Shown in pieces: positions 1 to 29,889 of a stretch of DNA of 29,889 bases. Origin of the DNA: an uncultured cyanobacterium. GTDB lineage: Bacteria; Cyanobacteriota; Cyanobacteriia; Cyanobacteriales; Microcystaceae. Within the stretch, counting starts at the first letter, position 1, and each line of letters begins with the position of its first letter. The translations under genes and the position numbers were made by a program. The stretch covers positions 1 to 29,889 of the forward strand of contig CAWEDJ010000034.1 in the NCBI GenBank assembly GCA_963807635.1, written 5' to 3'. The notes under the pieces were generated by a model that saw only the letters and a program-made list of their open reading frames with translations, had not been told where the DNA came from and did not search any database.

Positions 1-63
1 AAATATAGATCGACAGAGTGCGTTCCAGAAATACGATCCATAGGTACAGAATATTACCTAACG

Positions 64-1071
64 TTATTTTTTTCTTCTAGAATGCTTTTTTTTCCTGCTC
101 GAAGGACGGAATTGAAATTTATTTAGCCAAGTAAAAGGTAAAAACTCTATTTTGGAAGCCCCGCACTCTCGACATCGGTACTTTTTTCTGAGAGTTATCC
201 ACAAACCAAATTTCTTTAGAAACCCAAGATGTTGGGAAGGCTGCATATGATTGCTACCACAGCGAAAACAGTGAAGAGTCGATAAAATCTTCAAATTTGG
301 AAGATTTTCTTGTTGGTAGTCCTCATATAACTTAGTGACTAGCCAAAGAAAAACAGAAGAAATATCTTTTGAGATAAGACTAAACCCTTTTTCATCGGGA
401 GAAATTTGGATGGCTGAATAAAAACACTGATAGTTGACATCTGCTTCGTCGAGAATGGTGATCAACTCTTGGCACTTATCCATAATTTGTTTTTGTCCGA
501 TTTCCCCTGGCGGCAAAAGATCGCATTGGGTAAAAATCAAACTGAAAGGATACTCTATGTCCTGAACGAGGGATACGAGGATCAGCAGTTGCTTGGTTAT
601 TTTAGTTAAGTTTTCGGTATAAGTGGGGTCATTAACTAGTCGATTTGCATTAATAAACACACAACAACCTTGGGAACTAATTCCCATTTCCTGATAATAG
701 AGATTATTAAAATTACAAAACTCTCCTGGTATATCCCACCAACAGATAAAACAAAGAATATTGTGTTGATTGGATTTTTTTTGTTTGAAGGCAAAGTGAA
801 AATCTGTAATTTTTAAAGTCGGTGGCGGATAAATTCCTTTTGTCAGGACGTACTGTAAAATACTATTGAGTAAGGATTTTTCGTGGTAATGTTGACACTC
901 AAACCAAAGATTTTGAGAATCCGATGTCTCTGGTTTTAAGGAAGAATTTTCTTGTGTTTTTTGAAATTCCGCATAACTGCCAATCAGGAAGACCGTTTTC
1001 CCCGATCCCCGTTCTCCCAAGCTCAAAATATTAAAAGTAGGTGGTAGATAAAATAAACTAGAAATTTTCAT
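64..1071 (-). CDS. TRAFAC-like GTPase-domain protein with C-terminal CxxC..CxxC zinc ribbon and basic tail
   Basis: Walker A LGERGSGKT, G3-like WDIPGE, G4-like FTQCD; C-terminal CFRCGS...YRCRECG. Confidence 0.65.
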   Translation of the reverse strand: MKISSLFYLPPTFNILSLGERGSGKTVFLIGSYAEFQKTQENSSLKPETSDSQNLWFECQHYHEKSLLNSILQYVLTKGIYPPPTLKITDFHFAFKQKKSNQHNILCFICWWDIPGEFCNFNNLYYQEMGISSQGCCVFINANRLVNDPTYTENLTKITKQLLILVSLVQDIEYPFSLIFTQCDLLPPGEIGQKQIMDKCQELITILDEADVNYQCFYSAIQISPDEKGFSLISKDISSVFLWLVTKLYEDYQQENLPNLKILSTLHCFRCGSNHMQPSQHLGFLKKFGLWITLRKKYRCRECGASKIEFLPFTWLNKFQFRPSSRKKKHSRRKK

Positions 1072-1106
1072 CGCTTTAGTATTTTTCTAAAAAAGATTCC
1101 AAAATA

Positions 1107-1198
1107 TAGCGGTGTGTAATTGAATGAGATACAGGCAAAGGATTTAAACTCTTTAGTTTATCAATATTGAGAATCTCTTACTCATAGGGATGCCGTTA
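1107..1198. mobile_element. Degenerate ~92-bp MITE-like element
   Basis: Ends TAGCGGTGTGTAATTGAATGAGATAC and (rc) TAACGGCATCCCTATGAGTAAGAGAT form a weak terminal inverted repeat of the TA-GC type also seen at 25457 and 26867. Confidence 0.4.
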
Positions 1199-1339
1199 TG
1201 GCACAAACGTTATAGAGAGCAGACAGTATTCTACAATCTTTAAGGTTACGTTGCGCCTATCATCCATAAAAATATTGTATAGATATTGTATAGCCATTTA
1301 AGATTATTGTAATTGAAACGATGGGCCAATCGCGGGGAA

Positions 1340-1618
1340 GTTGATTGAGTAACGGATTTTTTTAATCAAAAAGTTAGTATTTTGTCCACTATGGATGATC
1401 GCAATGGATTCGAAAACGTGATCGCTAACAATTTCGGCACTTTGAGCGGAGAGAACCGTAATAAAAATGTGAAAAAGAACGAAAATCGAAGCAGATGCTT
1501 GAATCTAATCGAATTTAGCTCCTTTGCCCGAAGAAATTTAAGTTTATCCGTTTTAGTCAGGACTTTACGACTAAAGCCTCGATAGACAAGCGTTAACAAG
1601 CTTTAAATTTCCTGACAA
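1340..1618 (-). pseudogene. Decayed internal duplicate of the COP23-domain gene at 3076..3861
   Basis: 1381-1445 matches 3321-3385 at 56/65 nt; translates IFITVLSAQSAEIVSDHVFESIAIIHSGQ vs IVLTIPPGQSAEMVRDRVFESIAIADSGQ; AATTTCCTGACAA shared at 1606 and 3520. Confidence 0.8.
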
Positions 1619-1677
1619 TTCTTGACAGAGTTCATACTTAGCTCATACTTAGTTCTCCGTTAGTTTCCATCAATAGC

Positions 1678-1754
1678 CAACTTTATGTCAACTTTATGTC
1701 AACTTTATGTCAACTTTATATTAGCTTTATATTAGCTTAACATAAACTTTATAT
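1678..1754. repeat. Seven tandem 11-bp units (CAACTTTATGT x3, CAACTTTATAT, TAGCTTTATAT, TAGCTTAACAT, AAACTTTATAT)
   Basis: Read directly; looser 11-bp periodicity also at 1629-1672 and 1272-1293. Confidence 0.9.
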
Positions 1755-2043
1755 TTGTCCCAAAAAAAGTCAATGGCTTGCAATCTTAGCCCCAAAACAA
1801 GATTTTTGATTTTTGTCAAATAGTCCAAAAGCATTGAACATAAAGGAATATCGCTTTATTAACAACGGGTTCAAGAATTGTGATTATCAATTGAGTTCAA
1901 TAAATCTTCTCGATCTCGTACTATTGTAAAATCAGGAAAAAGGTATTATTGTTACGTTGGAATTACTTAAGTGAATAAATTTTTAAACTGTTTTACAGGT
2001 ATTTCAAAAAATTCTCTATTAGAAAAATTCTGTATTAAATTTA

Positions 2044-2979
2044 ATGACTGATCCTAAAATGATTAACAAATTAAAATCCACCCCAAACAAGCTTTTCTCT
2101 AAAGCATCGACCTTTTCTCAGGTTGCTATATTATCAGTTCTGATTGGTAGTACTGCCCAAACCCAGTCTGCTGATGCCGCCATCATCGGAACATTTGAAA
2201 TAGAAAGCCCAGGCGTTCAATATAACCAGTTTGGTCAAAATAACGATGGCAATGGGAATATCACGGTTTACAACCAAACCTTTAATGCGGGAACCGCTTC
2301 CACCACCACCGTCGACAACCAAATCTTCAGTAGCAGTGCTCCAACAGCCGCAACAGTAACTAGCAATTATCAGTGGGTTGCTAATGGCACGACCATTGGA
2401 AGCTACGACAAAATTTATGCTACTGTCCCCGATAACTACGGCGGCTCAATTGACCCCACTAGTAATAAGGCACGCAGTAACTATGTCACCGTTAATCCCA
2501 ATGGTAATTCGGGTGGATTAAAAACTTCTACCCTGACTTTGACGCAAAATCAAAAATATTTCGGTTTGTGGTGGTCTGCTGGAGACTTAAATAATAGACT
2601 TCAATTTTACGATGCCAATAACACCCTGGTTGGAACTTTTTTATCTAGTGATATAACGGCAGCAATTAAACGGCTCCCTACCGCTACCCAAACTTCTTAT
2701 CAAGGAAACCCGACCCAAAGCCCTAATAAAACAAATACGACTGAATATTATGCCTATCTGAACTTTTTTGCGACAGATACTACCTCATTCAGAAAAGTTG
2801 TTTTTACGAATCTTACCTCTACTGGATTTGAAAGTGATAACCATGCGGTTGCTACTTCCTATAACAAGATTCGGGGACAAAATGTTGCGGTACCAGAACC
2901 CCTAACCATTTTAGGTGCGGCAACGGCGGCGGCTTTTGGTGCTTCCTTCAAACGACGTTTGGCTAACGCTAAAAAATAA
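2044..2979 (+). CDS. PEP-CTERM (exosortase-sorted) surface protein, Npun_F0296-like
   Basis: Signal-like N-terminus, Thr/Asn/Ser-rich body, YFGLWWSAGD and FESDNHA motifs, C-terminal VPEP + hydrophobic helix + KRR. Confidence 0.9.
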   Translation: MTDPKMINKLKSTPNKLFSKASTFSQVAILSVLIGSTAQTQSADAAIIGTFEIESPGVQYNQFGQNNDGNGNITVYNQTFNAGTASTTTVDNQIFSSSAPTAATVTSNYQWVANGTTIGSYDKIYATVPDNYGGSIDPTSNKARSNYVTVNPNGNSGGLKTSTLTLTQNQKYFGLWWSAGDLNNRLQFYDANNTLVGTFLSSDITAAIKRLPTATQTSYQGNPTQSPNKTNTTEYYAYLNFFATDTTSFRKVVFTNLTSTGFESDNHAVATSYNKIRGQNVAVPEPLTILGAATAAAFGASFKRRLANAKK

Positions 2980-3075
2980 TCAAGATACGGGTCATGAATT
3001 CTTAATAGAGTGATAGTTATCGGTGTTTCTGAATAGAGACAGATCAACACTGATAATTTTTTTATCTGACTGTAT

Positions 3076-3861
3076 TTAACGAAATTTATCTGTATTAAAA
3101 CGATGGGATGATTTAGGCGAAGTTGATTTACTAATGGATTTTTTCAATTGTTCTCCTGTTCCACCATCCGATTGGGCAAGAAAGGGTCTTAGATTAATGC
3201 CATTGGTATTTTTGCAATTTTTTTGGGCTTGGGCAGGAGCTTTTCCTCCTAGTAATTCGCCGAGTTGATTAAGAAAATTATTATTTTTTCCACCTGTGTA
3301 GGCATTGACTCCCTGGGTCATTTGGCCACTATCGGCGATCGCAATGGATTCAAAAACGCGATCGCGAACCATTTCAGCACTTTGACCAGGGGGAATGGTC
3401 AGAACAATGCGACAGCTAGGAACTTGTTGGGTAGTGACGCAGATAGTTTGATAATTATTTTCGTAACCTGTTTTGAGTTCTTCTAGTCCATCGGGACGAT
3501 ACATTTCCAAACGCTGACTAATTTCCTGACAACGACGTTCTGCTGTCCAACCATCCCCCAAGCTTCTCGGCACTGCCCAAGGATAGGAGCGACCTGGCTG
3601 ATTGTCGGGACGATACATTACCGTTGGTTCCCCATTAAAATATTCACAATTGAAACGGGTATTACTGGCTTGGGGACTAGGAGAAGAGGGAGATTGGGGA
3701 GAGGGCGGCGATGGCAGAGATTGAGGCTCGGCATTAATAATAATATCTGTGGGCGGTGGACTCCCGTAACGCTTGATAGGAGCGGCACTTACTGCTTGAG
3801 ATCCTAAAAAAACAAATCCCATTCCCCAAACTAAAATCTTATTCATGGCATCCTCACTCAA
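3076..3861 (-). CDS. COP23 (circadian oscillating protein) domain protein
   Basis: Signal peptide, Pro-rich linker, RFNC..., GWTAERRCQEISQRLE, ICVTT...CRIVLT. Confidence 0.8.
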   Translation of the reverse strand: MSEDAMNKILVWGMGFVFLGSQAVSAAPIKRYGSPPPTDIIINAEPQSLPSPPSPQSPSSPSPQASNTRFNCEYFNGEPTVMYRPDNQPGRSYPWAVPRSLGDGWTAERRCQEISQRLEMYRPDGLEELKTGYENNYQTICVTTQQVPSCRIVLTIPPGQSAEMVRDRVFESIAIADSGQMTQGVNAYTGGKNNNFLNQLGELLGGKAPAQAQKNCKNTNGINLRPFLAQSDGGTGEQLKKSISKSTSPKSSHRFNTDKFR

Positions 3862-4221
3862 TTAATTGATTGACGTTACTTCCAGTTAATCAAGGGATAG
3901 GGAGAATGAAAGAGAGAGTCAGACAGTTTCCTAATTGCCTCAAAACCGAGCTGCCGAAAAATTCTCTTCGCGGTTGGTAAAGACCATTCATTCCCTCAAA
4001 TGACTAGTAATATTTCAATTTTATTTAAAATTCAACTCTTCTGTCGCCTAAAAGCCTTAAAAGAAGCAAGTTTGTTGCGATCGCCCCCATTTGCACCGAT
4101 CAAATAAAAATTGCCTGGTTGTAAATTCATATTAAGTGCAAAATTTGAAATAACTTTTTATAAACTAAAATAAAATCAACAGAATGATTGAAGTAGTAAA
4201 AACAGCAAAAACGATTAAAAA

Positions 4222-4650
4222 ATGGAAGAATTACTGGAACTTAAGACCTTATTACTCGGTGGAAACGTCTCTGAAGCCTTGCTATTAGTAGAGGAAATGA
4301 CAGAAATGAGCAAGGATGACAAACTCAATAAAATTTTTAGTTTTGGTATTATTTTGTTATTACATTTAATCAAACAACAGGCGGAGAAACGAACGACACG
4401 ATCCTGGGATGTTTCCATTCGTAATTCTGTACGACAAATTCAACGCTCTAATAAACGACGTAAAGCTAATGGCAATTACCTAACGCCTGAAGAATTACAA
4501 GAAACGTTGCTTGATGCTTACAAATCTGCTTTAGATAAAGCCGCACTGGAAGCTTTTGAAGGGAGGTATGAGGCAGAAGCGATCGCAGAAATGATTGATC
4601 GTAATTTGATCTTGAATCAGGCAATGGAGTTGATTTTGGAAGAAACATGA
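4222..4650 (+). CDS. DUF29 family protein
   Basis: EEM-EMSKDDK, ILLLHLIK, RSWDVSIRNS typical of cyanobacterial DUF29. Confidence 0.85.
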   Translation: MEELLELKTLLLGGNVSEALLLVEEMTEMSKDDKLNKIFSFGIILLLHLIKQQAEKRTTRSWDVSIRNSVRQIQRSNKRRKANGNYLTPEELQETLLDAYKSALDKAALEAFEGRYEAEAIAEMIDRNLILNQAMELILEET

Positions 4651-4771
4651 ACCGAAGTAAACTATTTTTTAAAATTTATAAATTTCTCTATTTTTAACTG
4701 ACTGTCATTCGATAAAATGTAAAATAAATTGTTTACTCTGTTTTCCCTATAATCTAAATCATCTAACTGTA

Positions 4772-5542
4772 ATGGAAATTTTGCCCGCAATTGATTTACT
4801 GGATGGTCGTTGTGTCCGACTTTACCAAGGCGATTATCAACAATCCCAGATTTATCACGAAAACCCCGTTGAAGTTGCCAGACAATGGGCAGAGCAGGGA
4901 GCCACTCGTTTACACCTAGTCGATCTTGATGGCGCAAAAGTCGGTCAGCCCGTGAATTTAGCCGCTATTGAAGCCATTATTCGAGCCGTTGATATTCCCG
5001 TACAAGTGGGAGGTGGATTACGCGATCGCGCCAGTGTTATTAAATTACTAGAAATCGGAGTCGGACGGGTAATTTTAGGAACCGTTGCCGTAGAACAACC
5101 CGAATTAGTCGGAAGTTTATGTCAGGAATTTCCCAATCAAATCGTCGTCGGAATTGATGCCCGCAATGGCAAAGTCGCCACCAGGGGATGGTTAGAAACT
5201 TCTACCGTAGAAGCGACGGACTTGGCCCAACAAATGGAAAAATTAGGAGCCGCCGCCATTATTTACACCGATATTCACCGTGATGGAACCCTAGTTGGCC
5301 CGAATTTAGACGCTTTACGGGAAATCGCTGCTCCCCTAGAGATTCCTGTGATTGCCTCTGGAGGAGTCAGTGCGTTACGGGATTTATTGAGTTTATTGTC
5401 CCTCGAACCCTTGGGAGTCAATGGCGTTATCGTCGGAAAAGCCCTTTATACAGGAGATGTGGACTTAAAAGAAGCCATTTCAGCCGTTGGTCAGGGCCGT
5501 TGGCAGGATGTTCCCCCCGAAGGATTTCCCCGTTTTGCTTAA
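4772..5542 (+). CDS. hisA: Phosphoribosylformimino-5-aminoimidazole carboxamide ribotide isomerase
   Basis: [48 protein letters not shown]. Confidence 0.98.
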
Positions 5543-5545
5543 CAT

Positions 5546-6973
5546 TTACGCTTTTATGGCTTGATAACGCTGTTTAAATGTCTGTTGTTGGTGATGATGA
5601 TCAACGATGGGTTCAGGATAACCGACCGCTAGGCGTTCTAAACGAGAAATATTCCCCGTCAAGATTGATTTTGTGTCAAAAGCGCGTAATTCGGGCAACC
5701 ATTGTCGGATATATTCCCCCTCTGGATCAAACTTTTGCGCCTGAGTCATGGGATTAAATATTCGCAGTGGTTTAGCATCCATGCCACTCGATGCACTCCA
5801 TTGCCAACCCCCATTATTGGCCGCCAAATCACCGTCATATAATTTCTGCATAAAATATTTTTCGCCCCACTGCCAATTAATGATCAAATCTTTGGTCAAA
5901 AAACTAGCCACAATCATGCGAGAACGGTTGTGCATCCAGCCTGTTTCATTGAGTTGACGCATAGCCGCATCGACCATCGGATAACCTGTTTTTCCGTCAC
6001 ACCAGGCTTGAAAATATGCCTCATTATTATCCCAAGAAAACTGTTTGAAAATATCTCGATAGGGGCCTTGGGCTAAATTGGAAAAAAAGAAGAGACAATG
6101 TTGATAAAATTCTCGCCAGGCTAGTTCTTGTTGCCAGACTTTAATACTATTTCTTTCTTCATCGCTTCGACTATTTTCTAAGGCAATAACTGTTTTTTGC
6201 CAAATCGTCCGAATGGCGATCGCGCCAAATTTTAGAGCCGCACTCAGTTGGGATGTGCCGTCAATAGCAGGAAAATTACGTTGTTCTTGATAATTGCTTA
6301 AACTCGTTTCTACAAAAAAATCTAGTCTTTCTTGGGCAGCTTTTTCACCAGGATTCAGTAATAGCGGTTTGTCCCAAATAAATCCTAATTCTTGTAATGT
6401 CGGTAACTTGATTGCACCAATTTTTTTAACTAACTCAATTTGCTCATTACTTAAACCTTGAAGGGTATCAGGCGTTTTAGCAATATCGGCTTTCGGTTGT
6501 TGAATCCAATTTTTCCAAAAGGGGGTATAAACTGTGTAGACAGTTTTTGACTGGGATAAAATAGAACCTGGATAATGTAATAATTGATCCCAAAAAGTTT
6601 CAACTTTAATATTTTTTTCTCTCAACTGTTGAGCAATTTGTTGATCCCGCTTTTGGGCATAGGGTTCGGTATCTAAGTTCCAAAAAATCGAATTTATTTT
6701 TAACGCTTCAGCAAGTTCCAAAATTCTAGTTTCTGGTTCCCCTTGAAGAATTAATAATTGACTGCCTAATTCTTGGTAACTTTTGCTTAATTCTGCTAAA
6801 CACCCTAAAAGATAACTCACTCTTGCTGGTGCGATATCATCTGCTTTTAAAATATTCGGATCAAGACAAAAACAACCAATAATTTTATGACTTTTTTCCC
6901 AGGCTTTAGAAAGTCCAATATTATCAGAAACTCGTAAATCTCGACGATGCCAAAATAAAATTAAGTCAGTCAT
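5546..6973 (-). CDS. phrA: Deoxyribodipyrimidine (class I CPD) photolyase
   Basis: [58 protein letters not shown]. Confidence 0.95.
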
Positions 6974-6988
6974 AAAATTTTAAGAAAT

Positions 6989-7243
6989 CTAAGGATTAGG
7001 AAAAAATCCAAACTTGATAATGGCTCCCACCACAGTGACAATTAAAACCCAGATTTGAGAACGCTGAGAACCTTTGAGATCGGTGACATCCACTTTTAAT
7101 TGGGTTATTTCAGCTTCGATTCTCGGTAAAGCCTCTAATTTTTGCTCAATACGGTCAAATCGACTGTCCATTCGGTCTAATCGTTTATCGATCTTTTCCA
7201 GAATATCTTTTAAATCAGTTTCTATGATGACGGGGTTACTCAT
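6989..7243 (-). CDS. Small coiled-coil protein with C-terminal TM helix (XhlA/DUF4164-like)
   Basis: Heptad repeats then QIWVLIVTVVGAIIKFGFF; paralog at 16214..16447. Confidence 0.8.
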   Translation of the reverse strand: MSNPVIIETDLKDILEKIDKRLDRMDSRFDRIEQKLEALPRIEAEITQLKVDVTDLKGSQRSQIWVLIVTVVGAIIKFGFFPNP

Positions 7244-7281
7244 GGGGACTCAGTCCTAAAAATACAAGGTTAACTCAATCT

Positions 7282-7836
7282 TTATTTTAAATCTAAAACT
7301 AATTTCATCCAAAAATAACTGGTAATTGACTTAGCATCAATGGGTTTACCTTCAATAATGGCTTGTTCAAATTCCTCAAAACTCATTAAAACAACTTCAA
7401 TATCTTCATCTTCATCTTGAGCAGGAGGTTTCTCTAATTTCTCTAAATCTTGAGCTAAAAAAGCATAGATAAATTCATCGGAATACCCAGGAGCTAAGGC
7501 AAATTTTCCTAGCGATCGCCATTGATTAGCGCGATAACCTGTTTCTTCTTCTAATTCTCGTTTAATGGTTTCGGCGGGATCTTCAGTTGTTTCAACGGTT
7601 CCTGCGGGAAATTCTAATAATCTACCCTGCACAGCAAAACGATATTGATTGACTAAAACTAATTTTCCGTCGTTGGTAATAGGGACAGCTAAAGCTCCTC
7701 CTGGATGATTAATACATTCCCATTCACCTTCAGCACCATTGGGTAAACGACGTTGACTGACTTCAAAATTAAATTTTCTACCTTGATAGAAAAGGCGTTG
7801 TTTGATCACTTCTGAAGGTTCATTTCCAAGGGACAT
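7282..7836 (-). CDS. nudF: NUDIX hydrolase (ADP-ribose pyrophosphatase-like)
   Basis: Nudix box PAGTVE...IKRELEEETGY; HPGG, QYR, LAPGYSDE. Confidence 0.9.
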   Translation of the reverse strand: MSLGNEPSEVIKQRLFYQGRKFNFEVSQRRLPNGAEGEWECINHPGGALAVPITNDGKLVLVNQYRFAVQGRLLEFPAGTVETTEDPAETIKRELEEETGYRANQWRSLGKFALAPGYSDEFIYAFLAQDLEKLEKPPAQDEDEDIEVVLMSFEEFEQAIIEGKPIDAKSITSYFWMKLVLDLK

Positions 7837-7898
7837 TTTTGATTTTCCTGAATAATTTAGGTTGTCTTAATCGGTTTAATTAATCGACAAAATAAGCA

Positions 7899-8390
7899 CT
7901 ATTTTAACAGAGAATTACGATTTATAATCCCTGAACAATCGATCGCCTGGGATAACTGTAAAATGGTCTGTCTAGAAATGGGTTCAATCCAATGGGCGGC
8001 AATTTCAGCTAAGGGAACTAAAACAAACGCCCGTTCATTCATGCGAGGATGGGGAATCGTTAAATTCGGCATTTCTAGGATTAAATCACCATACAACAGT
8101 ATATCTAAATCTAAAATTCTTGGCCCCCAACGCTCCTGACGAATCCGACCAAATTGCTGTTCAATTTTTAAAAGAATTTGTAAAAGGTCTTCAGGCAATA
8201 ACTCGGTTTCTAGAATTGCACATCCGTTGACGTAATCGGGTTGGGGCGGCCCCACAGGAACCGTTTCGTACCAGCTAGAATAGGAAATAAGCTCTATGCC
8301 TGAAGTCTGAGACAAGCTCTCTAGGGCTTGATTTAAGATCTGTTTAGATTCTCCTAAGTTACTGCCTAACGCGATCGCACATTTCACCAT
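7899..8390 (-). CDS. folK: 2-amino-4-hydroxy-6-hydroxymethyldihydropteridine diphosphokinase
   Basis: IALGSNLG, QPDYVN, RWGPRILDLDILLY, IPHPRMNERAFVLVPL. Confidence 0.97.
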   Translation of the reverse strand: MVKCAIALGSNLGESKQILNQALESLSQTSGIELISYSSWYETVPVGPPQPDYVNGCAILETELLPEDLLQILLKIEQQFGRIRQERWGPRILDLDILLYGDLILEMPNLTIPHPRMNERAFVLVPLAEIAAHWIEPISRQTILQLSQAIDCSGIINRNSLLK

Positions 8391-8486
8391 AGTAATTTTA
8401 TGGGTAAATCTGAGAGTTTAAAAATTCATTCCCTATTCACTATAAATCTTTTTCTCTATCATTAATTACTCTTTTTTAGAATCCTA

Positions 8487-9986
8487 ATGAGTCTTTGTAT
8501 TAATCCTGTTTGTTCCCAGCCGAATAATTCTGATATTCATCGGTTTTGTCAAGCCTGCGGTTCAGAATTAATTTTAATTAATCGCTATCGAGTGGTACGT
8601 TTACTCAGTGATAAAGGAGGATTTGCCAATACCTACGAAGTCCAAGAAAAAGAAACTTTAAAAGTGCTGAAAGTGCTAACCCACGATCATCCCCACGCGA
8701 TCGCGCTCTTTCAGCAAGAAGCTCAGGTTTTAAGTGAATTAAATCATCCAGGAATTCCCAAGGGAGAGGGCTATTTTACTTATTTTATAAGAAATAATCC
8801 AACACCCTTACATTGTCTGGTCATGGAAAAGATTGAAGGAGTTGATCTTGAAGAATATTTACATCAAAAGCAATATCAACCAATTGATCAAATCCTCGCT
8901 TTAGAGTGGCTAGAGCAATTAGCAAAAATTTTACATAAAGTCCATCATCATCATTTTTTTCATCGAGATATTAAACCTTCTAATATTATTTTAAAACCGA
9001 CGGGTCAATTAGTTTTAATTGATTTTGGAGCCGTTCGTCAAGTCACCCAAACCATTTTAGCAGGAGGGCAAAATACACGTTTATTTACGTCTGGTTACGC
9101 TCCTCCTGAGCAAGAAAAAGGCTATGCAGTTCAACAATCCGATTTTTTTGCCTTAGGGAGAACCTTTGTTTTTTTATTAACAGGAAAAGATCCTAATAGC
9201 TCGGATATCTATGATTTTCAGCATAACGAATTAAAATGGCGTAAATTAGCCCCTGAAATTGATCCTCAACTGGCAGATTTTATTGATTTGTTAATGGCCG
9301 ATAAGGTTAATCAGCGACCTGAAACCATCGATATTATTTTAAAAAATCTCAAAAAACTCACAAAAGACCTAAATAAACCTGTTAAACCTTTAACTACGCA
9401 AGTTAAGACCCAGGCAATTATTCCTAACAATTATGCGGGCTTTTGGTTACGCGTCCAGGCTGCGACATTAGATACGGTGATCGTTATGATTATTGCCGCG
9501 ATCGCAGGCAGTTTATTGATTAATCACCTGATGACAACTGGATTATTGATTCGCTTGGGAATGGGTATAACGTCTGAACATTTGATCTGGCCCATTGTGA
9601 TTGCATCGGGAATAGGAACAACAGTCTTGGGATATGTTATTCCCCTTATTTTAGGTATTTTTTGTCTCTTTAATCCCAGTTATTTTTTGCATCAATTTAG
9701 TTTACCATTGGTGGCTTTAGTATTAGGTATTTTAATCAAATGGTTATATTTTATTCTGCTTGAATCTTCTCCCCTCAAAGCTACTTTGGGCAAATTAATT
9801 ATGGGGCTAGTGGTCTGCGATCGCAACGGTCAGAGAATTTCTATGGGAATGGCAAATAAACGTTATTGGGCAAAATTATTATCAACCATGACCCTGTATA
9901 TTGGCTTTATGTTATCAGGATGGACAAAAAAGAAACGCGCCCTCCATGACATGATTGCTGACACTTTAATTATGAAAAAAGATTAA
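8487..9986 (+). CDS. Hanks-type Ser/Thr kinase with 4-Cys prefix and C-terminal RDD membrane domain
   Basis: CINPVC...FCQACG; HRDIKPSN, DFG, GYAPPEQ; YAGFWLR...ATLGK...KRALHDMIADT. Confidence 0.9.
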   Translation: MSLCINPVCSQPNNSDIHRFCQACGSELILINRYRVVRLLSDKGGFANTYEVQEKETLKVLKVLTHDHPHAIALFQQEAQVLSELNHPGIPKGEGYFTYFIRNNPTPLHCLVMEKIEGVDLEEYLHQKQYQPIDQILALEWLEQLAKILHKVHHHHFFHRDIKPSNIILKPTGQLVLIDFGAVRQVTQTILAGGQNTRLFTSGYAPPEQEKGYAVQQSDFFALGRTFVFLLTGKDPNSSDIYDFQHNELKWRKLAPEIDPQLADFIDLLMADKVNQRPETIDIILKNLKKLTKDLNKPVKPLTTQVKTQAIIPNNYAGFWLRVQAATLDTVIVMIIAAIAGSLLINHLMTTGLLIRLGMGITSEHLIWPIVIASGIGTTVLGYVIPLILGIFCLFNPSYFLHQFSLPLVALVLGILIKWLYFILLESSPLKATLGKLIMGLVVCDRNGQRISMGMANKRYWAKLLSTMTLYIGFMLSGWTKKKRALHDMIADTLIMKKD

Positions 9987-9994
9987 ATTTTAAA

Positions 9995-10066
9995 AGCTGG
10001 TGACGGGATTTGAACCTGCGACCGTCCGCTTACAAGGCGGGTGCTCTACCCCTGAGCTACACCAGC
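9995..10066 (-). tRNA. trnT: tRNA-Thr(UGU), intronless, CCA not encoded
   Basis: GCTGGTG TA GCTC AGGGGTA GAGC A CCCGC CT TGT AA GCGGA CGGTC GCAGG TTCAAAT CCCGT CACCAGC T cloverleaf. Confidence 0.95.
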
Positions 10067-10067
10067 A

Positions 10068-10472
10068 TTACCAATCAGTGAAGTCTCTAGCCCAAATCAC
10101 CTTTTTAATTTGGTTGTTTTTGGGTTTGGTCAGTCGAAGCTTAATGATGCTCCTTCCTATTTTACCAAGAAAGTCACTAGAAATAAAATAACATTGATCG
10201 GTTGTTTTATCATAAACAGCTATCCAATCAATATCCTCACTCGTATATTTGATTGTACCCCAATTGTTGGCAGAACGACACATTACAACAATGACATTTC
10301 CATCAGACTCGGTGTATTTGCATTGAACTCTTTCAAGATTTCCATGACGCAGAACGATTAAATCAAATCTCCAGTCTTCACCAAGAGGAAGTGCAACTTT
10401 ATAGCCTCTTTTAATAGATTCAGCTATGATAATAGCCTCTGCTAAGTCGCCCTTATGCTTTGTCTCTGCCAT
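10068..10472 (-). CDS. PD-(D/E)XK homing-endonuclease-like protein (I-Ssp6803I / group I intron-associated family), free-standing
   Basis: TKHKGDLAE, ALPLGEDWRFDLIV, RVQCK, Y-SEDIDWIAVYD, terminal W match the I-Ssp6803I pattern. Confidence 0.85.
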   Translation of the reverse strand: MAETKHKGDLAEAIIIAESIKRGYKVALPLGEDWRFDLIVLRHGNLERVQCKYTESDGNVIVVMCRSANNWGTIKYTSEDIDWIAVYDKTTDQCYFISSDFLGKIGRSIIKLRLTKPKNNQIKKVIWARDFTDW

Positions 10473-10478
10473 AGTGTG

Positions 10479-10507
10479 AGATTATCAAGACACGGTTTTG
10501 ATGTCAA
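10479..10507 (-). promoter_or_regulatory. Sigma70-type promoter TTGACA-17 bp-TAATCT with extended -10 TG; predicted TSS at about 10472
   Basis: rc sequence TTGACA tcaaaaccgtgtctTGa TAATCT cacact ATG. Confidence 0.75.
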
Positions 10508-10627
10508 CGCCTAAGCTTCGATTTACCTCAATAAGCTTTATAATCTAGGGCGGGTCGTCTAGTCCTGGTTACATTAATTTCAAAATATAAAACATAGACT
10601 CAATCCGTTACGGAAAGTCAGGGGTTT

Positions 10628-11275
10628 CTAGGTTCTATTACTTTCCATCGCCCAACGAGCCAATTCTGTTCGATTATGTAAATTGGTTTTGTTTAACATA
10701 TTCGAGACATGACTTTCAATAGTACGTTGACTAACATTGAGTTTTTCAGCAATTTCTCGGTTAGACATCCCCTGGGACACTAACTGAACCACTTTAATTT
10801 CCGTCGGCGTTAATTCCACTGTACTGGGAACATAGAGTCGAGTTCCATCTTCGGGAGGCTTATTGCCAAAACGCATTAAACGATTGGCTTGACGTAGGGA
10901 CGATTCGACCTGGGCAACCAATTCCTCTGGCTCAAAGGGTTTGACCATATAAACATCAGCCCCCGTACTCAGTCCCTTCACCCGATCCTGGCTTTGACCT
11001 TTTGCCGACAGAAACATGACTGGAATCCAGCTAATCCGAGGATCTTGACGTATTTTTTCGACTAGGGCATAACCATCCATTTCGGGCATCATAATATCGC
11101 AGATGATCATGTTCGGTGTATAGGAAACCAAAATTTCTAAGGCTTCTCTACCGTTTTCGGCTGTCTCTACCACATAGCCCTGAAACTCCAAATAATCTTT
11201 GACCAAGAGGATTAAATTGGGATCATCGTCAATCAGTAGAAGTTGATTATGGTCTTTTTGAGAATTATCTTTCAT
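10628..11275 (-). CDS. NarL/LuxR-family response regulator (OrrA-like)
   Basis: Receiver LLLIDDD...DIMMPEMDG...KPF; LuxR HTH GMSNREIA...VSQRTIESHVSN. Confidence 0.93.
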   Translation of the reverse strand: MKDNSQKDHNQLLLIDDDPNLILLVKDYLEFQGYVVETAENGREALEILVSYTPNMIICDIMMPEMDGYALVEKIRQDPRISWIPVMFLSAKGQSQDRVKGLSTGADVYMVKPFEPEELVAQVESSLRQANRLMRFGNKPPEDGTRLYVPSTVELTPTEIKVVQLVSQGMSNREIAEKLNVSQRTIESHVSNMLNKTNLHNRTELARWAMESNRT

Positions 11276-11535
11276 CGTTATTTCATTATTTTGGGTTTAG
11301 AGAACAGAATGAGGAGCGATCGCGTATTATTTCAACCCATTTAATCTGATTATCACAGAATAAAAACAAGTTGATTATAATGCTTCTGACAAAACTTAAG
11401 CAAGGAATTGGCGAAAAATTCCTGAAGTTTTACAGCGTGTCAAAGTAAAGAGGAATACCAGAATCACAATGGTTTTATCCCTCGCAATGATTGAAATCAC
11501 TCTACAATATTAAAATTCATTGAAACTTTATAGGA

Positions 11536-11955
11536 TCATTGATCGGGTAAACTGGGCAGTGGATGCCTTAAAAAAGCATAGTCTTCAACAATTTGATTGC
11601 CAATAATATGCTCTTGGAGAATCCGTTCAATCACTTCGGGGGTTGCCTGACGATACCATACCCCATCGGGATACACCAATAAAATTGGCCCTTCCGCACA
11701 TACTCGTAAACAATTGGCTTTGGTACGAAAAATGCAATTGGGACTGGTTTCAGAAGGTTTATCTAATTCTAGCTCTTGCAGACGACGTTTTAAATAATCC
11801 CACGCTTCTAGGCTAACGGTTTTATCGCAACATTTTGGTTTGGTTTGGTCACAACACAAAAAAAGATGACGTTGAATTTTTGCTAAACCTAGTGTTTGAA
11901 TATTTTTCTCTAAAAGCTCAGATAAGCCAGCAGGTTCGGCAATAGACTTATTCAT
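11536..11955 (-). CDS. Thioredoxin-fold [2Fe-2S] ferredoxin
   Basis: [36 protein letters not shown]. Confidence 0.9.
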
Positions 11956-11999
11956 AGTCGCTAAATTAACTAAAACCAGAATTTTAGGCTGATTATAAC

Positions 12000-12033
12000 A
12001 AAAAAGGGTGTCTGATTAATGATCATTCACCCT
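12000..12033 (-). terminator. Probable intrinsic terminator after sigA
   Basis: AGGGTG/CACCCT stem followed by a T run on the minus strand. Confidence 0.55.
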
Positions 12034-12076
12034 GCAAAAAATCAAAATGTTGGCGATCAAACTATCTAATCGCGGC

Positions 12077-13378
12077 TTAACGGATATATTCCTTCAAGAT
12101 GCTATTGCGGTTGGGATGGCGGAGTTTACGGAGAGCCTTGGCTTCGATTTGCCGAATCCTTTCCCTGGTGACATTAAAAATTTGACCAATTTCTTCGAGG
12201 GTTTTCATTCTTCCGTCATCTAAGCCGTACCGCAGTCGCAAAACATCTCGTTCACGGGGACTCAGGGTATCGAGGACATTTTCCAGATCTTCCCGTAATA
12301 AATTTTTGGAAACTTCATCTTCTGGGGTTTCACCGTCGGCTTCAATAAAGTCACCTAAACGAGAATCTTCTTCTTTACCGATAGGAGTCTCTAAAGAAAT
12401 GGGTAATTGGGCAGATTTGGCAATAAAGCGCAATTTTTCAATGGTCATTTCCATTGAGTCCGCGATTTCTTCTTCCGTTGGTTTACGGTGCAGACTTTGG
12501 GAAAGAATTTTGGTAGTTTTCTTAATGCGAGAAATGGTTTCGTAGAGATGAACAGGAAGACGAATCGTACGGGATTGATCGGCGATCGCACGGGTAATCG
12601 CTTGACGAATCCACCAAGTTGCATAGGTCGAAAACTTATAACCCTTTTCATGGTCAAATTTTTCCGCCGCCCGAATTAAACCAAGGGAACCTTCTTGAAT
12701 CAGGTCTTGGAACGATAACCCCCGATTCATATATTTTTTGGCGATCGAAACCACTAAACGGAGATTAGACTGCACCATCTTATCTTTAGCCTTACGGTCT
12801 AGATAGAGACGACGCAGGAAACCTTTAAAATTTTTATCCGCCTGAATATTCCAACGCTCTTCGATGTCTGCATTATTAATGGAGTCTGCTAAAAAGCTAT
12901 TGATTTCTTTTTTGCTGGGATCTTTACCGTACTTCTCAATGAGAATTTGCTTCGTTTGCTCAATTTTCCAAACCTGCTTACCCCATTCCCGATCATTGGG
13001 TTCCCGTTTTAATTGCTTACAGATGTCCTCACGAATTAATTCTAGGGAGAGTAAATCTGCAATCTGACGGGCTAATTCAATTTCTTCCTCTGCCCGTAAT
13101 AACCGAATACGACCAATTTCCTGGAGGTAAATCCGAATCGAATCTTCTGTGTAGGGCTTTTTCTTACTAGGATCACGACGACGGGAGGCAGTGAGTTTTC
13201 GCGGTTTCTTGGTACCAGGCTCAACGGATGATTCCGTGTCTTCTGAGTCTTCTAATTCGTCTAGGAGATCATCATCATCAATATCGTCTGTATCAATGTA
13301 GTGCGATAAATCCACGGAAGGCTCTTCTATAGAAATTTCTTTTGTCATTGTTAATAGCTCAGTGGTAGCCTGCATCAT
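12077..13378 (-). CDS. sigA: Principal RNA polymerase sigma factor RpoD/SigA
   Basis: [61 protein letters not shown]. Confidence 0.96.
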
Positions 13379-14252
13379 GCCGTTTCCTCTTGCTCCTTAT
13401 CGTGCAAAACTAATTAGTAGGGTGTTTAGGGGGAATGAATCTTTACTATTCTTCGATGTCCACTTTATTACATTTGATTTTTCCGACTGGAAAACAGGTC
13501 TAAAGCTATTCCCTAAGTCCGCAGGGACACCGCTCAGAAGATTGGTTTTTAAGGAAACTTAGACTCTTTTGGCTGACTTCAAAGTGCCTATGGGCTATCG
13601 ATAAAAAGAAAGACCCTACTGATTGTAGCTTTGAAAACAAAAGATCGGTTATTTTTTTGCTTAAATTGCAAAAGTGGGATGTAAATTGAGTAGTTCAGGA
13701 AAAGCAGTAGATTGCACTCATCAATAGAAATCTCTTTAGGAAGAGATTAAGGTCAACAGTACACTGAGGTTAGTTCGTTAAGTTCTAGGGGAGAGTTTCC
13801 TCTAGATCAATACTTTCAAAACTAATCTCTAAAGATGGATCGCTAAGAGCGTTCCCCTAACGTTATAACCGTCAATCAATTTTTCTTCAACTCGAAAAAA
13901 CCTAATTGATAAAACATTGGGAAATCAAAATTCTTCCTAGACAAAAGAAGAATAGAACCACCTTAACAAAAATTCTTACGTCATTCTAATGAATTTCATC
14001 AAAAAAAGCATCCAAATTATTAATTTTTTTTAAGGCGATCGCCGTCCTGTGATAGTACAAGTGTTCTAACGCTTACAGAATATGCGATTCCTCAATCACT
14101 ACATTAGCAAAGACTTCGAGAAATGGAATGCTGATCGGGGAGCAACTGTCAACGGATAGCGACTTTTGATAGATTTCTGTTGGATTAACTGCTGAAATGT
14201 ATGAAGTAGTTGGGAAGATAGGGTTGCTGTTTTTGGGTATAGTCTGCCTGAC

Positions 14253-14930
14253 TTAAAGCAGTCCTTGGAAGAGTGCTAGTCCATCGATGGCGTTGAGTGC
14301 TTGATCGGCGGCTCGTTCGGGATGGGGCATCATTCCCAGTATATTTCCCTGTTTATTGCTGATTCCTGCGATGTTGTAGAGTGAGCCATTGGGGTTGGAA
14401 TCTTCTGTAATTTCTCCCTGGCAATTGACGTAACGAAAGAGAATTTGTTGGTTATCTTCTAGGTTTTTAAGCGTATCGCTATCGGCATAATAGCGGCCTT
14501 CTCCGTGAGCAATGGGCAATGTTAAGATTTGTTGCGACTGGTAATTTTTTGTCCAAATAGATTGGTTTTGTTCAACTCTGAGGGGAACCTGATCGCAGAT
14601 AAAATGTAAATCTCGATTGCGAATCAATGCGCCTGGCAATAATCCTGCTTCGGTGAGAACTTGAAATCCGTTACAAATTCCTAAAACGTATTTTCCTTGG
14701 CTGGCGTGTTCCATGACAGATTTCATGACATTAGAGAAACGAGCGATCGCGCCACATCGCAAATAATCACCGTAACTAAATCCGCCTGGAATGACGATCA
14801 CATCCAAATCATCAATATCCGTGTCTTGATGCCAGACAAAACGAGTCGGTTGATTCAATATTCCCTTCGTCACCATCTCCACATCGCGATCGCAATTAGA
14901 CCCTGGAAAAACGATTACTCCAAATTTCAT
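14253..14930 (-). CDS. purQ: Phosphoribosylformylglycinamidine synthase subunit PurQ
   Basis: [39 protein letters not shown]. Confidence 0.97.
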
Positions 14931-14940
14931 TACGATCCCC

Positions 14941-15201
14941 TTATGCCACTGGCGTTAACTCAAAAGAATAATTTTCAATGACCGTATTAACTAAAAGCTG
15001 GTCACACATTTGGTCTAGATGTTGTTTGGCTGTTTCTTCGTCCTCAGCCCTAAGCGTAAGCTCAATATACTTACCCACTCTCACGCGTTCCACCTCTGAA
15101 TAGCCCAATTGCTGTAATCCTGATTGAACGGCTGTTCCCGCAGGATCGAGGACAGAGGGACGAAGCGTGACATAAATGCGACACTGATATTGTTGAGACA
15201 T
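14941..15201 (-). CDS. purS: Phosphoribosylformylglycinamidine synthase subunit PurS (start taken at MSQQY)
   Basis: [35 protein letters not shown]; directly upstream of purQ. Confidence 0.95.
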
Positions 15202-15241
15202 TAAATTAAGATATAAACTAACTAACAACGGTTCCAGACTC

Positions 15242-15657
15242 ATGAAAGCTCCCCTTACCCGTTCTCAAGAGCGATTATTTCGCCTGCTGAAAACGTTAAA
15301 CCAAGCGATGTCGGCCAGGATCTGTATTCAGAGCTACGACAGCGCAATGAAAGCATTGGGCTTGCCACTGTCTATCGTGCCTTAGAAGGTTTAAAACTGC
15401 AAGGGGCAATCCAGTCGCGAAAGTTGACTAATGGTGAATCTGTCTATAGTTTGACCCAATCCGATCAACACCATCTCACCTGTGTCAATTGCGGGCGATC
15501 AATTCCTATCGCGGAATGTCCTGTCCATGATTTAGAAAATAAATTAGAATTTTCCCATCAGTTCAAGGTGTACTATCATACATTGGAATTTTTTGGGCTT
15601 TGTCATAGTTGTCAGTTAGGAGATGAAGAGAAACAAAACTTGAGCAAGGTTATTTAA
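15242..15657 (+). CDS. zur: Fur-family zinc uptake regulator Zur/FurB, with a -1 frameshift near 15316 in this sequence
   Basis: MKAPLTRSQERLFRLL...MSA / QDLY...GLATVYRAL...HHLTCVNCG...CPVH...HTLEFFGLCHSC; one added C restores the frame. Confidence 0.88.
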
Positions 15658-15699
15658 GATTAGTCTTGAAGGAACAATTACTCTTCGCTAATGGCTATT

Positions 15700-15982
15700 C
15701 TACTGTCAAATTTTCAAGAAAACTGATGGCTAATGCGTCGCCAAGGTTCCCAGCATTGGTCTCAACCACTGCAAGCTGTCATTATTTGTGCATCGCTTTT
15801 ATGGCTATCAATTAGGCAATTACGCGATCGCCCTTAATAATCAAGATCAATCTATAACGCTAGTGTTACCAAACTGGAAAAAATATCAATTGGCGATCGG
15901 CACTGATACGGCAATTCGTTGGAATGAATCAACGGGTGAACTGACTTTGCCGCTTTTTGGAGGAGTTGTCCTTCTATCATAA
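15700..15982 (+). pseudogene. Orphan 3' gene fragment, possibly a GH13 alpha-amylase C-terminal domain
   Basis: Broken frames LMRRQGSQHW... and FYGYQLGNYAIALNN...GELTLPLFGGVVL resemble an amylase C-terminal beta domain. Confidence 0.4.
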
Positions 15983-16023
15983 AATTCTAGGACGATCGCA
16001 CTTGATCGGAGAAAGCGATCGCA
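15893..16023. repeat. 131-bp direct repeat, copy 1
   Basis: Gapless match to 16451..16581 with 12 mismatches; HIP1-like octamers at both ends. Confidence 0.95.
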
Positions 16024-16213
16024 ATAACCTACAATCAGGTGATCATTTCTCATCGTTGGGTTGCGCTCCTTGACTCAGCCTAGAAGGGCGGCGATCACAC
16101 TATCGAAGTAAGCGATCGCTGACATTGCCTTATCCGTTATCCTAGAAAGCAGAAAGGGAGAAGCCGTTAACTTCTCCCAATCCATTCTACAAATACTAAG
16201 AAAAGTGTAACCC

Positions 16214-16447
16214 ATGAGTAACCCAGTTATCGTTGAAACTGATTTAAAAGATGTCCTAGCCAAGATTGACAGTCGGTTAGAACGTATTGAAATCAAGTTA
16301 GAAGCTTTGCCCAGGATAGAAGAAAAGTTGGACGGACTGGACAAACGAGTAGATAAGCTCGAAACCAGTCAAAACCGACAAATCTGGGTTTTGATTGTTG
16401 CCGTCATCGGGGCCATTATTAAGTTTGGCTTTTTCTCTAATCCCTAA
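16214..16447 (+). CDS. Small coiled-coil + TM protein (XhlA/DUF4164-like), paralog of 6989..7243
   Basis: MSNPVIVETDLKD...KLEALPRIE...QIWVLIV...IIKFGFF. Confidence 0.8.
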   Translation: MSNPVIVETDLKDVLAKIDSRLERIEIKLEALPRIEEKLDGLDKRVDKLETSQNRQIWVLIVAVIGAIIKFGFFSNP

Positions 16448-16450
16448 CCA

Positions 16451-16581
16451 GCGATCGCCACTGCTCCTGCAATTCGTTGGAATGAATCAACAGGTGAACT
16501 GACTTTGCCGCCTTTTGGAAGAGTTATCCTTCTATCATAAAATTCTAGGGCGATCGCACTTGAGCAGAGAAAGTGATCGCA
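16451..16581. repeat. 131-bp direct repeat, copy 2
   Basis: Begins GCGATCGC, ends GTGATCGCA. Confidence 0.95.
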
Positions 16582-16595
16582 CTTAAACAAGAAAG

Positions 16596-17660
16596 ATGAT
16601 TAAATATAAGTTTGCATATAACTCCCAAGAAATGATAGTTAATATTAATAACTTATCTAGAGAAAATGGATTTAAATTAGATAAGTTTACTTGTCTAAGT
16701 TGTGACTGTGAAATGGTTGCTGTTTTGGGAGCAACAAGAGTTAAGCACTTTAGACATAAAGTAATTACCAAAGATGATTGTTCCCCAGAAACTTACCTAC
16801 ATAAACTTGCAAAGCTAAAATTTTATGATACGTATCAAGATTGTTTGAATAACAATAAGCCATTTAAAATCAAAATTTTGATGGAAAGAATTTGTAATTT
16901 TTATAGAGAAGAGTTTTTGACAGATTGTCAACTAGATTCTGAATTATCTGAACATAACTTAACTGATTTTTTTAAAAAAGTGTATTTAGAAACAAGAGAA
17001 AGTTCATTTATTCCTGATGTTTTACTAGAAGCAATAAATGGGGATAAGCTATTTTTTGAAATTTACGTTACGCACAAATCTGAGGCAACAAAAATAGAAT
17101 CAGGTTATCGAATTATAGAATTTAAAGTTGACTCTGAAGAAGACATTCAAATTATTGAATCTTGCCTATTAACAGAATCTGAAAAAATTAGATTTTTTAA
17201 CTTTAAGAAAACTAAAACTAAAATATGGTGTAAAGGCCAATGCTATCAGGGGATTGTTCCTTATGCAAAAGAAGATATTTTATACACTGTTTTCATCGTT
17301 TACAAAAATGGTAAAAGTATTCTGTTTAGAAAGTCAATACAAGAATTAGAAATTCTTGATCAAAACAATATTTTACATATTGAGTATTTAAGCTTTTCTC
17401 ATGATTGCAGTGACTTTTCGATTAGTTATCAACGAAGTGATCTTTACAAACATCAAGTTGTCGAATGTTACAAAAAAGGGATAAAAATCAAAAACTGTTT
17501 TCTATGTAGATACCATGCTATTAACACATCTTTATACAGTGATGGAGGGATATTTTGTAAATTTTTAAAAACTACTGGAAATTCTAATCAGGCAGCAAAT
17601 TGTGAATATTTTCGACCTGATTCTAAAGTATTTGCTCAATATCATAATGAGTTTTATTGA
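16596..17660 (+). CDS. CoiA-like putative nuclease with N- and C-terminal Cys clusters
   Basis: FTCLSCD...HFRHK...CSPETYLH; IPDVLL...FEIYVTH; CFLCRYH...FCKF...NCEYF; AT-rich. Confidence 0.65.
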   Translation: MIKYKFAYNSQEMIVNINNLSRENGFKLDKFTCLSCDCEMVAVLGATRVKHFRHKVITKDDCSPETYLHKLAKLKFYDTYQDCLNNNKPFKIKILMERICNFYREEFLTDCQLDSELSEHNLTDFFKKVYLETRESSFIPDVLLEAINGDKLFFEIYVTHKSEATKIESGYRIIEFKVDSEEDIQIIESCLLTESEKIRFFNFKKTKTKIWCKGQCYQGIVPYAKEDILYTVFIVYKNGKSILFRKSIQELEILDQNNILHIEYLSFSHDCSDFSISYQRSDLYKHQVVECYKKGIKIKNCFLCRYHAINTSLYSDGGIFCKFLKTTGNSNQAANCEYFRPDSKVFAQYHNEFY

Positions 17661-17695
17661 AGATATTAATTTTAAAATAGCTATGTGATCGCTGA

Positions 17696-17800
17696 CTAAA
17701 CCCCTAGTAATTCCAAAAACTCAGTCACCATGTCGGCAGTTTTTTCGTGGCACTCTTTAGGGGTGAATCTCACTGTTGGTATTCCCTCTCTTAACATCAT
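17696..17800 (-). pseudogene. 3' remnant of a DUF559/Vsr-like endonuclease gene
   Basis: DH-MMLREGIPTVRFTPKECHEKTADMVTEFLELLGV* resembles the (R)DRxxxxxGxxxxRF terminus. Confidence 0.45.
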
Positions 17801-17849
17801 GTGATCGCCTTCTCATCAAGTTAAAAAAGCGATCGCCTAATTTCACCAA

Positions 17850-19334
17850 TTAACGATGAATAATCGCCTCACCCCGACGATAAAGCTCACGGGCATAGTC
17901 CGTCCAAACCCCCTGACCCCAATAACGAAAACAACTGGTTTGCACCAACAGATTATAGAGCAGAGCCTCTTGATAATCGGGATTTTGGGTAACGGTTGCA
18001 TCGTTTTGTACTAGGGAATCATATTTTTGATGAAACATGGCACTGAGTTTATTCATCGGCTCCAAGACATTTTCATAGCCTTGCACCCAACTTAGGTTAT
18101 TTGTCCAGGAAGCTCCGTCCATGTGAAAGCGATGATCGGTTTCTTTTAATTCCGCGATCGCCTTTTCTACCCATTCGGGGGTTGATTGCTCAGGATTAAC
18201 CCGTTGCCAAATTTTGTGTTGATGAACTGCTTGGACTTTGGGATAATCATTGGGATCAACACCTGCTGCTTCAATTAACTCTAAATATTCCGTTCCATTA
18301 ATGGCAACTGTCCCGACTTTTCCCCCACCTTCAGAACGAATTTCATGATTAGCCTTAATAAAAGCAGGAGGAAATTCATTCATCATCACCCCACCATTTT
18401 CACCATCCGCAATTTGGGTTCCCAGGGAAGGAATGGTGATACCACTAATTTGTTGTTTTCTTAATCCTTTCGCCTCATAATAGGGCTGCATTTGGGCCAC
18501 TAATTTGGTATCCGAGCCTTGGGTTTTAATGAGTATGGTAATACTGATCGTTTCACCTTGGGAATTGCGAGCAACTAAACGATTAGGAATATATTTTTGT
18601 TCATGATTTAGACTCGAACCATCTAAATTTTCTAACGAATTTTCCTGCACCATTAACCAACGATAACCGCATTCTTTAAGAGCTTTAATATATTCGTATA
18701 ACGTATCAGGATGGTTCGGCAGATGCATTTCAGGAGGCGAAAAACCTTTCACTCGTTTTAGGGCTTCGTAACCAAAAATTGAGGCAAAATGATGTTGCCA
18801 AGCCTGAATTTGGAGTTTTACATCGGGAATCGGCGTAGAGGGAACGACCGCATGACTCCACAGGGTTCCTAAACACTCAACGTAAGGTTGATATTGGGGA
18901 TTACAAATAATCTTTTTGAGATTATCTAAAATATCATTACGACCCATTTGTTGAAAGCCCCAAAGCAGATTTCCTGAATAATCCAACATGATGCGCGGAT
19001 TGCAACCGTCTTGAATTAATTGGGGAATAATTTCACCCATACGCCGATAACACCAGGCAAAGGGATCGGCATTATGATTATCTCCTTCTCCTGAATGTTC
19101 ATACATATATTGGAGATGACTAATTAAAGATCCATTTTGTCCTGCGGGAATGGTAGGTTGGTGCATATGCAAGGCACAGGCAAATCCCGCATTAATATCC
19201 GCTAATTTTAAATTGGTTGTAGATAAAAAAACAGGATCATCATTATTCGCGATCGCTTGAATGTTAGATTCTTCACCAGAAATATAAGGTAAATTTGATG
19301 AAATTTGTGTAGGAGTGGGAAAAATTGCGACCAT
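17850..19334 (-). CDS. Glycoside hydrolase family 57-like protein (start taken at MVAIF)
   Basis: ALHMHQP, GFSPPEMHLP, QIADGENGG, GASWT, QTSCFRYWG. Confidence 0.85.
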   Translation of the reverse strand: MVAIFPTPTQISSNLPYISGEESNIQAIANNDDPVFLSTTNLKLADINAGFACALHMHQPTIPAGQNGSLISHLQYMYEHSGEGDNHNADPFAWCYRRMGEIIPQLIQDGCNPRIMLDYSGNLLWGFQQMGRNDILDNLKKIICNPQYQPYVECLGTLWSHAVVPSTPIPDVKLQIQAWQHHFASIFGYEALKRVKGFSPPEMHLPNHPDTLYEYIKALKECGYRWLMVQENSLENLDGSSLNHEQKYIPNRLVARNSQGETISITILIKTQGSDTKLVAQMQPYYEAKGLRKQQISGITIPSLGTQIADGENGGVMMNEFPPAFIKANHEIRSEGGGKVGTVAINGTEYLELIEAAGVDPNDYPKVQAVHQHKIWQRVNPEQSTPEWVEKAIAELKETDHRFHMDGASWTNNLSWVQGYENVLEPMNKLSAMFHQKYDSLVQNDATVTQNPDYQEALLYNLLVQTSCFRYWGQGVWTDYARELYRRGEAIIHR

Positions 19335-19410
19335 GATAGAATCCTTTTTTTTGTTTGATACTAGGTTCATTATAGAATAATGATGACTATACATTCTCTC
19401 AGCATTAACC

Positions 19411-20289
19411 ATGATCAAACGTCAATTTTTACGACTAGGTATTGTAGCCCTATTATCTGCCCTTATTTTGATAGGTATCACCCATCAAGTCACCGCCCAA
19501 AATGTCCCTGATTCCATTCAACAAACCTGGAATCTCCATCAACATGATCGCCCCGTTGCTTCCCCCCAATTAGAAATTGCCTCAACTGATGTAGTTAAGG
19601 GAGAATGGGTGAATTATGCAAAAGTTGGTGATAAAACGATCAAAGGGTATCTAGCGCGATCGCCGCAAGCTAAAGCTGATGCCCCTGCTCTCCTCGTTTT
19701 CCATGAATGGTGGGGATTGAATGACAATATCCAAAAAATGACCGAAAAATTAGCGGCAGAAGGTTATACCGCTTTAGCCGTTGATTTGTATGAAGGTCAG
19801 GTAGCCGATAAACCCGAAGACGCGATAACTTTTATGAAAAAAGCCTCACAAAATCGGAAAAATTTTGATAGTAATATTGAGCAAGCCTATGATTATTTAA
19901 AAACAAAAACCAAAGCAGGTAAAATCGGCACAATTGGCTGGTGTTTTGGAGGAACTTCTTCCTTAAATACTGCCCTATTATTACCTAAAAAAATAGACGC
20001 GACTGTGATTTACTACGGCTCAGGGATAGAAAGCGATCGTAATAAATTAAAAGTTTTAGAAATGCCAATCTTAGGAATTTTTGGAGAATTGGATAAAAGT
20101 ATTCCTGTTGCCAAAGTTGAAAAATTTGAGCAAACTTTAAAATCCTTGGATAAATCCGTCGAGATTCATATTTATCCGAACGCTGATCATGCCTTTGCTA
20201 ATCCATCAGGAACTCGTTATAATGCCACTGCCGCAGAAGATGCTTGGAAAAAAACGATGGCTTTTTTAAAGAAAAACTTACAGGCGTGA
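19411..20289 (+). CDS. Dienelactone hydrolase family protein with signal peptide
   Basis: HEWWGL, GWCFGG nucleophile, ADHAFAN. Confidence 0.92.
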   Translation: MIKRQFLRLGIVALLSALILIGITHQVTAQNVPDSIQQTWNLHQHDRPVASPQLEIASTDVVKGEWVNYAKVGDKTIKGYLARSPQAKADAPALLVFHEWWGLNDNIQKMTEKLAAEGYTALAVDLYEGQVADKPEDAITFMKKASQNRKNFDSNIEQAYDYLKTKTKAGKIGTIGWCFGGTSSLNTALLLPKKIDATVIYYGSGIESDRNKLKVLEMPILGIFGELDKSIPVAKVEKFEQTLKSLDKSVEIHIYPNADHAFANPSGTRYNATAAEDAWKKTMAFLKKNLQA

Positions 20290-20325
20290 TGTCGTGAATT
20301 AATTACAATAACACGGAAAATACCC

Positions 20326-20350
20326 GTAGGGACATAATATTTTATGTCCT
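20326..20350. repeat. GTAG-type REP-like hairpin between convergent genes; possible terminator
   Basis: GTAG GGACATAA TATT TTATGTCC followed by T-rich tract. Confidence 0.55.
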
Positions 20351-20373
20351 TTTTATGTCTTTTTGATTTTCTT

Positions 20374-21782
20374 TTATGTTCTTATTTTTTGTAAAATTCG
20401 TTGTATAAAAAAAAGAATCACTTTGAACTGATTTTGATATAATTGGCTGAGGGTAATGGGATCTTCAGGGGGAATCAGAGCAGATTGATATTGAAGAATA
20501 ATTAAAACATTCCAGAAAGTCAAAAAACAACTAATACCAATTCCCCATTTTTTCCATTGTCTGCCAGGAAAATAATCCCATAAAGCGGCTAAACCAAAAA
20601 TAAAAATTAAGCTACAGTTGGCAAACATTCTGCCGCCCACACTTGCACCCTGCCACCAACACCACCAGGCACTAATTACATAGACTTGTAAACCCACTGC
20701 AATTAATAAAATACAAGCCAAACGGGTCATTTTTCGGGCTAAAAGACCTAAACCCATTACAGCGAATAGAGTTAAAGGATGCCAGCTAAATAGTCCTCGA
20801 TACCCTGAAAATAAAACTTGAAAAACGGCTGGTTGAAACCAATGAAAACTTTGCCCATAACCCCTTGCCTTGCCTTCTTCTAAATAGGGAATACGACTCA
20901 ACCCTCCGTATTGCCAAACATAAATAATAAGTTGGGGTAATTGCATTAAAACTGTTACGACTAAAATTAAGGCGATCGCGCTTAAATATTGAAGTTTAAA
21001 TAAGTCTCGAAAATTTATTTTTTTAACTTGAGGATTTGAATTTTCTTCTATTCCTAACCAACCGATTAAAACAGGAACAATAATAAATAAAATATCCTGG
21101 GACGAACTAAGGCCGCTATGCCTAAAATTCCCCCTAATACGATTTGTAATCGCCGTTCTTTTTGCCAAGGTTTTGTAATACAAAAATATAAAAATAGAGA
21201 AATTAAAAATTGCGAAACCGCATGGGACATCGAGACTTCAATTAACAAATAATAGGTCAGAGGAGAGGCAAACCAAATCCCTCCCACCGCGATCGCCGAA
21301 GCCGTTAGACTGAAATAGTGTCGTGCTGTGCGGTAACTCAACCATAATCCCGTAATTCCTAAGCCGATACTGCCCAAACAATAAAACAATTCGTAGGGCC
21401 AGGTTAGGCCATTGGCTTCGACATTCAACCCAATTAAACCAAGAGCTAAGGCGACTAAATGCCCGATCGCAAAAAAAGGTAAAAGAATTAAACCCATACC
21501 AATCGTGTATTTGCTGTATTCCACCCCTGGCCCTGTCGAACGGACTGCACCGCCAAAAATAGAAGCCGATTGAGAATAAAATTCATGCTCATTTAATACT
21601 TTTAAATCACCGTCAAATAATAGCGATCGCAGGGGGCCATAATAACCAATACCGTCTCCAAAAACCCCAAAACCTGTTAGACAAAATTTTAATAAAAAAA
21701 TAGCTAGGGTAATAAAAATTGCACCAATAAAAAGACGTTTTACGCCTTCATCATCAAGCTTTGTTAACTTTAAATTGATCAT
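20374..21782 (-). CDS. Polytopic membrane protein, GT-C glycosyltransferase-like, split by a frameshift near 21100
   Basis: GDGIGYY...LRSL, SKYTIG, SMSH, LVRP / QDIL, GLFSWHP, WWCWWQG...GGRMF; one added C fuses the two ORFs. Confidence 0.75.
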
Positions 21783-21837
21783 GGGATTATCGATAGAAAT
21801 TATTATGTTATTTATTGTCGATATGTTTTGCTTCCTG

Positions 21838-21909
21838 CTGCCAAAGTTTGGCGGGAGTTCGGACATTTTCTCGATTGAAAGTCCCCCAGAATTGGGGGAT
21901 TTAGGGGGC
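21838..21909. repeat. Cyanobacterial small dispersed palindromic repeat (two hairpins)
   Basis: TGCCAAAGTTTGGCG and TCCCCCAGAATTGGGGGA-TTTAGGGGG. Confidence 0.6.
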
Positions 21910-21914
21910 GATGT

Positions 21915-22763
21915 TTACCCCTGACATTGAGGACAAAAATGGCTCGATCTTCCCCCCAATTTAATTCGTTCAATCAGCGTTCCACAGACTCGACAGGGTT
22001 CATCCTTGCGACCATAAACCCAAGCAACTCCGCCATAGTTGCCATTGATTCCCGTCACATCCCGAAAATCGCTGAAAGTTGTCCCCCCTGATGCGATCGC
22101 GGTTTGGAGGACTTCGATAATCATTTGGTGTAATTTTTCAATTTGATTAGGTCTTAAGGTATTACCAAAAACCGTTGGCCGAATGCCTGAGCGAAATAAA
22201 ACCTCATCGGCGTAAATATTGCCTAATCCTGCCACCAATCTTTGATCTAACAAGGCGATTTTAAGCGATCGCTGGCTTTTGCTTAATTTTTGTTGGAGAT
22301 AACTGACGGAAAAATCCGTTGAAAATGGTTCTGGCCCTAACTTTTGTAAACCCGTCATAATCGTTTCTGGCTTTACTTCTGGTGGAATTGCCCAAATTTT
22401 GCCAAAGGTGCGAATATCCACAAACCGTAATTCCTGACCCTGTTCACATTCAAAATAAATTCGGGTATGACGAGATCGCTCCTCATTGGCCTTGACCCAG
22501 AGTAACTGTCCCGTCATACGGAGATGAACCCCCAAATAACCCGCCGATTTTCCCTCAGAGGTTTCCAAGACAGCCAATAAATATTTCCCCCGTCTTTGCC
22601 AGGTTAGAATCCTGACATCCCGCAACTGCTGCCAAAACTGGTCAACAGAAAAGGGGTAAGCCAGCGTGCTAAGCAGCAACACCTCTCCCCCTTTAATTAC
22701 TTGATTCGAGGTCAATTGATTAAGACCCCGACAAACCGTTTCAACTTCTGGTAACTCTGGCAC
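21915..22763 (-). CDS. mutM: Formamidopyrimidine-DNA glycosylase
   Basis: PELPEVE, RRGKYL, HLRMTG, GLGNIYADE, C-terminal CxxC..CxxC. Confidence 0.98.
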   Translation of the reverse strand: MPELPEVETVCRGLNQLTSNQVIKGGEVLLLSTLAYPFSVDQFWQQLRDVRILTWQRRGKYLLAVLETSEGKSAGYLGVHLRMTGQLLWVKANEERSRHTRIYFECEQGQELRFVDIRTFGKIWAIPPEVKPETIMTGLQKLGPEPFSTDFSVSYLQQKLSKSQRSLKIALLDQRLVAGLGNIYADEVLFRSGIRPTVFGNTLRPNQIEKLHQMIIEVLQTAIASGGTTFSDFRDVTGINGNYGGVAWVYGRKDEPCRVCGTLIERIKLGGRSSHFCPQCQG

Positions 22764-22810
22764 AATCAGTTAATTTAAAAAAATCGACAAGGAGAATCTC
22801 CCTGATGATC

Positions 22811-23041
22811 TTAACCTTTTGCTGGAGCAGATTTCACCAATTCCAACTCGCTTTCTGCAAAGTTGTTGGTGTTGATGCCCGAAGCACTACCGCTAAAACC
22901 CGCGTAATTGACGCGCTCAAAACGGACGATTACGGGATAGAGAATACCGCTTTTTTCTACCGTTGCAACCGTTCCAACGTCTCCGTACCAATAGGATTCG
23001 GGACGCTTGATTTTAACGGTGTCTCCACGTTTGATAGCCAT
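22811..23041 (-). CDS. psaE: Photosystem I subunit IV
   Basis: [15 protein letters not shown]...YPVIVRF...NTNNFA. Confidence 0.98.
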
Positions 23042-23143
23042 AGATTTTTATTCCTTGATAAGTCCGTATTTCAAAAAAACCTGATTTTCTGTATTCCCGA
23101 AGGAAGACAATTAACAGGGTTTGTCCAGTTTACTTAATGCCAA

Positions 23144-23208
23144 ATTTTACCAGTTTTCCCCTCGTTGTCGATGACTCACCCCAGTTTGCGATTACAAATC
23201 TTTACATA
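23144..23208 (-). promoter_or_regulatory. psaE promoter: extended -10 TGgTAAAAT and HLR1 (RpaB) site at about -54 to -71
   Basis: ATTACAAA-tc-TTTACATA at 23191-23208 fits (G/T)TTACA(T/A)(T/A)-N2 repeat, at the spacing known for PSI promoters. Confidence 0.75.
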
Positions 23209-23267
23209 ATGAGGTCAAAGCTGTCCCTATTTTCCTCTTCAATAAAAAGGGATATCGCCCATAATCA

Positions 23268-23360
23268 TAAGTAGTTGTACAAAATTAATTACGCAAAAAT
23301 CGGCTTAAAAACCTTGTATAACAGTAAAGATCTGTGTAAATAATTTCGTCTTATTACTTA
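23268..23360. mobile_element. 93-bp MITE with TA ends (IS630-like)
   Basis: 28-bp TIR, 21/28: TAAGTAGTTGTACAAAATTAATTACGCA vs rc TAAGTAATAAGACGAAATTATTTACACA. Confidence 0.7.
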
Positions 23361-23464
23361 AGTGCTGTTACTTAATTGATAAAATACGGGAGTTTTTTGC
23401 TATCTAAGATTATTTTTTTTTCACAATGGCTATGGGATAAAACCCTTCGATCAATAAATGATGG

Positions 23465-23890
23465 TTATCCAAAAAAGGCATCACAGTTTTGACATTGATA
23501 ATCCCCAAAACTATTAAAAGGGGGTTGAAAAGCAGTAACTCTAATAAATTCTTTATTTTTGTCATAACAAACACTACAAAAAGGGCCGTCTCCATCCTAA
23601 GAATAATAAAGCCCATCCCGAAAAATCGGTTTATCTAAATTGATAGCAGATTGCTCTAATACTTTAATTCTCGCCTTTAAAGCATCATTTTCTTCCTTAA
23701 GATTAACAACTTCAGACTTGGTTTCAACTAATAAATTTTTAGTATCGACCAATGTTGACCTTAATTCAACGATAATCTCCTTAATTTCAAGATTTTGAGT
23801 TTTATCAGATAATTCTTTAGCTTTTTTCAACAAATCACTGGCTCTCGTAACAAGAAGAATGCCAGCCTGTATATCTTGTGCCGTTACCAT
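23465..23890 (-). pseudogene. Coiled-coil + zinc-ribbon hypothetical protein with an in-frame TAG at 23597-23599
   Basis: ...RDGLYYS*DGDGPFCSVCYD...YQCQNCDAFFG* continues in the same frame. Confidence 0.7.
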
Positions 23891-24042
23891 CTCAAGATTA
23901 GCCTCTAATTGTTTAATTCCACTTAAAAGCGTAACATAATACTGAAATTCTAACTCTAGTTCGTTTGTTTTTGTCATTTTTCACATTAGGTAGCTGTACA
24001 AAACACACCACAAAACGAGAGGCATATCGCTTATCATCTTAA

Positions 24043-25224
24043 TAAGCTGTTGAGCATTTAAACTGCATTGACAGCGTTACCCTTGTTTTTTAGCTTCCGC
24101 CCCCAATTTATAACTAGCTCCCCCTCATTTAGTAATCGGTTAAGGAGTTCTTCTAGTTCTTCTATTGACTTAAATAGACGGTTTGCAATAAACTCTTTCG
24201 CTGAATGCCATACCAACTCTATTAAGTTATAGTCTGGACTATATTCTGGTAAAAACTCTATTATTAAATTCGGCATTTTCTCTTTTATTTTCTCTAGAAA
24301 CTCTTTCTTTTTATGAATACTTGCATTATCTAATATAACCAGTATTTTTCGCCCGTTAATTTCAAACTCTTCTATTTTATTACCATTTTCTGACCATTCT
24401 ATTTTTATGTCTTCATAAAACCCTTCCAACACTTTAAAGAAGTTTTCTCCTGTTCCTTTTTCTAGAAATTCTACTCGTGTTTTTTTATCTGAAAGTCTCA
24501 ATGCTCCCATTACATTTACTCTTCCTTTTCTTCTATTTCCCTTCACTTTCTTTCTTTTTCCTTTTTTGCTCCAATTTTTTCGTCTTAACACCCTCAAACC
24601 GAACCCAGATTCATCCCAAAACCATATCTGGAGACGCTCTGGCGACTCTTTTGCTATTTTTAAATATTTATCAAATTTTTCCTTAAATAGCTTTCTTTTC
24701 TCTGGGTCTTGGCTTTCTTCTAAGCTATATTTTGCCCAAATATACACATACTTTTTTGATTTTAATATTCTTCTTACTTGACTTCCACTTAACTTTATTC
24801 CTGTCTCTCTTTCTAAATATTTTGCTAATCTTTGTGCTGTCCATCTCCCAAATTCGTAACCTAATTCTTCGGGGTCTTTATCTATTACCTCCAAAAGTTT
24901 ATTAACATATTCTGGAGTCGCTTTTTGATAATTCCCTTCCATTCTTTTATCTTTTAGGCTTTCCAGGTTATTGGCATCTCCATGAACACACCAATAGGCT
25001 ATCTTTCTTAATGAGCATCCTACAAAATCTGCTATTTCTTGTTGAGTTTTACCATCATTTTGTAATAATAATATCAGGATTCTCTCCCTGATATCTGGAT
25101 GTTCATTATATTTCAGTTCGTTTTGTAGTTTCTGTTTTTCATCCGTTTTTAGATGATTTTTTACTGGCATGACTTTTCTCCTTTTTTACTTTCATTATAT
25201 GCTATTTAAATGACTAACAGCTTA
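24043..25224 (-). mobile_element. IS630-family element with TA target duplication
   Basis: TIR TAAGCTGTTGAGCATTTAAA vs rc TAAGCTGTTAGTCATTTAAA. Confidence 0.9.
24058..25170 (-). CDS. IS630 family transposase
   Basis: HTH, RWT, FWDESGF, LDNASIH, LPEYSPDYNLIELVW. Confidence 0.95.
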   Translation of the reverse strand: MPVKNHLKTDEKQKLQNELKYNEHPDIRERILILLLQNDGKTQQEIADFVGCSLRKIAYWCVHGDANNLESLKDKRMEGNYQKATPEYVNKLLEVIDKDPEELGYEFGRWTAQRLAKYLERETGIKLSGSQVRRILKSKKYVYIWAKYSLEESQDPEKRKLFKEKFDKYLKIAKESPERLQIWFWDESGFGLRVLRRKNWSKKGKRKKVKGNRRKGRVNVMGALRLSDKKTRVEFLEKGTGENFFKVLEGFYEDIKIEWSENGNKIEEFEINGRKILVILDNASIHKKKEFLEKIKEKMPNLIIEFLPEYSPDYNLIELVWHSAKEFIANRLFKSIEELEELLNRLLNEGELVINWGRKLKNKGNAVNAV

Positions 25225-25309
25225 CTGCGCGGTAAATACAATATTCTGTATTTTCGTAGAGTGGGTGTTTGCGTTACGCTATAATGGTGTTGAAAATAAA
25301 GGTTTTATT

Positions 25310-25456
25310 ATGAAAACAGTTAATATTACTCAAGTTCAAGACTCTTTTGATGATTTTCTAAACTGCATTGACCAAGAGCAAATTGTCATTGAAAAGGAAG
25401 GAAAAGCGATCGCAACCCTGATTAATTATGAAGAATGGAAACGATTAAAACAGGTA
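25310..25456 (+). pseudogene. Phd/YefM antitoxin, 5' part (3' part at 28429..28545)
   Basis: MKTVNITQVQDSF...IVIEKEGKAIATLINYEEW; TATAAT at 25280. Confidence 0.85.
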
Positions 25457-25602
25457 TAGCCAACCTAAATGAGATGTGAACAGGCCAAGGATGGAATCTT
25501 TTAATTTCCCAAAACTCAATTAGCTTCTCTCCATGACTTCTGTTAGAAATAAGGAATCAGTAAAAAGAGCTTGAAGTTTTCACAATTGATTTAGGCTCGC
25601 TA
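25457..25602. mobile_element. 146-bp MITE, copy A
   Basis: TIR TAGCCAACCTAAATGAGATGTGAA vs rc TAGCGAGCCTAAATCAATTGTGAA; about 90% identical to copy B. Confidence 0.9.
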
Positions 25603-26798
25603 CATTAGCTTGCAATTGTCTAGCAACCCAACTTAAACTATTAATCGTTTCATCTAATTTTGGTTCTTTTTCTACAGTTTTATAAGCCCAACGATGATTT
25701 TGTAAGTCTTTTCTGCGATCCGAAGAACGTTGATCAAAAGATAGCTGACGTTCAACATATTTTTCTAATAAATCAGCCTTGCTCTTAATCGGCTCTTGAT
25801 GGTCATAAACATCAGCCAAAAGCTTAATAAATAAAGGCACTCGCAATAAACCATGTTCACCTTCTACCGTTTCTTGCAATAACCCTTGTAACGCCAAATT
25901 AATTTCCATTTCCGACCATAAATTAGCCCGATTAATACTCTGAAAATAAGCCTCAATTTATCTATCGGATAATTCCTGAAGACAGAATCGCCCCATTCAG
26001 ATTATTCAACTTAATATTAGCCGTTTCAAATTCCCTAACCCGACAACAAACCACCAATTGCGGATAGGTTCGCGCAAATTCATTTAACTTCTCTGTACAC
26101 TTTTTTTGCCGTTCCAAACCCAACTCATCTAACCCATCCAATAACGGCAATAAAACCTGTCTCTCTAGCCATTGCTCATAAATTTTTCGTTTACGATTTC
26201 CCCCATGCAAATCATACAACTGCTCAATAATCCAAGCCTCAATACTTTGACTATCCTCGCGCCAGGTCGAAAGCTCCAAAATAACTGGAATCACCGTTTT
26301 GGGTTGATTAATTGCTCCTATCACTAACTGTTATGCTAAACTCAATAATGCCGTTGTTTTCCCCGAACCAGGCGCACCTAAAATTAATAATTTTCCTGAA
26401 ATATCATCTCGTCCAAAAGTTTCAATTAATAGTTTATTTGGATCAAGAAAACCGCCATCTTTGCCATTAATTTGCAACTGACGATCCACCTGTAAACGAT
26501 TAACCCAGGCTTGCTGTTCGGCAATCGAAACATCCATTAAAATCCGTTCTCAGCCCAACGTATCTGTCAAACGTTTACGAATTTCAGGTAATTGCTTTTT
26601 TTCTAATAATAATTTTGCCCAATCCCAATCCACCTGATTCGATTCAGAGCGACCAAATAAGCTCAGAACAATATTTCTAATCGTGACTTTATTGTGATCA
26701 CTATTGTTAAAACCAATTGCATCTCCTTCCGTCTGAAGTTGCTGAACACTACTATTTTCAATCCTGCTATGATCAATATTTTGATCCTGTGAAGCCAT
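25603..26798 (-). pseudogene. NACHT (STAND) NTPase gene, 3'-truncated, with stops and a frameshift
   Basis: ILGAPGSGKTT, IPVILELSTW, LLPLLDGLDEL, VVCCR; in-frame stops at 26550 and 26331. Confidence 0.88.
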
Positions 26799-26866
26799 AA
26801 CAGCAAATCCGTAATAAATGACGATTTAATTATTTGTAGAGGTTTGATTCCCAAATCTATTAAGTA

Positions 26867-27012
26867 TAGCCAGTCTAAATGAGATGTGAACAGGCAACAG
26901 ATGAAATCGTTTAATTTCCAAAAGCTCAATTAGCTTCTCTCTATGACTTCTGTTAGAAATAAAGAATAAGTCAAAAGAGCTTGGAGTTTTCACAATTGAT
27001 TTAGGTTCGCTA
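26867..27012. mobile_element. 146-bp MITE, copy B (same orientation as A)
   Basis: 15 mismatches vs copy A, gapless. Confidence 0.9.
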
Positions 27013-27015
27013 TAG

Positions 27016-28425
27016 CGCTGTTCTATCAATCTAGGCAGAAGATAGATAGAAATCACGCGGAAAAATCATCTCCAACAGAGAATTTGTTAGTTTACTTAAC
27101 TGGAAGAATAGACGACAAAATACTCGCAGTATTTGAGGAGTAAAAATCACGACTAACCAAGATTTAAGCAGATTGAAGTAACATAATGGCTGAATAAACA
27201 ATTGTAAATTATTGAGGGTATTTTTCCAGCCCTTTCCCTTATTCCATTTTGGGTGTTTCTGCATTTCTTCTTGAGCAGATTCAGCTAATGTATCAGGAGG
27301 TTTTCTGGATTTGTTCAAGGCTTCTGATTGAAGACTCACCATTAAGTAAGCACTCATGACCAGTTCCCACCACTTTTCAATTTTTTTATATTCTGTTACT
27401 CGAAAATCTGCCCATCCTAATTCATTTTTACTTTGCTTTAAACCGTACTCTACCCAATTTCTTACTCCGTACAAGTTACCAACTTCTTTATATTTAATGT
27501 TGGCTACTTTTGTCATAATATAGAAAGTGGAGTTCGGTGGTAGCGTTTCTGTATTATCTGTTACTTGCCAATATCTTATTTCTCTTTTTTTACCGAATAT
27601 AATCTCTCTTATATATCTGATTTCTTTCTTTCCTGTTGAGAATATTCTGGTGAACTCTCTCCATTTATTACATCTTACTTTTTGCTCAGGTGCCAACCAT
27701 ACTCCGTGATTGCTCCGAATCGCTAGCACAAAGTCTAGTTTTTCTTTTTCTAAGATACTAACAAAATTATTCTCACTTTCACCATATTCACTATCTGCTA
27801 ATACGATTTTAATTTTAAATCCTAACTCTTTCAGCTTTTTAATCATTTCTCCTGCAATTTTTGGCTTACTTTTGTATTCATCTCCTTCTTTTAATCTTGA
27901 CTTTGGTTTGTACACTTCACTTAATAAGGGGAATGTCATTCCTCTTATTACGCCATAGGCTGTTACTGCCACTATTCCATTTTCTATCTTTCCTAGATTT
28001 CCTATGTATTGTCTCTTCACATAATCTGTTTTATTCCCTTTTTTTCTATCTCCTGTTTCGTCTATAATTACCATTATTTCCTCCTCTTTTACTTCATTTA
28101 AAATTAACTTTAATCTTCTCTTTCTTACTTCCTCTACTGACCACTCTGATTTTTCTATAAAATAATCTATTCCCTGACTATTTTCTAGCCCCGCTACTTC
28201 CGCTATTGCTGGAAATGTCTTTCTTTTTTTCTCTGATATTAATCCCAAATGGATATATTTAAAATATTCATAACTTCTCACTTCTGCGAATAAGTCTCTA
28301 TACACTTCACAGTATTCATCAATGAATTTCACTGTTTCTTGCGCTACCCGTGGCTTAACCATATACCACCTACCTCTTTTAGGGCTTTTTCTTAATTATA
28401 ACTCTCCTTCTCTGATAGAACAGCG
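27016..28425 (-). mobile_element. IS701-family element with ATAG target duplication
   Basis: Perfect 13-bp TIR CGCTGTTCTATCA; ATAG at 27012-27015 and 28426-28429. Confidence 0.92.
27031..28362 (-). CDS. IS701 family transposase
   Basis: IIDETGDRKKG, RQYIGNLGKIENG, LADSEYG, RNWVEYGLKQSKNELGWADF. Confidence 0.95.
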   Translation of the reverse strand: MVKPRVAQETVKFIDEYCEVYRDLFAEVRSYEYFKYIHLGLISEKKRKTFPAIAEVAGLENSQGIDYFIEKSEWSVEEVRKRRLKLILNEVKEEEIMVIIDETGDRKKGNKTDYVKRQYIGNLGKIENGIVAVTAYGVIRGMTFPLLSEVYKPKSRLKEGDEYKSKPKIAGEMIKKLKELGFKIKIVLADSEYGESENNFVSILEKEKLDFVLAIRSNHGVWLAPEQKVRCNKWREFTRIFSTGKKEIRYIREIIFGKKREIRYWQVTDNTETLPPNSTFYIMTKVANIKYKEVGNLYGVRNWVEYGLKQSKNELGWADFRVTEYKKIEKWWELVMSAYLMVSLQSEALNKSRKPPDTLAESAQEEMQKHPKWNKGKGWKNTLNNLQLFIQPLCYFNLLKSWLVVIFTPQILRVFCRLFFQLSKLTNSLLEMIFPRDFYLSSA

Positions 28426-28428
28426 ATA

Positions 28429-28545
28429 GAAATAGAATGGATGAGTGAAGATGACGAAAATTTCTACACTGTGGAAGAAGTTGTCGCTGAATATAATCAA
28501 ATTCACGGGACAGAATTTACATTAGAGAATTTAAAAAATGACTGA
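28429..28545 (+). pseudogene. Antitoxin 3' part (EIEWMSEDDENFYTVEEVVAEYNQIHGTEFTLENLKND*)
   Basis: Joins in frame to 25310..25456 after removing the insertions; its stop overlaps an ATG at 28538. Confidence 0.75.
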
Positions 28546-29800
28546 ATCTAATCAATATAATCATTTTTAACATTGTATGAGCATAGTTCAAACCACGGTA
28601 GTAAGCTTTAAGATCAACAATGCCAGAGCCAGGATTATCTTCACGGAACTGAGCTAGAAGAAGATGGGATAAATTGACCATGAAAAAAGAAAGGTTAGCC
28701 GCATTAGTAACAGAGGTTTGACCGAGGTTCATAAAATCTTCCAATCCCCAAAACTGCTTGGCATCACGAAAATTAAATTCGATTTGGAAGCGTAGTTTAT
28801 AGTAGTCGATAATTTTGTCATAGGATAAAGTTAAGTCACTGGAAAAGAGAATTACGTGACTGCGTGCATTAGTTTTGAGATTGGTTTTCACCAAAATCAC
28901 TACATTCAGGGACTGGGCAAATTCTTTGTGCAGTAAGGTAGCTTGATAAGTATCGGTTTGGATATCTTCCTCAATAATACTTTGACGCAAATATTCATCA
29001 GAAATATTCTGCCAGTTCAGCTTATCCCCGTATTTACGACGAGAGGGATGATTCGGGTCAGAATGTTGGTAAGGTATATACAGTGCTGAATCATGACGTA
29101 ACTTGGAAATGATGTGGAAGTTAACCTGCTTCGCCATCTGTAAAGCATTGTTGTTTCCAAAATGACCGTCTAAGACCAAGTAAGTGAGGGGAATAAAGTT
29201 TGCTATTAACTTGACTAACTCATTAATCATTTTCTTAATTCGTAATAATTCAGGTGTAAGAACTACCTCTTTTTTATTTTTGTTCTTACTTCCTTTTGGT
29301 CGTCCTCGTTCCCGTTTTTCTTGAGGTTTTACTTCTGGAATTGGCGAGATACTACTTTTTTCTACATCCCTCTTGATTACCTGTTCTATCTGAATCGGAA
29401 ATGAGTGTCTTTGTTCAACACTTACTAACGATAATGTAAAGAAAGATAGTCCCGATATTGGTTTACTGAATAGACTTGAAAAGAACCTATCTAATCCATA
29501 AGTTTTTTTGCCCGCTTTCGTTATCACTACCTCGTCTCCTGCCAGCAAATAAACATCGTTTGGAGAGAACAAATGCCGACGAAAAAATATCCAAAATACT
29601 GTTGCCCAGGGGATGACTGTATGAAAAAATCTCATCACTGTCCGATAACTACCACCAGTTCCTGCCCAACGGGAGATTCCCAACATTGTCACTCGTCCGC
29701 TCATGCCTAACATTGCCATGATAATACGCCTCAACTGACGCATCGTTGTCACTTTTATTTCTGGTACTAGGCATTGCAAGAGTGTTAGTATGTCCAACAT
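28517..29800 (-). CDS. DDE transposase (IS4/IS701-like), probably 3'-truncated near 28560
   Basis: LAGDEVV, VLDGHFG, YYKLRFQIEFNFRDAKQFWG; last ~14 codons read into antitoxin/toxin DNA; window ends in the probable IS end TTGGCTAA. Confidence 0.85.
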   Translation of the reverse strand: MLDILTLLQCLVPEIKVTTMRQLRRIIMAMLGMSGRVTMLGISRWAGTGGSYRTVMRFFHTVIPWATVFWIFFRRHLFSPNDVYLLAGDEVVITKAGKKTYGLDRFFSSLFSKPISGLSFFTLSLVSVEQRHSFPIQIEQVIKRDVEKSSISPIPEVKPQEKRERGRPKGSKNKNKKEVVLTPELLRIKKMINELVKLIANFIPLTYLVLDGHFGNNNALQMAKQVNFHIISKLRHDSALYIPYQHSDPNHPSRRKYGDKLNWQNISDEYLRQSIIEEDIQTDTYQATLLHKEFAQSLNVVILVKTNLKTNARSHVILFSSDLTLSYDKIIDYYKLRFQIEFNFRDAKQFWGLEDFMNLGQTSVTNAANLSFFMVNLSHLLLAQFREDNPGSGIVDLKAYYRGLNYAHTMLKMIILIRFSHFLNSLM

Positions 29801-29889
29801 GGGCTGTCTGTGGTTTTCGAGGTGTTGTTTTTGAAGACTATCACTCTACTACATTCAGTCCTCTCTCTTCATCCGCTTTTTTTGGCTAA

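Follow-up and report, generated by a model that had tools for sequence, protein, structure and literature searches.

The stretch of DNA analysed here, 29,889 nt of a Snowella genome that we refer to as the window, carries on its minus strand an intact, intron-less tRNA-Thr(UGU) gene with no encoded CCA (positions 9995–10066; ARAGORN, and Rfam RF00005 at 64 bits). No other Thr(UGU) gene occurs among the 41 tRNAs found in this 94%-complete genome, whose allele is designated G000. A lone T at 10067, placed by the sequence and ARAGORN, separates tRNA position +1 from the TAA (10070–10068) of a free-standing, 134-residue PDDEXK_5 (I-Ssp6803I-family) endonuclease ORF on the same strand (10068–10472), and the resulting TAAT/GCTGG junction is the same in a second Snowella genome, G001, and in the metagenome contig L052. 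Along the minus strand, the ATG at 10472 is preceded by a TTGACA -35 hexamer (10507–10502), a 17-nt spacer and an extended -10 element, TGa+TAATCT (10487–10479), whose last base lies 6 nt (cacact) 5' of the start codon. This promoter, which was read directly in the sequence and which we regard as the cassette's own, forms with the ORF a unit of 0.44 kb (10507–10068). The promoter, ORF, 1-nt gap and tRNA that an earlier note on this DNA had reported are all present at these positions (sequence, ARAGORN, Pfam).

Upstream of the cassette lies a response regulator gene with Response_reg and GerE domains (10628–11275, minus strand; ORF and Pfam), and downstream a convergent gene for a Ser/Thr kinase with an RDD domain (8487–9986, plus strand), which stops 8 nt from the tRNA 3' end. 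The synteny of regulator and trnT is conserved in the family and the order. A CCTAGA direct repeat (10544–10549, minus strand) has its second copy at the regulator stop codon (10632–10627), and the two copies flank an extra segment of ~83 nt (10626–10544) that houses the relics described below. The 556 nt of extra DNA at this locus contain the nuclease ORF on the minus strand as their single substantial gene, plus overlapping small frames of no family; when they were assessed for recombinases and integrases with Pfam and the ORF list, Pfam returned PF11645 only.

The ORF encodes an intact I-Ssp6803I-like nuclease outside any intron

The ORF matches the PDDEXK_5 profile PF11645 over positions 2–136 of 138 (E 2.4e-30; 105.8 bits, cut-off 26.1), the one match to this profile in the window's genome. 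Its best PDB relative, both by sequence (E 1.2e-7, about 25–29% identity) and by fold, is I-Ssp6803I (2OST): the top four Foldseek PDB matches of the AlphaFold2 model (pLDDT 93) are 2OST chains, with TM-scores of 0.62–0.72 and a best E of 6.3e-10. Residues D37, Q50 and K52, which we take to be the catalytic residues of the family, are invariant across 37 subfamily relatives and align with the D...VQVK of 2OST. Comparison with the G001 copy gave a dN/dS of 0.093 at a dS of 0.80. These data show that the ORF encodes a nuclease of the I-Ssp6803I kind that is intact and evolves under strong purifying selection. On profile scores, 105 bits against the 166–186 bits that full-length intron-borne members of the same order reach on PF11645, the window protein is assigned to a distinct subfamily.

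The earlier note had proposed that this nuclease lacks a ribozyme host. Consistent with this, a search for a group I intron (RF00028) at the window locus gave no Rfam match at E ≤ 0.1, while Rfam group I introns were detected beside canonical ORFs in the loci L035 and L024. Since the flanks comprise 1 nt plus about 35 nt, there is also no space for a group I intron, and the ORF stands outside any intron by both the ORF list and Rfam.

The nuclease subfamily adjoins tRNA genes

Among 80 metagenome loci of the subfamily, which lie on contigs without taxonomic assignment and include many near-duplicates, such that the counts are not independent, a same-strand tRNA lies within 12 nt of the stop codon (≤12 nt) in 45 and an opposite-strand tRNA lies that close in 11. 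Opposite-strand tRNAs were found in 13 of the 80 overall, and 64 of the 76 loci containing a stop codon have a tRNA no more than 60 nt from it (≤60 nt). The subfamily as a whole adjoins tRNA genes directly. The earlier note had suggested a survey of stop-to-tRNA distance, and the 45 same-strand loci bear out its reading; the arrangement is not peculiar to the window but one example from a widespread subfamily. Protein clades track tRNA species (17 label changes versus 42.6 in shuffles), ORF orientation flips repeatedly beside tRNA-Ala, and some subfamily loci carry pseudogenised copies. Phage and plasmid collections yielded distant relatives only (≤36% identity), and these data do not support a phage vector.

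Several relatives interrupt, or have interrupted, a tRNA gene in its anticodon loop. In L068 a bare ORF, with no ribozyme, splits a tRNA-Thr(UGU) gene between T34 and G35, and a perfect tRNA of 76 nt is regained once the intervening 424 nt are removed; an in-silico excision scan gave a clean result for this locus only, and L058, L066 and L075 were uninformative. All eight Arg(UCU) loci have a CGGTTA-TTGAC junction, and in several of them (most clearly L081, L083, L077 and L082) the sequence is tRNA-like to position 34 and then passes directly into TTGACA. Relics of tRNA 3' halves begin within the stop codon or immediately behind it in L058, L068, L088, L091 and L065, and in some relatives the ORF is flanked by a full tRNA and a half-tRNA relic. 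Searches with blastn-short and nhmmer detected half-tRNA relics in only 9 and 12 flanks, respectively, and a pairwise test of each upstream region against its own downstream tRNA was mostly negative; judged by these alignments, the relic signature is real in some loci, a minority, and is not general. In the empty Snowella genome G004, the canonical I-Ssp6803I-type intron likewise lies in the anticodon loop, and its ORF begins about 16–20 nt after exon 1.

Occupied and empty alleles in Snowella

Of six Snowella species representatives, two (G000 and G001) are occupied by the cassette. The alleles of G002, G003 and G004 are empty, with a short intergenic region and a conserved tRNA promoter that adjoins the tRNA; this promoter has a family-conserved extended -10 of the TGCTATTCT type, ending 9–10 nt before G+1. 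Empty alleles were what the earlier note had said should be sought among relatives, and those of the congeners G003 and G004 have flanks 94–98% identical to G000 up to the indel. Empty-type alleles are present in environmental RNA-library contigs as well. Across the host family the subfamily occurs in 2 of 89 genomes, and a scan of genome contigs with the single protein returned one locus, in a Snowella MAG, at 85% identity. A 642-nt gap between regulator and trnT in G037 was examined as a further candidate and set aside, its content being an unrelated ORF of 113 aa on the opposite strand and no nuclease.

The tRNA-Thr(UGU) itself is identical (72/72) in G000, G001, G003 and G004, and in these four species its anticodon stem departs from the family's common type. 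The variant stem is common to occupied and empty alleles and is carried by the relic too. We considered it as an immunity mutation and note that it is the same in both kinds of allele. From these sequences, an enzyme whose target lay entirely within the tRNA would not distinguish an occupied from an empty allele; only the 5' flank differs.

We consider it very probable that the locus holds a mobile cassette derived from a homing endonuclease. The half-tRNA relics and the split tRNA gene are indirect pointers that the enzyme may cleave the unoccupied tRNA gene site-specifically; that it is still active in homing is somewhat less likely than not. ORF identity between G000 and G001 (84.4%) is close to that of the flanks (83.4% and 81.4%), a pattern compatible with long vertical residence and also with recent mobility. 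Elevated flank divergence, which would mark an imported recombination tract, was looked for and not seen.

The equal divergence of ORF and flanks, together with the low dN/dS, also accords with a domesticated or stranded gene that entered once in the distant past, ceased homing, was kept by the tRNA's need for a promoter or by some use to the host, and was lost from G003 and G004 by recombination. A single copy per genome, the decay of the native promoter relic and a tRNA that offers no obvious self/non-self target difference between alleles would all be compatible with such a history. However, the clean indel within flanks of 94–98% identity speaks for a gain or loss that was recent and confined to a short patch, and the empty alleles have an intact promoter of the type conserved in the family, which deletion from an occupied allele cannot yield. 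The orientation flips, split tRNAs and pseudogenes of the subfamily are likewise as expected of a mobile element. We regard stranding as unlikely, while giving it appreciable weight.

A candidate leaderless transcript leading into the tRNA

The pattern TTGACA-N17-TANNNT occurs twice in the window over both strands, with 0.32 occurrences expected from shuffles, and one of the two copies is that which stops 6 nt 5' of the endonuclease ATG. The G001 allele keeps the promoter, including the -35 hexamer, as TTGACA-17-TAATGT-6-ATG. Since TAATCT shares three of six positions with TATAAT (T1, A2 and T6), which falls below the threshold of the generic promoter scan, the cassette promoter is absent from the output of that scan. 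No Shine-Dalgarno-like GGAG, GAGG or AGGA was found within -16 to -5 of the ATG. Across the subfamily, a TANNNT hexamer lies 4–9 nt 5' of the start codon in 22 of 51 loci, compared with 3.25 at displaced control offsets, and these promoter-abutting starts never coincide with a Shine-Dalgarno-like motif; this bears out the reading of the earlier note, which had suggested a survey of -10-to-ATG distances. The predicted start of transcription coincides with the A of the ATG or adjoins it, so that the mRNA would lack a leader, and by these spacings leaderless translation of the ORF is somewhat favoured. An RNA-library contig of run X2 spans 10403–10562 and crosses the predicted start site; if it represents RNA rather than carried-over DNA, transcription starts farther upstream or reads through.

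The ORF and the tRNA share a strand across the 1-nt gap, and a scan for a terminator or a two-hexamer promoter within the ORF on the minus strand found neither. Because there is no room and no recognisable signal between ORF and tRNA, we infer read-through into the tRNA: transcription would pass the stop codon, the ORF would serve as the pre-tRNA's 5' leader, and a cut by RNase P at 10067/10066 would part mRNA from tRNA. As a single-copy gene, tRNA-Thr(UGU) must be expressed, and it would now depend on the cassette promoter or on read-through over the cassette. The RNA data comprise Logan contigs from four runs, which carry no starts, ends or strand and whose cover excludes the junction at 10066–10068. 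Judged from gene order and signals, co-transcription of ORF and tRNA is probable, and the mechanism put forward in the earlier note, a leaderless ORF within a pre-tRNA leader, is plausible.

Independent transcription, with a promoter in the 3' third of the ORF making the tRNA, a separate ORF mRNA, and the tight spacing a by-product of insertion, is rather unlikely. Two extended -10-like motifs do lie within the ORF, TGTTATTTT ending 118 nt and TGGTAAAAT ending 92 nt before tRNA G+1, and both are conserved in the two occupied alleles, the latter in G001 as TGGTAAAGT; the 13 loci with opposite-strand tRNAs further imply that co-transcription is no requirement of the family. Both motifs, however, sit in conserved coding sequence, about one such match (~1) is expected by chance per 405 AT-rich bases by our own estimate, and the two-hexamer scan gave no promoter on the ORF strand. 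Were an internal promoter active, the strong one upstream would still yield ORF-tRNA precursors, as no terminator intervenes.

Relics and insertion geometry

A decayed copy of the tRNA-Thr 5' part (letters about 5–33) was located by local alignment at 10547–10573 on the minus strand, with 21/26 identities and a score of 26 versus 13.7 ± 2.4 for shuffles, of which 4 in 2000 reach it (p about 0.002). It ends in the anticodon loop, at about tRNA position 33–34. Collinear with it, a possible and weak relic of the native tRNA promoter end lies at 10574–10597 (minus strand; alignment with G003). Promoter and tRNA aligned collinearly against G003 score 28 versus 16.4 ± 3.0, a value that 6 of 2000 shuffles attain; by itself, the promoter part is not significant in the same shuffle test. 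These relics lie about 75–125 nt upstream of the ATG, and they amount to modest evidence within the window. Between the relic and the cassette promoter is a further segment, B (10517–10539, minus strand), homologous to the sequence directly 3' of the regulator stop in the empty alleles G003 and G004 (20/23 identities; score 31 versus 15.8 ± 2.2, reached by 0 of 500 shuffles). A genome search did not find segment B as a genome-wide repeat. Its placement is not explained by a one-step insertion. The motif TATTGAGGTAA was considered as a dispersed repeat and rejected (80 and 69 matches versus 68 and 78 for the reversed control).

By these alignments, the element appears to have brought its own promoter, with a decayed copy of the native promoter and of the tRNA 5' half left upstream. 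The earlier note had instead placed the ORF between the tRNA's own promoter and the tRNA, a claim that does not hold, as the empty alleles use the different, TGCTATTCT-type extended -10; nor does its insertion point at the tRNA 5' boundary, as relatives show a break in the anticodon loop. Its exact geometry, with an insertion precisely between the tRNA's promoter and G+1, a target at the promoter/tRNA junction and an upstream promoter captured from the tRNA, would account for the exact right junction (stop, 1 nt, G+1) in G000, G001 and L052, and a junction-spanning target would explain the immunity of the occupied allele; both promoters are, moreover, of the TGn-TAnnnT type at a similar distance to the next functional start. 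We nevertheless consider it improbable. The TTGACA-17-TAATCT promoter 5' of the ATG does not align to the region of the native promoter in the empty alleles, the native promoter end and tRNA 5'-half relic are located farther upstream, relatives are broken in the anticodon loop, and the ORF family also occurs downstream of tRNAs or convergent with them.

The reading that we favour, with some reserve and from sequence comparison, is of a ribozyme-free homing cassette that targets tRNA anticodon DNA while leaving or restoring an intact tRNA, and that has colonised the 5' side of Snowella tRNA-Thr(UGU). Such a cassette would have arrived through a double-strand break in anticodon-loop DNA, the type of site used by its intron-borne relatives. 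In its settled form it would need no splicing, as an intact tRNA copy would be kept directly behind the ORF, and the old promoter and old tRNA 5' half would stay upstream and decay. For the specific step of entry by an anticodon-loop break with restoration of the tRNA, the relics and split genes leave the balance even.

A protein that acts on RNA, cutting or processing tRNA or pre-tRNA such that its linkage to tRNA genes is functional rather than selfish, would suit the tight linkage to particular tRNA species, the strong purifying selection and, from the accessible part of one source, the inclusion of tRNA-splicing endonucleases in the PD-(D/E)XK superfamily (PMC3424549), but is very improbable given that, among characterised proteins, the closest relative is a DNA homing endonuclease, that the spread is patchy (2/89 genomes of the family) and that half-tRNA relics, a split tRNA gene and pseudogenes are scars of a mobile element at the DNA level.

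A more radical idea concerns loci of the L068 type, in which the PDDEXK_5 protein would excise its own mRNA from the pre-tRNA and an RtcB-type ligase would rejoin the halves. We hold this to be highly improbable; if true, the L068 type would represent a bacterial tRNA intron that depends on a protein and has no ribozyme, and the RNase P-removed 5' leader of the window would be a second, splicing-free solution by the same element. In its place we put a less radical and more likely reading, to which we give nearly even standing: an undescribed class of mobile element that would break tRNA genes in the anticodon loop and survive by carrying or keeping a replacement tRNA part, with co-conversion rewriting the anticodon stems of tRNAs that are essential.

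Implications

To our knowledge, homing endonucleases are thought to be viable in essential conserved genes only when hidden by a self-splicing intron or an intein. The subfamily described here suggests ribozyme-free ways into the anticodon-loop DNA of tRNA genes. In the first, an intact tRNA copy stands directly behind the ORF and host RNase P does the "splicing"; in the second, the ORF takes a place behind a full tRNA and the old 3' half is left over; in the third, dispensable tRNA copies are simply split. If confirmed, the window cassette would be a minimal and experimentally tractable selfish element of about 0.44 kb, and its transcript a natural leaderless mRNA whose 3' end is cut by RNase P one base past the stop codon. 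It would also represent a mechanism that replaces the promoters and rewrites the anticodon stems of single-copy tRNA genes, and the subfamily would offer a pool of compact nucleases specific for tRNA genes (Thr-UGU, Thr-CGU, Arg-UCU, Ala-UGC and Leu-UAG). These arrangements bear on how intron-borne endonucleases and introns joined.

Comparison with known systems

Within the full-text literature open to search, which did not include the original I-Ssp6803I papers, we found no description of PDDEXK_5 genes abutting tRNA genes. The window nuclease resembles I-Ssp6803I, which resides in a cyanobacterial tRNA-fMet group I intron (2OST), in its Pfam family, its aligned D...QxK and its association with a tRNA gene, and relatives of the window ORF share with the I-Ssp6803I-type intron in G004 a break in the anticodon loop and the geometry of exon 1, short leader and ORF. 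Unlike I-Ssp6803I, the window cassette has no ribozyme, its tRNA is Thr(UGU) rather than fMet, and the ORF lies before an intact tRNA instead of inside it, with its own promoter at the ATG.

In E. coli, secG and leuU are transcribed together as an mRNA-tRNA co-transcript, and RNase P cutting at the tRNA 5' end releases the parts. By analogy, the window has an ORF upstream of a tRNA, a probable single transcript and a predicted parting by RNase P. It differs from secG-leuU in that the ORF would be mobile and selfish, is probably leaderless and has its stop codon 1 nt from the predicted cleavage site, co-transcription being deduced here from the arrangement of the locus.

Islands and prophages of the integrase type restore their target tRNA by carrying a copy of its end. 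As in these, a functional tRNA is found in the window together with a displaced partial copy. The window insert, in contrast, is 0.56 kb without an integrase or recombinase, the duplicated piece is a 5' half that stops at a break in the anticodon loop, not a 3' end, and the presumed actor is a homing-type nuclease.

Phage T4 SegB, a GIY-YIG enzyme, is free-standing in the T4 tRNA gene cluster (PMC2330249), and intronless homing is an established concept for free-standing homing endonucleases (PMC3984707), as given in the accessible parts of both papers. Those parts describe a nuclease gene among or next to tRNA genes that is present or absent in close relatives (PMC2330249), as in the window, and would lead one to expect the same mode of spread, in which an allele lacking the nuclease is broken and the flanks are co-converted (PMC2330249, PMC3984707). 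The window nuclease differs in its fold and in its location in a bacterial chromosome rather than a phage, and a stop codon 0–12 nt from the tRNA 5' end is the rule of its subfamily. The subfamily is also set apart from SegB by its half-tRNA relics and by a tRNA gene that a bare ORF splits, as far as the accessible account of SegB extends. A further comparison is the HNH gene of cyanobacterial tRNA arrays, which in the accessible part of its description is an endonuclease gene of the homing type with physical and transcriptional ties to tRNA genes, proposed by its authors as an aid to array spreading. That gene, on the same account, has its own mapped promoter and neighbours an accessory array, unlike the window's PDDEXK_5 gene, which lies 1 nt from a single essential housekeeping tRNA.

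A promoter, a PDDEXK_5 ORF and tRNA-Thr(UGU) abut one another in the window

On the minus strand, a -35 hexamer read from the sequence as TTGACA (10507-10502) is followed by a 17-nt spacer and an extended -10, TGa-TAATCT (10487-10479), which lies 6 nt before the ATG (10472) of a called ORF of 134 aa (10472..10068, minus). This ORF ends in TAA, and a single T (10067, minus) separates it from tRNA-Thr(UGU) (10066..9995, minus; Rfam tRNA, 64 bits). No Shine-Dalgarno-like motif was found upstream of the ATG. We refer to the promoter and ORF together as the cassette. The ORF matched Pfam PF11645 (PDDEXK_5) over its full length (E 2.4e-30), and the best solved relative of its product is the homing endonuclease I-Ssp6803I, PDB 2OST (sequence match E 1.2e-7). 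The four chains of 2OST were also the best matches to an AlphaFold2 model of the protein (pLDDT 93; TM up to 0.72), and D37, Q50 and K52, invariant in an alignment of 37 relatives, have counterparts in the D...VQVK of 2OST. The pattern TTGACA-N17-TANNNT occurs twice in the window versus 0.32 occurrences expected, the sole other match being at 24068-24096 (+). The cassette promoter is absent from the list of a generic promoter scan because TAATCT agrees with TATAAT at only three positions. Together, the sequence features, the Pfam match, the promoter pattern and the missing Shine-Dalgarno motif confirm the observation made at this locus in the earlier note. Between the window genome (G000) and a second Snowella species (G001), dN/dS of the ORF was 0.093 at dS 0.80, and the ORF is thus under strong purifying selection.

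The earlier note had also claimed a nuclease without a ribozyme host. A permissive Rfam scan found a group I intron directly behind the ORF in two canonical, intron-borne members, L035 (from the congener G004) and L024, and none in the window locus, L081 or L058. In L035, exon 1 of tRNA-fMet stops within the anticodon loop and the ORF begins ~16-20 nt further on; the ribozyme core comes after the ORF, and exon 2 resumes the anticodon loop. As the canonical ORFs lie beside introns and the window ORF does not, the claim holds, and the window gene is a bare relative of the intron-borne enzyme. G004 itself is empty at trnT, yet it carries the canonical I-Ssp6803I-type ORF and group I intron in tRNA-fMet (L035 1501-2160 and 2273-2700), and an RNase P RNA gene lies ~110 nt downstream of this intron locus.

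Relatives of the window protein dock on tRNA genes

A protein search returned 218 relatives, mostly of 133-134 aa and 55-68% identical; nearly all of these proteins are unnamed. We collected 80 loci by a profile-guided scan of metagenome contigs, ran ARAGORN on all of them and took distances from the ORF stop. A same-strand tRNA started within 12 nt of the stop, or overlapped it, at 45/80 loci and lay at 13-60 nt at another 6, while opposite-strand tRNAs occupied the same two intervals at 11 and 2 loci; 8 loci had no tRNA within 60 nt with at least 100 nt of contig left, 4 had none with less than 100 nt left, and in 4 the contig ended before the stop. Since several loci are near-duplicates, these counts overstate independence. 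The partner tRNAs were Thr(UGU), Thr(CGU), Arg(UCU), Ala(UGC), Leu(UAG) and Gln(UUG), and three of the 80 ORFs contained internal stops. In a tree of 64 proteins, for which 16 redundant or truncated loci were omitted and the window and L022 added, the Arg(UCU), Ala(UGC), Thr(CGU) and Leu(UAG) partners each corresponded to a supported clade, and the partner label changed 17 times versus 42.6 in shuffles. Within the Ala clade, the orientation of the ORF relative to the tRNA flips several times, a pattern for which inherited synteny by itself is hardly a sufficient explanation.

A TANNNT motif ended 4-9 nt before the start codon at 22/51 loci, versus a mean of 3.25 when the test was displaced 12-39 nt upstream; in this test the start of the Arg group was set one codon late, the true spacer there being 6 nt. 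An SD-like motif took the place of TANNNT at 11/51 loci, and the two occurred together at none of the 51. At six of the eight Arg(UCU) loci, TTGACA/TTGACC-17-TAnnAT lies 6 nt before the start codon (GTG in L082), and the spacer is 10 nt in L084 and 8 nt in L089. Both the stop-to-tRNA and the -10-to-start distances thus came out as had been predicted for PDDEXK_5 homologues, and the window cassette is one instance of a widespread, apparently undescribed subfamily.

Free-standing homing endonucleases and intronless homing are established (PMC3984707), T4 SegB is located in, and acts on, a tRNA gene cluster (PMC2330249), and long cyanobacterial tRNA arrays have a conserved, co-regulated HNH endonuclease gene upstream (PMC8421152); a survey of the PD-(D/E)XK superfamily enters PF11645 solely as the family of the homing endonuclease I-Ssp6803I, of patchy distribution (PMC3424549). 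A full-text literature search turned up no account of PDDEXK_5 genes directly next to tRNA genes, of starts placed against a promoter in this family, or of a bacterial tRNA gene split by a bare ORF. The cassette is a new architecture for a known sort of element. Long cyanobacterial tRNA arrays also carry HTH + PDDEXK_5-like proteins of ~213-216 aa at their head or inside (L046-L049, L040, L042); in L047, such an ORF (1231-1872, +) stops 1 nt before tRNA-Asp (1874), the first of a 10-tRNA array.

Occupied and empty alleles in relatives

The response regulator-trnT-kinase neighbourhood is kept through the family and order. Among the five other Snowella species representatives, G001 is occupied by the same cassette (TTGACA-17-TAATGT-6-ATG) with the same right junction of stop, T and tRNA, G002, G003 and G004 are empty, with only ~90-115 nt from regulator stop to tRNA, and G005 has regulator and tRNA on separate contigs. 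The empty alleles, like most other genera, have a conserved extended -10 (TGCTATTCT and variants) whose end is 9-10 nt upstream of G+1, so the native pre-tRNA would have almost no leader. Empty alleles with the promoter abutting the tRNA, which the earlier note had anticipated, therefore exist. The regulator of G000 is 95-97% identical to that of the empty G003/G004 versus 83% to that of the occupied G001, and the G000 and G003/G004 flanks are 94-98% identical right up to the indel. The ORFs of G000 and G001 are 84.4% identical, similar to the divergence of their flanks, and so either gain in G000 or loss in G003/G004 may fit.

The subfamily was present in 2/89 genomes of the whole family, the third match there being a canonical intron-type protein of 34% identity, and PF11645 of any kind in 34/301 genomes sampled from the order. 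Both empty-type alleles and pieces of the ORF were present among environmental RNA-library contigs. In another genus (G014; L018, ~1303-1429, minus), the regulator-trnT spacer ends ...NFLEW-stop, one T, tRNA, the same junction as in the window, and holds a 41-residue stretch with an internal stop and 24% identity to the C-terminus of the window protein (a weak match, E 0.2), which may be the decayed remains of an earlier occupant. The regulator-trnT spacer of G037 (L132, 241-872) is unusually long, about 630 nt, and contains an opposite-strand ORF of 113 aa but no nuclease.

Transcription of the ORF and the tRNA

The window tRNA is the sole Thr(UGU) gene among 41 tRNAs found in a 94%-complete genome and must therefore be expressed. 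As the native tRNA promoter is missing from its normal place, the nearest good same-strand promoter abuts the ATG, and the generic scan predicted neither a terminator nor a two-hexamer promoter between the cassette promoter and the tRNA, the most economical reading is an ORF-tRNA precursor, which RNase P would cut at 10067/10066. The tRNA could instead be transcribed independently from two extended -10-like motifs within the ORF, both of which are conserved in G001. Contigs of four RNA-library runs included none bridging the ORF-tRNA junction; one contig (10403-10562) crosses the predicted start, and either read-through RNA or carried-over DNA could account for it.

Half-tRNA relics point to the anticodon loop as the break point

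In G000 and G001, an extra ~83 nt lies between the regulator stop and a segment common to the empty alleles. It holds a decayed copy of tRNA-Thr letters 5-31 (21/26 identities; score 26 versus 13.7 ± 2.4, reached by 4/2000 shuffles) that ends at about position 33-34; a weak relic of the end of the native promoter is collinear with this copy. At the Arg(UCU) loci, a tRNA-Arg-like D arm and 5' anticodon stem run to position 34 and are followed directly by the -35 hexamer; L081 retains this relic nearly intact, and its decay is further advanced in the others. In L068, nhmmer placed the ORF between the two halves, 5' and 3', of a tRNA-Thr(UGU). ARAGORN found no tRNA in the unmodified locus and a 76-nt tRNA-Thr(UGU) once 424 nt between T34 and G35 were removed, and the final codons of the ORF, TGG TAA, use G35-T36-A37-A38 of the anticodon loop. 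L058 resembles this split arrangement, less cleanly; there (1463-1500), GGAGG, which formed the 5' strand of the anticodon stem in the split tRNA, lies 5 nt before the ATG and may now act as a Shine-Dalgarno. In L063/L064 the ORF reads through the tRNA 5' half and stops on T36-A37-A38. A mirror arrangement occurs in L065, L088 and L091, where the ATG comes 39-44 nt after a complete tRNA-Thr(UGU) and a 3' tRNA fragment starts inside the stop or ~10 nt past it. In the convergent case L092, the ORF is followed by a 3' fragment of tRNA-Ala in reversed orientation. Most loci show no detectable half-tRNA relic.

Several lines of sequence evidence thus point to the anticodon loop, not the tRNA 5' boundary, as the break point. 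The earlier note's interpretation of the ORF as a leaderless 5' leader of pre-tRNA-Thr, released by RNase P, is partly supported and now sharpened. In the simplest reading, the target of the subfamily enzymes, as of I-Ssp6803I, would be the part of a tRNA gene that encodes the anticodon stem-loop. A plain insertion, as in L068, would kill that gene and be tolerable only in dispensable copies; the forms persisting at essential genes would be flanked by a full tRNA at one end and by a half-tRNA relic at the opposite end.

Features that fit poorly

Between the tRNA relic and the cassette promoter lies a segment (10539-10517) that is 20/23 identical to the sequence directly after the regulator stop in G003/G004 (alignment score 31 versus 15.8 ± 2.2; reached by 0/500 shuffles). 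A repeat search ruled it out as a dispersed repeat. Given this position, and given the CCTAGA repeats on either side of the relic segment, the occupied allele resembles a partly tandem-duplicated stretch from regulator stop to anticodon, together with replacement of the native promoter by the cassette. Such a structure would imply more than one simple event, or aberrant repair.

Occupied alleles and the empty G003/G004 have an identical tRNA-Thr(UGU), and a target inside the tRNA would therefore give no immunity. Compared with L007-L021, this tRNA (window 9995-10066, minus), shared by G000, G001, G003 and G004, departs from the common type of the family at 8/72 positions, seven of them in the anticodon arm (27, 29, 31, 32, 39, 41 and 43), where two pairs have changed compensatorily and C27 stands opposite A43. 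Its stem, CCCGC...GCGG, occurs in one other (L091) of the 21 HEG-linked tRNA-Thr(UGU) listed, and on the tree the closest relative from outside Snowella is the L091 protein (unstarred support 85); the shared stem weakly hints at co-conversion from a donor. Many of the nuclease-linked tRNA-Thr(UGU) genes situated in tRNA arrays (L059, L063, L064, L065, L070, L074, L076 and L091) have unusual D arms without the usual GCTCAG...GGTAGAGC motif.

Follow-up and report, generated by a model that had tools for sequence, protein, structure and literature searches.

Two MITEs of one family very probably moved jointly, together with the 1264 bp between them, into the Phd/YefM antitoxin gene of an uncultured cyanobacterium of the family Microcystaceae, and thereby formed a non-autonomous composite transposon, also termed a macrotransposon. 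The window, which is the whole analyzed stretch of 29,889 nucleotides, contains this 1556-bp unit (MITE-A, cargo and MITE-B) seated at a single TA (Table 1). A preliminary description had reported two 146-bp MITEs of about 90% identity in direct orientation, a unit spanning 25457–27012 between two TA dinucleotides, and an unbroken 87-residue Phd/YefM frame upon removal of the unit and the adjacent IS701-family element. All three were borne out: the MITEs are identical at 131 of 146 positions, the outer TAs lie at 25455–56 and 27013–14, and the rebuilt gene is colinear with its orthologues. Its proposal that the pair was mobilized as one is supported by natural empty sites, by the TA duplication at the outer ends, and by inner junctions located on TA. 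No function is evident for the unit, which disrupts a gene and carries junk DNA.

Table 1. Positions of the features discussed, in window coordinates.
Feature	Position	Strand	Remarks
IS630-family insertion sequence	24043..25224	-	Context, outside the unit; transposase 24058–25170; TA-flanked
Phd/YefM antitoxin gene, 5' part	25310..25456	+	Codons 1–49; last two bases (25455–56) are the left TA copy
MITE-A, 146 bp	25457..25602	+	Subfamily A; terminal inverted repeats of ~24 nt; A state at 15/15 diagnostic sites
NACHT gene fragment, 1264 bp	25603..26866	-	Codons 1–395 and 68 bp upstream; start codon 26798–26796
MITE-B, 146 bp	26867..27012	+	Subfamily B; oriented as MITE-A; B state at 15/15 diagnostic sites
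Right TA target duplication of the unit	27013..27014	.	Within the ATAG later duplicated by the IS701 insertion
IS701-family insertion sequence, 1410 bp	27016..28425	-	Transposase 27031–28362; NCBIfam IS701 258.5 bits (cut-off 150)
Antitoxin gene, 3' part	28430..28545	+	With G27015 forms codon 50, then 37 codons; stop 28543–45
ParE-family toxin gene remnant	28538..28558	+	7 codons; cut by the third insertion sequence
Third insertion sequence, IS701/IS4-like	28559..29889	-	DDE_5 transposase 28517–29800; reaches the contig end

The interrupted antitoxin gene and its empty sites

The N-terminal 49 residues of the antitoxin gave a borderline match to Pfam PhdYeFM_antitox (PF02604; 30.0 bits against a cut-off of 29.8), and the orthologue in genome G008 scored 28.4 bits, just below the same cut-off. 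Compared with the same stretch of intact 87-aa orthologues, these residues show 90–98% identity; the 3' part is open in one frame out of three and identical to orthologues at 30/38 and 31/38 residues. When both insertions were removed by coordinates, the two parts joined into an 87-aa reading frame. Full-length homologues of this rebuilt protein, for which a search had been proposed in the preliminary description, were found in genomes G009 and G008 (76/87 and 75/87 residues identical), running past the junction without a gap and with the TA conserved. A ParE-family gene overlaps the antitoxin stop codon in G008 and in the metagenome contig L050, and the orthologous loci contain an intact 92-aa toxin gene with the same beginning as the remnant in the window (Pfam ParE_toxin, 39 bits). 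The remainder of the toxin gene was not found in the assembly. Because this gene is truncated, the toxin-antitoxin module may already have been dispensable before the insertion.

Contig L050 is syntenic with the window, including psaE, and is colinear with it over 22947–23235 (92%), 25232–25459 (94%) and 28427–28562 (90%). Both genes of the module are intact on this contig, the antitoxin with 87 aa and the ParE toxin with 92 aa. The same join at the antitoxin site was observed in a second metagenome contig, L051. Furthermore, in a contig of the public run X4, position 25454 is connected to 28427, and the 2972 bases passed over equal 1556+2+1410+4; this joint aligned at 88% likeness with 32 letters on its shorter side, and its intervening part was flagged as "between: not known". 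Judging from these contigs, the uninterrupted antitoxin site exists in nature. No contig from four public runs extends across the antitoxin/MITE-A junction, and the uncovered stretches speak neither for nor against the structure.

The first 13 terminal bases of the IS701-family element are identical at both ends, and it is flanked by a perfect 4-bp duplication, ATAG, at 27012–15 and 28426–29. In the duplicated ATAG, the initial A is the final base of MITE-B, the TA is the right target copy of the unit, and the G is the antitoxin base that follows; the MITE base is absent from the empty site. Since the duplication contains this MITE-B base, the IS701-family element was inserted after the unit. 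A preference of this element for MITE ends was considered and rejected, as its other insertion sites are unrelated and have only WTAN in common, which ends 12/12 left flanks of the other copies. The third insertion sequence scored 172 bits for Pfam DDE_5 and 106.6 bits for NCBIfam IS701_3, below the cut-off of 170; its other copies align from window base 28559, and the homology to L050 stops at 28562. On the other side, 86 bp upstream of the antitoxin start, lies an IS630-family element with inverted repeat I2, whose transposase scored 121 bits for Pfam DDE_3 and 274.4 bits for NCBIfam IS630 (cut-off 100). This element is present in five genome copies of at least 99.5% amino-acid identity, is missing from L050, and has ends unlike those of the MITEs.

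The contig could in principle have been misthreaded through the multi-copy MITE-B or the insertion sequences, so that the cargo would not truly lie in the antitoxin gene. The assembly is a draft in 107 contigs, contamination amounts to 3%, and three identical MITE-B copies are present elsewhere in it; no public run contained more than 0.26 of the sampled words from 25250–27250. Such an artefact is nevertheless very unlikely. MITE-A, which is unique in the assembly (its nearest copy differs), links the 5' half of the antitoxin gene directly to the cargo, and the ATAG beside the 3' half retains the terminal A of a MITE that is missing in the empty site. Moreover, the break in both halves falls on one and the same TA, where one half abuts an A-type end and the other a B-type end; irrespective of the sequence in the middle, this arrangement calls for a unit with A and B as its borders.

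A stepwise origin, in which single MITE insertions were followed by inversions, deletions or translocations between copies with no joint transposition, is suggested by the crowding of the locus, where at least four insertions occurred between 24043 and the contig end. This origin requires, however, that an A-type and a B-type MITE be placed at the identical antitoxin TA, and it does not predict that removal of the segment with one TA leaves a gap-free 87-aa gene laid out as in the natural empty sites. Its intermediates, such as a split antitoxin gene with each part ending in a MITE, were not seen among 61 genomes searched with the N-terminal 49 residues or 41 searched with the unit's DNA. We thus regard it as extremely improbable, and joint transposition of the MITE pair is preferred.

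Two MITE subfamilies at the ends of the unit

The 146-bp element is an IS630/Tc1-type MITE, in that it is small, non-coding and multi-copy, possesses terminal inverted repeats and duplicates TA. The repeats pair across ~24 nt, and no ORF of 40 aa or longer lies wholly inside either copy, the overlapping ones extending into flanking DNA. The single-strand folds of the two copies are not unusually stable (z-scores of +1.13 and −1.29), and an Rfam search over 23000–29889 returned 0 matches. The copy count that had been proposed as a check showed the genome to contain 10 full-length MITEs and a single truncated one. TA was found on both sides of 7/8 solo full-length copies, the exception being the one on contig C54 with TT/TT, against a TA share of 6.4% among the dinucleotides of the genome.

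Fifteen diagnostic sites, spread over positions 7 to 140 of 146, separate the copies into subfamilies A and B. MITE-A is matched at 99.3% identity by a solo copy on C48 and by two copies of a same-genus genome (G004), while MITE-B is 100% identical to solo copies on C107, C98 and C54 and 99.3% identical to a copy on C5. The purity of each MITE at every diagnostic site and its close match to solo copies support the earlier suggestion of two independent donor insertions.

The same purity bears on the alternative mechanism raised in the preliminary description, in which recombination between direct MITEs produced a circle of one MITE and the NACHT fragment, and this circle was integrated at a MITE resident in the antitoxin TA. 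The circle route would be expected to give the same overall layout and the same outer TA duplication, and MITEs are known recombination substrates, according to a portion of one report (PMC10969869). Recombination between an A-type and a B-type copy must, however, generate reciprocal A/B chimeras, whereas both MITEs are pure at 15/15 sites and 99–100% identical over their full length to solo copies; the crossover would have to be confined to 6 bp at either MITE end. The circle alternative is disfavored on account of this purity, and we reject it as having almost no likelihood.

Joint transposition of the pair agrees with the flanks of the unit. Two copies of one MITE family bracket the cargo, and the duplicated target occurs only outside them. 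The inner flanks, CA at 25603–04 and TA at 26865–66, are both part of the NACHT locus, leaving a single duplication at the outer ends. A TA is present at the positions of both MITE/cargo junctions in the two intact homologues, C105 and G014. The CA in place of TA at one inner flank requires a later point mutation or a non-canonical target. In classical composite transposons the flanking elements encode the transposase, whereas neither MITE encodes anything; the unit is therefore non-autonomous, and it is classed with MITE-bounded units rather than with the classical Tn5-/Tn10-type. Only one copy of the 1556-bp unit was found in the genome and the relatives searched. Its mobility is deduced from this single insertion, as neither a second copy nor a donor remnant was found.

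The NACHT cargo and the proposed transposase

An intact paralogue of 709 aa on contig C105 shares 87.4% identity with the cargo, and the homologue in G014 shares 89.3%. Mapping against these two revealed four lesions: TGA at 26552–50, TAA at 26333–31, an extra T near 25986, and TAA at 25960–58. The frameshift was confirmed by a tblastn match that is split in two. The C105 paralogue matched Pfam NACHT at 29.5 bits (cut-off 26.7), while the cargo pieces, which share 82–87% protein identity with it, gave no Pfam NACHT match; the motif GAPGSGKT is present in the piece at 26331–26537. With three premature stops and a frameshift, the cargo is a decayed pseudogene. It lies antisense to the antitoxin gene and is fused to nothing. 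The idea that the unit represents a route for shuffling STAND/NACHT domains is hence not supported.

The missing 3' half of the NACHT gene had been predicted to lie beside a MITE or a scar. A second copy of this half was absent from the genome when the C-terminal half of the C105 gene was searched by tblastn and blastn. Likewise, the exact pattern across the MITE-A/cargo junction had 0 matches in metagenome contigs, the pattern across the cargo/MITE-B junction had 0 matches in genome contigs, and no MITE contiguous with the cargo was found in the other genomes (41 searched with the unit's DNA).

The following course of events may be proposed. At a donor locus, the two MITEs, which belong to one IS630-type family though to different subfamilies, would have inserted independently of each other at separate TA sites: one lay 68 bp upstream of a NACHT gene copy that was already decaying, the other in codon 395 of that copy. 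An IS630/Tc1-type transposase acting in trans would then have brought together the outer ends of the two elements, the left one of MITE-A and the right one of MITE-B. The whole 1556-bp segment was presumably excised in this way and pasted into the TA spanning antitoxin codons 49/50, with duplication of the TA. Later, the IS701-family element entered the ATAG at the right border, whose letters come from the end of MITE-B, the TA and the base after it.

Elements of the IS630/Tc1 type use TA as their sole target and duplicate it, as stated in a section of a published study (PMC2170065). A 1184-bp TA-flanked element in a related genus (G091) has ends that match the MITE ends at 22/24 and 18/24 bases, and its transposase was assigned to the IS630 family (NCBIfam IS630, 154.1 bits, cut-off 100; Pfam DDE_3). 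Similar elements in G024, G064 and G036 match the MITE ends at 19–20/24 bases. The MITE end motif was detected in 33/89 genomes of the family, and a reversed control motif in 0. These matches suggest, indirectly, that a transposase of the IS630 family could have acted in trans on the MITE pair. The preliminary description had made the same proposal, and it gains ground from the matching ends in other genera; on the other hand, this genome yielded no matching element. A search of the assembly, which is 93.7% complete, with the G091 transposase returned 0 matches at E ≤ 1e-10, and when up to 5 mismatches were permitted, the 24-nt MITE ends were located at the MITE copies and nowhere else. Of the resident IS630-like types, the three whose ends were compared differ there from the MITEs; a fourth type has 67% amino-acid identity to the window copy. 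Among the 41 DDE_3 matches of the genome, five further loci were inspected and lack MITE-like ends in their vicinity.

Comparison with known mobile units

Tenzen and Ohtsubo reportedly described an IS630-associated composite transposon targeting TA in 1991, which is similar to the present unit in its transposase family and in the TA duplicated at its outer ends. That unit is said to be bounded by full IS630 copies encoding the transposase; by contrast, the present unit ends in a non-coding MITE on either side, and a matching transposase was not detected in the genome. In maize, macrotransposition is performed by closely linked Ac/Ds elements, and plants also capture gene fragments in the manner of Pack-MULEs, via a different, copy-based route. 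The joint use of the outer ends of neighboring non-autonomous elements and the carriage of host gene fragments are shared with the present unit, although those systems belong to the eukaryotic hAT and Mutator families. Among cyanobacteria, Nezha and the Microcystis MITEs are small, non-coding, bounded by terminal inverted repeats and dependent on resident insertion sequences, and the present MITEs resemble them as small elements of this kind.

A further precedent is an element that we take to be the one named "integron mobilization unit". This MITE-like composite element moved a resistance gene, and its mobility was demonstrated at the bench, as summarized in part of a later article (ref 56 in PMC3189936). 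Transposition of a MITE pair with the DNA between them thus has experimental precedent in that summary, although its IS family and hosts differ, and here the mobility is deduced from one insertion. In Acinetobacter, class 1 integrons are flanked by MITEs, and plasmid pA297-3 contains a 76-kb region between two copies of MITE-297 (PMC6382973, PMC10969869). As far as the relevant portions of these reports describe them, two non-coding MITEs bracket the cargo in a composite-transposon-like manner with no transposase of their own, similar to the unit studied here. Those MITEs are identical and 439–502 bp long, in contrast to the 146-bp IS630-type copies of two subfamilies, 10% apart, that are associated with TA duplication here. 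They carry working resistance or mercury genes in Proteobacteria, mostly on plasmids, whereas the present cargo is a dead gene fragment in a cyanobacterium for which natural empty sites are available.

MITE-bounded composite units are hence already known from other bacteria, and the present one is a clean natural example. No report of a MITE pair carrying cargo in cyanobacteria was found in the literature searched, within the portions of those texts that were accessible. Beyond plasmid-borne resistance in Proteobacteria, the unit extends such composites to a cyanobacterial chromosome and to MITEs of the IS630 type, and it offers an unusually well-documented natural joint transposition, of which the before and after states, the independent ends and the order of nested insertions are legible from the DNA. 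A broader role, in which MITE pairs of this IS630-type family would shuttle host DNA in bloom-forming cyanobacteria as functional, transposase-free vehicles, with the transposase not encoded in the genome but supplied transiently, for example by a plasmid, a phage or a strain-variable insertion sequence, seems unlikely. If it held, the pairs would play in bacteria the part that macrotransposons and Pack-type elements play in plants, and defence-type NACHT/STAND modules and other gene pieces could move between loci and strains. No shuffling of a functional gene or domain is evident at this locus, where the cargo is dead and the toxin gene of the target toxin-antitoxin pair is also destroyed. 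The ends of the unit appear to have remained usable together despite being 10% diverged and 1.5 kb apart. For genome annotation, the unit serves as a warning that a gene fragment standing alone between two small repeats can be the cargo of a transposon.

A composite unit within an antitoxin gene

The Phd/YefM antitoxin gene of the window is interrupted by a 1556-bp unit, in which two miniature elements, MITE-A and MITE-B, bracket a cargo segment, and by a further insertion sequence. A repeat search detected a single long direct repeat (25454–25602 against 26864–27012, 90% identity), and BLAST against the draft genome of this organism (G000) defined its unit as 146 bp, 15 of the 146 positions differing between the copies. 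The features are listed in the table.

Coordinates of the mobile elements, cargo and associated reading frame in the window
Feature	Position	Strand	Description
126-aa ORF	23597–23977	minus	Within an 800-bp stretch of the segment absent from L050; no Pfam family above its cut-off
IS630-family element	24043–25224		86 bp upstream of the antitoxin; five near-identical copies in G000
MITE-A	25457–25602
Cargo	25603–26866	minus	1264 bases; beginning of a NACHT-type gene, comprising codons 1–395 and 68 bp upstream
MITE-B	26867–27012
IS701-family element	27016–28425		1410 bp; first 13 terminal bases identical at both ends
ParE toxin-gene remnant with third insertion sequence (DDE_5, IS701/IS4-like)	28538–29889		Toxin gene interrupted after 7 codons by the insertion sequence, which extends to the contig end

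The empty site was rebuilt by coordinates, removing 27016–28429 and then 25457–27014. This gave a frame of 87 residues, only one of the three downstream frames being open, whose N-terminal 49 residues scored 30.0 bits with Pfam PhdYeFM_antitox (cut-off 29.8). The antitoxin was matched in 7 of 61 genomes searched, its own included, and in none of the five same-genus genomes among them. Full-length homologues of the rebuilt protein were indeed obtained: the 87-aa orthologues of genomes G009 and G008 align with it without gaps (76/87 and 75/87 identical residues), and TA is present in both genes at the site of insertion. In G008 the antitoxin stop codon is overlapped by the gene for a 92-aa ParE-family toxin.

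Scanning of metagenome contigs for the antitoxin yielded 18 loci, of which L050 was the best. It is colinear with the window at 22947–23235 (psaE side, 92%), 25232–25459 (94%) and 28427–28562 (90%), encodes an antitoxin of 87 aa and a ParE toxin, both intact, and is a syntenic empty site. In a second contig, L051, the join is the same and the antitoxin is prematurely stopped at codon 48, one codon short of the point where the unit sits in the window; antitoxin decay may thus extend beyond a single lineage. In public run X4, one contig passes from 25454 straight to 28427, omitting 2972 bases, exactly 1556 + 2 + 1410 + 4, with two ambiguous letters at the joint, as a TA duplication would give. 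This joint was flagged "between: not known", its short side has 32 letters at 88% likeness, and it serves as corroboration only.

Probable joint movement of the MITE pair

G000 contains 10 full-length copies of the MITE family and one truncated copy. TA occurs on both flanks of 7 of the 8 solo full-length copies, TA being only 6.4% of the dinucleotides of the genome. The window pair has TA at both outer flanks, CA at the inner flank of MITE-A and TA at that of MITE-B. A solo copy on another contig (C54, 2004–2149) is identical to MITE-B and flanked by TT/TT rather than TA/TA, so that either the target was not TA or the two flanks have both changed.

The 15 sites separating MITE-A from MITE-B span positions 7 to 140. 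All 15 are in the A state in MITE-A, in a copy on contig C48 and in two copies of the same-genus genome G004, and all 15 are in the B state in MITE-B and in copies on contigs C107, C98, C54 and C5. Such purity agrees with the two independent donor insertions suggested in the preliminary description. That account also proposed that the pair moved as one cargo-carrying unit, which is upheld by the outer TA/TA, the empty sites in L050 and L051, and TA at the inner junctions in homologues. The best reading is that two MITEs, each inserted independently, acted together through their outer ends, by which the 1556-bp segment would have moved as a single unit into a TA. The alternative offered at the time, a circle recombining into a MITE resident at the antitoxin TA, predicts reciprocal A/B chimeras, whereas neither MITE is chimeric at any of the 15 sites, and only 6 bp per end are left for the crossover; it is therefore rejected. 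Stepwise rearrangement without joint transposition is implausible, as two different MITEs would be required at the same TA. Misassembly across the repeats is unlikely, given that MITE-A is unique in the assembly and that the ATAG copy beyond the IS701-family element retains the terminal base of the MITE, absent from the empty site.

A transposase was sought through the MITE ends. There are 41 DDE_3 matches in G000, of several IS630-like types; the 24-nt MITE ends (up to five mismatches) occur in this genome at MITE copies only, and ends read from its resident IS630-like elements did not match them. Across the taxonomic family, the end motif was found in 33 of 89 genomes and a reversed control motif in none of the 89. 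It bounds a 1184-bp, TA-flanked element, present in several copies, in G091, a genome of another genus, 22 of the 24 bases at one end agreeing with the MITE. The 359-aa transposase of this element scored 154.1 bits with the NCBIfam IS630 model (cut-off 100) and matches Pfam DDE_3, and related elements in three genomes (G024, G064 and G036) match the MITE ends at 19–20 of 24 bases. This transposase lineage occurs in 32 of the 89 family genomes (E ≤ 1e-10); at the same threshold it was not found in G000, and two same-genus genomes gave fragments only. IS630/Tc1 elements are described in PMC2170065 as inserting only at TA, which is duplicated. The MITE family would accordingly be of IS630/Tc1 type, a well-supported assignment because of the matching element ends and this target habit. 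The proposal of an IS630-like transposase acting in trans has indirect support from such ends in other genera; no matching element was found in G000. Shorter elements with the same end motif were observed in G024 at L032 2339–2438 (about 100 bp) and L033 2470–2548 (79 bp), flanked by TA except for GA at the left end of the latter, and the IS630 lineage has therefore yielded several MITE sizes across the family.

A composite transposon bounded by IS630 and targeting TA has reportedly been described. The window unit resembles MITE-bounded units of Acinetobacter, where MITE pairs bracket cargo in class 1 integrons and a 76-kb mercury-resistance region (PMC6382973 and PMC10969869); movement of a resistance gene by a MITE-like pair acting as a composite element is cited in PMC3189936. 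A limited literature search, covering parts of the sources, gave no report of a cyanobacterial MITE pair with cargo. The principle is not new, such units being known already; what stands out is how fully its history can be reconstructed.

A decaying NACHT cargo

The cargo was compared with an intact paralogue of 709 aa on contig C105 (87.4% identity), which exceeds the Pfam NACHT cut-off (29.5 against 26.7 bits), and with a gene of G014, from a different genus (89.3%). Relative to both, its codon 83 reads TGA, its codons 156 and 280 read TAA, and it has an extra T near codon 271, the frameshift being confirmed by a tblastn match split in two. Three solo copies are identical to MITE-B, and the nearest copy of MITE-A differs from it by one base, yet the cargo bears these lesions, from which we infer that the NACHT copy was probably already decaying when the MITEs arrived. 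Both homologues carry TA at the two inner junction points, as predicted for two ordinary MITE insertions into the NACHT locus; to account for the CA next to MITE-A, either a single later substitution or a non-canonical target is required.

Itself a pseudogene, the cargo runs antisense to the antitoxin and forms no fusion. The idea that such units shuffle STAND/NACHT domains is consequently unsupported, nothing here suggesting that a working domain was shuffled. A second unit copy or donor remnant was not found in G000, in 41 genomes searched with the unit DNA, or by junction patterns in metagenome and genome contigs, nor did G000 yield the missing NACHT 3' half beside a MITE or scar. The C105 paralogue, within the region L001 4390–7989, has, by eye, a C-terminal half rich in hydrophobic stretches. 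It is preceded by a 147-aa ORF lacking a Pfam match and directly followed by a 264-aa ORF (7195–7989), a putative transposase by eye, just upstream of which lies a short repeat present in many contigs.

Further insertions at the locus

G000 comprises 4.03 Mb in 107 contigs (completeness 93.7%, contamination 3%, G+C 40.9%), and the window is contig C34 in its entirety (29,889 bases). The source is a cyanobacterium: immediately upstream of the antitoxin/MITE locus are genes for PsaE and Fpg/MutM. Mobile DNA has accumulated at this locus. About 2 kb (23236–25231) is missing from L050, which has 86 unrelated bases instead. A search of the whole G000 assembly did not recover the remainder of the ParE-family toxin gene; toxin loss, we infer, may have made the antitoxin dispensable.

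The transposase of the IS701-family element scored 258.5 bits with the NCBIfam IS701 model (cut-off 150), and its other copies in G000 occupy unrelated sites sharing WTAN (12/12 left flanks, 5/6 right flanks). In the window, ATAG is duplicated at 27012–15 and 28426–29. It consists of the final MITE-B base, TA and the next antitoxin base, and the element was therefore inserted after the unit. A 452-base contig of run X3, a lagoon metagenome, aligns to 26863–27031 with one difference, spanning MITE-B, TAG and the first 16 bases of the IS701-family element, while its 272 left-hand bases do not match the cargo; it represents either the same junction in another setting or a repeat-spanning chimera. 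Elsewhere in G000 (C49, 6752–6968), another MITE copy is abutted by 74 bases from the interior of the IS701-family element, which again points to debris of nested mobile elements.
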